NCBI RefSeq assembly: GCF_902713615.1 | Contig: NC_052146.1 | Coordinates: 303,506,335-303,570,334 of the forward strand | Reading direction: 5' to 3' | DNA: 64,000 bases | Origin: Scyliorhinus canicula | Lineage: Eukaryota | Shown: positions 1 through 64,000 of the stretch, one piece after another | How the letters are laid out: every line of letters begins with the position of its first letter | Numbering within the stretch: position 1 is the stretch's first letter | Notes under the pieces: model-generated | Told to the model about the DNA's origin: nothing | Database searches by the model: none | Seen by the model: the letters and a program-made list of their open reading frames with translations, nothing else | Made by a program: the position numbers and the translations under genes

Positions 1-172
1 GCGGGGGCGGGAATCGCGCCGGGCCGGTCGGCGGCCTCCCCCCCCCCGGCGATTCTCCGGCCCGCAATGGGCCGAAGTCACGTCGCTGTCATGCCTATCC
101 CGCCGCCGTGGATCAAACCACCTACCTTACCGGTGGGACCAGGCGGCGCGAGCGGGCTCCGGGGCCCTGGCC

Positions 173-205
<33 letters not shown>

Positions 206-647
206 CGATTTGGCCCCTGGGGGTGCCCCCAGGGTGGCCTGGCCCGCGATCGTGGCCCACCGATGGGCAGGCGGCCCTGTGCCGTGGGGGCACTCTTTTC
301 CTTCCACCTTTGCCATAGTCTTCACCATGGCGGAGGCGGAAGTGACCCCCTCCCCTGCACATGCGCGAGGATGACGTCAGCAGCCGCTGACACTCCGGCG
401 CATGCGCAGACTTCCGCCGCCCGGCGAAGTCCCTTCGGCCCCGGCTGGCGTGGCGCCAAAGGCCATTCCCGCCAACCGGCGGGGCGCCAACCACTCCGGC
501 GCGGGCCTAGCCCCTCAATGTTAGGGCTTGGTTCCTAAAGGTTCGGAGACTTCCGCACCTATGGAGTGGCCCGATGCCAGAGTGGTTCACGCAACTCCAT
601 CACGCCGGGAGCCCCCCGCCCTGCCGGGTAGGGAAGAATCCCGGCCC
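1..647. mobile_element. GC-rich PIF/Harbinger-like non-autonomous element (MITE), truncated by window start
   Basis: Ends in GAAGAATCCCGGCC, the family right TIR; internal sequence is the reverse complement of much of the copy at 20825-21478. Confidence 0.75.
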
Positions 648-973
648 TTGTCTCTCTCCTCCTTAAATCTGTTTAGTGTTCTGGCGTCCACTGCACCCTG
701 GGATAGAGAATTCCCCTGTTGGTATGTAGGAAGTGTTGTAGCACAGTAAGTTTCCACAGATTGCAATGAGGTGTATAGCCAGTTAATTTATCCTCGTGAC
801 GTTGATTGAGGGGTAAATATGGGCCATGGTTCTGGGGTGAACTGCCCTGTACCTTCTAGATATTTGTTCTGCTTTACATCCACCTCGGAGAAGGCCAGTT
901 GCTGTTTTATCAGACCCGTCAGATTCCTGCGCCAATTGAGTTCAATTTGCTGTTTGCTGATTTCCATTTGCAG

Positions 974-1061
974 TGTTATCCCGATTTGAAGTTTTGCTCA
1001 ACACATCGTCTGTTTACCTTCCACTTGACCAAATGAACATAACTGGAACTGTTACTGGACG
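974..1061 (+). CDS. CD109: CD109-like thioester protein, internal exon (MG3 start: VLSRFEVLLNTSSVYLPLDQMNITGTVTGR)
   Basis: ttgCAG acceptor, GTGAGT donor; matches the VLPKFEV motif of A2M/CD109; phase 1->2 fits the next exon. Confidence 0.85.
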
Positions 1062-1672
1062 GTGAGTCATTCAGAGTGTGAAAATGAATGCAGGAAAGTT
1101 GTGTGGTAACTAAAAGATTATTCAATGAAATAACAATGGATCATTGGGTGGTTGGAAAGCAGCCGCTCAAGGAGAAATTTCTTAAGGAGGGTTATAAATG
1201 TGGCCTATTCTCCCTCATTCTATGAGAGTAAACTTTAGGTCATCCAAAACTCTGCTACCTATGTCTTAATTCACAGCAGATCCTGTTACCTTATTATCCC
1301 TGTGTCCTCTGACCTACACCGACTTTCAATGAAGTATTGCCCAGATTTTTAAATTCTCATCCTTGTTTTCAAATCCCTTCATGTCCTTGTCCCCTCCCTA
1401 TCTGTGTAATCCCCGCTGATCCCACACCCTCTTAGATGTCTGCACTCCTCTAATTCTGACCTCTTGTGCATTCCCAAGTGTGAAACAGGTTTATTTACAA
1501 TTGTTATAAAATATTTCTCCAATCAGAAAATGTCTGCACTCGTGCTCACAGCTCAGCTTCGATTTACTGTCTGTTTACTTTGTCCTGAGTTCGCAAACAG
1601 GTTTATTGCATGAAACACAGTGAGCATAGATCAGTTACCAGACTCACATAATAAAACACGGTTCAATTAAAC

Positions 1673-2748
1673 CAGGTTTGTCCAACTTTTCAATCCTTCC
1701 CAAACCCAATGGAGGGGCTGGACAAAGAGCAATTTCTGGAAGATAAGGTATGACACAACATTAAACATGATTTTTCAAAAGAAGCTTACATATGGAAAGT
1801 GACAATGCGCTGAACAAAACTTTTTTTTTCTATAAATTTAGAGTACCCAATTCATTTTTTCCAATTAAGGGGCAATTTAGCGTGGCCAATCTACCTACCC
1901 TGCACATCTTTTGGGTTGTTGGGCGAAACCCACGCAAAACACGGGGAGAATGTGCAAACTCCACATGGACAGTGACCCAGAGTCGGGATTGAACTTGGGA
2001 CCTCAGCGCCGTGAGACAGAAATGCTAACCACCGCACCGCCGTGCTGCCCACTGAACAAAAACAATGTCAAAACAATAAATTGATAATTTAAAAAACAGC
2101 AATAAACAAAGTGCAGGAATTCAGCACCCCCCCCCCCCCCCCCCCCCCCCCCCTCCCCCGGGCATTGTGTGCTTTACTGCCATTGGCTGCCTACATGATC
2201 TTCCAGTCCCGCCCATGTCTAAGCAATTTTGTGTGGCTTACCTATCCTGCTGCTGGGGACTCCGCTGTTTCATTATGTGAGTCTGGTAACTGATCTATGC
2301 TCACTGTGTTTAACACACACACTGACCCACCTCGAAACTCACTCACCCACTCTCATTCACTCATTCCCTCGTACACCATCACCCACTCACCTTAACCCGC
2401 TCGCTCACCCACACCCTCACCAACCCATCTTAACACACTCGCCGACCCAACTCGACTCAGTCACCCACCCTCATTCATTCACTCACCTACCCGCCTTGAT
2501 TCTCCCCCACCTTCACTCACTCTCCGTCACTCACTGAATCAGCAGGGGCAGGGTAGGTGTGAGCCAATCAGCGGTAAAGGTGGGAGAGGAGCAGCCTGTG
2601 ATTGGAGGAGCAGTCCCCTGCAGAAATCACCACCTCACTGACCAATCACACTAGCATTTTGAGCAATTGCTCCGAGGGGCCATATTGAGGGGCTGCGCAG
2701 GCCAAAACCCAGTCCGCAGGCCATGAGGGGGAGGCTTGAACAAGCCAG
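1673..2748. mobile_element. hAT-like non-autonomous DNA transposon with nested SINE and CACT-rich tract
   Basis: Imperfect TIRs CAGGTTTGTCCAAC / GCTTGAACAAGCCAG; 8-bp TSD AATTAAAC/AATTAACC. Confidence 0.6.
1822..2050 (-). mobile_element. V-SINE (HE1-like) short form
   Basis: Reverse complement of GGGCAGCACGG...TTAGC tRNA-like head plus conserved V-domain; CTGAACAAAA flanking duplication. Confidence 0.85.
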
Positions 2749-2963
2749 AATTAACCCATTGAATGACAGACAGCATTGGGCTTGTTCTCCGATTGCACAG
2801 GCAGTGAAAGAGGGAGCTGGAGAGGCTGCCGATATTTGTGAATAATGCCTGCTTGCGAAGTGGCGCCATTGACAAGGGAAGCATTTATTGTCCATTCCTC
2901 TGACAAACTCAGGTTATTGCAGCAGCATTTGTGCGGTATTCCTAATATCTTGTTCCTTTACAG

Positions 2964-3051
2964 GTACCTGTATGGAAAACCCGTGAAAGGAAATGTGACA
3001 ATCATCGTATCCTTCCCACACATCTCGTCAACAATAAACAAAACCTTTGAG
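2964..3051 (+). CDS. CD109: CD109-like exon (RYLYGKPVKGNVTIIVSFPHISSTINKTFE)
   Basis: tttaCAG / GTACGT; YxYGKPVKG motif diagnostic of TEP MG3. Confidence 0.92.
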
Positions 3052-3619
3052 GTACGTTTGGAATTTTATTTCTTCCTCCATCCCTACCCCGATGACTTCA
3101 AAGCGCCTCCTTCAGTTTCCTCCTCCTACAGCAAGTTAGTCAAGAAAGCAAATTTCCATAAGATAGAATTAAATGGAAGGTAAAGCCCCAAAACAGGCCA
3201 TTTAGCCCTACTGGTCTCTGTTGGTGTTTGTGCGCGACATAAACTTCTTCCAAATCTAATTCATCTCACTCTATAAACCTATCCTTCTATTCCCTTCTCC
3301 CTCACGGCCTGATCCAGCTTCTGCTTAAAAACAGCCTGACTGTTTTCTTCAGCCACACCATCTGGAAGAACATAAGAAACAGGAGCAGGAGTAGGCCATT
3401 CCTCCCCTCAAGCCTGCTCTACTATTCAAAATGATCATGGCCGATCGGATGTGGTCTCAACTCCACTTTCCTGCCTCCCTCTGTAACCCTTGACCTCCTT
3501 GCCAATCAAACACCTGTTTAGCTCGTATATTCAGTGACCCAGCCTGCACTGCTCTCTGGGGAAGAGAATGCCAAATCCTATTGGGGCCCCCTAGAAATGA
3601 GTGAATGCCGGAATAAATC

Positions 3620-4800
3620 CTGAATCCCCCACTATCGGCATCTGGTCAATTGCCACTGAACAGAAACTGAACTGGACTATCCATATAAATACTGTGGCTA
3701 CAAGAGCAGGCCAGGGGCTGGGGATTCTGCAGTGGCAACTCACCTCCTGCCTCCCCAATGCCTGTCCACCATCTACAAGGCACAAGTCAGGAGTGCGATG
3801 GAATACTCTCCACTTGCCTGAATGAGTGCAGCTTCAATAATCAAGAAGCCCAACACCTAATTGGCACCACATCCATCAACTTAAGCATCCAGTTTTGGTC
3901 TCCTTACTTGAGAAAGGACGTACTGGCGCTGGAGGGTGTGCAGAGGAGATTCACTAGGTTAATCCCAGAGCTGAAGGGGTTGGATTATGAGGAGAGGTTG
4001 AGTAGACTGGGACTGTACTCGTTGGAATTTAGAAGGATGAGGGGGGATCTTATAGAAACATTTAAAATTATGAAGGGAATAGATAGGATAGATGCGGGCA
4101 GGTTGTTTCCACTGGCGGGTGACAGCAGAACTAGGGGGCATAGCCTCAAAATAAGGGGAAGTAGATTTAGGACTGAGTTTAGGAGGAACTTCTTCACCCA
4201 AAGGGTTGTGAATCTATGGAATTCCTTGCCCAGTGAAGCAGTTGAGGCTCCTTCATTACATGTTTTTAAGGTAAAGATAGATAGTTTTTGAAGAATAAAG
4301 GGATTAAGGGTTATGGTGTTCGGGCCGGAAAGTGGAGCTGAGTCCACAAAAGATCAGCCATGATCTAATTGAATGGCGGAGCAGGCTCGAGGGGCCAGAT
4401 GGCCTACTCCTGCTCCTAGTTCTTATGTTCTTATGTTCATTCCCTCTACCATCAACACACAGTGGCAGCCATGTGTACCATCTACAAGATGCACTGCAGC
4501 AACTCACCAAGGTTCCTTCAACAACACCTTCCCAATCTGGGAGCTCTACCATCTAGAAGGACAAGAGCAGCAGACACATGGGAACACCGTCACCTCCAAG
4601 TCGCTGTCCCAGCCACACACCATCCAGGCTTGGAAATATATCGCCGTTCCTTCACTGTCGCTGGGTCAAAATCCCGGAACTCCCTCCCTAATTGCACTGT
4701 GGATGTGCCTACACTGCATGGATTGCAATGGTTCAAGAAGGCAGCTCACCACCACTTTCTTAAGGGCAATTAGGGATGAGCTGGTCGAACCAGCGCAACG
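3620..4800 (+). mobile_element. Degenerate L2/CR1-like LINE 3' region containing a nested CR1 insertion
   Basis: QKLNWTIHINTVATRAG-type RT C-terminus; tail CACCACCACTTTCTTAAGGGCAATTAGGGATG; same family at 9230-14095, 29480-31700, 50290-51450. Confidence 0.75.
3886..4437 (+). mobile_element. Young CR1 LINE 3' fragment
   Basis: QFWSPYLRKDVLALEGVQRRFTRLIP...RTRGHSLKI ORF2 C-terminus and (TTCTTATG)n tail; near-identical to the inverted copy at 41068-41757. Confidence 0.9.
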
Positions 4801-4933
4801 CGCACCCCTTGAAGGAATTTTTTAAAAATTGCGTAATTCCTGTGAATGATTTAGCAGAGGCAAAAATGCTTGATTTATCACAAGGTGATCCAATATGAGC
4901 AAGCATTAACTCTCTCTATATCTACCTCTCCAG

Positions 4934-5135
4934 ACCAACGGAACTGTACATTTCATCATCCCTTTCTCTGGGCTTCAGGAGTTTTTTCTGAGTGTGTATG
5001 GAAGGGTGCTGGGGTTAAGCGGTTCAATCCCCGCAAACCACTCATTCGAATCGCTGATGGAATCGTTTTTAGAATCATACAGACATTTTAAGCTCTCGAT
5101 GACAATCAAAGCTGTTGTGACAGAATCGCTCACAG
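4934..5135 (+). CDS. CD109: CD109-like exon (TNGTVHFIIPFSG...MTIKAVVTESLTG)
   Basis: ctctcCAG / GTAAGG; ends VTESLTG as in CD109 VTESVTG; phase 0->1. Confidence 0.85.
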
Positions 5136-5856
5136 GTAAGGTGGGACCACAAAATGACGGTGTTTACTGTGTACAACCCATGAGATTATTAGCTGCTATT
5201 AACTGGATGTCACTTGACCTGCTGCCCGACTACCGAGATGACCAATCAAAACTCTCCAACACCCAAACGACCATCTCTATCCCCACAAATGTCTCAGACT
5301 TCATTTATCTTACTCGGAAAATGTAATTCCAAGTAGTGGTTCAGAGGAAATGTTCCTGATCTTGCAAGCTAGCAAATTCTGCTGTCAGGAACCTCATTTG
5401 CAGGATGAAAGATGGTAGATAGATTCTTGATCAGAAAGGCGTGAAAGGTCATCAGGGATACTGTGGGGTTGAGGTTACAATCAGATCAGCCACGATCTTA
5501 TTGACTGGCGGGGTAGGCTCGAAGGGCCGAGTGGCCTACTCCTGCTCCTAATTCATCTGTTTTTATGTATGTTTCTCTCCAGTCCTCCCATTCCTTCTGC
5601 CCAGCCTTGAATGGAGTTCATAGAATCTAACAGCACAGAATGAGATCGATCGGCCATCACGCCGTTAGTTGAATGAGGCTATCCACTTTAGTCGCACTCT
5701 CGGCCTCTCTTCAGTCCAGCCCTGCAAAGTTTCTCCCTGTCAAGTATTTACCCAAATTCCGTTTGAAAGCTACCACTGAACCTGCAGTCACCACCCTATC
5801 CGGCAGTGCACTGTAAACTCTAACCACACGATGCGTGACGACGTTTGTCTCCAAGT

Positions 5857-6300
5857 GGGCGGCACGGTAGCACAGTGGTTAGCACAGCTGCCTCACAGCT
5901 CCAGGGTCCCAGGATCGATTCCCGGCTTGGGCCACTGCACTGTCTGTGCGGAGTCTGCACATTCTCCCCGTGTGTCTGCGTGGGTTTCCTCCGGGCGCTC
6001 CGGTTTCCTCCCACAGTCCAAAGATGTGCAGGCTAGGCCATGATAAATTGCCCTTAGTGTCCAAAAAAGGTTAGGTGGGGTCACCCCGAACAGGCGCCGG
6101 AATGTGGCGACTAGGGGCTTTTCACAGTAACTTCATTGAAGCCTACTTGTGACAACAAGTGATTATTATTATTAGTATTCTTATTATTACTGAGTTACAG
6201 GGATAGGGTGAAGGCATGGGATTAAGTAGGGTGCTCTTTCCAAGGGCCGGTGCAGACCGGATGGGCCAAATGGCCTTCTTCTGCACTCTAAATTCTGTGA
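5857..6300 (+). mobile_element. V-SINE (HE1-like) interrupted by the tail of a second SINE family (~6084-6190)
   Basis: GGGCGGCACGGTAGCACAGTGGTTAGC head, V-domain, CR1-like tail GGCCAAATGGCCTTCTTCTGCAC. Confidence 0.85.
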
Positions 6301-7396
6301 AGCCACCTCTGGTTTTTTATTTGTATTACTGGGAAATGTGACAGCCAATTTGCACACAGCAATCATCATTTCCACGATCTGTAGCTGCCCAACGCTGTGA
6401 CTGAGTTGGAATTTTAATAGGTATTAAACTCTTGAAACTTGTCATTGTGCACCAATCACGTGCAAGGGTCCCAAATTTCAAAGGTAGCGGCCATTTCTAC
6501 TGCGCGAGAACGCGGTGCTGATTGGTTTGCAAGTCAACGCTGATTGGCTGAGATAGTGCCATGGAGAACGGGTCAGGGAACTATTGTTACCCATGCTGCT
6601 GTTGGACTCAGAAATGGCGTAACGCCTGGCCATCTTCCTTTTTGCCTGGGAATGAAAGCGAGTATCAGTAATGGTGACCATGATCATTATCATTAGTTGT
6701 TTTAAAAACCCATCTGGTTCACTTAGGGAGGGAGATCTTTACCCTGTCTGGCCGACACTTTTTTTCATATTCATTGGGTGTGGTTGACTGGGCCGGCATT
6801 TATTGCCCACCCCTAATCGCTCCTGAAATGGGTGGTATTTCAGAGGGCGGTTAAGAGAATCTGGAGTCACATGTAGGCCGGACTGGGTAAGGGCGGCGGA
6901 TTTCCTGCCCGAAAAGACATTAGTGAACCAGGTTTCTTTTTTTTTACAGAAATCAACAATCTTAATTCCAGATTTAAAAAAATTGAATTCAAATTTGACC
7001 AACTGACATGGTGGGATTCGAACCCAGACCCCCAGAGCATTACCCTGGGTCTCCAGATTACTAGCCCAGTGACAATATCACTATGTTGCCGCCTTCCTCT
7101 AGGTGACTCCAGACACAAAGCAATATGGTTGACTCTTAATTGCCACCCTGAAATGACCCAGCAAGCCACTCAAGGACAATTAGGGATGGGTAATAAACGC
7201 TGGCCTTGCCAGTGGCGGCCACATCCCCTGAAATGAAACAGTGTAAGTGATCCAACACTCACAGTCTCTATTCTTCAGCAGGATTCAAGTTCCATACTCA
7301 AGTGACTAATGGATATTAAACTGAGTGATTTCATCCCTGATCGCTCGATCAGCTCAATTTTTGCCTGTCAATGAAGTTCCTGTTTTGTGATAACAG

Positions 7397-7506
7397 GTCT
7401 GACGCAGTCCACCGATGTAAATGTCACTATTTCATTCAAGAAGTACAAGCTGGAGATTGTCAACCACCAGAAAATCCTAAAACCGCCTCTCAACTTCACC
7501 GCCAAT
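7397..7506 (+). CDS. CD109: CD109-like exon (GLTQSTDVNVTISFKKYKLEIVNHQKILKPPLNFTAN)
   Basis: taaCAG / GTAAGT; LKPxLNFTA matches CD109 LKPSLNFTA; phase 1->0. Confidence 0.9.
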
Positions 7507-7559
7507 GTAAGTCCTAACTGAGAGCCCGCCATTTTCCTCAAGGCCCAATCCGAACAAGT

Positions 7560-7800
7560 CTGGGGAGAAGGGGAGAAGCGGGTGGCGCGATAAGGGGGGG
7601 GGAAGAGTGAGGGGGAGGAGGATGGGGAGAGATAGGGGAGGGGAGGAGAGGGGTAGTGTGAGGGAGGGGGGGGAGGGAGAGTGTAACAGAGATGGGGATG
7701 TGAAGAGGGAGGGAGAGGGAAAGAGAGTGGAGGGGTAATGTGAGGGAGTTGGGGCGGTAGAGGGGGAGGGAGAGAGGAAGGGAGCAGCAGTGGAGGGGTG
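7560..7800. repeat. Purine/GA-rich low-complexity tract
   Basis: Runs of GGAG/GGGA just downstream of the exon donor. Confidence 0.7.
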
Positions 7801-8438
7801 CCACCCTGTCCAGGCACCCATGTGCCTCTAATCACCTGGGAGACCCCACCCAAGTGCAGTTCCACCCAGTCCCCATTTGTGGGGCGCAGTGCTAAATGGC
7901 AACAAGCTGGGGTCTCCTGAGTGAGGCCGGTAGATCCTGGGACCTGGTTCCATGTGGAGTCAGCAAAGTTAAGTCAGCTTTTAAACTCACTTAAATCTGC
8001 AAGTCTGGATCCCGCCCACTGTGGCACCTGATAGAGCCAGCAACATTTTCTCAACAGAAAAGGGCGCCCCAATCTGTGTTGAAAGGAAACTTGAAAAGAT
8101 AAGGGGGACCCCCCCCACAAGCATCAGGGCACTGGCCCCCATGCCCCCACCTCTAGCACTTTGGCAACCCTCCCCCTCCCACACATAAGGAGGAGCCTTC
8201 ACAAGCAACAGGTCAACCTCCCCTCCTCCCACACAAGCACTGGGGCACCATGGCATTGCCAGGTTGGCAGCAGGCAGTGCCAGGTCGCTGACTGGGCATA
8301 TCCAACTCTCCCCGGGGCAGGTTTGCCTCGACCGATTCCCGTTTTGCGATAGCTGTCGTAAACCTTGCCAACGCGACCTCACGCCATCCAAGGGGGAAAT
8401 CCTTACCTGGTGGAATGTGTGGCGAGGAAGGGCTGAAT

Positions 8439-8772
8439 GGCAGCACAGTGGTTAGCACTGCTGCCTCACAGCGCCAGGAACCCAGGTTCAATTCCAATCT
8501 CAGCTGACTGTCCGTGCGGAGTCTTCATGCTCTCCCCGTGTCTGCGTGGGTTTCCTCCGGGTGCTCCGGTTTCCTCCCACAGTCCAAAGACATGCAGGTT
8601 AGGTGGATTGGCCATGATCAATTGCCCTTAGTGACCAAAGGTTCGGTGGGGTTGTTGGATTACGGGGATTGGGTGGAGGCGTGGGGTTAAGTGGGGTGCT
8701 CTTTCCAAGGGCCAGTACAGGCTCGATGGGCCGAATGGCCTCCTTCTGCTCTGTAAATTCTATGATTCCATG
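8439..8772 (+). mobile_element. V-SINE (HE1-like) full form
   Basis: tRNA-like head, V-domain, GGGCCGAATGGCCTCCTTCTG...TTCTATGATTC tail. Confidence 0.85.
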
Positions 8773-11205
8773 AAAGTCATCTCATGACTTCCCCGGAAAG
8801 GGGTAGGGAAAATTGGAAAGCAAGATCTCGTTAGTGAGAATCTTGTTTTCCGATTCGCGTGAGATTTTGCACGTGGGTCACTGATTATGCTGAGGGCTCA
8901 TGCGGGCTCAAAATTGCCCCCATTGTGCCAAAAACATCCAAGGACCTGTCCACTGGGGGCAGTGGTGTAGTGGTATTGTCACTGCATTGGTGATCCGGAA
9001 ATCTCGGGTAGTACTCTGGGGTCCCAGGTTCAATTCTCACCCTGGCAGATCGTGGAATTAAAAGTCTAATGGTGACCATGAAACCATTGTCAATTGTTGT
9101 CAAAAACCCAGCTGGTTCACCATTGCACATTGCCCTTTAGGGAAGGGAATCTGCCATCCTCATCTGACCCGGCCAGTATGTAACTCAAGATCCACTGTCA
9201 TGTAGTTGAATCTTAAATTCCCTCTGAAATGGCATTTCAAGCCACTCAATTGTATCAAACTGCTCTAAATTCAATGCAGAAACCGAGCAGACCACCTGGT
9301 ATCAACCTTGGAATGGTAAACCCAGCCCTGCCAACCCTGTACAGTCCTCCTTCCCATCTGGGGGCTTGTGCCAAAGTTGGGAGATCTGTCTCACAGACTA
9401 GTCAAGCAACAGCCTGACATAGTCATACTCACAGAATCATACCTTTTAGACAATGTCCCAGACACCAGAATGTCCTGTCTCACCGGCAACACAGTGAGAT
9501 ACAGTCAGGAGGGAGTTTCCCTTGGCGTCCTCAACGTTGACTCTGGACCTCATGAAGTCTCATGGCTTCAGGTTAAATATTGGCAAGGAAACCCCTTGCT
9601 GATTACCACGTGCCGTCCACCACCATGAATCGGTACTCCTCCATGTTGAACACCACTTGAGGGTGGCAAGGGACACACAATGTACTCTGGGTGGTAGTAC
9701 CACCACAGATCGAACATATCTGTTATACTGGGACTGCAGCAGATGGTGAGGGAATCAACAAGAGGGAAAAGCATACTTGAATTTATCCTCACCAACCTGT
9801 CTGCCGCAAATTCATCTGGCCATGACAGTATTGGTAGGAGTGACCACTACACTGTCCTTGCGGAGGCAAAGTTCCATCTTCACATTGAGGATACCCTCCA
9901 TTGTGTGTTGAGGCATGACCAACGGGCTAAATGGGATAGATTCAGAACTGATCCAACAGCTCAAGAATGGGCATGCATGAGGCGCTGTGGGCCATCAGCA
10001 GCAGCAGAATTATATTCAATCACAATCTGCAACCTCATGGCCCGGCATATCCCCCACTCTACCATTACCACCCAGTCAGGGATCAACCCTGGTTCAATGA
10101 AGAGTGCAGGAGAGCATGCCAGGAGCAACATCAGGCATACCAGAAAATGAGGTGTCAACCTGGTGAAGCTACAACACAGGACTACCTGTGTGCTAAACAG
10201 AAGTAAGCAGCAAGTAATAGACAGAGCTGAGCGATTCCACAACCAACGGATCAGATCTAAGCTCTGTAGTCCTGCCACATCCAGCTGTGAATGATGGTGG
10301 ACAATTAAACAACTCACTGGAGGAGGAGGCTCCACAAATATCCCCATCCTCAATGATGGAGGAGCCCAGCACATTGGTGCAAAAGACGAGGCTGAGGCAT
10401 TCACAGCAATCTTCAGCCAGACGTGCCGTCTCAGTCTCCTCCAGAAGTCCCCAACATCGCAGATGCTAGTTTTCAGCCAATTCAATTCACCCAAGTGATA
10501 TCAGGAAACGACTGAAGGCAGTGGATACTGGGAAGGTTATGTGCCTGACAATATGAAGACTGAAGACTTGTGCTCCAGAACTTGCTGCGCCCCTAGCCAA
10601 GCTGTTCCAGTATAGCTACAATACTGACAACTACCTGACAATTTGGAACATTGTCCAGGTATGTACTCAAAAAGCAAGCCGACCTGGCTAATGACCACCC
10701 TCTCAGTCTACTCTCAATCATCAGGAAAGTTATAGAAGGGGTCATCAACACGCGATCAAGACACATTTTCTGAGCAATAACCTGCCACTGACGCTCAGTT
10801 TGGGTCCCGCCAGGGTCACACAGCTCCTGACCTCATTGCAGACTTGGTTCAAACATGGGCAAAGGAGCTGAATGCCAGATGTGAGGTGAGAGTGACTGCC
10901 CTTGACATCAAGGCAGCATTTGACCAATTATGGCATCAAGGATCCTCAGCTAAATTGGAGTCAATGGAATTGGGGAAAACTCTCCGCTGGTTGGAGTCAT
11001 ACCTGGCACAAAGGAAGATGGTTGTGGTGGTTGAAGGTCAGTCATTTCAGTCAGTTCTGGGACATCACTCCAGGAGTTCCTCAGGTTAGCGCCCTAGGCC
11101 CAACCATCTTCAGCTGCATCATCAATGACCACCCTTGCAATATAAGGTCTGATGTGGGAATGTTCACTGATGACTGCACAACGTTCAGCACCATTTGTGA
11201 CTCCT

Positions 11206-11549
11206 GCGGCTTGGTAGCACAGTTTTTACCACTGTCTAGGTATATTCACAGCTTCAGGGTCCCAGGTTCGATTCCCAGCCTGGGTCACTGTCTGTGCGGA
11301 ATCTGCACGTTCTCCCCATGTCTGCGTGGGTTTCCCCTGGGTGCTCCGGTTTCCTCCCACAGTCCAAAGATGTGCAGGTTAGGTGGATTGGCCGTGCTAA
11401 ATTGCCCTTAGTGTCCAAAGGTTAGGTGGGGTTACTGGGTTACAGGGATAGGGTGCAGATGTGGGCTTAAGTAAGATGCTCTTTCCAAGGGTCAGTGCAG
11501 ACTCAATGGGCCGAATGGCCTCCTTCTGCACTGTAAATTCTATGATCTA
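11206..11549 (+). mobile_element. V-SINE (HE1-like)
   Basis: Typical head/V-domain/tail; nested in LINE. Confidence 0.8.
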
Positions 11550-11742
11550 TAATGAAGCAGTCTACATGCAAATGCCACAAGGTCTGGACAATATCCAGGT
11601 TTGGGCTGACAAGTGGCAAGTAACAGTGATGCTACAGAAGTGCCAGGCAATGACCATCCCAAATAAGAGAGAATAAAACCATCACCCTTTGACATTACCA
11701 TCAGTGAATCCCCCACAGTCAACATCCTGGGGGGTTACCATT

Positions 11743-13259
11743 TTGTGTTAAAACATTTTATTAAGGCATTTATGACTTTATAATAACAGAGAGTACAAAA
11801 ACAAATGTGAACATAATTCAGTACAAACCACCCCCCCCCCCCCCCCCCCCACCCCCACCCCCCCCGCAACCAACAACCATACCCAGCCAACATGGCTTAC
11901 ACACACAATTCCCCAGTCCCTCCATCTCCTCTTGCTGATCCTGCCGGACTTAAACTAAATTAAGTCCCCAACCCCCCACCCCCCCCCTCCCCCCCCCCCC
12001 CCCCCCCCTCGCCCCTTCCCCTAACCCACCCCCTCCTATTGTATCTGCTAACACTTTGGTTTTCCCCAAAGACATTGATAAATGGCTGCCACCTCCGAAC
12101 GAACCCAGACATTGACCCTCTCAGGGCGAACTCAAGCTTGAGAAACCCAGCCATGTTGCTCACTCATATCCCTGATTTCGGGGGCTCTGAATCCCTCCAG
12201 GATAATAGGATCCGTTCTGGGCTACCAAGGAGTCATAGGCCAAAACGTCAGACTCTCTCGCTCCCTGGACTTGCGGGTCTTCCGACACTCCAAAAATTGC
12301 CACCTCTGGACTCGGGGCCACCCTCATTTTAAACACCGTGGACATGACATCAGCAAATCCCTGCCAGAATCCCCTCAGCTTCGGACATGTCCAAAACATG
12401 TGGACATGGTTTGCGGACCCTCCCTCACACCTCGTATACCTGTCCTCCTACCAAAAAACCTGCTCATCCGGGCCACCGTCGTGTGTGCCCAGTGAACCAC
12501 CTTGAATTGTATTAGGCTAAGCCTGGCACATGGTGAGGATGTATTGACTCTACTCAGAGCATCCCCCCACAGACCTTCCTCTCGCTCCTTACCCAGCTCA
12601 TCTTCCCACTTGCGCTTTACCTCCCCTATCTGGGTTCCCTCCACTCCATGAGCTCTTTATAAATTTTCGAGACCTTTTCTTCCCCCAATCCCGTTTTTGA
12701 AATTACCTTATCCTGTATCCCCTGTGGCAGTAGAAACGGAAAGGTCAAAACCTGCCTTCGTACAAAGTCTCTCACCTGCAGATATCGAAACCCATACCCT
12801 CCCGGCAATTCAAACTCTTCCTCCAAATCCTCTGACCATGGAAAGCTCCCATTAATAAATAGATCCCCCAACTTCTCAATCCCTGCTCTCTGGCACCTCC
12901 AAAACCCCCCATCAACCTCCCCGGGACGAACCGGTGATTGCCACAGATTGGAGCCCACACCGACGCTCCCTCCACTCCCATATGCTTCCGCCACTGCCCC
13001 CAGACCCTCAGAGCTGCCGCTACCACCAGGCTTGTGGAGTACCAAGCCGGCAAGAATGGCAGAGTTGCCGTACCAGTGCTCCTGAACTTGTGCCCGACAA
13101 GATGCCGCCTCCGCCGGCTCCCACACCACCCCTCACCCACTACCCACTTCCTAATCATGGCTATATTTGCCGCCTAATAGTAATGCCTAAAGTTTGGTAG
13201 GGCCAACCCTCCCCCCTTCGGCTCCGCTCCAACAGCACCTTCCTTACTCGCGGGGTTTT
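11743..13259 (-). mobile_element. 5'-truncated L1/Tx1-clade LINE (ORF2 C-terminus and 3' UTR)
   Basis: SLIQFKVVHWAH and MFWTCPKLRGFWQG (L1 Cys-rich C-terminus); AATAAA and A-rich tail on minus strand; ~14-bp TSD TGGGGGGTTACCATT/TGGGAGTCACCATT in the host LINE. Confidence 0.85.
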
Positions 13260-13361
13260 ATGGGAGTCACCATTGATCAGAAACTGAACTGGACAAGCCA
13301 CATTAATACTGTGGCTACAAGAGCAGGTTGGAGGCTAGGGATCCTGCGGCGACTAACTCAC

Positions 13362-13472
13362 CCGTACCAGCCTCCCCGGACAGGCGCCGGAATGTGGCGA
13401 CTAGGGGCTTTTCACAGTAACTTCATTGAAGCCTACTCGTGACAATAAGCGATTTTCATTTCATTTCATTTC
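13362..13472 (+). mobile_element. Second SINE family, 5'-truncated
   Basis: CCCGTACCAGCCTCCCC...GCTTTTCACAGTAACTTCATTGAAGCCTACTCGTGACAATAAGCG(ATTTC)n. Confidence 0.8.
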
Positions 13473-13532
13473 ACCTTGACTCCCTGAAGATTGACCACCA
13501 TCTGCACGGCACAAGTCAGGAGTGTGACTTAA

Positions 13533-13702
13533 GGGGTTGGTTTAGCACAGGGCTAAATCGCTGGCTTTGAAAGCAGACCACGGCAGGCCAGCAGCACGGT
13601 TCAATTCCAGCCTCCCCGAACAGGCGCCGGAATGTGGCGACGAGGGGCCTTTCACAGTAACTTCATTTGAAGCCTACTTGTGATAATAAGTCATTTCATT
13701 TC
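13533..13702 (+). mobile_element. Second tRNA-like SINE family
   Basis: GGGGTTGGTTTAGCACAGGGCTAAA head, GGTTCAATTCC B-box-like motif, shared tail. Confidence 0.8.
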
Positions 13703-14178
13703 ATGGAATATTCTCCACTTGCCTGGATGAGAGCAGCTCCAACAACACACAAGAAGCTCCACACCATCACTGCAGGAACCCATCAAGGTTCCTCAGACAG
13801 CACCTCCCAAACCCATGACCACTACCATTTCGAAGGACAAGAGCAGCAGATACCTGGGAACCCCACCACCTGGAGGTTCCCCTCCAAGTCACTCACCATT
13901 CTGATGGAAATATATCGCCGTTCCTTCACTGTCGCTGGAGCAACATCCTGGAATTCCCTCCCTAACAGCACAGTGGGTTTACCTACACCACATGGACTGC
14001 AGCGGTTGAAGAAGGCAGCTCACCACCACCTTCTGAAGGGTACCTAGGGATGGGCAATAAATGCTGGCCTAGCCAGCACCCACATCCCGTAAAAATAAAT
14101 ATTTTTTAAAAAATGTCAATTTTATCATTGCTTTAGTATCCACTGTATGGGCAAAACACTTTTCCTTTTCATTTCAAG

Positions 14179-14430
14179 GTTCAAGTGACTCGTATCGATC
14201 ACAGAAAACTGACACCAGAAGACAGAGAGAACATTCTGATTGTCTACGTATCGCAGACCCAAACTCTGCCAACTGCATCAAATGTAACATTTACCAGCGA
14301 GCCATTGGAATACAACAGCAATGCGAAGAATGTCAGGCACACATCCACCATCAATGTCACTGTTCCTGAGAGTGGATTTGTTAAGATTCAGGTTCCGTTG
14401 TTGCCAAACATTGTGAACTTATGGATAAAG
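14179..14430 (+). CDS. CD109: CD109-like exon (VQVTRIDHRKLTPEDREN...TVPESGFVKIQVPLLPNIVNLWIK)
   Basis: tttcAAG / GTAGAG; aligns to CD109 VKVTRADGNQLTLEERRNN...TVPQSGTFKIEFP. Confidence 0.9.
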
Positions 14431-14671
14431 GTAGAGGCTTTTTAAAAAAAAATATTTTTACAGGATGGGGTCTCCGTTGGCTAGGCCAGGGTTTGTTACC
14501 CACCCCTAGACCCTCTTAAACCATTTCTCATTCTCTCTCACACTCACATTTACATACACTCACAAACTCACTGACACAATCACACACACACTCATACATA
14601 CGCACACCCACACGCACACTCAAACATAGGCACACATATTAACTCACACAGAGATGCATTTCCTTCATTCA

Positions 14672-15170
14672 GGGGCGGCACAGTAGCACAGTGGTTAGCA
14701 CTGTTGCTTCACAGTGCCAGGGACACGGGTTTGATTCCCAGCTTGAGTCACTGTCTGCGGAGCCTGCACGTTCTCCGCATGTCTGCGTGGGTTTCCTCCG
14801 GGCGCTCCGGTTTCCTCCCACAAGTCCCGAAAGACGTGCTGGTAGATAATTTGGATATTTCTGAATTCTCCTTCCATGTAAACCATCCTCTGGGGCTGGC
14901 TTAGCACAGTAGGCTAAACAGCTGGCTTGTAATGCAGAAAAAGACCAGCAGCACAGGTTCCATTCCCGTACCGGTCTCCCTGAACAGGTACCGGAATGTG
15001 GCGACTAGGGGCTTTTCACAGCTACTACATTGAAGCCTACTTGTGACAATAAGCGATTATTATTATGTACTTGAACAGGCGCCAGAATGTGGCGACTAGG
15101 GGATTTTCACAGTAACTTCATTGCAGTGTTAATGTAAGTCTACTTGTGACAATAAAAAGATAATTATTAT
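14672..15170 (+). mobile_element. Composite SINE: V-SINE head with alternative tail, plus nested second-family SINE (14891-15066)
   Basis: HE1 head then CAAGTCCCGAAAGACGTG; two consecutive CACAG(T/C)...TTGTGACAATAA tails. Confidence 0.8.
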
Positions 15171-15722
15171 TCACAGATGATCATTCACCACACACTTACA
15201 CATGCTTACACAGTATGTACATACACACACTGACACACACACAGTCACACTTAAACTTAAACCCGTACACAGGTTTGCACATACAGAGACACAAACACAG
15301 TCTAACTCACACACAGATAGAAACACACGTGCCCGCAAAGTACAGATGTGTGGAGGCTCACACGGAAGGCAGAAAGTATTAAATAAATTCATATTTCTTA
15401 ACGATTCAGTGGAGCACAAATGAAACTACATTCCAATTTGCAAAACTTTGTCAGTCTTACACTAAGAAAATGCCCATAGACACAACCCGTCCCCTCGCTG
15501 TTGACTGGAAACTGATAGAAGCTAACACTGTATATTATGCATTTCACAGTTGTAACCCAGACAACGTCAAGATAAAGAATTGTTGGATGTAAAATCCTCA
15601 CATTGGTCGGTTAATTCATTCGCTTAGTAAAGAATAAAGTAGCGTCAGTAGAATCTGGGGCTTCAGACACAGGTGGAAAATGTACACAATGTGACTGACT
15701 GTGGTGCTAAAATTCACAACAG

Positions 15723-15824
15723 GTTACATTTGAGAAAGCAGTGGAACATATTTCGGTGTACCAGAACGAACAATTGTCCAGGAGACCATTTATTCAGCTT
15801 CAAACAATGAGTTTTGATGTCAAG
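15723..15824 (+). CDS. CD109: CD109-like exon (VTFEKAVEHISVYQNEQLSRRPFIQLQTMSFDVK)
   Basis: aaCAG / GTAATA; 34 codons, FIQL matches CD109 YIQL. Confidence 0.85.
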
Positions 15825-15922
15825 GTAATATGTCTAACTATTCATAATCATCAGAGAATTGCATGCAGTTGATCTCAGCAGCTTAATATTAAAGTGTGTT
15901 AATAAGCTTTCTTTATTTTGAG

Positions 15923-15985
15923 GTGGGGCTGCCGTTTGAAGTCTCCATTGAAGGTTCGGAGGTATTGAACGAGATGACCTATCAG
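15923..15985 (+). CDS. CD109: CD109-like exon (VGLPFEVSIEGSEVLNEMTYQ)
   Basis: Matches CD109 VGSPFELVVSGNKRLKELSYM; uncommon tttGAG acceptor, GTGATT donor. Confidence 0.82.
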
Positions 15986-16045
15986 GTGATTTATCAGTAA
16001 TTTATTATTTTAATGGAAAGGTTCATATGTGTAGGAAGGTATCTC

Positions 16046-16777
16046 GGGCGCGATTCTCCCAAACAGGGAGAAATCGTAAGGCTGGCGTCAAAAACGGGCG
16101 GGTTTGACGCCAGCCTCCCCCCCGACCGGAAACCGATTCTGGTCCCCGGTCGGGGCTAGCATGCCGCGGCCGTGAACTCCGGCATCGCGGGCTTAACGAA
16201 TTTCATTAAGCCCGCTTGCCAGAGTTTGCGACGGCTGACGCGTCACATGACATCAGCCGCGCATGCGCGGATTGGAAGACTCCAACCCGCGCATGCGCGG
16301 ATGACATCATCGCGCATTTGCACGAAACCCGCGCATGCGCGGGCCGGGATGCCCCTCAGCCGCCCCGCGAATGGATACAGCGGGGCGGCGGAAGGACAAA
16401 GAGTGCGCGGGAATCGGACCCGCTGCCCGCGATCGGTGCCCATCGATCGCGGGCCCATGGCACCCTTGGCACGGCCGTGGTACTGCCGTGCCAATCGGTG
16501 CCATGGTTGCCAAGATCCGAACTTTACGGCCGTTTTTACGAACGGCCAGACCAGGTGTGTTTGCCGTTCGTAAAAACGGCCGTAAAGGGCTTGGACTTCG
16601 GCCCATCGGCCAGCTGAGAATCGCTGCTCACTGTAAAAAAACGGCGGCAGCGATTCGTGTCGGGAGGCGGGCGTGGGGGGTGGGAAGAATAGCGGGAGGG
16701 CGTCAGACTAGCGTGGCTGTAAAAATTTACGACCCCCGCTATTCTCCGCACCGTCATGAGTGCGGAGAATTTCGCCC
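16046..16777. mobile_element. PIF/Harbinger-like MITE
   Basis: TIRs GGGCGCGATTCTCC / GGAGAATTTCGCCC; perfect 3-bp TSD CTC. Confidence 0.85.
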
Positions 16778-16970
16778 CTCACTTCTGAGAGAGATTACAA
16801 TAGTCAACAAATGGTGTTAATGTGGACAAACACAGAAAACAATGTGGTGAATCCCTGGTTAATCTGTATTTGGTGAAGTTGGTTGAAAAGGGGAGGTTAG
16901 ACAACCTTTGTAATTGGCAGAATACAGATTGTACTCAACCAGACTACGTTTGCAAAACCCAAAACACAAT

Positions 16971-17158
16971 GGATGGGATTCTCCGTCCCGCCAGACCCAT
17001 TTTCGGGCGCGGCGTGCCTTCACCGGCAGCGGGATTCTCCGTCCCGCCAGCTGGCCAATGAGGTTTCTATTGTCGGCACCTCCACATTGTTGTGAAATCC
17101 ACGGGCGTGAGTGCGCCTCTGGCGAAACGGATGATCCGGCCAATGGAGAACCCAGCCC
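16971..17158. mobile_element. Short PIF/Harbinger-like MITE
   Basis: TIRs GGATGGGATTCTCC / GGAGAACCCAGCCC; TSD AAT. Confidence 0.8.
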
Positions 17159-17748
17159 AATGTCTACTGCAATTCTGCACGTGCTGAACAATTCTGAGTG
17201 CGCTAATAGTTACATCAGCAACCAATTTCATATAATCTGTTGAGCAAATAATGTGGCTCATTTATACTGGCTTGAGGTGACATACATTCAGATGCTGGGA
17301 CCAGTTCTCTGCAAACAAAAGGAACATACTCAAACCTTGAACTACCAAGGGGCTTGGGAGCCTATAATTCCCCATTATTTTTATGTTAACATGCTATATA
17401 AATGCAAGTTGTTGTTGAAGTCTCAAATCCACCCCACCCCAACCACGCAGACTGGCTCCTCCACCAATGTTAGCTTTGGAAATGAGGTAGTTGGCAATTC
17501 TCCCCTTGAGGCAGTTCCCCAATACTGCATTGCTTTGTTCCCTGTTCTATTCATTTCCTGATGGATTTATTGCCAGAAGACTGGAGCTCCGAGAAGAGTT
17601 CCGTAGACACCATTTGTTTAGTGCTGAATTCTAAAATATTTTTATGAGGTGTTAATTGGTGGAATATGGATAAACAGTTGTCAGCGTGAGACTGGAGCAC
17701 ATTGGGAGTATATCCAGTTACCTGTCCTTTTCCTGCCTGCTCCCTCAG

Positions 17749-17925
17749 GTTGTATCAAGGGGACAAGTGGTATTCACTGGAAAAAGTCACCTCACCACAA
17801 TCAAACTGACGCCGGAACGTTCTTGGGCACCTTCAGCCAGCCTCCTTGTCTACTACATTGCAGAAGATGGTCAGATTGTCAGTGATGCTTTGATGCTGAA
17901 TGTGGAAGGCATCTTTGGAAACAAG
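17749..17925 (+). CDS. CD109: CD109-like exon (VVSRGQVVFTGK...LTPERSWAPSASLLVYYIAEDGQIVSDALMLNVEGIFGNK)
   Basis: cctCAG / GTGAGA; strong match to CD109 VVSRGQ...LTPENSWTP...VYYIEDDGEIISD. Confidence 0.95.
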
Positions 17926-18046
17926 GTGAGAGAATTCATTTCTGCCTAAACTTATTTGTGGGAGCGGGACAGTTACAGAAATGCAGAGTTCAGAGTTCCT
18001 TCTGCAGGAATTCCACTATTGGTCAATTCTGAATTAACATGGTCAC

Positions 18047-18522
18047 TATTTTGTTATGCTCTAGACGTAGCATAAGCTGCTTCCTTGATGTGCACTCTGA
18101 CAAAGGAAGGTTCAGACTTGGAGATAGCTTTAACACATTTATTAAACTGTTAACAACTCTCCTACTTGGATTCTATTCTCCTGTTAATCCTGCTGTAGCT
18201 ACTCAGACTGACGAACCAGTCTGCTACAATCCACGTGGTGGGTGTAATGTGTTTCAAATCAACCCTGTGTACTCACTGAGAGTCTCCACTGATAAAAGGA
18301 AGATCATGTGTGCTGTGTCCTTTTATATGGGTTGGTGTAATGCCCTCCTGTGGTAGTGTCACCTCTTTGTGTATCTTGAATGCCCATTGGTCATGTCCTA
18401 TCTTACTGACCTATTGGTTGAATGTCTGTGTGTCATGTCTCTGGTGCTCCCTCTAGTGTCTATCTAGTCTACGTGTATTTACATTAACCCCTTGTGTATT
18501 TACAGTGATGCATATCACCACA
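18047..18522 (-). mobile_element. Solo LTR (~476 bp)
   Basis: TGTGGTG...AAAATA on minus strand (terminal CA mutated); perfect 5-bp TSD GTCAC; inverted copy at 31187-31664. Confidence 0.85.
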
Positions 18523-18804
18523 GTCACTGTGGTTGTCTGTATTCCTTCCTTGGACAAGTCAATTCTTAGACTTTGTCTGAGCAGCACTTTTCCGGCTTTG
18601 TGTTCCCCATCCCTCTGTTGGACCTGACCCTGAAAGATATTCCAATTGTTCCCATTCTTGAAATATGCCTCGGCCATCTCAGTTGTCTTTCGAGCATTTC
18701 ATTACATTAAATAACTAAAAGACTTCTCATACCTTGAGACACATTACATTAAAGGTGGTGCGTAAATGCAAATGGAAATGTAACAATTATCTTGATTGGT
18801 GCAG

Positions 18805-18957
18805 GTCTCATTGTCCTGGAGCGAGGATCAAGTCAAGCCAGCCGATAATGTCTCTCTCCGTGTCTCCACTAGTGAAGAACAATCGTTTATTGGGCTCTTA
18901 GTGGTGGACAAGAGTGTTCAACTGCTCGAGGGAGGGAATGACCTCACAGAGGAGATG
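18805..18957 (+). CDS. CD109: CD109-like exon (VSLSWSEDQVKPADNVSLRVS...VVDKSVQLLEGGNDLTEEM)
   Basis: gtgCAG / GTAAGC; VDKSV.L...ND motif. Confidence 0.95.
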
Positions 18958-20445
18958 GTAAGCGCTGATTAAAATAACTTTGAGAAACCTGATCACTGTG
19001 TCCTACAAATATTTGGCAGAGGCTGAGCAATAACTTAGCAATAACTATTAGCCTTTCAACAGTCAATTTATCTGAAACAGGAAATGATGAGATGTTTCAA
19101 GTTACAGGTCAGGGTTTTCAGAATAAGTCCCATTTCCTTTTTTGTTAGATGGGATTTTTTTTCAATGTTCTTAGGATTCGCTTTCCATAGAAACCACAAA
19201 ACTACGGCTGGCGGTTGTATACAAATGTATCTTGATCGCATCTATATCTGCACAAACTTTCCACATCAATAAGTGCAAAACAACAGGCAGTTGACAGGTA
19301 TTACAAAGAACAAAGAGCAATACAGCACAGGAACAGGCCCTTCGGCCCTCCAAGCCTGTACCAGTCATGATCCCACCCTTGGCCAAAACCCTCAGCGCTT
19401 CCCAGAGCCGTATCCCTCTATACTCACCCAATCCATGTATTTGTCGAGATGTCTTTTGAAGGCATATTGTCGAAGGTTAATACAATTTGGTATCACAAGT
19501 GAAGCAAACATTGCACCTGTAAAAATGCTAAGAAACTACAAGGTATGGCACACAAACAAAAATGTTTTAAAATCTTAATATCAGAGCTTCGCCATTCAGG
19601 GGTTATGTGAGGAAGCACTTCTTCACACAGAGGGAAGTTTTTCTTCATTCTTTCACAGGATGTGGGCTTCGCTAGCTAGGCTAGCATTTTTTACCCAACC
19701 CTAATTGTCCTTGAGAAGGTGGTGGTGAGCTGCCTTCTTGAGCTGCTGCCGTTCCTGTGGTGTAGGTGCACCCACAGTGCTGTTAGGGAGGGAGTTCCAG
19801 GGATTTGGCCCTGCAACGTTGAAGATCACTGGGACACTTGCCACCCCACCCACCCCTCCCTCCGTCCACAGAGAGCTGCTGTGGATGGGGAGCTAAATGA
19901 AATTTGCCACACTTGAGATTGAAAGCTTTTCTATTATGCATTGCCAGAATTAAGTTGGATAAATGGAGTTTTGATACAGATCTGGCCTGAGCTAAGTGAA
20001 TGGTGGAGCAGCCATAAATTGCCCCTTAATTGGAAAAAAGAATTGGGTATTCTAAATTTATAAAAAAAACGAGAGGCTGATGGGTCCATTATTCTTGTCA
20101 CTGATAGGTGACATGGACTGAAAGCAGCCAAGGTCACTCAGTAGGCTACATTATACAAATGATCTTTGAGTGATGAAAGAAATTAAGACACAGCAAAGTA
20201 ATTTATAAATACTAAAGAAAGATAGAAAGGTCAAAGATTTGAAGTCAGTGAAAGGAGAGGGGGTAGGAGGAATAAAAAGAGAAGTCTGCAATAGGGTGGA
20301 GGGCAGCGGAAATTAAATAACACATAAATTCACGATTCAACAGTGAAAGAGAATGGGTATAGTAAAGAAACAAACGTTGTGTCCAAGTGAGGCAGGAATG
20401 GCTAAACAACAGCCATCTGAGTGCAACATGAAGGGATAAAAAACA

Positions 20446-20712
20446 GGGCAGCACGGTGGCACAGTGGGTTAGAACTGCTGCCTCAGGGCAGCACAGTGGC
20501 GCAGTGGTTAGCCCTGCTGCCTCACGGCGCTGAGGCCCCAGGTTCGATCCTGGCTCTGGGTCACCGTCTGTGCGGAGTTTGCACCTTTGCCCTGTGTTTG
20601 TGTGGGTTTCGCCCCAGAACCCAAAAATGTGCAGGCTAGGTGGACTGGCCACGCTAAATTGTCTCTTAATTGGAAAAAATGAATTGAGTACTCTAAATTT
20701 ATAAACAAAAAA
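20446..20712 (+). mobile_element. V-SINE (HE1-like) with tandemly duplicated head
   Basis: GGGCAGCACGGTGGCACAGTGGGTTAG...CCTCA repeated twice before the V-domain. Confidence 0.85.
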
Positions 20713-20824
20713 TGAAGGGATTAAAAAAACATATAGAATAAGATGGAGGTAGGGGTTGTGATCAAAAGTTATTGGGGTCACTGTTGGGTCTAGAAGGCTG
20801 TGGAGAGGCTAGTCAAAAGATGAG

Positions 20825-21478
20825 GGCCGGGATTCTCCCCTACCCGGTGGGGTGGGGGGTCCCGGCATGATGGAGTGGCGTGAACCTTTAGGGGCCAAGC
20901 CCTAACATTGACGGCTAGGCCCGCGCCGGAGTGGTTAGCGCTCCGCCGGCTGGCGTGGAAGGCCATTGGCGCCACGCCAGCCGGGGCCAAAGGGACTTTG
21001 CCGGCCGGCGGAAGTCCGCGCGTGCGCCGGAGCGTCAGCGGCTGCTGAGGGGGTCACTTCTGCCTCCGCCATGGTGAAGACTATGGTGAAGGCTGAAGGA
21101 AAAGAGTGCCCCCACGGCACAGGCCCGCCCGCCGATCGGTGGGCCCCGATCACGGGCCAGGCCACCGTGGGGGCACCGCCCGGGGCCAGATTGCCCCGCG
21201 CCCTCCCCAGGACCCCGGAGCCCGCCCGCGCCGCCTGCTCCCGCCGGTAAGGTAGGTAGTTTGATCGACGCCGGCGGAAACAGAATGACAGCGGCGGGAC
21301 TTCGGCTCATCGCGGGCCGGAGAAGCACCGGGGGGGGGGGGGGGTCGCTGACCAGCGCAGAGTGATTCCCGCCCCCACCGAATCTCCAGTGCCGGAGAAT
21401 TCGGGACACGGCGGGGGAGGGATTGACGCTAGCCCCCGGCGATTCTCTGACCCGGCGGGGAGTCGGAGAATCCCGCCC
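20825..21478. mobile_element. PIF/Harbinger-like MITE
   Basis: TIRs GGCCGGGATTCTCC / GGAGAATCCCGCCC; TSD GAG/CAG; homologous to 1-647 and 36797-37157. Confidence 0.85.
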
Positions 21479-22023
21479 CAGGTACTGTTCCTCAAGCTTG
21501 CATTGAGCTTCACTGAAACACTGCAGCAGGTCAAGGACAGCAAGGTCAGGGCGAAAGCAAAGTGAAAAATTAAAATGACAGACAACAGCTGTTAGGAAAT
21601 AGATAGGGTTTTCGGTAATTCATATTTGTGTTTGCATGTGCTGTTTGTTTGTATATCCGCATTAAAACATGCCTGCATTTTACTGTGGTTTTATGATGCC
21701 AAAACAAACACAGTGTTTAAAGAACAGGGTTTTTGCTGAGCAACAGAGAGGCCTCAGAGGAACAAAAGACAGTTTGAAGTTCAGTTGGTCATTATGCTCT
21801 AAGGTTAAGGGAGCAATATATGCCTCTACCTTAGATGAATTATTCAAAAGTGAAGGTAACAGTGAGTGTCAAGTGAGTTTAGATTCTTAGAATTTACAGT
21901 GCAGATGGAGGCCATTCAGCCCGTGGAATCTGCACCGGCACTTGGAAAGAGTACACTACTTAAGCATCAGGGAGAATTAATGAGAAATCTGTAGAAGTTG
22001 TTTTGGGTAGCAACTGTTACTTA

Positions 22024-22194
22024 GGCTCGAATTTTCCAGCCTTTCCCACGCATGGCATGTTCCAGCAGTGACAGGTGCATGCAATGGGAAACCCCATTGG
22101 CAGCAGCAGGACCAGAAGATCCTGCTGCCAGCCAATGGCAGGCCACTTCTGTTGCTGTGAAACATATTGCTGGTGTGTGTGGAAGATCCCACCC
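22024..22194. mobile_element. Old short MITE of the same TIR family
   Basis: GGCTCGAATTTTCC...GGAAGATCCCACCC; TSD not recognisable. Confidence 0.55.
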
Positions 22195-22598
22195 ATGGTT
22201 TCAGAGTGTGATGTGTCTGACCACAGACCACTTATTAATTTACAGGGACTGTGTACTTAACTGTGAGCACTAGAGAATAACATAGCTTTTGTAACTTGTG
22301 TCATTCTTTGTGGTAGTATGACTAGGTATTACAGTACCTGGGAGTGTGAGCTGCCATTGGTGCAGAGGGCTTGCTACCCATTGGCCCAATTATTGTGTTC
22401 TCTGTATTCGTATTGGCCAAGAAGGTAGCTCCGCTTACGAGGCGGGGTATAAGAACCCGTGTTCCCCTGCAGCCAGGCCATTTCTTTACGTCTGCTGCTG
22501 GGCTCACTTCTTGCTGATTAAAGCCTTTCGTTTCGGACTTCACCTACGTTTCGTGTCCATTGATTGTGCATCAATTTAATCAGCAAGATTATTAAAGG

Positions 22599-23576
22599 AT
22601 GGAGCTCCGCATCAAGCCAGCGTGTCTTCGACTCAGCCCCCATGCAGCGAATGCAACAGCCGCATTTAAGCACTGGCTGGCTTGCTTCAACAGTTACCTT
22701 AGAACGGCGGAAAATGTCCCGACGAAGGAGCAGAAACTGCACATCCTCCACTCGTGCATCGGCACTGCCATATGCACGCTCATAGAGGACATGACAGACT
22801 ATGACGCGGCTATGGACTTGCTCAAAAGACATTTCATACGGCTGGTAAACCAAGTCTACACTCGGCACTTACTAGGCACAAGGCAGCAGATACCTGGTGA
22901 ATCACTGGACGATTTTTACCGTGCTCTCCTCGTGCTGGGAAGGAACTGCGGCTGCCCACAGGTGTCTGCTGCTGAGCATACTGAACTCCTAATTCGAGAC
23001 GCCTTCGTTGCAGACATGCAGTCCTCACAAATCCACCAAAGACTGTTGGAGAGAGAAACTTTAAGCCTCACGGAGGCACAGGCCCTCGCCTCCTCCCTAG
23101 ACGTTGCGAACCGAAACGCACGCTCGTACGCTCCCGAACACACGACGGCCGCCTGGGCAGCATGGAACCCCTCCTCTCTCTCCCCCACGGACTTGGACCC
23201 CCCCCAGGCCTGCATTGCAGGGTGCCCCGAAAAACCAGCGGGGCCCCATTGCTATTTCTGCGGCCAGGCGAAGCACCCCCGTCAGCGCTGCCTGGCCCGT
23301 TCCGCAACCTGCAAGGGCTGCGGGAAGAAAGGCCACTTTGTGGCCGTTTGCCAGGCAAAGGCGGTTCTTGTGGTCCCAAGCAGCGACTGTGGGCCTCCCC
23401 CCTCGCTCTCTTCAGGGGCTCCGTGCGGCCCGCGGACCTCGCTGCCCCCATCCCCCAACACCACGTGCGATCTCCGGGCGCCACCATTTTACGCCCCAAT
23501 GCCATGTGCGACCTCCGACTCCACGTGCAGGAAACGAGCGTCGCCATTTTGTCCACCCCCCATCACGTGCGGCTGA
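22599..23576 (+). CDS. Gypsy Gag with two CCHC zinc knuckles (CYFCGQAKHPRQRC, CKGCGKKGHFVAVC)
   Basis: 325-aa ORF starting 25 nt after the 5' LTR; Q.PGESLDDF..L and LIRDAFV gag motifs. Confidence 0.85.
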   Translation: MELRIKPACLRLSPHAANATAAFKHWLACFNSYLRTAENVPTKEQKLHILHSCIGTAICTLIEDMTDYDAAMDLLKRHFIRLVNQVYTRHLLGTRQQIPGESLDDFYRALLVLGRNCGCPQVSAAEHTELLIRDAFVADMQSSQIHQRLLERETLSLTEAQALASSLDVANRNARSYAPEHTTAAWAAWNPSSLSPTDLDPPQACIAGCPEKPAGPHCYFCGQAKHPRQRCLARSATCKGCGKKGHFVAVCQAKAVLVVPSSDCGPPPSLSSGAPCGPRTSLPPSPNTTCDLRAPPFYAPMPCATSDSTCRKRASPFCPPPITCG

Positions 23577-23729
23577 CAGGTGCCGCCATCTTGGATCGGC
23601 TCCGAGGACCCCGCGGGTGACTACTCCCTGCCTGATGAAGACTCCGACTATCTGCCACGACTCGCTTCAGTCACACTGGATCAGTCTCGGCCCCGTACCC
23701 TCTCCACAGCGACCACAAAGATTTTACTC

Positions 23730-25307
23730 AAAGGCCATGATGCGAGCTATCGACGAGTCCCTCCCCTTCCACGTTGAGAGCAACGCACCCGATGTAGCTC
23801 TGACAGCCACCCTCAACCAAGCGGGCAGACCCGTGGCCTTCTTCTCCCGTACCCTCCACGCTTCCGAAATCCGCCACTCCTCGGTCGAGAAGGAAGTACA
23901 GGCCATAGTAGAAGCTGTGCGACACTGGAGGCACTATATGGCCGGCAGGAGGTTCACCCTCCTCACAGACCAACAGTCAGTGGCCTTCATTTTCGACAAC
24001 GCACAGAGGGGCAAGATAAAGAACGATAAGATCTTGCGGTGGAGGATCGAATTGTCCACCTACAACTACAACATCTTGTATCGTCCCGGGAAGCTAAATG
24101 ACCCTCCCGATGCCCTGTCCCGCGGCACCTGTGCCAACACACAAGTGGACCGCCGCCGAACTCTCCACGCGGACCTCTGCCACCTGGGGGTCACCCGCTT
24201 TTTTCACTTTGTAAAGACCCGCAACCTGCCCTACTCCATCGAGGAGGTCAGGACAGTTTCTAGGGATTGCCACATCTGCGCGGAGTGCAAGCCGCACTTC
24301 TACCGCCCTGAACAAGCGAATCTGATTAAAGCTTCCTGCCCCTTTGAACGCCTCAGCATGGACTTCAAAGGTCCCCTCCCCTCCAACAACCGCAACACGT
24401 ACTTCCTCAACGTGATTGACGAGTACTCCCACTTCCCATTCGCCATCCCCTGCCCTGACATGACCACACTCACCATCATTAAAGCCCTTCACACCATTTT
24501 CTCCCTGTTCGGATTCCCCCCGTACATTCACAGCGATAGGGAGTCCTCCTTTATTAGTGACTAACTGCGTCAATTCCTGCTCAGCAGGGGCATCGCCTCC
24601 AGCAGGACGACCAGTTACAACCCCCGGGTAACGGGCAGGTCGAGAGGGAGAACGGGATGGTCTGGAAGACCGTCCTGCTGGCCCTACGGTCCAGAAATCT
24701 CCCAGTCTCCCGCTGGCAAGAGGTTCTCCCAGACGCCCTCCACTCAATCCGGTCACGACTTTGCACATCCACTAATCAAACGCCTCACGAATGCTTTCTT
24801 GTTTTTCCCAGGAAGTCTTCCTCAGGGACCGCGCTCCCGAACTGGCTGGCTACCCCCGGGCCCATCCTGCTCCGGAAACACGTGCGGGTACACAAGTCGG
24901 ACCCGTTGGTCGAGAGGGTCCAGCTGCTCCACGCAAACCCGCAGTATGCGTATGTGGAGTATCCCGACGGCCGACAGGACACGGTCTTCCTATGGGACCT
25001 AGCACCCGCCGGATCCCCACCATTGCTGCCGGTGCCAGCCCCCCCAACCACCCCCCAACTGCAACTACTCCCAGCAGGCGCTCCCCTCCCTGGCCCGCCG
25101 ACACCCTTACACGCGCTGCCGAGAGGACCGGACGCCCCTCCCCCGGCCCGGCCCTCGCCAGGTCCGACTAGGGGTACGGACGCAGCCACAAGGACCGGAT
25201 CATCACTCCCGGAGATCATGGATGCCCGCAACTCCAACATCTCCAGCGAAGCTCCGCAGGTCGCACAGACGTCCAAGGCCCCCAATCGGCTGATCGAGTC
25301 TATGTGA
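23730..25307 (+). pseudogene. Disrupted Gypsy pol remnant: RNase H + integrase (no protease/RT)
   Basis: ESNAPDVAL..RPVAFFSRTL..EKE..AIV..LTDQ RNase H; H..LCH...CHIC zinc finger; MDFKG/HSD DDE core; stop at 24562 and frameshift near 24630. Confidence 0.88.
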
Positions 25308-26690
25308 ACTGTTGATGGACCCTTTCTTGCTTGTTCTCTCGTTTTTTTCCTCTCAAACCTGTATATAGTTACTATGCTCTGACTCGACCCTGTACATAGT
25401 TTTCGGGCCAGTGGGCAGCCACTGTTGGAGATGTACGATCCAACATCACTAGTCATACTACCAGTCTCTTACCCACTCGCACAGGACACCCCCCCTTCTC
25501 CATGTCCGCATCCCCCGTACATGCCCCCCCCCCCCCCCCCCCCCCAGTTCCTTTCTCAACAAGGGGTGAATGTAGTAGTATGACTAGGGGTATTACGGTA
25601 CCTAGGAGTGTGAGCTGCCATTGGTGCAGAGGGCTCGCTACCCATTGGCCCAAGTATCGTGTTCTCTGTGTTCCTATTGGCCAAGAGGAAGGTAGCTCCG
25701 CCTATGAGGCGGGGTATAAGAACCCGTGTTCCCCAGCAGCCAGGCCATTTCTGTACGTCTGCTGCTGGGCTCACTTCTTGCTGATTAAAGCCTTTCATTT
25801 CGGACTTCACCTACGTTTCATGTCCATTGATTGTGCATCATCCTTATGAGTCTGTATATGTCTCTAATGGTATAGTTGTGGGTGAAGGGGTAGCGTAATA
25901 TCTTGTTTAATAATTGTTTCATTCTTTTGTTAAAAGTTCTTAAGCAGACTCCTGTGACTCTGTTCAGTATCTACCCTCCACATTTCTAAAGATAAAATAA
26001 AAGTTAGGATCGATCCATCGTGCTGATTTCCACCCTGGGATCTCACTTGTCCAGAGGTCACATCAGCTGTGATCGTAATACCGGAAACTCAGGGTCACGC
26101 TTGCGGACTGAGCGGAGATGTTCCCAAAGAGGTCACCAAGTTTGATCTCCAAAGTGTAGAGGAGACCATGTCGTGAGCAGGGAATACAGAACACTAACTT
26201 AAAGGAAGAACACCTAAATTTACGTTTCACTTGGAAGGTGTGTTTGGGGTCTTAGACACTGTGAAGAGAGGAGAAGAAGGTGTTGCATCTCCTGCACTTA
26301 GACTGAATTAATCCAGAGGTACGGCTGGGGTGTGAGGGTGACAGGAGAATGGACCAGGGTATCACGGAGGGAACAGTCCCTGTGGAAATCCAAAACGGGA
26401 AGACTGGGGGAGATGTATGTTGTTTGGTAAAATTATAGGCGGCAAAACAGAAGATGAGCAACAGACAAAGTTGAGACTCAGTCAGCTGATCTTTGAGCAT
26501 GGGATCCTCCTTTGTAGAAGGGGTCAGAACATCAGAGAATGTGGTTAAAGGCTGTTGTGCACCTCCTAGTGGCCAGATGGAGTATGGCTTACGAAGAGCA
26601 GCTGCAGAGACAGAAGATGCAACATTAGTTCATTCTTCACTGAGTAAGGGGCTATGACGATAATGCTGCTTTTTTCCCTTTGAATTGCAG

Positions 26691-26771
26691 GTTATTCAAG
26701 AGTTAAAAGATGCAGCTAAATACAACAAGCCTATTAATGGATGGTATCACCCCTACGTCGACGTATTTCAG
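26691..26771 (+). CDS. CD109: CD109-like exon (VIQELKDAAKYNKPINGWYHPYVDVFQ)
   Basis: ttgCAG / GTAAGG; matches CD109 VVHELE...AVFQ exon. Confidence 0.88.
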
Positions 26772-26774
26772 GTA

Positions 26775-27150
26775 AGGAGGTGTATGGGGAGGGTGCAGAG
26801 GGACACAGAGAGGGGAATTGAGAGGACTGTGGGCTGGGGTGGGGTGAGGGAGGGCTCAGAATAAGGCAGGGAGGATGTGAGGAGGGTGGTTCGGGTGTGG
26901 GGAAAGTGGAGAAGGTACGGGGAGGTTGTGGAGAGTGCGAAGGATGTGGGGAGAATGAAGGGAGGGAGTGGAGAAGGTGTGGTGAGGGTGGGCAGAGAAT
27001 GGGATGGATGAGGTGAGGGTTTGGGGAGAGGGAGGTGAGGGAGAGGAGGTTCTGGAGGGTATAAGGATAGTGGGGATGAAGTGAGAGAGGGTAAGGGTGG
27101 TGAGGGCAGCAAGGGCACAAAGGATCATGGGAGAGTGTAGAAATGTTGGA
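26775..27150. repeat. GA/GT-rich purine low-complexity tract
   Basis: Dense GGAG/GAGG/GTGG repeats. Confidence 0.7.
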
Positions 27151-27274
27151 GGAGGCCTGTGAAATTTTATTATGTTACTCTATTCCCCCCAAATGCATGT
27201 TCCTGCACTTGATGATTACAAAATTCACAACTATAAAATGCTAATTGAAATGTTTTCTGGCCTTTCATTGATAG

Positions 27275-27329
27275 GACAATGGTTTAATCGTGTTAACAGA
27301 TGCTTATATTCCATACAGGAAGCCGGTCT
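27275..27329 (+). CDS. CD109: CD109-like exon (DNGLIVLTDAYIPYRKPV)
   Basis: gaTAG / GTAAGT; GL.VLTDA motif; phase 0->1. Confidence 0.9.
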
Positions 27330-27579
27330 GTAAGTATAAACATTTCTAAGAAAACTCAGTTTGTGGGGAAATGGAGTTTCCCTTGAAAGTATTATCAAAG
27401 ATGCCCAAATGTGTGCTATTCTGCACACAGCTGCTTTATACTTTGCCAAATAAATATCACCGGAAAGAAAATACACGCCCTCTGAGCGATTTCTGTGTTC
27501 CTCTGTGGCCTTGTGTGAATCCCCTGATTTCCTTCACTCCATCACTGGCAGCTGTGCTTAAAGGTAGCAAACGCTCAGA

Positions 27580-28460
27580 CCATAAGATATAGGAGAAGAA
27601 TGAGGCCATTCGGCCCATCGAGTCCTCTCCGCCATTCAATCATCGCTGATATGTTTCTCATCCCCATTCTCCTGCCTTCTCCCCATAACCCCAGATCCCT
27701 TTATTAATTAAGAACATATCTATCTCTGTCTTAAAGACACTCAGTGATTTGGCCTCCACAGCCTTCTGCAGCAAAGAGTTCCACAGATTCACCACCTGAA
27801 GCAATTCCTCCTCATCTCAGTTTTAAACGATCATTCCTTTAGTCTGAGATTGTGTCCTCGGGTTCTGGTTTTTCCTACATGTGGAAACATCCTCTCCACG
27901 TCCACTCTATCCAGGCCTTACATATCCTGTAAGTTTCAATAAGATCCCCCCTCATCCTTCTGAACTCCAACGAGTACAGACCCAGAGTCCTCAACCATTC
28001 CTCATATGACAAGACCTTAATTCCAGGGATCATTCTTGTGAACCTCCTCTGGACCCGTTCCAAGGCCAGCACATCCTTCCTTAGATACGGGGCCCAAAAT
28101 TGCTCACAATACTCCAAATGGAGTCTGACCAGAGCCTTATATAGCCTCAGAAGTACTTCCCTGCTCTTGTATTCTAGCCCTCTCGACATGAATGCTAACA
28201 TTGCATTTGCCTTCCTAACTGCTGACTGAACCTGTACGTTAGCCTGAAGAGAATCCTGAACTCGGATTTCTAAGGACCTTTGTGTTTCAGATTTCCTGAA
28301 CCTTTCCGCATTTTGAAAATAGTCTATACCTCTATTCTTCCCACCAAAGTGCATAACCTTTCACTTTTCCACATTTTATTCCATCTGCCACTTCTTTGCC
28401 CACTCTCCTAGCCTGTCCAAGTCCTTCTGCAGCTCCCCTGCTTCCCCAACACCTGCGTAC
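27580..28460 (-). mobile_element. CR1 LINE 3' fragment
   Basis: LRLYKALVRLHLEYCEQFWAPYLRKD ORF2 on minus strand. Confidence 0.9.
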
Positions 28461-28838
28461 CATTTTTTATTTTCATTTTCTGACCTGGACTGTGGTTAAT
28501 TCTTCATATTTGCATTTTATAAAGGCGATACATCATTTTAACAGCAATTCTCGTGAAGAGTTTGGTCCTCATCAATTGCGTAATAAATAATGTTTGTACA
28601 ATTAATTTAATAAGACGTAGTTTGTGATATTTAATACCCCTTGTTACGGTCCTGATAAATGTATCTATTTAACATTGTCACCAATTTTAACAGCCAATAC
28701 CTTTTTTCATTTGAACAGTCTAGCCAAGGAGTGGATACTAAACCTTCCTGGTTGCCTAAGAAATGTGACTGAGTTGCATAAATATCTCCTTCGTCCAAGA
28801 ACAGAATCCTCAGCTTCTAAAGAGAGGCTGAAGATTAG

Positions 28839-29028
28839 GGGCTTGATTCTTCGCCCTCCCCCCCCCCCCCACTCGGTGGCGCGCCATTCGCTGGCAGCCG
28901 GTTTCTCTCTCCCTGCCACGTGTCAATGGGATCTCCCATCGCAGCCATCCCACGTCACTGGGAAACCCATGGATGGGGCTGCGCTGTCAGTGGGAAACTA
29001 CAATCCCAACAGGCAGAGAATTCTGGGC
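28839..29028. mobile_element. Short Harbinger-like MITE
   Basis: GGGCTTGATTCTTC...AGAGAATTCTGGGC; TSD TAG/TTG. Confidence 0.6.
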
Positions 29029-29337
29029 TTGCTCTTTATTACAGGCATTTCTGTAATTTTGCCCATGTGTTAGGAGGTTCGGAGAGAACTATGGTTGACA
29101 TCAGCTGAACACAACTTCCTTGTTTCACACAATTCCTCCTTGATGATAATTTAGTTTTGTGTTTTATATGATTTGGAAAAGAACTCGTGGAAAGTTCCAC
29201 CTAGATTTGACCGACTCAAACAATATTCAGTGAGTGCGTATTTTGTTGCATTTCAATCTCACCTTGTCCTCAGCTGCTGAATGAAATGTAAGTGTGACAT
29301 TAACCTGAGGCTAACCTAGTGAATCTACCCTTCACAG

Positions 29338-29461
29338 ACAGCATAGCTATTGAGGACGGCATAGCGTTTAAGACCACGAGCCTTTCGGATAAGGCAGAAG
29401 AGAAGCAGAGAGTCAGAACGTATTTCCCAGAGACCTGGATGTGGTTGGACATGTTGACCGG
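29338..29461 (+). CDS. CD109: CD109-like bait-region exon (YSIAIEDGIAFKTTSLSDKAEEKQRVRTYFPETWMWLDMLTG)
   Basis: ttcaCAG / GTAGGA; VRxxFPETWxW hallmark of TEPs; phase 1->2. Confidence 0.92.
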
Positions 29462-29479
29462 GTAGGAATTCCAAGAGCA

Positions 29480-31700
29480 GAACTGAGCATGATAGCCTTG
29501 TTACTTGACACGAGGAACTAGACAGTCTTGGTCCAAGCAAGGACAAAAGAGTTGAACTCAAGAAGTGAGGTGAGGTGAGACTCACTGCCCTTGACATCAA
29601 GGCAGCATTTGACCAGGTTTGGCGTCAAAAGGTTTGAGCAAAATTAAAGCTCACGGGAATTATGAGGGTGAATCTCCACTGGACATCGTTATATTTAGCA
29701 CAAAGTAAGATGGCTGTAGTTGTTGGAGGTTAATCATAATAATAACAATAATCGCTTATTGTCACAAATAGGCTTCTGAAGTTACTGTGAATAGCCCCTA
29801 GTCGCCACATTCCAGTGCCTATTCGGGGAGGCCGGTACAGGAATTGAACCCGCACTGCTGGCATTGTTCTGCATTACAAGCCAGCTGTTTAGCAGACCGT
29901 GCTAAACCAGCCCAATCACCTCAGTCCTGGGACATCACTGCAGCAGTTCCTCAGGGTGGTGCTTGGCTAAACCACTTTCAACTGCTTCATCAATGACCTT
30001 TCATTAATCACAAGGTCAGAAGTGGGGATGTTTCTTGATGTCTGCAGAATGGTCAGCATCGTTGATGCCTCCTCAGATAATGAAGCAATCTATGTCTATT
30101 TGCAACAAGACCTGGACAACATTTAGGCTTGAGCTGATGAATGGAAAGCAACATTCATGCCACACCAGTGCCAGGCAATGATCATCTCCAACAAGAGAGA
30201 ATATAATCAATGCCCCATGACAATCAATGTCATTACCATTGTTGAATCAACATTCTGGGTTTACCATTGACTAGAAACTGAACTGGACCAACTGTATAAA
30301 TGCTGTGGCTACCAGAGCAGGTCCGAGGCAAGGAATCCTGTGGCAAGCCTGTCCACTATCTACAAGGCACAACTCAGGAGTGTGATGGAATACTCTCCAC
30401 TTGCCTGGATGAGTGCAGCTCCAACAACAGTGGAGGGGCCTCACGGTAGCATGGTGGTTAGCATCAATGCTTCACAGCTCCAGGGTCCCAGGTTCGATTC
30501 CCGGCTGGGTCACTGTCTGTGTGGAGTCTGCACGTCCTCCCTGTGTGTGCGTGGGTTTCCTCCGGGTGCTCCGGTTTCCTCCCACAGTCCAAAGATGTGC
30601 GGGTTAGGTGGATTGGCCATGCTAAATTGCCCGTAGTGTAAGGTTAATGGGGGGATTGTTGGGTTATGGGTATACGGGTTACGTGGGTTTAAGTAGGGTG
30701 ATCATTGTTCGGCACAACATCGAGGGCCGAAGGGCCGGTTCTGTGCTGTACTGTTCTATGTTCTAACACTCAAGAAGCTTGGCACCATCCAGGACAAAGC
30801 AGCCTTGCTTGATTGGCACCCCATCCACCACCTTCAACATCCACTCCCTCTACCACAGTGCACAGTGGCAGCCGTGTGTGGCATCTACAAGATGCACTGC
30901 AGCAACTCACCAAGGTTCCTTCGACAACAACTTCAAAATACATGACTACTACCATCGAGAGAGACAAGGCAGCAGGACACCATTACCTGGAGGTTCCCCT
31001 CCAAGTCACTTACTATCCTGAGTTGGAAATATATCGCTTTTCCTTCACTATTGCTGGATCAAAATCCTGGAACTCACTCCCTAACAGCATTGTGGGTGTA
31101 CCTACAGCACATGGAGTGGTTCAAGAAGGTGGATCACCACCACCTTCTCAAGGGTAACTAGGAATGGGCAATAAATGCTGGATAACTGTGGTGATATGCA
31201 TCACTGTAAATACACAAGGGGTTACTGTAAATACACATAGACTAGCTAGACACTAGAGGGAGCACCAGAGACATGACACACAGACATTCAACCAATAGGT
31301 CCGTAAGATAGGACATGGCCAATGGCCATTCAAGACGCACACAGAGGTGACACTACCACAGGAGGGCATTACACCAACCCATATATATGGACACAGCACA
31401 CATGATCTTCCTCTTTCCAGTGGAGACACTTAGTAAGTACAGACAGGGTTGATTTGAAACACGTCACACCCACCACCTGGATTGTAGCAGACTGGTTCGT
31501 CAGTCTGAGTAGCTATAGCAGGACTAACAGGAGAGTCGAATCCAAGTAGGAGAAGCGTTAACAGTTTAATAAATGTGTTAAAGCTATCTCCAAGTCTGAA
31601 CCTTCCTTTGTCAGAGTGCACATCATGGAAGAAGCTTATGCTACGTCAAGAGCATAACAAAACACTAACCAGCGATGCCCACACCCTGTAAATTAATTTT
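29480..31700 (+). mobile_element. Degenerate L2/CR1-like LINE with nested SINEs (29737-29913 minus; 30436-30764 plus) and solo LTR
   Basis: ALDIKAAFD-type RT region and the same 3' tail as the 9230-14095 element. Confidence 0.75.
31187..31664 (+). mobile_element. Solo LTR, inverted copy of 18047-18522
   Basis: TGTGGTG...ACAAAACA, TATATA and AATAAA motifs; TSD ATAAC/CTAAC. Confidence 0.85.
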
Positions 31701-33064
31701 TTTAATGCTTGTATGATGGTGTTTGGGAGTTCCTGGAATTTAACCCAATAATGATGTATTTCCGGTGTAGGCTGGAGGGGTGTGGTGCAGGTATCAATGA
31801 TAGTTTTCAGCAAGGTCCAGACACAGGGAAAAACCTGTTGACATTTGTCTCCGGAAACCAGTCTAGCAGATACAGCAGTATCCAAGAAAAGTATTCAGTT
31901 CATTCTCCAGATATAGAAGCACAAATAATTTACATGGATGATACCAGTGTGGACTGAGAGATCAGATAGGATAAACATAAATGAGATATTTCCGCTTGTG
32001 CTGGAATCCAAAAGCAGGGATCATGAATATAAGGTCTTCACTAATAAATCCAATGGGTAATTTAAGAGAAATGTCTTTATACAGAGGCTGGGGAAAATCG
32101 CTAACACGGGGAGCGCTTTAAGGGAAAATGAACAGTTGGGGTAACCCCATAATGCTGTCAGGCCAGGGGTTTTGACTCACTGATGGTGACGGATGTATGC
32201 CCAAGTCAAGATGGTGAGTGGTTTGGTGGGGAGCTTGTAGATGGTGGTGTTCCCATTCAGCCGCTGCCCTTGTCTGTCGAGCTGATAGAGACCACAGGTT
32301 TGGCCGAGTCAGGAACAAAAGCAGAAAGCACTTTTTCACTCAAAGGATAGAAGTTTGGAACGCCTTCCCTATAGGAAGCAATGGATTCTGGGACAATTGG
32401 AGCTTTTGGGCCGGTTTATCATCGGGTCAGGGCATGGATTGGCCTGGAGGGTATGATTGTGGGTGGGTGGCGAGGCATGAACTGGCATGGAAAGTGGAAT
32501 GGGCTGGGGAAGCGATCGGATGTGAGGGGTGAGGGCTGGAGGGATTTGTGTTTAACAAAACCACAGGGACAAAGTTCCAGGGAACTGAGGCAGGCCTCTT
32601 AGCCAACCCGCCTTGGTGCCCATGGCCTCTGCAGCCACCTCCAATCTGCATCCAGGGGTGACGTGTCACACATGCCTGCACTCCCCTGCAACACAAATCA
32701 CAATATTTGGGCCACTATTTCCGAAGGTGGGGGTGCCAAATCAGGAACATTCCTGAGTCCAGCTACTCACCTCTAAGATGCAAATCCATCCTTTTAAGAC
32801 TGAGATCTGGTTGCTTCTTATGGGTGACAGTGCCAAGGAAAAATGAAGGAAGTAGGATTGAGGTGCAAGCCAGCCATGATCTAGCTGAATGGTCGATCAG
32901 GTTCAAGGGGCTGGATGGCCTCCTCCTGTTCCTAATCTCCCAGTTCCTTTGTATTAGGACGCCCCGAGAGCATTGCTGTATCAGTTTGATGTTGTTTGTT
33001 AATTCTTTCCATAGGCAAGTCACACTTTATGATCATCATTCTAATGTTATTTTCTTTTGTTTAG

Positions 33065-33182
33065 TTCAAGCTCAACAGTTACCTTGCAGAGAACAGTCCC
33101 AGATTCCCTCACCACCTGGGTCGCCAGTGCTTTCGCCATATCCAAGAGTCAAGGGCTTCAAGTGGCCACTATTCCTGCTCAG
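33065..33182 (+). CDS. CD109: CD109-like exon (SSSTVTLQRTVPDSLTTWVASAFAISKSQGLQVATIPAQ)
   Basis: gttTAG / GTACAG; VPDSxTxW motif; phase 2->0. Confidence 0.93.
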
Positions 33183-33189
33183 GTACAGT

Positions 33190-34155
33190 CAAAGAGACCT
33201 TGGCGTGTTTGGAAATAGACCTCTGAAGGCACAGGAGCAGGTTAATAGGGTGGTGAAAAAGGGATGTGGGGCACGAGCTTCATCAATCATGACATAGATT
33301 ATAAAAGCAAGGGAGTTATGATGGAGCTGCACAGAACTTTGGTGAGGCCACAGCTGGAATAGTATGTGCAGTTCCCGGTCGGCATGTTAAAGGAAGGATG
33401 TGATTACGCTGGAGTGGGTGCAGAGGCACGTTCCCCAGGATGGAACATTTAAGTTATGAAGCGAGGTTGGATAGGCTTGGTGTGGCGCTAACAATTGCTC
33501 ACAAAGACCCGAGGCACGTACAATCGAGGCTTTATTGCTGTGTGATGCTATTCCTCAGGCGGCAGCTGTAGAATAGGATCTCAGTGACTCACACGCCTAT
33601 TTATACACAAGCTCCCTGTGGGCGGAGCTAGCCGGCAGGGGCTTACCGGAGGAACCTGTATTACAGGTACACCCATACATCCCCCTACTGCAAGTACGCG
33701 TATCTACAGTGGTTATATCACCACACTTGGGTTGTTTTCACTGGAGCAGGGAAGGCTGAGGGGTGACCTGATCGAGGGGTACAGGATTATGAGGGGCATG
33801 GACAGGGTGGATAGGGAGCAGCTGTTCACCTCAGTTGGAGGGTCGGTTATGAGGGGACACAGGTTGAAGGTGAAGGGTGGGAGGTTCAGGGTTGATTGGA
33901 GGAAAATATGTTTTGCTCAGAGGGTAGTGATGGTCTGGAATACACTGCCTGGGAGGGTGGTAGAGGCGGGTTGCCACACACCCTTTAAAAATTATCTGGA
34001 TGAGCACTTGGCACGTCTTAACATTCGAAGCGATGGGCCAAGTGTTGGCAAATAGAATTAGGAATGGCAGACCAGGTGCCTTTCATGTGGTGGTGCTGAC
34101 TCGATGGGCCGAGCGGCATTTTCATGACTGTATTTTGCTGCGATTCTCATTCTGT
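33190..34155 (+). mobile_element. CR1 LINE 3' fragment with nested solo LTR
   Basis: LGLFSLEQGRLRGDLIE...RGHRLKV. Confidence 0.8.
33481..33725 (-). mobile_element. Solo LTR (245 bp)
   Basis: TGTGG...CCACA ends; perfect 5-bp TSD CTTGG; TATAAA and AATAAA on minus strand. Confidence 0.85.
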
Positions 34156-34348
34156 GATATATTAAATGTATTTAATCTTATTCATGGGGACATGGGGAGT
34201 GAAGAAGCCCGATTTCAATCCTGCGGTCCACTGACGTGAAGGAGGGTCACTCGTGAGGCCCACTCACCAGCCTGGGTTGTCCATCACTGCTTTAAAAGCT
34301 GTAAAAGTTTCAAACTCCTCATCTCTCAACATAACTTGATGCAAGATA

Positions 34349-34578
34349 GGGCAGCACGGTGGCCTAGTGGTTAGCACAGCTGCCTCACGGCGCTGAGGTC
34401 CCAGGTTCGAATCCCGGCTCTGGGTCACTGTCCGTGTGGAGTTTGCACGTTCTCCCCCCCCGTGTCTGCGTGGGGTTCGCCCCCACAACCCAAAAAATGT
34501 GCAGAGTAGGTGGATTGGCCATGCTAAATTGCCCCTTAATTGGAAAAAATAATTGGGTAATCTAAATTAAAAAAAAAA
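34349..34578 (+). mobile_element. V-SINE (HE1-like) short form
   Basis: Head/V-domain/A-tail; 17-bp TSD ATAACTTGATGCAAGAT. Confidence 0.9.
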
Positions 34579-35062
34579 TAACTTGATGCAAGATCAGTTG
34601 TTAAATTTAATTGCAATGTTGACCGTCCTTTGCTAACTAAAGATATTGAGAGCTAATGGGCAAAAATAGGTATACGGAGTTAGGTCCTAGATCTCAATGA
34701 ATGATGGAATTAGATCGAGGGGCTATTTTCTATGTTTAGTTTCTCATTGAAGGGCAGGGTGCGAAATTCAAACATATCCACAAGATGGCTCCAGAGAAAA
34801 GGATCTGGAGGAAAATATCAGGCATTCCATACACATGTGTTTATTTGTAACACGTACAGACTTTCATTCCCGTTCCACAACAAAAGGCAGAAAAATAAAT
34901 CACAATATCTTGGCTGTTCAAATTGCATGCTGGGTAGAGTGTCAAAAGGAGACATTTCTCGTGGTTCTTGTTTGCCTTCAAATTGTTTCTTAGTTTTACT
35001 TGGGTGTAATCTCCTCCTTCTGCGTAGAATCTCCGCCAACCGCGTACCCCTCACCAATTATC

Positions 35063-36692
35063 TCAATGCTCGCTGTGAGCAGAAAGCCAACACGCCCCGA
35101 CAGCCCCGGACACACCCATATCCACTATCACAGCCTCAGAAATCAGATCGGCCTTCTTTAAATTGAACCCTCGGAAGGCAATGGGTCCTGATGGAGTCCC
35201 TGGCTGTGCACTGAGATTCTGCACGGAACAACTGATGGATGTGTTCGCAGACATCTTCAACCTCTCCCTACTCCATTCCGAGGGTCCCACCGGCTTCAAG
35301 AAGACCACCATCATAGCGGTGCCGAAGAAGAACGAGGCAACGTGCCTCAACAACCACCATCCAGTGACCTTGACATTGATCATTATGAAGTGCTTCGAGA
35401 GGTCAGCCATGAGACCCATCATAGCCATACTCCCAGAATGCCTAGGTCCACTGCAATTTGCATACTGCCACAACCGGTCCACAGCAGACGCCATCTCCCT
35501 GGCCCTACACTCATCCCTGGAGCATCTCAACAACAAAGACTCCTATGTCAGATTCCTATTCATTGACTACAGCTCCACCTTCAACACCACAATCCCAGCC
35601 AAACTCATATCAAAGCTCCAAAACCTAGGACTTGGCTCCTTCCTCTGCAACTGGATCCTTGATTTTCTGACCCACAGGCCACAATCAGTAAGAATGAAGA
35701 ACAACACCTCCTCCTCAATACTGGGGCCCCACAGGGTTGCTTACTTAGTCCCCTACTAAACACTGTATACACACACGACTGCGTGGCACAATTTGGCTCC
35801 AAGTCCATCTACACGTTTGCTGATGACACAACCGTAGCGGGTTGGATCTCAAACAACGATGAGCCAGAGTATAGGAGGGAGGTAGAGAACCTAGTGGTGT
35901 GGTGTAACAACAATAATCTCTCCCTCAACGTCAACAAAACTAAGGAGCTGGTCATCAACTTCAGGAAGCGAAGTATCGTACACACCCCTGTCAGCATCAA
36001 TGGTGCTGAGGTGGAGATGGTTAACAGCTCCAAATTCATAAGTGTGCACGTCATCAATAATCTGTCCTGGTCCACCTAGAAAGCACAACAGTACCGATAT
36101 ATACTTCCTCAGGAAACTAAGGAAATTTGACATGCCTACATTGACTCTTACCAATTTTTACAGATGCACTATCGAAAGCATCCTATCGGGCTGCATCACT
36201 GCCTGGAATGGCAATTGCTCAGCCCAAGACCGTAAGAAACTACAGAGAGTCGTGAACACAGCCCAATCCATCACGTGAAGCTGCCTCCCATCCATTGACT
36301 CTATCTACACCTCCCATTGCCTTGCGAAAGCGGGCAGCATAATCAAAGACCCTTCCCACCCAAGTTATTCTCTCTTCCAACCTTGTTTATCGGGCAGGAG
36401 ATGCAAAAGTCTGAGAACACGCACTAAGAGATTCAAAAACAGCTTCTTCCCCACTGTTACCAGACTCCTGAATGATCCTCTTATGGACTGAACTGATCTC
36501 TCCAGACATCTTCTCTACTGAGTAGTACTACACTCTGTATGTTTCACCCAATGTTTATGTCTATGTATTTACATTGTGTATTTATCGTATGTCCTATGTT
36601 TTTTCATGTATGGACGATCTGTCTGGATTGTACACAGAATAATACTTTCCACCGTACCTCTGTACACATGACAATAAATCTAAATCTAAATC
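35063..36692 (+). mobile_element. 5'-truncated Rex1/Babar LINE (RT remnant)
   Basis: KAMGPDGVPG..L..C.EQL..VF.DIFNLSL, FIDYSSTFNT, FADDTTV; (TCTAAA)n tail. Confidence 0.88.
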
Positions 36693-36707
36693 TTATGTCC
36701 TTTCATG

Positions 36708-37157
36708 GTTGGCATGGTAGCTCAGTGGGTAGCACTGTTGCTTCACATCGCCAGGGTCCCGGGTTCAATTCCCGGCTTGGGTCACTATCTGTGCGGAAGA
36801 AAAAGAGTGCCCCCACAGCACAGGGCCGCCCACCGATCGGTGGGCCCCGATCGCGGGCCAGGCCACCGTGGTCAAATCGCCCCGCGCCCCCCCAGGACCC
36901 CGGCACTCGCCCGTGCCGCCAATCCCGCCAGTCAGGTAGGTGTTTTGATTCCCGCCGGCGGGAGAGACCTGTCAGCGGCGGGACTTCGGCCCATCGCGGG
37001 CCGGAGAATCGCCGCGGGGGGCCCGCCAACCGGCGCAGTGCGATTCCCGCCCCCGCCGAATCTCGGGTGGCGGAGAATTCGGGACACGCCGGGGGGTGGG
37101 ATTGACCCCGCCCCCGGGCGATTCTCCGACCCGGTGGGGGGTCGGAGAATCCCGCCC
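36708..37157. mobile_element. Fusion of a V-SINE 5' end to the 3' half of a Harbinger-like MITE
   Basis: SINE head to ~36796, then MITE internal sequence ending GGAGAATCCCGCCC. Confidence 0.7.
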
Positions 37158-37347
37158 CTGATATTTATCTCCACTAACAGAGTGAGACTGGAAGGATTCT
37201 CCACTCATTGACGCAGTGAAACGTTCACGCCACATGTTAACTGTACATTACTTGAGAGGTGCCTTTAACTGTGTGTTTCATCGCCACTTCAGTGATCTGT
37301 GTTCCTGTGTCTATGTTAACACTACTTTGTTCTTTTTGATTTAACAG

Positions 37348-37461
37348 CTGGAGGTTTTCAAGTCTTTCTTCCTGGAACTGAACCTCCCGTATTCAATAAC
37401 CAGAGGCGAGCAACTTGTTCTGGAAATAAATATCTTCAACTACCAGGAACAGACACTGGAG
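37348..37461 (+). CDS. CD109: CD109-like exon (LEVFKSFFLELNLPYSITRGEQLVLEINIFNYQEQTLE)
   Basis: taaCAG / GTAGCG; FF..LNLPYS..RGE...IFNY motif. Confidence 0.95.
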
Positions 37462-37543
37462 GTAGCGCCTCTAACAGTTTTGATCTCTCACAAGATTGGC
37501 TTAGTATGTTGGAGTTAAAATAAAACATTTAAGCCTTTAAACC

Positions 37544-37726
37544 GGGGCTGGTTTAGCTCACAAGGCTAAATCGCTGGCTTATAAAGCAGACCAAGCAGGC
37601 CAGCAGCACGGTTCAATTCCCGTACCAGCCTCCCCGGACAGGCGCCGGAATGTGGCAACTAGGGCCTTTTCACAGTAACTTCATTGAAGCCTACTCGTGA
37701 CAATAAGCGATTTTCATTTCATTTCA
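37544..37726 (+). mobile_element. Second tRNA-like SINE family
   Basis: GGGGCTGGTTTAGCTCAC head, shared tail. Confidence 0.85.
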
Positions 37727-37741
37727 AATGTCCCGTATATG

Positions 37742-38449
37742 GGACGGGATTCTCCGAGAACGGGGCTAAGTGTTGACGCCGTCGTAGGAGCGTTTAGCGA
37801 CGGCGTCATCTGGCCACTGGGAGCAGCGATCCTGTACCGGACAGGGAGCCAGCACGGCATTGGAGCGCTTCATGCAGCTCCAGCTGCTGATACGGGTGCC
37901 AGCACGGGGTGATGCGGGTCCACGTATGCGCGCCACGGCCGACGCAGGTCCACACATGCACGCCACGGCCAGCGGAGGTCCACGCATGCACGCCGGATGG
38001 GGCCATGAATATGAGTTGCCGTCCCCGCACTGGCCCCCTGGCAACATGGTGGAGACCTACAGGGTTCCGGGCCCGGAGGAATATAGCCCCCCTCTCCCGG
38101 AATTAGCCTGCCCGCCGATCTGTAGCCCCCGATCGCGGGCCTGGCCACCCACCCCCCCCCCCCCCCCAACCAGGACGGCCCCCACAGCCAGAATGCCGAG
38201 GTCCCGCCAGGTAGGACCACATGCGAACAACGCCGGTGGGACTCGGCCGAGCTCGGCGGGCATTCGGCCCATTGAGCGCAGTGAATCGCCTGCGGGGGGG
38301 TGGGTGGGGGGGTTTGAGTTGAGCGGCCCCCCACCAGCGCCGTGGCAACCGCGCCAGCGCTATCGGCGGCCCGGCGTCAGAGCGGCGACCCGGGATTCGC
38401 GCCCGCCCGGCGATTCTCCGACCTGGCGCGGGACCGGAAAATCCCGCCC
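37742..38449. mobile_element. PIF/Harbinger-like MITE with internal ~30-bp tandem repeat
   Basis: GGACGGGATTCTCC / GGAAAATCCCGCCC; TSD ATG/GTG; GGTCCACG(C/T)ATGC.CGCC x3 at ~37915-37995. Confidence 0.8.
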
Positions 38450-38997
38450 GTGATGTTTTCGGAATCCTTTGGGATCATTTTATCCTGTATAAATATTAGA
38501 GATTAGTGATCTATACACTGCAGCAAGTAGAGAGCACAGGTTATAACCATTGGAATAAGGACAGAGAGCAGAAGATTGAGGGGTTAAAGTTGATCATCAT
38601 TCAGCCCCAAGCAGATTTGATAAATGTTCCCTGTGCTAAATATTCCCGGATGTCTTTTGGGGAAATGACTTGGTGGGTCTCGGAAGTCAATAATTACAAG
38701 TTTCATTGGCAGTAATCTAAAATGCTAATGAGGGTATAAGAACCATATTTCGCTCCCCACTGACGTCCCTGATATATTGGGTATTCTGAAGGTTTTGACC
38801 AAGGTTGGTATCATGACCGGTACAGGCCTGGAGGGCCGCAGGGCCTGTTCCTCTGCTGTATTGTTCTTTGTTCTTTGAATGGACCAAGCACTAATCTGTT
38901 CATGTCTTACCGAAACCTCAGACAGGATTCCTCAATATTTCATCTATTCTTCAATCACATCTCCCTCCAGGGTGGCGGTCAAGTTACTGGGCTGTAA

Positions 38998-39222
38998 GGG
39001 CAGCACGGTGGCCTAGTGGTTAGCACAACCGCCTCACGGCGCTGAGGTCCCAGGTTCGATCCCGGCTCTGGGTCACTGTCCGTGTGGAGTTTGCACATTC
39101 TCCCCGTGTCTGCGTGGGTTTCGCCCCCACAACCCAAAAATGTGCAGAGTAGGTGGATTGGCCACGCTAAATTGCCCCTTAATAGAAAAAATAATTGAGT
39201 AATCTAAATTTATTAAAAAAAA
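38998..39222 (+). mobile_element. V-SINE (HE1-like) short form
   Basis: Flanking duplication AAGTTACTGG. Confidence 0.88.
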
Positions 39223-39382
39223 AGTTACTGGACTGCGAACCCTGGTGCCTGGACTTTTTAGTAGGATGTGTGTCCAAATCCCAATGTTTAATAATTTTGA
39301 TTTAGTTTCTTAAAAGAAAGAGATCTGCCGATAAAAAGCTGATGGTCGGATGAATAACACTATCGATGTTTTTAATGCACAG

Positions 39383-39601
39383 GTTTGGGTGACGGTTGAG
39401 TGGAATGATTTATTTGATTTCATCATCATACCAGATGAGAAGGACACTGTGCCCAATAAGCAGAAAGGTTCTGTGTTAAATCAAGATTCCCACGTCTTTT
39501 ATTTCCCCATCAAGCTGAAGGCCCTTGGAAAGGTGCCTATCAAAGTTAAGGCCACATCGGAAGTCTCATTCGACGCTGTCTCCAAGTACATTTTAGTGAA
39601 G
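39383..39601 (+). CDS. CD109: CD109-like exon (VWVTVEWNDLFDF...FPIKLKALGKVPIKVKATSEVSFDAVSKYILVK)
   Basis: gcaCAG / GTATTG; FPI....LG..PI.V.A......DAV...ILVK matches CD109 MG7. Confidence 0.95.
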
Positions 39602-39854
39602 GTATTGTATTTGGTTTGATTGGTTCCATTTTCATGCCTTTTATTTACTGAGGTAAACTCAGCAGATTATGAAGATTAGGAATAAAGAGCAGCCAGGGGC
39701 CAAACATTGTCTCTCACTTTCTCCATCATTGATCGTTCATCTTCAATCTTAACTCCACTCTCCCACCTTCTGCTTCACTCCCTTGCTCAGACACAAATCT
39801 TTGAAGGTGGAAGGACAAGTTGAGAATGCCCCTCAACAAATCATGAGGAGAGCC

Positions 39855-40065
39855 GGGCGGCACGATGGTGCAGTGGTTAGCACTGCTGTCTACGGCGCTG
39901 AGGACCTGGGTTCAAATCCTGGCCCTGGTTCACTGTCTGTGTGGAGTTTGCACATTCTCCCCGTGTCTGCGTGGGTTTCACCCCCACAACCCAAAGATGT
40001 GCAGGTTAGGTGGATTGGCCACGCTAAATTGCCCCTTAATCAGAAAAAGAATAATTGGGTATTGT
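39855..40065 (+). mobile_element. V-SINE (HE1-like)
   Basis: Typical head and V-domain. Confidence 0.8.
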
Positions 40066-41067
40066 GCTCTATGTAAAGTGGAACGTTAACCGAAAGCAAA
40101 GAGATGGTGCAAAACTGGTTATAAAATCACTGGTTAGGCTCCAACTAGAGGGTAATGTATCTAATTCTGGGCACCACACTTTAGGAAGGATGTACCCACA
40201 AGCTCCCGCATTTAACAATGAGGCGATGAGCGGGTCATCGGTTTTTGTGACGTTGGTTGAGGGCATGGGCTTAGGGGTGAACTCCCATGCTCCTTTTTGA
40301 AACACTGCCGCAGGATCCATTAGGAACGCAAGAGGGCAGAAAGAACCTTGGTTTTAATGTCGCACCTCAAAGGCGGCACCTCTGACAGTGCAGCACTCCC
40401 CAGTGCTAAATTACATGCTCGAGTTTCAAGAGGGCCATGTGAACCCATAACCTTCTGACTCAGAGGGGTGAGAGCGACCAACTGAGCCATGACAAACACT
40501 GAGCAACCTCCAGTTCATTGCAGCTCACTGAATCTGAGGCTCCGACCAAGTTTTCGGAATTTGGTATTTGGCTTTCCTGGCTGCACATTTAGATTCTACG
40601 GACCGTGTCGAATGCAATACAGATCATTGCTGCTGTATTTCCCTAAAGGGGGCAACAATAAGGAGGTTGAATTGATCCAAATTTTACAAATGTGTAACAG
40701 ATGTTGCATGGCGCGAATCTCTAACAAGCCGGGAGAGTTTCAGATGATGCAGACATAAGCTTGTTGTTTAACTTGGAGCGTGAGCACCAGTTTAAGTTTA
40801 TGAGTAACATCAAGCGACCTTAGAGATTAGGACTAATCCTTTAACCCAGACTAGTGGATAAGTGGGAAATTCTGCTGGTTTGCCTCCTTCAAAGCCAGAC
40901 CGGATGAATAACTGGTTGCAAACCTGTTAAAGTGGGGAAACTCAGGTGTAAGAGCCAAAAATCCTTTTGATTTGCGTGAGGCCAAGGAAGGAGGAATACC
41001 AGAGGAATAGAAGGGTGTATTGATGGGAGGATGTGAGGAAGGTTGAGAAGAGACTTGTATGAAGCAT

Positions 41068-41757
41068 AAAGAACATAAGAACATAGGAACTAGGAGCAGG
41101 AGTAGGCCATCTGGCCCCTCGAGCCATTCAATGAGATCATGGCTGATCTTTTGTGGACTCAGCTCCACTTTACGGCCCGAACACCATAACCCTTAATCCC
41201 TTTATTCTTTAAAAAAACTAGCTATCTTTATCTTAAAAACATTTAATGAAGGAGCCTCAACTGCTTCACTGGGCAAGGAATTCCATAGATTCACAACCCT
41301 TTGGGTGAAGAAGTTCCTCCTAAACTTAGTCCTAAATCTGCTTCCCCTTATTTTGAGGCTATGCCCCCTAGTTCTGCTTTCACCCGCCAGTGGAAACAAC
41401 CTGCCCGCATCTATCCTATCTATTCCCTTCATAATTTTATATATTTCTATAAGATCCCCCCGCATCCGTCTAAATTCCAACGAGTACAGTCCCAGTCTAC
41501 TCAACCTCTCCTCGTAATCCAACCCCTTCAGCTCTGGGATTAATCTAGTGAATCTCCTCTGCACACCCTCCAGTGCCAGTACGTCCTTTCTCAGGTAAGG
41601 AGACCAAAAATCAGCACAATACTCCAGGTGTGGCCTCACTAACACCTTATACAATTGCAGCATAACCTCCCTAGTCTTAAACTCCATCCCTCTAGCAATG
41701 AAGGACAAAATTCCATTTGCCTTCTTAATCACCTGTTGCACCTGTAAACCAACTTTT
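41068..41757 (-). mobile_element. Young CR1 LINE 3' fragment
   Basis: LQLYKVLVRPHLEYCADFWSPYLRKD...; (CATAAGAA)n tail on + strand. Confidence 0.9.
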
Positions 41758-43295
41758 TGGTTTACAGCCTGGAGATCTGACAAGACTACGCCCCAATGCT
41801 CTCCGTCTTTGCTGGAGACTCGATGTGAAATGGTGGAAGGAAAATAGACATAAAATGATTGAATAACCAGCAACTTGAGGTTTGAAAGCTAGAAGTTTAT
41901 AGGATGAAAAGGGTAAGAGGGTCTACATTTTGCTGGGGACCTGTAACGTTTTGTTCATAATCCAGTTACCAACCAGGAGAATAAAGACACACTTTTTCAC
42001 AGTTATAAACAAACAAAATAAAATGTATTATCCAAAGTCAGAAAAGTGAAACAATCTACAATATCCATCTTATCTCTAACATTCAGAATTAATATGAGGT
42101 AAGTATGAATTAATAGACCAACTGTGGTTGGACGCACCACACTGCACATTATATGACAGATGATCCAAGACGGATCCCATAGTTTCTCAGCAACCGACCC
42201 AGATGTCAGTGACCATTGTGAGTCGCAAAATCCCATTAAAACTCTGTTTCCCTCATGAGGGATTTCAACTCACTTTCAAAGACCTATCCTCTGAATTCCA
42301 TCAAACGCCATTGCGACTTGGACTGCCTCAACAATTCCTCACCTCCCAATGGTTCACACTTCTCCAGAGACGGTGCTCCATGAGATTCACAAAATTGTTC
42401 TCCAATATCTATTTACCATCACCATTGCAGCTCTTTCACAGTCTATTAGCTTCACTTCAGTTTCTACAGTCTCTCAGGTTCAACGAGCTAAAAATGGCTC
42501 CCAGGGCTTCTCTGAGCCCGAACTGCCTGGAGCCTTTTGGTACCTAACCCCTTTCCTTGCTGCAGGATAGTCACCTAAATTGAAACCAGAGGACCTTCTT
42601 AAGCTCCGCACATGCCCATGATGATGTAGCCTTTTAGGGTTGACTGAATGGTTTTAAACTAATTTAGCTCCATCTCCGAAACAAAGTATTTTTCTGGACT
42701 GCACTCCTTTGCAAGTAGTGTAGGCATCAGATCTCCAGTTCGCCAGTGAAATAAAGCCATGTGCTGTTTTTACGGCTCTGACCTTCTTTAGCTGCTAACC
42801 CCTTAGGTCGACTTGATCCCAATCATTTAAATGTGAGAGAATTATCTATCTGCCTCAGTTGCCTTTACCCCGTTTTCGGCAGTTAAACATTAATCGTTTC
42901 AGAGCTAAAAAGTGCCCCCAACATATCAACATGAACTCTGAACTAGATATTCACCAGTGGTTTTAGAAAGGAATGCCTCAGAACAGGAAACAGTACAATA
43001 AACATCAATCAGTCTTGATCTGATTGAAGGTGAAGAAGTGATTTGATAGCCCTGCTTAAAATCATGAGCGATTTTTGGATGAGCGATGGACAAATTGGGT
43101 AACTCGACCCAATTGGGTAACTCACAGGCCAACTGTTCTCCTGTTCTGCTGCATCTTCATCGACCCTGATTTTCTCATTACAAGTTGCCTCCCAGTCCAA
43201 AGTCTTCCTTTTCTTTATTACTCTGGATTTGCAGCTCTCAGGTTGCCCTTTTCAGTTGGAGACGCTTAACAATACACTTTCCTGTCTGTCTCTAG

Positions 43296-43437
43296 GCTGA
43301 AGGAATACAGCAGTCATTCTCGCAGTCACTCTTCGTGGCCCCTAAGGCTGGCAAGCGGCTTTGGTCTAAGGAGGTGCGATTTACATTCCCGGATAATGTG
43401 GTGGATGGCAGCGAAATCGCTCACGTCACTGTGATCG
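43296..43437 (+). CDS. CD109: CD109-like exon (AEGIQQSFSQSLFVAPKAGKRLWSKEVRFTFPDNVVDGSEIAHVTVIG)
   Basis: tctcTAG / GTAAGG; AEGI..S.SQS...F.FP.N.V.GSE...T.IG matches the CD109 exon preceding the thioester exon. Confidence 0.95.
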
Positions 43438-43550
43438 GTAAGGAGCTCTGGTTGCTGTACTTAGACAAACATCCGCTGAATCGCCTCTAGCATTGCTCCT
43501 GGTGGAGCAGAGAATTAACTGGGAACCTAACAAACTAGTGTAGGCCTAAA

Positions 43551-43732
43551 GGGGCTGGTTTAGCTCACTCAGCTAAATCGCTGGCTTATAAAGCAGACCA
43601 AGCAGGCCAGCAGCACGGTTCGATTCCCGTACCAGCCTCCCCGGACAGGCGCCGGAATGTGGCGACTAGGGGCTTTTCACAGTAACTTCATTGAAGCCTA
43701 CTCGTGACAATAAGCGATTTTCATTTCATTTC
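43551..43732 (+). mobile_element. Second tRNA-like SINE family
   Basis: Near-identical to 37544-37726. Confidence 0.85.
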
Positions 43733-45460
43733 AGTTCCTCGAGCCCATTCCGCCATTCAGTTAGATCAAACCCTGATTTGCAACTAGATGTCAACAACCC
43801 AGAAGGAAAGGGCTAGCAACCTCAAGAAGAAGTCTGTCCTTCGATCCCTTCAATCTGTTCCTTCCTTCCCCTAGGCCCATTGCCTTGCCCCAATTGGACC
43901 TCTCCCTGCAGCCTGTAGAGTCTTCATCCATCCCCTTCCAGCAAACAATATGGTAGTCTTTTGAGTTCCTTGTTTCTGAGCTTTCTTCTTCGGTAATTTT
44001 ATGGGATGTGAGAGTATCTGGCTGGGCCAGCATTTATTGCCCGTTCCTAACTGCCCTCCATTTCAGGGGGCATTTGAGAGTCAACCACGTTGCTGTGGGT
44101 CTGGAGTCACATGTAGGCCACACCAGGTAAGGACGGCAAATTTCCTTCCCGAATGGACAATAGTGAACCAGACCCACAATTGACAATAGTTTCACGATCA
44201 TCATTAGATATTTTAAATCCAAATTTTTATTGAATTAAAATGTCACCATATACCGTGGTGAAATTTGAATGCTAGTCTCTGGATCTAGCTTTGGGTCTCT
44301 GGATTACCCGTCCAGTGAACATACTATTGCGCCTCTGTCTCCCCATGCAGCATTGTTAGGGTCCAGCTTCACACCCTGAGGCTTTCCCTCTGCCTTGCAT
44401 TGTTCATCTTCCTCATTCAACTCCTTGCCCACCTGGCTGCCATCATAAGCATTCACCCATCCCCCCTTCTCCTGGCACAGCCCTCCTGCCACATTGGCCC
44501 CTTGCCTTCGTCAAGCTGACACTCCCCCATCACCACCGTCAAACTTCAGATCTTTCTTACAGTGGCTGCATAAGTGCCACAGCATGGTGCTGTCCATGAA
44601 GACCAGCTGGGCATGGAGATGGAGATAGAGGCAGGAAATGGGCAGCCCTGGCAGAGTGGTGAGCAGCACATCAGGCGCAGTGCAGCAGCATGGCACAAAG
44701 TTATTGTACTTACCCAGATGTCTCTGGCAAACTGAGGGCCATCTTGTCCACACCACTCTTTAGCAGCCAGGTGTGACGCCAATGTACATTCTGGCTCTTG
44801 CCATATTCTCCACATCTGCCTGCCGACAAACGTGCCATGGATGAGTTGGGAGAATTCTGCCCAGCAGATCTGGCAGCATCTGTAGGGAGATAAACAGAGT
44901 TAATTTCAAGTCCAACATGACTCTTCAGAAATCTATCAATCTCAATATTGAAATTGCATCTTTAACCTTATGCCTTTCTTCCTGACCACCCTGCCCAATA
45001 TCAACCCAACCAAATCCTTTTCACATTTTAAACACCTTGATCAGTTCACCCCCAACCTGCCCCAATGAGTTATTTATTCACAGGTACAGTTATATTACTA
45101 GTGATCATACGCACTGTACTATTAGTCAAAAGATGCAAGTTCAAATCTCACTAAGGTAGTAGGTTAATGAGAATTCAATTATTAAAGTAGGAATCAAAGT
45201 AAAAGAGAATTTTGAATTGTATCAGTAACGGTGAGTTGTGAAAATGTCCCAACAATCCGTATGGTTCTTTAGGACAGAGAATCTGTCACCTTATCCAGTG
45301 TGGTCACCATTTGACTCCAGACCCACACCAACATGGTTGATTCCTGCCCTCTGAAATAATACCAGAGAGTATCTCAGCTGTGCCATTGGTGGGCCTTTGT
45401 CCTGCAGGATAAAGGTGAATAAAGGCTGAGATTGGGGATTGGTTACACACCAACCAAAGA

Positions 45461-48400
45461 GGAGAGTTGTTGGGGAACAGATGGAGAGCTGTTGAAGAGC
45501 TGATAGGGGGCTGTTGGGGAGCAGATGGAGAGCTGTTGAAGAGCTGATAGAGGGCTGTTGGGGAGCAGATGGAGAGCTGTTGGAGGGCAGTTGGAGTGCT
45601 GTTGGGGAGCAGATGGAGAGCTGTTGGAGAGCTGTTAATGGGCTGTTGGAGGGCTGTTGGGGAGCAGATGGAGAGCTGTTGGAGGGCAGTTGGAGGGCTG
45701 TTGGGGAGCAGATGGAGAGCTGTTGGAGAGCTGTTGATGGGCTGTTGGAGGGCTGTTGGAGAGCTGTTGGAGGGCTGTTGGAGAGCAGATGGAGAGCTGT
45801 TGGAGAGCTGTTGGAGAGCTGTTGGAGGGCTGTTGGAGGGCTGTTGGGGAGCAGATAGAGAGCTGTTGGAGGGCTGTTGGGGAGCAGATGGTGAGCTGTT
45901 GGAGAGCTGTTGGAGGGCAGTTGGAGAGCTGTTGGAGAGCTGTTGGAGGGCTGTTGGGGAGCAGATGGAGAGCTGTTGGAGAGCAGATGGAGAGCTGTTG
46001 GAGGGCTGTTGGGGAGCAGATGGAGAGCTATTGGAGGGCAGTTGGAGAGCTGTTGGAGAGCTGTTGGAGAGCTGTTGGAGGGCTGATGGAGGGCTGTTGG
46101 AGAGCTCTGGGAGAGCTGTTGGAGGGCTGTTGGAGAGCTGTTGGAGTGCTGTTGATGGGCTGTTGGATGGCTGGTGGAGAGCTGTTGGGGGTGGTTGGAG
46201 AGCTGTTGATGGGCTGTTGGAGGGCATTTGGAGGGCTGTTGGAGGGCTGTTGGAGGGCAGTTGGAGGGCTGTTGGAGGGCAGTTGGAGGGCAGTTGGAGG
46301 GCTGCTGGAGGGTTGTTGGAGGGCAGTTGGAGAGCTGTTGGAGGGCTGTTGGAGGGCTGTTGGGGAGCCGTTGGAGGACTTTTGGAGAGCTGCTGGAGAG
46401 CTGTTGGAGAGCTGTTGATGGGCTGTTGGGGAGCTGTTGGAGGGCATTTGGAGGGCTGTTGGAGGGCAGTTTGAGGGCAGTTGGAGGGCTGTTGGAGGGC
46501 TGTTGGAGAGCTGTTGGAGAGCTGTTGATGGGCTGTTGGAGGGCTGATGGAGGGCTGCTGGAGAGCTGTTGGAGAGCTGTTGATGGGCTGTTGGGGAGCT
46601 GTTGGAGGGCATTTGGAGGGCTGTTGGAGGGCAGTTAGAGGGCAGTTGGAGGGCTGTTGGAGGGCTGTTGGAGAGCTGCTGGAGAGCTGTTGGAGAGCTG
46701 TTGATGGGCTGTTGGGGAGCTGTTGGAGGGCATTTGGAGGGCTGTTGGAGGGCTGTTGGAGGGCAGTTGGAGGGCAGTTGGAGGGCTGTTGGAGGGTTGT
46801 TGGAGAGCTGTTGATGGGCAGTTGGAGAGCAGTTGGAGGGCTGTTGGAGGGCTGTTGGAGGGCTGTTGGAGAGCTGTTGGAGGGCTGTTGGAGGGCTGTT
46901 GGAGAGCTGTTGGAGAGCTGTTGGAGAACTGTTGATGGGCTGTTGGAGGGCATTTAGAGGGCATTTGGAGGGCTGTTGGAGGGCAGTTGGAGGGCTGTTG
47001 GAGGGCTGTTGGAGAGCTGTTGGAGGGCTGTTGGAGGGCTGTTGGAGAGCCGTTGGAGGACTTTTGGAGAGCTGTTGGAGAGCTGTTGGAGGGCTGTTGG
47101 AGGGCAGTTGGAGAGCTGTTGGAGGGCTGTTGGAGGGCAGTTGGAGGGCTGTTGGAGGGCAGTTGGAGAGCTGTTGGAGGGCTGTTGGAGGGCAGTTGGA
47201 GGGCTGTTGGAGAGCTGTTGGAGGGCGGTTGGAGGGCGGTTGGAGAGCTGTTGGAGGACTTTTGGAGAGCTGTTGGAGAGCTGTTGGAGAGCTGTTAAAG
47301 AGCTGTTGGAGAGCTGGTGGAGAGCTGTTGGAGAGCTGTTGATAGGCTGTTGGAGAGCTGTTGGAGGTCTGTTGGAGAGCTGTTGGAGGATTTTTGGAGG
47401 GCTATTGGAGGACTGTTGAAAGGATGTTGGAGGATGGTTGGAGAGCTGTTGGAGAGCTGTTGGAGGGCAGTTGGAGCGCGGTTGGAGAGCTGTTGGAGAG
47501 CTGTTGGAGAGCTGTTGGAGGGCGGTTGGAGGGCGGTTGGAGAGCTGTTGGAGAGCTGTTGGAGAGCTGTTGGAGGGCGGTTGGAGGGCGGTTGGAGAGC
47601 TGTTGGAGAGCTGTTGGAGAGCTGTTGGAGGGCGGTTGGAGGGCGGTTGGAGAGCTGTTGGAGGGCGGTTGGAGAGCTGTTGGAAAGCTGTTGGAGAGCT
47701 GTTGGAGGGCGGTTGGAGGGCGGTTGGAGAGCTGTTGGAGGGCGGTTGGAGAGCTGTTGGAGAGCTGTTGGAGAGCAGTTGGAGAGCTGTTGGAGAGCTG
47801 TTGGAGAGCTCTTGGAGAGCTGTTGGAGGGCGGTTGGAGGGCGGTTGGGGAGCTGTTGGAGAGCTGTTGGAGAGCTGTTGGAGGGCGTTTGGAGGGCGGT
47901 TGGAGAGCTGTTGGAGAGCTGTTGGAGGGTTGTTGGAGAGCTGTTGGAGGGCGGTTGGAGAGCTGTTGGAGAGCTGTTGGAGAGCTGTTGGAGAGCTGTT
48001 GGAGGGCGGTTGGAGGGCGGTTGGAGAGCTGTTGGAGAGTTGTTGGAGAGCTGTTGGAGGGCGGTTGGAGAGCTGTTGGAGAGTTGTTGGAGAGCTGTTG
48101 GAGGGCTGTTGGAGAGCTGTTGGAGAGCTGTTGGAGAGCGGTTGGAGGGCGGTTGGAGAGCTGTTGGAGAGCTGTTGGAGGGCGGTTGGAGGGCGGTTGG
48201 AGAGCTGTTGGAGAGCTGTTGGAGGGCGGTTGGAGGGCGGTTGGAGAGCTGTTGGAGAGCTGTTGGAGGGTTGTTGGAGAGCTGTTGGAGGGCGGTTGGA
48301 GAGCTGTTGGAGAGCTGTTGGAGAGCTGTTGGAGGGCGGTTGGAGGGCGGTTGGAGAGCTGTTGGAGAGCTGTTGGAGAGCTGTTGGAGGGTTGTTGATG

Positions 48401-48535
48401 GGCTGTTGGAGGGCAGTTGGAGGGCTGTTGGAGAGCTGTTGGAGAGTTGTTGATGGGCTGTTGGAGGGCAGTTGGAGGGCTGTTGGAGAGCTGTTGGAGA
48501 GTTGTTGATGGGCTGTTGGAGGGTGGTTGGAGAGC
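45461..48535. repeat. ~3.1-kb minisatellite, 11-bp unit (TTGGAG[A/G]GC[T/A/G]G)
   Basis: Continuous tandem array of roughly 280 units with positional variants. Confidence 0.97.
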
Positions 48536-50117
48536 GGATTGCAAGAAGCTGCAGAGAACACAAGTGGAAATAATGCACCATGATTACGATTTTCATTCAG
48601 ACCAGCCAGGGCGGACAGCTGGATAAGGATTCAAACACTTTAAAGGTGGAGATCTATTTTACAAGGAGGAGGAGTCTGGTCACAGCAAAGTGGAACAGAT
48701 TAGTCTGGGATTATTTTCCCTAGAAAATAGTAGATAAAGAGGTCTTTGAAGTCATTGAAGGAGTTTGATAGGGTAGACATAGAGCAGATGTTTTCCACCT
48801 GCAATAGAAGAACCAGGGATGATAAGGTTGCCATTAATAAATACAATATGGAATTCAGGCATATCCTTTTTACTGAGAGAGTGGTGAGAATATGGAACGT
48901 GTTACCATTGGGAGTGGTCGAGGTGAATAGATGTGTTCAAGGGGAAGTTGGACAAAGACATGTCAGAGAAATGAATGGGACGATATTCTGATTGGAGCAG
49001 GTGAAGTAGAAGGGGTTGGAGCCTTGTGTGGAACATAAACACCAGCATGAATCAGTTGGGCTGAATGGCCTGCTTCTGTGCTGTAAATACTAGGTCATGG
49101 GTTAAGGGTGGCTTCCTGAAGTGACGGTGTCAATGGTTTCGAAAGGGAGGGTGGCGAAACCTATGGAATGGGAACCTATCATAATCCAACGAACACCATC
49201 CATTGCCACCCATCCCCTGAACAGTCGGAACAGTTAAAATCAAAGCCAGTATGGTTGATAAGTTCAAGACAGAAGAAGTGTGTGCAGCAACAGGATTATG
49301 TGTACGATGGAAGAGCCTCAACAGATTGCTGCTGGATCTCGTGTCTCATCCACTTGGCTTCATCTTCTAATCATCAGCAACCATTCCAGTTTCAAGCAGC
49401 ATGTGTTTTTCATCTGAATATCATTCTCAAACTAACAGGTCTATTTTGGGCAATATAATTTATTGTTACAAAGAAACGTTCTTTTTCTTCCTTCTGAATT
49501 GCGAGACACATCTGTGTCTAATCTATTTCATTTCAAAACAATCGTTTTATTTAGACTGAAGTGGTCAGCTGGGGAATAATTTTCAGTTTATTTTCTATTC
49601 GCTTTGCCTTGCACTGCTCCCTTGTCCTCACCTGAAAGCACTGTTTACTGCTCGGCTGCCGTTCAGTGAATGTTGAACACTCCGCCCTTTCTTATACAAC
49701 TCTGGGGGCATCACAGCAGCATCTCCTCCTGATGTCGACACTCGCTGGGTACAATATCCAACGAGCTTGACTGGACAACCAGCCGGAGTGGGACCCCTTG
49801 TCCGTTTCCCCTATTCTAGGCACAAGAATGCTGAATATGAAACCAGTTATCATGCCCCCATCTCCGGCTCGAAATCAGTTAAATTATCACCAGGAATTCA
49901 AAGCTTAAATTATGAAGTTTTCTCACAGTTCTTGAACATAGAAGATTGGCAGGTGACCTGATTGTAGGTTCATGATCAATATCGTAAAAGGATTCTATGA
50001 GATAGATACAGAGAATTTTTTTCTTCTGTGAAGGAGTCCAGGACGAGGCCTACAATCTTAAAATTGGAGATTGAAGTTGAGGGGGTGATGTCATGAAGCA
50101 CTGTCTTACACAAAGGA

Positions 50118-50272
50118 TGTGGAGGTGCCGGCGTTGGACTGGGGTGAGCACAGTAAGAAGTCTTACAACACCAGGTTAAAGTCCAACAGGTTTGTTACAA
50201 ACACGAGCTTTCGGAGCACTGCTCCTTCCTCAAACCTGGTGCTCTTTAATCTGGTGTTGTAAGACTTCTTAC
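50118..50272. mobile_element. Penelope-type terminal fragment, foldback, with degenerate hammerhead core
   Basis: Inverted arms 50153-50181 / 50244-50272; minus strand TGAGGA-A-GGAGC-AGT-GCTCC-GAAA; flanking duplication CACAAAGGA. Confidence 0.65.
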
Positions 50273-50289
50273 ACAAAGGAGACTTTAAA

Positions 50290-51450
50290 TCTTACACTTT
50301 AATTTTATTCATTGACGGGATTTGGTGATCACTGGCTAGACCAGCATTTATTGCCCACCCCTAATTGCCCTTGAGAAGGTGGTGGTGAGCTGCTTTCTTG
50401 AACCACGGCAGTCCATGTGGTGTAGGTGCACCCACTGTGCTGTCAGGGAGGGAGTTCTAGGATTTTGACTCAGTGACAGTGAAGGAACGGAGATATATTT
50501 CCAAGTCGGGGTGGTGAGTGACTTGGAGGGGAGCCTCCAGGTGGTGGTGTCCCTATGTGTCTGCTGCCCTTGTCCTTCTTGGTGAGCGAGGTTATAGGTT
50601 TGGAAGGGGCTGCCTAAGGAACCTTGGTGAGTTGCTGTGTCTATCTTGCAGATGGTAGACATGGCTGTCACTGTGCATTGGCGATGGAGGGAGTGGATGT
50701 TGAAGGTGTGGATGGGGTGCCAATCAAATGGGTTGTTTTGTCCTGGGTGAAGTCGAGTTTCTTGAATGTTCTTGGACCTGCCCTCATCCAGGCAAGTGGA
50801 GAGTATTCTGTTACACTTCTGACTTGTGTCTTGTAGATGGTGGACAGACTTTGGGGAGTCAGGGGTTGATTCACAGGCTATGAAATTCTCAATGTCTGAG
50901 CTGCTCTTGGAGCCACACTATTTATATTCATAGAATTTACAGTGCAGAAGGAGGCCATTTGGCCCATCGCGTCAGCACCGGCTCTTGGAAAGAACACCCT
51001 TCCCAACAGCACACCTCCACCCTATCCCCATAGCCCAGTAACCCCACCCAACACTAAGGGCAATTTTGGACACTAAGGGCAATTTATCATGGCCAGTCCG
51101 CCTAACCTGCACATCTTTGGACTGTGGGAGGAAACCGGAGCACCCGGAGGAAACCCACGCGCACACGGGGAGGACGTGCAGACTCCGCACAGACAGTGAC
51201 TCAAGCCGGGAATCGAACCTGGGACCCTGGAGCTGTGAAGCAATTGTGCTAATCACTATGCTACCGTGCTGCCCAAATGGCTACCCATATGGCTGGGTCC
51301 AGTTCAGTTTCTGATCAACAATGACCCCCAGGATGTCGATAGATTGGGATTCAAAGATGACAATGTCATTGAATGTGAAGGCGAGCTGGTTGGATTCTGT
51401 CTCGCTGGAGATGGCCATTGCCTGGCACTGTTGTGGCACACGTGTTACTT
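50290..51450 (-). mobile_element. L2/CR1-like LINE 3' region with nested V-SINE (50929-51273, minus)
   Basis: Reverse complement of the family seen at 3620-4800. Confidence 0.75.
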
Positions 51451-51968
51451 TCTCCAGCAAAAGGATGCTGAGCTTTCAGGATTGGGATTTCTGTTGGGTT
51501 AGGTCATCCACAACGATATTTATATAGCACCTGTAATGTAATAAAACACCCCAAGTTACTTCACAAGAGTATTTTAAAACAAAATACGGTGCTGGGCCAG
51601 ACTTTCACTCCCAAGGGGGTATCTTAAGTTGGGAAATTTCTCAGCACCCGCCTCAAGAAAACGTTTCCTATCAGACCGGATTTTTGTGTGGGTGTGGGAC
51701 AGAGTTAGGTAGTCACCCTTGGAGATGTCCATGGGGTCTGTATTTTAAACAGCCCACCTCGGTTCTCTGGGATCGTCCCACTTGTTTTGTTAAACATTAG
51801 TTGCTCTTTGGCCTCACACCCCACACCCCCACCCATGTCCAATGGCGGTACACGGCAATTCATGCCAAACCATGCCCCCCAATCCCCATGGCCCCTTTTA
51901 GCTCCATGCCAACCTATTACCAACTCGTGCCAACACCTGCACCCACCCATCTAATATCTAATAATAGT

Positions 51969-52327
51969 AGGCAGCACGGTAGCATGGTGGTTAGCATAAA
52001 TGCTTCACAGCTCCAGGGTCCCAGGTTCGATTCCCGGCTGGGTCACTGTCTGTGCGGAGTCTGCACGTCCTCCCCGTGTGTGCGTGGGTTTCCTCCGGGT
52101 GCTCCGATTTCCTCCCACAGTCCAACAATGTGCGGGTTAGGTGGATTGGCCATGTTAAATTGCCCGTAGTGTCCTAAAAAGTAAGGTTAAGGGGGGGGGG
52201 GGGGGGGGTTGTTGGGTTACGGGTATAGGGTGGATACGTGGGTTTGAGTAGGGTGATCATTGCTCGGCACAACATCGAGGGCCGAAGGGCCTGTTCTGTG
52301 CTGTACTGTTCTATGTTCTATGTTCTA
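51969..52327 (+). mobile_element. V-SINE (HE1-like) full form
   Basis: Head, V-domain, (TTCTATG)n tail. Confidence 0.88.
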
Positions 52328-53226
52328 TCCTCCATGCTAAATTAGTGCCAACTTATTCCAACTTATACCCCCACCCACCACCTCTTTGCCTACACAGCCT
52401 CCATGCCAACTCATCCAATACCACCATGGGCAGATCTCAGGAGACATATTTAGATTAAATAAAATAACGGTCTGAATACCTATTATAGTCTTCACTACAA
52501 TAAAAAAAACAAATCATGAAAGCCCATTAAACATTTTAGAAGACCCTCAAGTGCTTAATGCCTTATCAAAACAATTTGGCTTGCACTCACAATTCCACAT
52601 CAAAGACAGTTAATTATTTAATAACATCTTTGAGTTGTCAATCAAACTGTGAATTTGCAATCCCCATGCTAGATTAATTGTAGGTTGTGGAAAGCAGTCA
52701 ACCATCAGTAATGATATTATCATTAGCCTTTGCCTAATGTCAACAGCAGCTTTTGTAGCAGCTACAACAAGTGTTTTTCAAATCAGGCTGGCTGTTTTAC
52801 TTTTCCAAATTTTTAAGGGCTGGGTATTTAAATAATTTGTCTGCTTGATAGTTCTCCATACCTTACCCGACCTTGAGGAGTCTCTATGCCTGACATATTA
52901 ATTTATGACTCCCACACAGTGAGTTAAGGCCCTGCTGAGTTTGCATTTCCCTCTTCTTCGAGTCATGCTCCACTCGTTTCACCTCCTGGCAGAAATGGGG
53001 TCTGCCAGAAATGGGGCCGGACCTCTGGATCCGGGTCCCATCTGCCATTTAAAATCAGCTGACTAGGTCAGATGACAAAACTCTTGGTTAAAGAGTTAAG
53101 TTTAGAGAAGGAAGGAGTGTTAGAGAGTGGAAGAGGTTTATGAAGGGAATTACAGAGCTAGTGGCTATGGCAGCTAAAGGCATGACCGTGAATGGTGGGA
53201 CAATTAAAATTGGAGGTGCTGAAGAG

Positions 53227-53900
53227 TGTTATGGGCCAGGATTTAGCGAACCCCAATATGTATCATGGAGTTCACCTGACCCACAACTTTTAATAGATTG
53301 TGGTATGGGGAGCACACGGCTCACTCTACAGATGTGGTACAGCAGAAATGGAAAAGTATTTTTTAAAGCAAAACAATGTTTATTCTATGAACTCAAGTTC
53401 ACCTTTTTAAAACATACAGTGAACATCTTAGCAACCATCAATTTAAATACAACCCCTAAAGAATACAACACTAAGTAATCCTTACTGAATTCCCAAACAA
53501 CATTCAGCAGACAAAAGACCTGTTTAACACAAAGATCAGGTTTAAATTCGCTATTGAGAGCAGTTACCATGTTTAAACCAGCAAATGAACATTCATAAGC
53601 TTGCAGAGATTCACACACATCCTGCTGTGATTTCAGCTTCTCCAAAACTAAAATGAAACCAAACCCACCCTGCAGCAAAAAGCCTAAAGCAAAGTAAAAA
53701 GCTGGCAGACAGCCAAGCTCCACCCACTCTCTGACATCACTGCAGTAATAAACACCCATTTCTTAAAGGTACTCTCACTACAGATATTTATATACACACC
53801 CATTTATAAACACCCATTTCTTAAAGGTACTCTCACTACAGATATGTATATACACACCCATTTATAAACACCCATTTCTTAAAGGTACTCTCGCATGACA
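53227..53900 (-). mobile_element. Solo LTR with internal ~59-bp tandem duplication
   Basis: TGTTATG...CATGACA termini; flanks AGAG/AGTG; repeated TAAACACCCATTTCTTAAAGGTACTCTC. Confidence 0.75.
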
Positions 53901-54328
53901 AGTGGCCAGAGTTAGATGGCTGCAGCCAGCTTGGAGGAATGTGGGGATGGAAGCAATAACAGAGATAGGGAGACAATGGAAAGATATGAAAACATGGCGA
54001 GTGGCGGAAATTTCCATTCTCTGCACAGATTATTGGCTGAGCTGGGAAAACCATTGTGCATCTCGCAGGCTGCATGGCCGGGTTTTCTCCAGCATTCTCT
54101 GCAGAACAAATCTGGTGGCGGAGCCCACGCTGGCAGAGAGGGGCCAGAGATATCCGACAGCCGGGAATGCCAAGAACGGGGCGCCTGTTTGATCTCCGAT
54201 ATAAAACACAGGGACTCCCCCTAAGACATACTGGACCTCATCCTCACCAATCTGCATCTCTCAGATGCATCTGTCCGTGCATCTGTTGGTGGGAGTGACG
54301 ACCACACAGTCCTTGTGGAGATGCGTTA

Positions 54329-54597
54329 TGTAGTGTGGTACACTCCTGGCATTGTCAAGAGCCTTCAGACCTCGTTAGGGACAAGAAGATGTTGATTAAT
54401 AAAGAATAGCTTGGCACCGGAGGTTGTGCAGCATGGGTCTGCCGTGGAGCAGCAACTCCCAAGTCCTTACGTGCTTCCTACATGGCTGCTAGATGTATTC
54501 TTCCCAAGACTGGACTCCACCCACTGGGGTGATCATTCACCCTCGGTGCCCACCGGACCCTCAGTCAGGTGACCCTCTTAAAGAGGCAGACACCACA
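54329..54597. mobile_element. Possible old solo LTR
   Basis: TGTAGTG...CACCACA ends and size similar to the other short LTRs; no clear TSD. Confidence 0.4.
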
Positions 54598-54819
54598 AAC
54601 GCTACACTCCTCTCCCTTTACCTTTTTTATACAATCTTCAAATTCAATTTACTAAAATCCATATTCTAAATAATATATAAGTTAGACATTTGAAAATCAA
54701 AGTAGCGATTGTTCAGTGTTCAGTTCTTGAGATTTGCAGTTCAACATAACACTTCTCCTAGTATGTTTCAACTATATACAGTTCCAAATACAGTCTTGCA
54801 TGAGATTCTACCACACAGG

Positions 54820-55240
54820 TTTGCTGCTTTTTGAGTCCAGTTCTAGACTCTGCGCTGATCAGGTGTGATATACTTTACTCTGCGGACGGTGTCACTCTCA
54901 AATCCTTTATTAATCCTTTTTTCTGTCACGCACCTTACTCTACAATGCATGGCGGTACCATCATCACAATACAATGCAATCTGTGCCTTGACAGCTCATT
55001 CACAAACTCAATCTGTCACATGCGAAAGAGTGGTCATGGTACCCTGTTTCTGGTACTTAGGCCATGGGATAAAGTTCCTTTTCTTTCTCGCATTTCTATT
55101 CAGCATCTTTTCCATCGACCATGTCATATTAGTTCTTGTGCTTTTCTATTGGTGTGACCGTTTCAGTAATCTTGGCCTGGCACTTAATCTCAGTTTCCTT
55201 CTGTCTGAATTGTTCCTCTGTCTACATCTCTCCTGCACAA
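54820..55240 (-). pseudogene. SYCP1-like processed fragment
   Basis: ETEIKCQAKITETVTPIEKHKN*YDMVDGKDAE resembles human SYCP1 EIDKRCQHKIAEMVALMEKHKHQYDKIIEERDSE; stops and frameshifts. Confidence 0.6.
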
Positions 55241-55244
55241 AGTC

Positions 55245-55600
55245 CTTCATTTCACAACCTCTTTCTTTCAGCTTTTGCATCAAACAATCTTCTGCTTGTT
55301 TTGCATCGACTTTCTTCACCACCTGTATTTTGCACTACACCCTCCATCAGCTGCAGTTTGAGCTAAGCCAGTTCCAGCTCCATCCCCTTTATCTTGATAT
55401 TCATCTGAAGTACTCTTCGATGAACTGACCAATTTAAATGGCCCATCTTTGTTAAGAGTTCTCTGCAGCGATTGCAGTGTTCAACCGTTTCCAAATTATT
55501 TTCCAACTCTGCTTTATTTCCCAACTGTGGCCTTCCCAATCTCTCACTCAGTTGAGGGCTGATTTATTTGTATCTGATGATTCTTGGTTTCTGATTCTCA
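55245..55600 (-). pseudogene. RABGAP1/RABGAP1L-like C-terminal coiled-coil processed fragment
   Basis: YK*ISPQLSERLGRPQLGNKAELE...VEHCNRCRELL...GMELELA*LKLQLME..CKIQ versus RABGAP1 YKQICSQLSERLEKQQTANKVEIE...VDDCERCREFF...EMELELAQTKLQLVEAECKIQ. Confidence 0.7.
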
Positions 55601-55903
55601 TTCTCAGAACGTACAAGCTTTACTCTGAGTCCATTTGCCTCGGTGTAAACGTTGCTCCATCAGCATTCTGACCTTGATTTCCAGCTTTGAGAGAAATTCC
55701 TGATCCACTGACATTTCCACCAGCTTAACGCTCCGTTCCTGGACACATTGTAATTCTTCCATTAACCACTGCAGTTTTTTGTTTCTATTAAAATAACTTT
55801 CTCTTGGCAAAGAGAATCACAATCATTCTTTTGTCCATCGCTTTGCTTGTGCAATCTATTCAGTTATCCATTTCTGAGTTTCTTCCTGGCTGAATCGATT
55901 ATT

Positions 55904-56120
55904 TAAAAAAAAATTTAGTGTACCCAATTCATATTTTCCAATTAAGGGGCAATTTATCGAGGCCAATCCACCTACCCTGCACATCTTTGGCTATTTGGGG
56001 CGAAACCCATGCAAACACTGGGAGAATGTGCAAACTCCACATGGACAGTGATCCAGAATCGAACCTGGGACCTTGGCGCCATGAGGCAGCAATGCTAACC
56101 ACTGCGCCACCGTGCTGCCC
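55904..56120 (-). mobile_element. V-SINE inserted into the pseudogene mosaic
   Basis: 13-bp TSD TGAATC(G/A)ATTATT. Confidence 0.88.
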
Positions 56121-56163
56121 AAGATGAATCAATTATTCCCTTCTGACAATATTTGTTAACAAT

Positions 56164-56770
56164 CTCTCCCTTCTCAAGCTCTGCATGTTTTCAGAGAACT
56201 GACGGATTCCTTTTGTAGTTACAACAGACTCCAATTCTACATTCATGATTTATTTCTGCTTGTGATATTTATTGGACAGTTTGCTGAATTGCTAACTTGT
56301 TCCAACAGCTGTGATCTCTCTTTTGGTTTGCCTGTTGCTAAGTCCTCCTCAGCACCCTCAACACCGCACAATTTCTGCCTCTCTGCAGAATGCCAAGGCC
56401 TCTGGTCCATTTGTGTTCTCCACACGACTAGTAGCTCGATCATTCAGTTGGACCACAATAGAATTCCCAATAATGGCTCTGATAAATGATTTCTCGGCTC
56501 TGATTTCTTCTTCAACAATACGGTGACTCTTGCAGTAGATGTTCCAGGGTGTCCTATGTCGGCACCATGGATTAAATCTTTGATGTCTTTCACTCTGAGA
56601 CTAGCAGTTCTCTCACCCATTACAAAACTGATAGCATCCATTACATGGGGATTTCCTTGGCTCTTCGAATTCCAGGCTATGACCATTGGTGTTGAGTTTT
56701 GCTGTGCTTTTTCTCTCAACTCTTTTAGACTTTTATTAACATCTTCATGCTCTAACTCCAGTTCCTTCAC
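56164..56770 (-). pseudogene. SMC1B: SMC1B-like processed pseudogene fragment (exon-6-like tail followed by exons 2-4)
   Basis: VMDAISFVMGERTASLRVKDIKDLIHGADIGHP...KSFIRAIIG...GRNC...KPKERSQLLEQVS...KHAELEKGE; intronless across exon 2/3/4 junctions; frameshifts and stops; VMDA, FVMGE, GAxIG and NC residues fit SMC1B better than SMC1A. Confidence 0.8.
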
Positions 56771-56775
56771 CGCTT

Positions 56776-57147
56776 ACTGGTGAAGTCGAGGATCCAGTTG
56801 CAGAGGGAGGAGCCATGTCCTAGGTTTTGGAGTTTGGATATGAGCTTGTTGGGGATTATGGCGTAGAAAGCGTAGCTGTAGTCAATGAATAGGAGTCTGA
56901 CGCAGGTGTCCCTGTTGTTGAGATGCTCCAGGGATGAGTGGAGGGCCAGGCAGATGGTGATTGCTGTGGACCGGGGTTGTGGTGTTATGCGACTTGCAGT
57001 GGATCTAGGTATTCCGGGAGTATGGAGTTGATGTGCCTCATGACCAACCTCTCGAAGCACCTCATAATGCTCAATGTCAAGGCCACCGGATGGTCGTCAT
57101 TGAGGCACGTTGCCTGGTTCTTCTTTGGCACCGCTATGATGGTGGTC
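56776..57147 (-). mobile_element. Rex1/Babar LINE RT fragment
   Basis: [27 protein letters not shown]; LFIDYS; same family as 35063-36692. Confidence 0.85.
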
Positions 57148-57759
57148 TCTTCCTCTGAGCTCCAGCGTTGCCTGCGCTTTGAGGTCTTCAGTTGCTTACA
57201 AACCTCCGAGCTCGAGTTACCCTCCATCTGGCGGCTTCTCTGACATTCAGATTCTGGCAGTTTTAGACCTTTTCTCGAATACCAAAAGCCCACGAGTCAT
57301 GCCTTGAAATTCCACGTTTGGATAATTCCTCCTGATCAGCTGCTCTTTTCAATGTGAAGAGTGTGAATTTCCCCCTGTCCCCCTGTCCCCCTGCCCCCTC
57401 CACCCCACCTGGAAAAAATAGACGGTGCGAGGTTCATGGGTAAGACTCCCGGAATCGAGGCTCTGGTGCCATTTTTGTGAAGGAGGGGAGACTTTCCGAT
57501 GTAGCGAAAATTCGGGCCAGTGTGTAATGACCGGGTTAGCTCGTTCTCCTTTCTTTCCATCGTGACACACGTTTCCCTGCAGTAATAATTCTGATCCACT
57601 GGCATGCTGCTTTTTCCATGAACACTGACACAAAGTTGTTTGCAACCTCCAAGCCAAGTCATACATATAAGAGCAGAGGGAACGGGAAGAGACCATTTTC
57701 TCTCTGCTCTGCTCCGTCATTCAGTCAGATCATGGCTGTGATCTAATTTCATAAGAATT

Positions 57760-59420
57760 GGGGGTTACATGTTAGCATGGACAGATGATTGGCTAGTGAA
57801 CAGGAAGAAGACAGACGGAATAAATGGATCATTTTTGAGTTGACAACCGTAACTTGCGGTGTGCCACAGGAATCAGTTTGTGGCCCAAACTATTTACAAT
57901 CTATATGAATGAATAGGACATGAATGTATCACTGCTAAATTTGCTGATGGCACAAAGACAGGTCAGAAAGCAAATTGTGAAGAGGAGTTTACAAAGGGAT
58001 TTCAATAGGTTAAGCGAGTGGGTATAGATTTGGCATTTGGGACAATGTGGGAAAATCTGAGGTTGTCCACTTTGGCACGAAGAATAGAAAAGCAGAGGTA
58101 CAGAGGGATCTGGGAGGTACGGTGGCACAATGGTTAGCACTGCTGCCTCACAGCGCCAGGGACCCGGGTTCGATTCCAGCCTCGGGTGACTGCCTGTGTG
58201 GAGTTTGCAACTTCTCCCTGTGCCTGAGTGGGTTTCCTCTGGGTACTCCGGTCTCCTCCAACAGTCCAAACATGTGCAGGTTTGGTGGATTGGCCATGCT
58301 GAATTTGCCCCTCAATGCCCAAAGATGTACAGGTTAGGTGGGGTTATAGGGATTGGGTGGGGGACAGGCGGGGGAGTGGGGTTCGGTAGGATGCTCTTTC
58401 AGAGGGTCAGTGTAGACTCAGTGGGCCGAATGGCCTCCCTCTGTACTGTAGGGATTCTATGGGTCCTGGTAAATGAGTCACAAAAAGCCTATATGCAAGT
58501 GATGAGGAAGGCAAATGGAATGTTGCCATTTATGCAATGGAAATGGATGCTAGAGGGAGATAATCTTTGCGGCAGCTGTACAGAGCCTTCGTGAGGCCAC
58601 ATCGGTATAATTAAAAACAGTTCAGAAAAAGATTCCTAGGATGAAGGAGCTGTCATACTGGTTTAGCACAGGGAAAAATAGCTGGCTTTTATAGCAGACC
58701 AAGGCAGTCCAGCAGCGCGGGTTCAATTCCCGTACCAGCCTCCCCGAACAGGCGCTGGAATGTGGCGATGAGGGGCTTTTCACAGTAACTTCATTTGAAG
58801 CCGACTTGTGACAATAAGCAATTTTCATTTCATTTTTCATTTCATATGAAGAATGGTTGAGCAGCTTAAGCCTATATGCTTTATATTGAGAAATTGAGGC
58901 AAACTTATTGATAAGATTCTCAGGGTACTTGACAGGGTAGATGCTGGGAGGATGTTTCCTCTTGTGGGGAAATCTAGAAGTCGGGGGATACCGTTTAAAA
59001 ATAAGGGGGGCTGGATTCTCCGCTGGCGGGATTCTCCGTTGTAGAGGCAGCGCACCCACGCCCAGGGATTTCCCGACAGCCGGCTTGTGGGGCGGAGAGT
59101 ACCGCTGCCGGTGGGAGGGGCGTGCCCCACCTGAAAACTGGTGTGGCGGGACGGAGAATCCCACCCGGGCTCTCCCGTTTAATAAGGAGGTGAGGAGGAT
59201 TTCTTTCTCTCAGGGTCTTTAGTCTGTGGAACGCTTTTCCTCGGAGCCTGAGTTATTGACTATTATCAAGGCAGAGTTAAATAGAGTTTGGGAGTCAAGG
59301 GTGATCAGTAGACAGGCAGGAAGGCAGAGTTAAAATCACAATCAGATCACTATGGCCTGACTGAATGGTAGAGCGGGCTCAAAGATACAAATGGCCTATT
59401 CCTCCTCCTATTTCTTGTGT
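57760..59420 (+). mobile_element. Degenerate CR1 LINE with nested V-SINE (58112-58460), second-family SINE (58657-58844) and MITE
   Basis: GVPQ.SV, KFAD.TK remnants and CR1 3' tail. Confidence 0.75.
59008..59166. mobile_element. Short Harbinger-like MITE
   Basis: GGGCTGGATTCTCC / GGAGAATCCCACCC; TSD GGG. Confidence 0.8.
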
Positions 59421-59432
59421 TTTTCTGACCTA

Positions 59433-61327
59433 GGGCGGGATTCTCCGACCCCACGCAGGGTCGGAGAATCGGCCGGTAGCGGCGTTATTCCCGCTCCCGC
59501 AGGGTTTTTAAATCTCTGACCGGCCAAAAACCGGCGCTGTGCAAATCCCGCCGGCAGCCTCTGAAAACAGCTGGCGCCGGCGGGATTTCATTTTTTTTTT
59601 AGATTCCACAAATCTCCGGCCCGGATGGGCCGAAGTCCCGCCGACGTGGCCACGGGTCACGTCGGCGAAAATCACAGTTGCTTTAAAATGGCGTCAACCA
59701 TTGATGATGGTTGACGCCGTTCAGTGTCGGGGGGTGGGTTGCGGCATCGGGGGGGGGGGTGGGTTGCGGGTATCGGGGGGGGGTGGGTTGCGGCATCGGG
59801 GGGGGGTGGGTTGCGGGTATCGGTGGGGGGTGGGTTGCGGCATCGGGGGGGGTGGGTTGCGGCATCGGGGGGGGTGGGTTGTGGCATCGGGGGGGTGGGT
59901 TGCGGCATCGGGGGGGTGGGTTGCGGCATCGGGGGGGTGGGTTGCGGCATCGGAGGGTGGGTTGCGGCATCGGGGGGTGGGTTGCGGCATCCGGGGGTTG
60001 CGGCATCGGGGGGGGGCATCGGGGGGGGGGGGTTGCGGCATCGGGGGGGTGGGTTGCGGCATCGGGGGGGTTGCGGCATCGGGGGGGGTTGCGGCATCGG
60101 GGGGTGGGTTGCGGCATGGGGGGGGGTTTGGGGGCAGCGGCGTGCAGAGAGGGGGGCGACGGATGCCCTGGGCCAACGCACCGTCGCCCCCCCCCTCTGT
60201 ACGCCGCTGCCCCCTACCCCAACCCCCCCCTCACCACCCCTACCTCCCTCCAACGCCCCTACCCACCACCCCTACCCCCCTCCCCACCACCCCTACCCCC
60301 TTCACCACCCCTACCCCTCTCCAACGCCGCACCCCCCCACCCCCCACTAACGCCGCACCCCCCCCCCCACTAACGGAGGAAGGAAGGGGGGGAGGAGGAA
60401 GGAGGGGGGACGGAGGAAGGAAGGGGGGGGAGGAGGAAGAAGGGGGGAGGAGGAGAGAGGGGGGGTGTGGGTACCGGCCTTCAGAGGGAGGGGGACGGGG
60501 TGTGGGTACCGGCGTTGAGGGGGGGACCCGGCGTTGAGAGGGGGGGTTGCGGCGATGAGGGGGGGTTGTGGCGTTGAGGGTGGGGGGTTGCGGCGTTGCG
60601 AGAGATGGGGGGCGGCGTTGGAGGGGGGTAGGGGTGGTGGGGAGGGGGGGTAGGGGTGGTGGGGAGGGGGGTAGGGGCGTTGGAGGGAGGTAGGGGTGGT
60701 GAGGGGGGGTGGTTGGGGTAGGGGGCAGCGGCGTACAGAGGGGGGGGGGCGATGGTGCGTTGGCCCAGGGCATCCGTTGCCCCCCCTCTCTGCACGCCGC
60801 TGCCCCCAAACCCCCCCCATGCCGCAACCCACCCCCCAATGCCGCAACCCCCCCCCCCGATGCCCCCCCCCCGATGCTGCACCCCCCCGATGCCGCAACC
60901 CCCCCCCCCGATGCCCCCCCCGATGCCGCAACCCCCCGGATGCCGCAACTCCCCCCCCCGATGCCACAACCCCCCCCCGATGCCGCAACCCCCCCCCCCC
61001 CCGATGCCGCAACCCCCCCCCCCCCCGATGCCGCAACCCCCCCCCCCCCCCGATGCCGCAACCCCCCCCCCCCCCCAAATGCCGGGTCGGTCTCTCTCCT
61101 CCCCCCCCCAAACGCCGGGTCAGTCTCTCTCCTCCTCGTCCTCCAAAAAACGCCGGGCCTCACCACTTCCGCAGCTGGTGAAACTGACGCGTATCGCGTC
61201 AGTCAGCTGCTGGCCCCTCCGGGAACGGAGAATAGCGGCCTAAAAGAAGGCCCCGACGCCGGAGTCATGTACACCGATTTTTCTCGCCGGAAATCGGCGT
61301 TACGACGGTCTGCAGAGAATTTCGCCC
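59433..61327. mobile_element. 1.9-kb Harbinger-like element carrying a large internal palindrome of G-rich tandem repeats
   Basis: TIRs GGGCGGGATTCTCC / AGAGAATTTCGCCC; perfect TSD CTA; inverted arms ~59725-60330 and ~60608-61078. Confidence 0.85.
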
Positions 61328-61366
61328 CTAATACCTATCTTTAGCCCATATCCCTTAACCTGTTTG

Positions 61367-61722
61367 TGTGATGATAAGTAGATTGTCATCTATATTATCA
61401 TCTGTATGTAAATAATAATATCTGTGTAACTGTTGTAGTTCCAGCATCCGGCCACAAGGTGGTGTGAGCATGTAGACACGGGACGCAGACACACCGTGTG
61501 TTCCAATAGAAGTTGTTCTCCTTACTAAGGAGTTTGTAGCAGTCGCATATTAGAGTAGCTCTGTAGCATCTTAGTGTAAGTTAGTGTTAGACCTTTATTT
61601 CCGACTGTATTAATCTTAGACATGTTCGTAATTCGTTAGTGTAGTGTTAGTAATAAATAACTTTGTTTATAAAAAAAGGCTAATGTTCTTTGCTCACACA
61701 ACAATATCAAGATTCAACATCA
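61367..61722 (+). mobile_element. Possible solo LTR
   Basis: TGTGATG...CATCA ends and AATAAA; no clear TSD. Confidence 0.45.
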
Positions 61723-63529
61723 GCCCAATTAAAGGACATTAAATTTGGCCAACAAAAATTAATCAACCTTAGTTTAAAATTTAACAACTGATGTATCATC
61801 ACTTGTCATTTGTGAAGAAATTTCGAACCTTCTGTCACCTTTTGTGTATTGAAGCGTTCCCGAAATCGGCTCCTGAAAAGTCTGGCTCTAATTTCTTTCC
61901 CTCTGCCCACTCGTCCTCGGGGTGATTTTCCATCCGTTCACGGCAGCGGAGAATGGGAGATTCGGCTGAGCACCAAATTCTCCGTCCTCGCGAGCAGCGG
62001 TGGTGGGGCAGACTCGCAATGGAGAATCCTGGCCCTAGTCTCACTAACCCGCAGAAATAGGTACTTCCAAACTACCATACCTGTCCCACTCAATATCTTG
62101 AAAACCTTGATCGACGAACCTTCCGAATTCCCAAGGATACAATCTTGGTTTTCCCATCTTTCATCGAGCAGAACTGTTAGGTCAGGGGAACGGCAAACAA
62201 AGCTATTGATGTACAGGTAAATATTCACTGAGCATCTATCATCAACCTGAGCAGCATTGGTCCAATCATCAAGGAAGCTCTTTTACAACACAATTCTGTG
62301 TCTGGGTAAAGGCTACGAGGGGAAATAAATGATCGTGAACTACATTGTTGCAGGCAATCCAATCCCCTTTAAAGTCGAGACTCCAGCAGTCTTAAAGGCT
62401 TATCAAACGAGTTACTGACTCCCTTGGGGACCACCAGTAAATATAAAGATAAGAGGGCCTGTGTTTGAGCCAGAAATATGGATTAGTTCAGGTAACTCCA
62501 GTTGGAGAGCTCTCATCAGCTCAGGCGCTCCCATATGGAACTTTCCACATTTTTCATCCAAGGACAGTTGATAAATATCTGCGGTTGCATGTTTAAGTGT
62601 CAGGCCTGGCCCAGTGGGTAGCTCTATCGACTCTGAGCCAGAAGGTCATGGGCTTGGGAGATGCTCCAAAAACCTGAGGAGAAAATCTATCCTGATGCTC
62701 CCAGCCATCAATCAGCAATCTTGTCTGCCCAGTGAAAGATCCAACGGCAGTTCTTCAAAGGAGCTGCCTTGGCCAATATTTATCCCTCGCCCAACATAAC
62801 TGAGATAGCTAATCTGATCATTGATCTCATTCTCCTTTAGTTGGATCTTGCTGTGTAACTGCAGCTTTGTTTTAAATGAGTAATTTCCTTTCGCACCCGC
62901 CCCTTCACCTCATCCCTCCCACCCCCTAGTTTTTTTGGCTTGAGGGTGTCAAAGTACTTGGGCCCCCAATACACTTGCGTCACCTGATGCCATATAGCTG
63001 AGTCACCATATGCCTGAATTATCCAATGCAATGGGTCCTATAAACTTGGCTCCTCTGGTACGTTAGGTCCGCCCTCTGGTGCCTGCATCCCCTGGTACCT
63101 CGGTCCTCTGATTTTCCACCTGTGACCTCTATTGAACAAAATGTGCTGGAAATGTGTGCTCGTCCGACTGGCTATTTGGTTGACCACCTGAAGAATGGCC
63201 AACTAGGGTCAGTCAACCAGGGAAACAACCCTGCCATCAGGTTAAGGAAATCAGTAAGCAGGACTGCAGAGAGTGGGCGTGCAGCCTCTGCCCTCAATCC
63301 CAAATGGGAATCATTTGCACTTTGCTCAGAGCCCCATCCGGTATCGTGACTTATTCAAGAAATAACCGAATAGAAATTAATCCTGGGTAATAAATAATCG
63401 GCTCTCCGTTCTAACCACTGCCCAATTTATCATCCACAACCTGTCTGCACAACTACAAGAAGTTTTATAAAATGTATATTTAATGTCTAAATGTATACGT
63501 TATTTACATCTCCTGGGAACTGGGCCAAT

Positions 63530-63770
63530 ATGGATTGGATTGGATTTGATTGGATTTGATTTATTGTCACGTCTACCAAGGTACAATGAAACGTATTGTT
63601 CTGTGAACAGTCCAGACAGATCATCCACACATGAAAAAAATGTAGGACATACCTAAATACACAATGTAAACACATTGGCAAAGGCACCAGGTAAAGCATA
63701 CAGGAATGTAGTACTACTCAGTAGAGAAGATATGTGGAGTGATCTCTAAAGCCAGTAAGGTACAAGACAA
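63530..63770 (-). mobile_element. Rex1/Babar LINE 3' UTR fragment
   Basis: Reverse complement of 36480-36690 with (CAAATC/CAATC)n tail. Confidence 0.8.
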
Positions 63771-63828
63771 TAAACTCAATGTGACTAAGGGGAAGAGTAG
63801 ACAGGGAAGAGATGATGAACGCAAAGGT

Positions 63829-64000
63829 GGTCTGAGGTGCATTTGTTTTAATGCGAGAAGTGTAGCAGGTAAGGCAGATGAACTTAGGGCTTGGATCAGT
63901 ACCTGGGAATATGATACTATTGGTATTACTGAGACTTGGTTGAGGCAAGGGCAAGACTGGCAACTGAATATCCCAGGGTATAGATGCTTCAGGAGGTATA
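63829..64000 (+). mobile_element. CR1 LINE ORF2 APE endonuclease N-terminus (runs off window)
   Basis: LRCICFNARSVAGKADEL...IGITETWL...IPGYRCFRR. Confidence 0.85.

What the first reader, a model, noticed from the sequence alone, without database searches (positions are those of the whole stretch)
54820..56770. Multi-gene mosaic retrocopy: SMC1B + SYCP1-like + RABGAP1-like + SYCP1-like cDNA pieces in one antisense insertion
Seen: about 1.7 kb (excluding a later SINE) of intronless, decayed, co-oriented coiled-coil coding fragments inside the CD109-like intron. The order is SMC1B (56770-56164), SYCP1-like (~56163-55600), RABGAP1-like (~55600-55245), SYCP1-like (~55240-54820), then an AT-rich UTR-like tail. 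The SMC1B part ends exactly where human exon 4 ends, so the first inter-gene join looks spliced rather than random. Established: SMC1B and SYCP1 are meiosis-specific, so their RNAs are abundant in germ cells where retrocopies become heritable. Inference: this is either serial RT template switching among germline (circular) RNAs, or a retrocopy of an unknown chimeric or exon-shuffled meiotic coiled-coil gene elsewhere in shark genomes. Either would be an undescribed system.
Basis: partly seen in the sequence, partly recalled or inferred. Interest (0 to 1): 0.85.

Follow-up and report, generated by a model that had tools for sequence, protein, structure and literature searches.

The report
Patchwork retrocopy built from circular RNAs
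A decayed 2-kb insert in a shark intron is stitched from spliced pieces of at least three genes (SMC1B, RABGAP1 and probably SYCP1); two of them carry their exons in the rotated order expected of circular RNAs, so the insert seems to record a reverse transcriptase hopping between circular RNAs in the germ line.

Summary
The mosaic is real, and better supported than I expected.

- **SMC1B:** minus strand 56785-56164 is intronless SMC1B (tblastn E about 1e-25 against ten elasmobranch SMC1B proteins). Its order is the 3' half of exon 6, then exons 2, 3 and 4. The exon 6 end to exon 2 start join and the stop at the end of exon 4 both fall on exon borders mapped in sawfish and quail SMC1B loci.
- **RABGAP1:** 55633-55220 is RABGAP1 coiled-coil exons in rotated order (Z 3' part, A, B, Y, Z 5' part). 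This is about one lap of a four-exon circle. The penultimate coding exon ends exactly at its border and is followed by an upstream exon.
- **SYCP1:** 55206-55132 has SYCP1 as its best match in both Pfam and PDB, but weakly (E 0.005 and 0.04).
- **Flanks:** a co-oriented internal LINE RT fragment abuts the 5' end. A SINE with a 13-bp target duplication interrupts the insert.

Best reading: serial template switching of a reverse transcriptase over circular and other germline RNAs. No TSD or poly(A) was found, and related copies exist.

Earlier notes of this scan flagged both rotated joins on this same stretch, and SYCP1-like retrocopies elsewhere in this genome.

The parts
56786..57148 (-). Internal fragment of a LINE reverse-transcriptase ORF, same orientation as the cDNA pieces. 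It is cut inside the RT domain where SMC1B begins. It may run further 5' in decayed form.
   Evidence: blastn gives 85% identity over 366 nt to another copy at window 35302-35665, and that copy continues with the rest of the RT. Pfam RVT_1 is weak, E 0.022.
56657..56785 (-). SMC1B exon 6, 3' half (shark residues 328 to about 370), ending at the exon 6 border.
   Evidence: tblastn finds 22/28 residues identical to basking-shark SMC1B, sum E 3.8e-8. Frameshift-aware alignment gives 30/42. The exon 6 end (…EESQ|gt) is mapped in sawfish L007 and quail L002.
56468..56656 (-). SMC1B exon 2, starting at the exon 2 border directly after exon 6 (a back-splice-type join at 56657|56656).
   Evidence: The exon 2 start is seen in L001, L002 and L007. 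The DNA is 77% identical to exon 2 of L001.
56357..56467 (-). SMC1B exon 3, joined to exon 2 without the intron.
   Evidence: In L001 the two exons are about 400 nt apart; in the window they are adjacent. Alignment.
56164..56356 (-). SMC1B exon 4, ending at its exon border.
   Evidence: The exon 4 end (…KEE|gt) is in L002 and L007. No SMC1B similarity lies beyond it.
55634..56163 (-). Segment X: about 296 nt of purine-rich, coding-like sequence of unknown parent, interrupted by the SINE.
   Evidence: There is no significant match to SMC1B exons 5 or 6, the sawfish SMC1B locus, RABGAP1 exons T/U/V, Pfam or PDB. Strand-specific RNA reads from a diverged relative lie on 55744-55871.
55891..56137 (-). 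Later SINE insertion (56120-55905) with its 13-bp target-site duplication (56137-56125 and 55903-55891).
   Evidence: There are 14 other copies in the window at 69-91% identity. The duplication was read directly from the sequence. Summed contig depth over it is very high.
55564..55633 (-). RABGAP1 exon Z (fourth-from-last coding exon), 3' part, ending at its exon border.
   Evidence: DNA matches 15/18 to exon Z positions 36-53 of L006, and 16/17 to the exon end in L005. The protein-level alignment is weak.
55492..55563 (-). RABGAP1 exon A (third-from-last coding exon).
   Evidence: 13/21 residues identical; z 8.7, with 0/300 shuffles reaching the score. tblastx and blastn against L003, L006 and L009.
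55321..55491 (-). RABGAP1 exon B (penultimate coding exon), ending exactly at its exon border.
   Evidence: z 8.0, 0/300 shuffles. blastn gives 79-81% over 63 nt, E 2e-10 to 8e-9, stopping at the last exon base, which is followed by gt in L004, L005 and L006.
55250..55320 (-). RABGAP1 exon Y (fifth-from-last coding exon), placed after exon B. This is the second back-splice-type join, at 55321|55320.
   Evidence: DNA matches 36/42 at 55298-55258. An alignment to an artificial B+Y+Z reference runs through the join from the first base of Y. An alignment to B+last exon stops at the end of B. Protein z 3.1, 4/300 shuffles.
55220..55249 (-). RABGAP1 exon Z, 5' part (about its first 30 nt, possibly up to 55183), closing roughly one lap of a Y-Z-A-B circle.
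   Evidence: About 24/30 nt match the start of exon Z of L006 directly after Y (read). Protein z 2.5. There is no second copy of Y or Z upstream.
55123..55206 (-). SYCP1-like core, corresponding to the C-terminal coiled coil near human residue 700.
   Evidence: Pfam SCP-1 E 0.0047, 15.5 bits, profile positions 690-713. The best PDB hits are human SYCP1 6F63 (E 0.038) and mouse 4YTO (E 0.27), with 14/25 identical.
54620..55122 (-). Unassigned purine-rich remainder and AT-rich tail ending in a short A run. It may be more SYCP1 and its 3' UTR.
   Evidence: The purine skew of the minus strand continues to about 54550. There are no Pfam or PDB hits. Related contigs cover it.

Best explanation
This is a dead, processed (intronless) chimeric insertion made in one reverse-transcription event that used several germline RNAs in turn, at least two of them circular.

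Read 5' to 3' on the minus strand it holds:
- an internal LINE RT fragment;
- SMC1B exon 6 (3' half), then exons 2, 3 and 4;
- an unidentified piece X;
- RABGAP1 exons Z (3' part), A, B, Y and Z (5' part);
- a SYCP1-like piece and a tail.

Shown:
- The identity of the SMC1B and RABGAP1 pieces.
- The absence of introns.
- The two rotated exon joins at exon borders.
- Only 'inside-the-circle' exons are present.
- The fusions carry no poly(A).
- The later SINE hit.

Inferred:
- The templates were back-spliced circles: SMC1B exons 2-6, and RABGAP1 exons Y-Z-A-B (459 nt in birds).
- A LINE-type reverse transcriptase entered each circle and ran at most about one lap. The RABGAP1 piece covers almost exactly one lap, which fits a stall at its own starting duplex.
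- The enzyme then jumped to the next RNA, ending on LINE RNA.
- The product was fixed in the germ line and later copied or duplicated a few times.
For: - **SMC1B identity and order:**
- **Exon borders:** taken from real loci, quail L002 and sawfish L007. They place the 56657|56656 join at exon 6 end | exon 2 start, and 56164 at the exon 4 end.
- **Intron loss:** shown against L001.
- **Other SMC1B exons absent:**
- **RABGAP1 exon map:** exons Y, Z, A, B and last, with canonical splice sites, in bird loci L006 and L009. The gene is tied to human RABGAP1 because exon T is 42/43 identical to PDB 4NC6.
- **RABGAP1 order in the window:** Z', A, B, Y, Z''. The terminal exon and upstream exons T, U and V are absent. 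There is no internal duplicate.
- **SYCP1:** top hit in two libraries.
- **LINE fragment:** co-oriented and cut inside the RT domain at the junction.
- samples from several studies of the species hold the stretch.
- **Precedent:** PMC4897178 (circRNA-derived pseudogenes, including an exon 6-exon 2 family with few terminal A's); PMC2104539 (double template jumps).
Against: - No convincing target-site duplication or poly(A) was found for the whole insert. The only candidate matches 21/28 nt, with chance E about 0.2.
- The LINE piece sits at the 5' end. In classical LINE chimeras it sits at the 3' end.
- The SMC1B piece stops exactly at the exon 4 border. A random template jump does not predict that; it hints at a splicing step (trans-splicing or a splicing intermediate).
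- Segment X and the tail are unidentified.
- The SYCP1 evidence is a 25-residue match below Pfam's cut-off.
- No circRNA of either gene has been shown in this species.
- The exon maps come from a ray and birds, not from this genome.
- Read depth shows relatives of the pieces, so parts of the history (amplification, deletion variants) are unresolved.
- I could not lay reads across the two rotated joins.
Confidence: 0.62

Rival explanations
1. The templates were linear scrambled RNAs, not circles. Trans-splicing or exon repetition between pre-mRNAs, of the same gene and of different genes, produced a linear chimeric transcript with exon 6>2 and B>Y joins. That transcript was then retrocopied.
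For: The SMC1B piece ends exactly at the exon 4 splice donor before foreign sequence. Human LINE-1/mRNA chimeras whose gene exons end at splice donors upstream of very long introns have been read as trans-splicing (bioRxiv 10.1101/2025.02.02.635956). Shark SMC1B is huge, 295 kb in catshark.
Against: Three of the inter-piece joins lie inside exons: LINE|exon 6, X|exon Z, and exon Z|SYCP1. The RABGAP1 piece spans about one lap with the break inside exon Z, which a circle explains and exon repetition does not. No exon from outside either putative circle is present.
Confidence: 0.15
2. Several independent retro-insertions landed next to or inside one another. For example, a member of a SYCP1-like retrocopy family was later hit by RABGAP1- and SMC1B-derived copies. 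The mosaic is then a pile-up, not one event.
For: Laid contig depth differs between blocks and dips to about two contigs at 55206-55279. Four first-stage notes report SYCP1-like retrocopies elsewhere in this genome (unchecked). No TSD was found for the whole insert.
Against: All pieces are co-oriented and butt-joined. No poly(A), LINE tail or duplicated target lies at any internal join. None of the inserted pieces has a 3' end of its own. Intronless contigs in both species span Z-A-B, and X into B (records 5 and 11).
Confidence: 0.1
3. Ordinary colinear processed pseudogenes were scrambled afterwards at the DNA level, by tandem duplication followed by deletions or by inversions.
For: The insert is old and carries many indels, for example 18- to 27-nt deletions inside exons Y and B.
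Against: DNA rearrangement would not place both breakpoints of two separate joins on exon borders. No remnants of the exons that would lie between them remain (SMC1B exons 1, 5, 7+; RABGAP1 terminal exon or exon V).
Confidence: 0.05
4. It is a retrocopy, or a decayed member, of a genuine exon-shuffled meiotic coiled-coil gene family that is transcribed elsewhere in the genome.
For: Strand-specific RNA reads from diverged relatives lie on 55280-55501 and 55724-55871. An RNA contig links 55884-55792 to exon A. Several related DNA copies exist in two species.
Against: The reads on exons A and B are what the ubiquitous RABGAP1 mRNA would give. The rotated exon order breaks the parental reading frames' logic. 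An SMC head without its partner half, plus a LINE RT fragment, is not a plausible protein. This copy has more than 20 stops and frameshifts.
Confidence: 0.04

Closest known systems
CircRNA-derived pseudogenes (Dong et al. 2016, Cell Res 26:747, PMC4897178), e.g. the mouse circRFWD2 family with an exon 6-exon 2 junction
   Same: Both have intronless exon sequence with a non-colinear downstream-to-upstream exon junction, and only circle-resident exons. There is little or no poly(A), an association with retrotransposon sequence, and more than one genomic copy.
   Different: Here two different genes show the signature inside one insert, fused to each other, to other cDNA and to a LINE RT fragment. 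The host is a shark, not a mammal. The circRNAs themselves have not been observed.
Bi- and tripartite chimeric retrogenes made by LINE RT template jumps (Buzdin-type; tripartite case in Magnaporthe, PMC2104539)
   Same: Co-oriented cDNA copies of different cellular RNAs are fused directly. A LINE-derived part is present, and multiple jumps occurred in one event.
   Different: Classical chimeras have the LINE or a poly(A)-bearing element at the 3' end, a full-length small RNA at the 5' end, and clear TSDs. Here the LINE piece is internal and 5', there are at least five pieces, no TSD or poly(A) was found, and the donors are spliced mRNA exons in rotated order.
mRNA/LINE-1 chimeric insertions with exons ending at splice donors (bioRxiv 10.1101/2025.02.02.635956)
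   Same: Gene exons end exactly at a splice donor before foreign sequence, and the genes have very long introns.
   Different: Those carry first exons upstream of near-full-length LINE-1, with TSD and poly(A). Here the exons are internal, the order is rotated, and the LINE fragment is upstream.
Ordinary processed pseudogene of a meiotic gene
   Same: It is spliced, decayed, sits in an intron, and comes from germline-expressed parents.
   Different: It is not colinear, not from a single gene, and has no 3' UTR plus poly(A) of the first parent.

Membership tests
circRNA-derived pseudogene | Intronless copy of exons of a multi-exon parent gene | tested here: met
   SMC1B exons 2 and 3 are adjacent in the window but about 400 nt apart in L001. 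RABGAP1 exons Z, A, B and Y are adjacent in the window but 0.5-1.3 kb apart in L006 and L009.
circRNA-derived pseudogene | Non-colinear junction: the end of a downstream exon joined to the start of an upstream exon, both at exon borders | tested here: met
   The SMC1B exon 6 end | exon 2 start join is at 56657|56656. The RABGAP1 exon B end | exon Y start join is at 55321|55320. The B side is exact. The Y side runs from its first base, but over a weaker 20-nt stretch.
circRNA-derived pseudogene | Only exons that lie inside the circle are present | tested here: met
   No SMC1B exon 1, 5 or 7+ is present; exon 5 is missing although it lies inside a 2-6 circle. No RABGAP1 terminal exon or exons T, U or V are present.
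circRNA-derived pseudogene | The corresponding circRNA exists in the species | not testable with these tools
   Both read-laying runs were used, and no ribo-minus or RNase R library was identifiable.
LINE-mediated chimeric retrocopy (template switching) | Co-oriented direct fusion of cDNAs from different RNAs, including a LINE part | tested here: met
   LINE RT fragment, SMC1B, RABGAP1 and the SYCP1-like piece are all on the minus strand and butt-joined.
LINE-mediated chimeric retrocopy (template switching) | Target-site duplication around the whole insert and a 3' poly(A) or LINE tail | tested here: inconclusive
   The only candidate is a 21/28 direct repeat (57615-57588 and 54832-54805) with chance E about 0.2, plus a 6-A run at 54627.
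Colinear single-gene processed pseudogene | All segments align colinearly to one gene | tested here: not met
   Whole-length SMC1B finds nothing beyond exon 4; scores fall below the reversed-protein control. RABGAP1 and SYCP1 hits lie downstream, and both the SMC1B and RABGAP1 orders are rotated.
SYCP1 (Pfam SCP-1, PF05483) | Score at or above the Pfam gathering threshold | tested here: not met
   15.5 bits against a cut-off of 23, E 0.0047, on a 30-residue piece. SYCP1 is nevertheless the top PDB hit. I treat it as 'SYCP1-like, probable'.

The most novel reading that the evidence does not exclude
In the shark germ line a LINE-type reverse transcriptase copies back-spliced circular RNAs about one lap at a time and strings several of them together, with other RNAs, into one insertion. 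The result is heritable, exon-shuffled DNA mosaics that can then be duplicated and transcribed. This insert would be the first recorded multi-circRNA concatemer, and the 'one lap then jump' pattern would be a readable footprint of how circular templates are handled.
Probability: 0.4. Interest if true: 0.8.

Novelty: new variant of a known kind. Interest (0 to 1): 0.66.

Why it matters
How circular RNAs get reverse-transcribed and inserted is called 'mysterious' in the paper that first described circRNA-derived pseudogenes (PMC4897178). That paper's examples came from mouse and human genomes.

This insert bears on that question in three ways:
- It shows the same signature twice, for two unrelated genes, in a cartilaginous fish.
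- The two pieces are physically linked to a LINE RT fragment and to other cDNA. That argues for template jumping by a LINE-type enzyme.
- It suggests a testable rule: about one lap per circle.

It also shows a route by which exons of different genes can be shuffled into new DNA arrangements without recombination. As a sequence it is dead, and it has no evident function at this locus.

Tried and rejected
**Searches that found nothing**
- A word-indexed protein search with the RABGAP1-like piece found nothing.
- ESM Atlas look-ups of three pieces returned only generic coiled-coil noise.
- The first read-laying run was lost to a filter on the SINE core.
- No peptide strings were found in the literature.
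- Pfam gave no name to the RABGAP1 coil exons.

**My own ideas, rejected on testing**
1. The sequence before exon 2 is SMC1B exon 1. tblastn shows it is exon 6.
2. SMC1B continues past the SINE as exon 5 or 6. Rejected: z < 1.5.
3. X is the end of the RABGAP1 TBC domain or exons U/V. Rejected: z -1.0 to 0.9.
4. X is a cryptic exon of the SMC1B locus. There is no match in the 67-kb sawfish locus.
5. The 3' block is a LINE ORF1. It got no support, and SYCP1 came out instead.
6. The sequence after exon B is a retained intron beginning with GT. It is the start of exon Y.
7. There is a double lap of the RABGAP1 circle. No internal repeat exists.
8. The whole mosaic is a high-copy repeat. The depth data are also explained by the parents' exons and other retrocopies, so this is left open.

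My recollection of which paralogue is RABGAP1 and which is RABGAP1L was wrong. PDB 4NC6 and 3HZJ corrected it.
Full report
**Observation**

The minus strand of 57150-54600 is purine-rich and coding-like throughout, but it is broken by many stops and frameshifts. The tools do not accept read-through translations here, so I used stop-free pieces. For longer comparisons I wrote a frameshift-tolerant protein-to-DNA alignment with shuffle controls, run in scripts.

**SMC1B**

The 109-residue piece 56773-56447 hits Pfam SMC_N (5.9e-8) and human SMC1A in PDB (6.6e-12). A representative search and a follow-up search gave ten elasmobranch SMC1B proteins.

tblastn and frameshift-aware alignment place shark residues 37-205 on 56656-56164, with 96-108 of 170 residues identical. 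Unexpectedly, they place residues 328 to about 370 on 56785-56657, directly upstream. That match is 22/28 and 30/42 identical to basking-shark SMC1B, sum E 3.8e-8.

Two results show what these coordinates mean:
- A Logan genomic contig (L001) carries exons 2 and 3 about 400 nt apart. In the window they are adjacent, so the copy is spliced.
- The quail locus L002 and the 67-kb sawfish locus L007 give the exon map. Exon 2 starts at G37. Exon 4 ends at …KEE205. Exon 6 spans 286-371 and ends …EESQ.

So the window reads exon 6 (3' half) | exon 2 | exon 3 | exon 4. Nothing downstream resembles SMC1B. Full-length proteins score below their reversed controls, and exons 5 and 6 give z < 1.5. The exon 6 part is not SMC1A-like (one search aligns only residues 38-90), so the parent is SMC1B.

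**RABGAP1**

No protein tool could reach full-length RABGAP1 from these short pieces. A degenerate DNA pattern for the motif shared by the window and my recollection of the gene found four vertebrate contigs in metagenomes. These represent two paralogue types.

One exon peptide is letter-for-letter a snowy-owl protein fragment. That led to a 20-kb Gouldian-finch locus, L009. In L006 and L009 the exons T, U, V, Y, Z, A, B and the terminal exon lie in order with canonical splice sites. Exon T is 42/43 identical to human RABGAP1 (PDB 4NC6, E 6.9e-23; RABGAP1L 3HZJ scores lower). That names the gene by tool rather than by memory.

In the window:
- Exon A is at 55563-55492 (z 8.7).
- Exon B is at 55491-55321 (z 8.0; blastn 79-81%, E down to 2e-10, ending on the last exon base).
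- The end of exon Z lies directly before A.
- Directly after B comes exon Y, 36/42 nt at 55298-55258. An alignment to an artificial B+Y+Z reference runs through the join from Y's first base, whereas B+terminal exon stops at the end of B.
- Then comes the start of exon Z (about 24/30 nt).

The terminal exon and exons T, U and V are absent, and there is no second copy of Y or Z. The order Z'-A-B-Y-Z'' is therefore a rotation of a four-exon unit (459 nt in birds), covering about one lap, with the break inside exon Z.

**SYCP1-like piece**

The 30-residue piece 55221-55132 hits Pfam SCP-1 (E 0.0047, below the gathering score). Its two best PDB matches out of 177,635 sequences are human and mouse SYCP1 (E 0.038 and 0.27; 14/25 identical). 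The next codons continue the match (…Y-D after a stop).

This is weak after allowing for about 20 pieces tested. I rate it probable. Neighbouring pieces gave nothing.

**Unassigned parts**

Segment X (56163 to about 55634, without the SINE) and the remainder with its tail (55122-54620) match nothing I could fetch.

In one oligo-dT RNA run, strand-specific reads from a diverged relative lie on X (55744-55871) and on RABGAP1 exons A and B, but not on the SYCP1 core. This suggests that X's parent is an expressed gene other than SYCP1. That is an inference.

**Flanks and later events**

57148-56786 is an internal piece of a LINE RT ORF in the same orientation. It is 85% identical to a copy at 35302-35665 that continues with the rest of the RT. 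The switch to SMC1B is inside exon 6, with at most a few shared bases.

The SINE (56120-55905) has a 13-bp target duplication, so it arrived later.

I found no convincing TSD or poly(A) for the whole insert.

**Copies, other species, RNA**

Samples from several studies of the species hold the stretch. A second species holds 4-7% of its 31-mers.

Contigs laid at 80% likeness or more reach 2-30 times the unique-flank depth over 54466-55871 in both species, with a dip to about two contigs at 55206-55279. Some contigs look like single parental exons flanked by unlike sequence. Others are intronless and span X/Z-A-B at 84-96% identity. Variants lacking about 230-250 nt exist as DNA and as RNA.

Four first-stage notes report SYCP1-like retrocopies elsewhere in this genome (unchecked). 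I cannot separate the parents' exons, independent retrocopies and further copies of the mosaic without reading those contigs. The second read-laying run was my last.

**Mechanism**

Two unrelated genes each show a downstream-exon-end to upstream-exon-start join at exon borders, and each contributes only exons from inside that interval. This is the defining signature of circRNA-derived pseudogenes (PMC4897178).

The pieces are butt-joined, co-oriented, lack internal poly(A), and are linked to a LINE RT fragment. This is the signature of template jumping during LINE reverse transcription, as in the tripartite chimeras of PMC2104539.

I therefore read the insert as one cDNA made by serial jumps:
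1. It was started at the 3' pieces (tail and SYCP1-like).
2. It then ran about one lap of a RABGAP1 circle.
3. Then X.
4. Then part of an SMC1B circle (exon 4 back through the 6>2 back-splice into exon 6).
5. It ended on LINE RNA.

The near-exact single lap suggests that the enzyme stalls on meeting its own product. That is inference.

The exact stop at the SMC1B exon 4 donor is not predicted by random jumping. It keeps a splicing-based rival alive: trans-splicing or exon repetition, compare the splice-donor-ended LINE-1 chimeras in bioRxiv 10.1101/2025.02.02.635956.

**Novelty**

Library searches found circRNA-derived pseudogenes and chimeric retrocopies, but no case combining them and no multi-circRNA insert. 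I class this as a new variant of known kinds. It is interesting mainly as a natural record of how circular RNAs are reverse-transcribed.

**Limits**

- The exon maps come from a ray and from birds.
- The circRNAs have not been observed.
- The rotated joins are not verified by reads.
- The insert boundaries are not defined.

Noticed in passing
window 35200-36400 (+): A longer copy of the same LINE family, with an RT ORF running through the point where the 57148-56786 fragment is cut. It is useful as a local reference for that family.
   Followed up: partly
window 53800-53947: An extremely abundant repeat, with summed contig depth around 1e5 in both species and reads on both strands in RNA. It was not identified.
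   Followed up: no
window 54170-54391 (+): A plus-strand fragment resembling the end of a LINE endonuclease domain (…LDLILTN…SDH…), with depth around 1000-2000 and no Pfam hit. It has the opposite orientation to the RT fragment on the other side of the mosaic.
   Followed up: partly
window 59500-60500: A GC-rich (up to 69%) low-complexity array that gives long open frames on both strands (Gly/Val/Cys-rich on one, Pro/Thr-rich on the other). It looks like a tandem repeat rather than a gene.
   Followed up: no
window 55562/55792 and 55565/55816: An RNA contig (run X20) and a DNA contig of the second species both join these points, skipping about 230-250 nt (the end of X plus the first exon Z piece). 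A deletion variant of the mosaic seems to exist and to be transcribed.
   Followed up: partly
window 57615-57588 and 54832-54805: A 28-nt direct repeat, 21/28 identical and A-rich at its start, brackets the LINE fragment plus mosaic. It is a possible decayed target-site duplication but is not significant on its own (chance E about 0.2).
   Followed up: partly
L003, L005, L006 (JGI metagenome contigs Ga0065711_*, Ga0181612_165769): These 'metagenome' contigs of up to 51 kb are vertebrate host DNA. One type is bird-like, with an exon identical to a snowy-owl protein. They carry RABGAP1 and RABGAP1L exons.
   Followed up: partly
Scyliorhinus canicula SMC1B locus versus Pristis pectinata L007: The SMC1B gene spans 295 kb in the catshark but 67 kb in the sawfish, and 29 kb in quail. 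The shark introns are very long, which is relevant to back-splicing and trans-splicing propensity.
   Followed up: no

Follow-up and report, generated by a model that had tools for sequence, protein, structure and literature searches.

What kind of RNA could have left, on the minus strand of a 64,000-nt stretch of shark DNA (the whole stretch analyzed here, henceforth the window), a copy of the meiotic cohesin gene SMC1B in which the end of exon 6 appears to run directly into the start of exon 2? The sequence-only reading of this locus had described an intronless SMC1B retrocopy and proposed a circle of exons 2-6, or an exon-scrambled transcript, as its template. The part of the locus that follows the junction comprises three exons.

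56467..56656, minus strand: SMC1B exon 2, 190 nt, starting with GGAAATCC, with a 1-nt insertion after GKS
56357..56466, minus strand: SMC1B exon 3, 110 nt, fused to exon 2 without an intron, from the alignment to exon 3 of the contig L001 (see below) and the protein alignment
56164..56356, minus strand: SMC1B exon 4, 193 nt, ending ..KHAELEKGE (vs ..KHAKLEKEE at the exon end), from the protein alignment and the gar gene structure

The minus-strand ORF at 56770-56444 matches the SMC1A head structures in the PDB (chain residues 35-87, E = 2e-11), as well as the Pfam family SMC_N. By tblastn and frameshift-aware protein-to-DNA alignment, the match to SMC1B begins with the G of GKS (residue 37) and extends to approximately residue 205, which corresponds to positions 56656 to 56164 of the minus strand; two stops and no fewer than six frameshifts interrupt it. 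When 1.8 billion representative proteins were searched, the matches of the copy included SMC1B proteins and many short genomic ORFs in which exon 2 is read through from the preceding intron. The best database relative is P0268, an 86-residue ORF (..GHPVSPTARVT..) that is unlike the invariant SMC1A sequence; the copy is nearer to SMC1B than to SMC1A. P0268 was located on two Logan contigs, L001 (SRR17051963) and L002 (SRR089296), which are identical to each other and represent genomic contigs of a relative with SMC1B exons 2 and 3, arranged as the 3' end of intron 1, exon 2, a short intron 2 (~370 nt) and exon 3. These contigs, covering exons 2-3 alone, are the only chondrichthyan-like SMC1B sequence returned by the protein databases: a search seeded with frog SMC1B yielded only tetrapods and coelacanth among the best 120 matches listed, and a search with an exon-6 profile yielded bird, mammal and teleost ORFs, none of them clearly chondrichthyan.

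The contigs of the relative also provide the exon borders for comparison. In L001, exon 2 follows ...caacag, starts with GGAAATCA (also written GGAAATCAAATATAATGGATGCC) and ends with ATTATTGG before gtaaag, whereas exon 3 lies between ...gtcag, followed by GGAATTCT, and GTTTCAG, followed by gtatta. Over 199 nt, the window and exon 2 of L001/L002 share 77% identity, and the exon joints of the window are contiguous, namely ATTATTGG-GAATTCT between exons 2 and 3 and GGTGTTGAG-GGTGCT between exons 3 and 4, so that introns 2 and 3 are absent. Since both introns are missing in the window and present in L001, the segment 56656-56164 of the minus strand is interpreted as an intronless, frameshifted, processed copy of SMC1B exons 2-4. 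The proposed retrocopy is thereby borne out, as is its estimated length of ~493 nt without introns, which equals the sum of the three exons in the window (190 + 110 + 193 = 493 nt).

Immediately before exon 2 lie 114 nt and a short joint whose assignment decides whether the exon order is unusual at all.

56657..56770, minus strand: last ~38 codons of SMC1B exon 6 (NGHSLEFE .. SQ), with two compensating frameshifts, ending AGC CAA
56771..56782, minus strand: ambiguous 12-nt joint ACCAGTAAGCG, belonging either to the end of the LINE or to exon 6 (codons Q * A just before VKELELE)

The middle of the exon 6 piece is readable only with its two frameshifts: the 114 nt are translated in a first frame, then as NTNGHSLEFE in another frame, and then again in the first frame for the final SQ. 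For 10 of the 13 vertebrate SMC1B proteins compared, the best local alignment of the 114 nt to the whole 1230-residue protein falls on residues 333-371 or 333-356, a protein-level similarity to distant vertebrates within a low-complexity coiled-coil region; in the coelacanth, for example, the alignment IQELELELLDVEKAMSEFEKKVEVEILSGERAVELEESQ ends on the final residue of exon 6. Residues 328-332 of some proteins further align to 56771..56782 (KLGQ- vs RLHQ*). In the frameshift-aware alignment against the whole coelacanth and axolotl proteins, residues 333-369 are matched with a score of 61, which none of 70 codon shuffles reached (shuffle maximum 50; z = 5.1-5.2). The sequence-only reading had regarded this peptide as the end of exon 6 and not as exon 1, and the alignments agree with it: the best match is to residues 333-371 with z about 5, the frameshift-aware scores are 30-61 for exon 6 and 15-24 for exon 1, and 378 nt of L001 intron 1 are without similarity to the 114 nt, so that retention of intron 1 was rejected.

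It seems improbable that the 114 nt are something other than exon 6, such as exon 1, an alternative first exon, or another coiled-coil mRNA acquired by template switching, and that the likeness reflects composition. This explanation draws on the abundance of E, K and L in the peptide, with shuffles reaching 50 against the observed 61, and on the exon-6 profile, by which the 114-nt peptide ranks first among the 2861 six-frame peptides of the window, yet with an E-value of only 0.94 and with other weak matches downstream, at about 55560. Exon 1 itself is of similar length (109 nt of coding sequence in gar), and VKELELEH resembles the N-terminal LKQLEVEN, a weak likeness of the form LK.LE.EN. Nevertheless, no frame contains the exon 1 motifs ENFKS, IGPF and GPNGSG (Walker A), even though exon 2 next to it is well kept, at ~55% identity. 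Moreover, the match to exon 6 is co-linear across the whole 114-nt piece and ends on the last two residues of the exon, SQ, at the junction, in those 10 of 13 species, and a template jump landing by chance on the exact exon 2 acceptor is improbable.

Exon boundaries were taken from the mapped SMC1B gene of gar (L003), where the G37 codon is split after its first base by the end of coding exon 1 (109 nt; phase 1), exons 2, 3 and 4 measure 207, 113 and 204 nt, exon 4 ends ..EQVE before AQKYQ, and exon 6, of 259 nt, closes with ..DVHLEEAQ in phase 0; intron 1, with 4.5 kb, is the longest among the first six. These boundaries, as well as the conserved end of exon 6, agree with those given in the sequence-only reading. 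In birds, mammals (SMC1A and SMC1B) and teleosts alike, the genomic ORFs for exon 6 close with ..Q followed by V(gt), the V being the GT of the donor, and it is by this conservation in gar, birds, mammals and teleosts, not from shark sequence, that the exon 6 donor was placed. In the window, exon 2 similarity begins at 56656, the first base of the exon (GGAAATCC vs GGAAATCA of L001), and the minus-strand junction at 56657/56656 reads ..AGC CAA directly followed by GG AAA TCC, with zero extra bases. Thus, the break is where it had been predicted, at ~56657/56656, and falls on exon boundaries on both sides: exact to the base at the acceptor, as judged by exon 2 of the relative, and exact to the codon ..SQ at the donor, as judged by the conserved exon 6 end. 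We consider the exon 6-exon 2 junction very probably real. Because the donor end of a downstream exon abuts the acceptor of an upstream exon exactly and without filler, the junction is interpreted as a product of splicing; by our estimate, which assumes ~24 boundaries in a 3.7 kb mRNA, two random breakpoints would fall on exon boundaries in donor-acceptor polarity in roughly 1 in 1000 cases.

The extent of the SMC1B material bears equally on the nature of the template. Downstream of exon 4 the minus strand carries three further features.

56125..56163, minus strand: possible first exon 5 codons (IVNKYCQKGIIDS vs AE[RK]YQ.L..E), a weak match, 1.5-3.5 SD above shuffles
55891..56137, minus strand: later SINE, at about 56120/56124-55904, with the target-site duplications AATAATTGATTCA (56137-56125) and AATAATCGATTCA (55903-55891)
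54625..55890, minus strand: continuation of a purine-rich, single-copy, cDNA-like block, by composition and sequence, ending AGTAAA...ATAAAAAAGG

The copy had been thought to stop at KHAELEKGE. This matches the end of exon 4, but it is probably not the exact stop: perhaps a dozen of the codons that follow (IVNKYCQ) weakly resemble the exon 5 start AE[RK]YQ, and with exon 5 only weakly visible it is uncertain where the SMC1B part ends on its 3' side. On that 3' side, wherever its limit may lie, an A-run is absent at 56164-56125. Residues 205-1228 gave nothing significant downstream, where forward proteins score no better than reversed ones and where the age of the copy limits sensitivity; likewise, the SMC1B hinge and C-terminal head were not found downstream, and neither a second exon 6 end nor a second exon 2 was found in the window. 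A linear continuation into exons 5-8 past the SINE was considered on account of the tempting matches NQKPRIIRYK, KYRW..FD and NKAELENNLETVEH and was rejected: reversed proteins score at least as well, the anchors demand mutually inconsistent indels, and there is no second exon 6 end at the DNA level. A rolling-circle product was rejected as well, there being no second exon 2 in the whole window. With no exon 1, no exons 6-25 downstream and no repeated exon 6 end, the SMC1B material appears to be confined to the exons of an exon 2-6 circle (about 1 kb).

The SINE was inserted after the copy, just past the SMC1B part, where it is flanked by a 13-nt target-site duplication (AATAATYGATTCA). Elements of this type are ~215 nt long, start with GGGCAGCACGGTGG and occur in at least 15 copies in the window; neither ARAGORN nor Rfam gave a tRNA or Rfam match for them. 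The SMC1B piece as a whole sits in a purine-rich, cDNA-like block of roughly 2 kb. The minus-strand portion at 54625-55890 is coiled-coil-like, has a short A6 at about 54625, and shows no significant match to SMC1B, Pfam, PDB or Atlas. No 9-mer or longer is shared between 57800-57150 and 54660-54500 that could represent a target-site duplication of the whole block, which may have been lost at so old a locus.

Taken together, a back-spliced circle of SMC1B exons 2-6 is the likeliest template, and we regard it as rather probable. Of the earlier proposal of such a circle or an exon-scrambled transcript, the junction stood up to comparison with the exon boundaries, while circularity itself is deduced from the exon content. 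The circle is favored over a linear exon-repetition mRNA, because a linear mRNA should carry 3' exons and none were detected. Circles that begin with exon 2 after a long intron 1 are common among circRNAs, and exon 2 as the back-splice acceptor fits this usual pattern because intron 1 is long (4.5 kb in gar). To our knowledge, circRNA has so far been shown in no shark. A testis-enriched circSMC1B is reported for cattle (PMC12023415).

Among the other templates, the strongest competitor is a linear exon-repetition RNA made by intragenic trans-splicing, in which the exon 6 donor of one SMC1B pre-mRNA is joined to the exon 2 acceptor of another; it would yield an identical, exact donor-acceptor junction. 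What counts against it is that circRNAs are far more common and more stable than such trans-spliced RNAs. In addition, had a poly(A) RNA been copied starting at its 3' end, exons 5-25 would be expected, none of which are detectable downstream, and the exon 6 end does not recur in the window. Intragenic trans-spliced RNAs do exist and are often mistaken for circRNAs (PMC10450196, PMC6283421); all in all, we rate this origin as unlikely. Less likely still is an ordinary linear mRNA from a gene with a genomic tandem duplication of exons 2-6, either the parent gene or a lost paralogue. The same junction would be expected from it, and the data considered here are those of the 64,000-nt window; the exon order is, however, standard in gar, L001 has a normal succession of intron 1, exon 2, intron 2 and exon 3, and the later exons are again absent downstream. 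Finally, rearrangement of an ordinary linear retrocopy by DNA deletion or duplication after insertion is very improbable even at an old locus disrupted by a SINE and many indels, given that both breakpoints lie on exon boundaries, donor to acceptor and without filler (the roughly 1-in-1000 coincidence estimated above), and that other SMC1B exons were not found nearby.

Returning to the back-spliced circle as the preferred template, the sequence on the 5' side of the copy suggests how it might have been captured.

56783..57300, minus strand: 3'-truncated LINE ORF2 reverse transcriptase fragment, ending ...CNWILDF, in the same orientation as the SMC1B piece

This fragment is 85% identical over 366 nt to a plus-strand copy at 35302-35665; tblastn with the reverse transcriptase of the latter covers 57161-56770, and the Pfam RVT_1 match of the fragment is weak. 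The LINE homology stops in the middle of the reverse transcriptase at GACTTC(ACC), ..NWILDF (56783), and the mid or C-terminal remainder of the enzyme was found nowhere on the minus strand of the window. This LINE fragment shares the minus strand with the SMC1B piece and is fused to it directly, no more than 12 ambiguous nt lying between the two. The plus-strand copy that served as the reference for the truncated one (57300-56783) is frameshifted but more complete; it belongs to the same LINE family, spans 35163-36278 and contains RVT_1, a FADD box and a C-terminal motif of the PF09004/ALKBH8_N type. The earlier interpretation, sound on the junction and the retrocopy, had overlooked the fusion to a LINE reverse transcriptase, which bears on the mechanism.

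The LINE fusion and the cDNA-like block suggest template jumping by a LINE enzyme, and a 3'-truncated LINE fused to foreign cDNA would fit such jumping if the last jump of the enzyme was onto LINE RNA; the LINE and SMC1B pieces could also have become adjacent by chance or through a deletion. In the mechanism that we propose, reverse transcriptase would start on the circle near the beginning of exon 5, copy backwards through exons 4, 3 and 2, pass over the back-splice junction, copy the final ~115-125 nt of exon 6 and leave the template there. The enzyme would most likely be a LINE reverse transcriptase that switches RNA templates within one germline insertion event; the copy would then decay, and the SINE would be inserted into it afterwards. 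The parts of this scheme differ in strength: we infer a circular template, template jumping, a single insertion event and germline expression, and capture by LINE template jumping in one event is less likely than not. The explanation that best accounts for the locus, and that we hold to be moderately probable, is that part of the meiotic cohesin gene SMC1B was copied from a circular exon 2-6 RNA into what is now a dead processed pseudogene.

Several known systems share features with this locus. The circRNA-derived pseudogenes of mouse and human (Dong et al. 2016, Cell Res 26:747; PMC4897178), exemplified by 33 copies of circRFWD2 with an exon 6-exon 2 junction, are processed copies in which exons are joined non-colinearly at splice sites and which contain only the exons of the circle; they end without poly(A) and have flanking retroelement sequence. 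Processing, the type of junction, the exon content and the retroelement flank are shared here; on the 3' side, the limit of which is uncertain, no A-run occurs at 56164-56125, and the whole block ends with a short A6. As operationally defined in that study, a high-confidence circRNA-derived pseudogene is processed, has a reversed junction at splice sites and contains nothing from outside the circle, and the locus, judged from its sequence, conforms to this description: neither exon 1 nor exon 7 or any later exon was detected, within the sensitivity that the age of the copy allows. In contrast to the mammalian cases, the host is a cartilaginous fish, there is a single and very decayed copy whose parent circRNA is deduced from it, and the flank is a LINE ORF2 fragment in the same orientation rather than LTRs, all of it inside a longer cDNA-like block. 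The authors of that study noted the lack of poly(A) in their pseudogenes, called the mechanism 'mysterious', and pointed out that other routes to non-colinear junctions exist (PMC4897178).

In another case, LINE template-jump chimeras such as U6/L1, mRNA/L1 and the tripartite MGL chimera of Magnaporthe (PMC2104539; bioRxiv 10.1101/2025.02.02.635956) resemble the locus in that segments from different RNAs, one of them a LINE, directly abut each other and share one orientation. The canonical chimeras have the 3' end of a LINE or poly(A) RNA as their 3' partner and target-site duplications around the whole (PMC2104539; bioRxiv 10.1101/2025.02.02.635956), whereas in our locus the LINE piece lies on the 5' side and comes from inside ORF2, the search for a target-site duplication was negative, and the 3' end shows only AGTAAA...A6 in place of a LINE or poly(A) terminus. 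Ordinary SMC1B processed pseudogenes, like this copy, are intronless, frameshifted and non-functional; unlike them, the copy is devoid of exon 1 and of exons 6-25, and the end of exon 6 precedes exon 2.

CircRNA-derived pseudogenes are rare, and none outside mouse and human were found in the literature that could be searched. What is new here is a candidate in a new lineage that comes with a useful mechanistic hint. A case in cartilaginous fish would extend circRNA-derived pseudogenes across jawed vertebrates and would imply an SMC1B circle in the germline of an ancient lineage. The LINE fusion offers a concrete and testable mechanism, template jumping during target-primed reverse transcription, for a previously unexplained step, the reverse transcription and insertion of poly(A)-less circles. 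In its most far-reaching form, to which we give only limited credence, the locus would be the fossil of a single reverse-transcription event, in which a LINE enzyme moved across several germline RNAs, among them the SMC1B exon 2-6 circle with its back-splice junction, and ended on LINE RNA. If true, this would be direct genomic evidence that non-LTR reverse transcriptases bring circRNAs into genomes through template jumping, and germline back-splicing of SMC1B would be older than the split between cartilaginous and bony vertebrates. A single decayed locus does not amount to proof; its value is in prompting a genome-wide search for shark retrocopies that contain back-splice junctions.

Elsewhere in the window, a G-rich tandem array of a 21-nt unit (GGGGGGTGGGTTGCGGCATCG, about 19 copies) is located at 59729-60126; it is followed at 60200-60600 by C-rich and GA-rich short-period arrays. 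The minus-strand translation of these arrays consists of proline-rich repeats.
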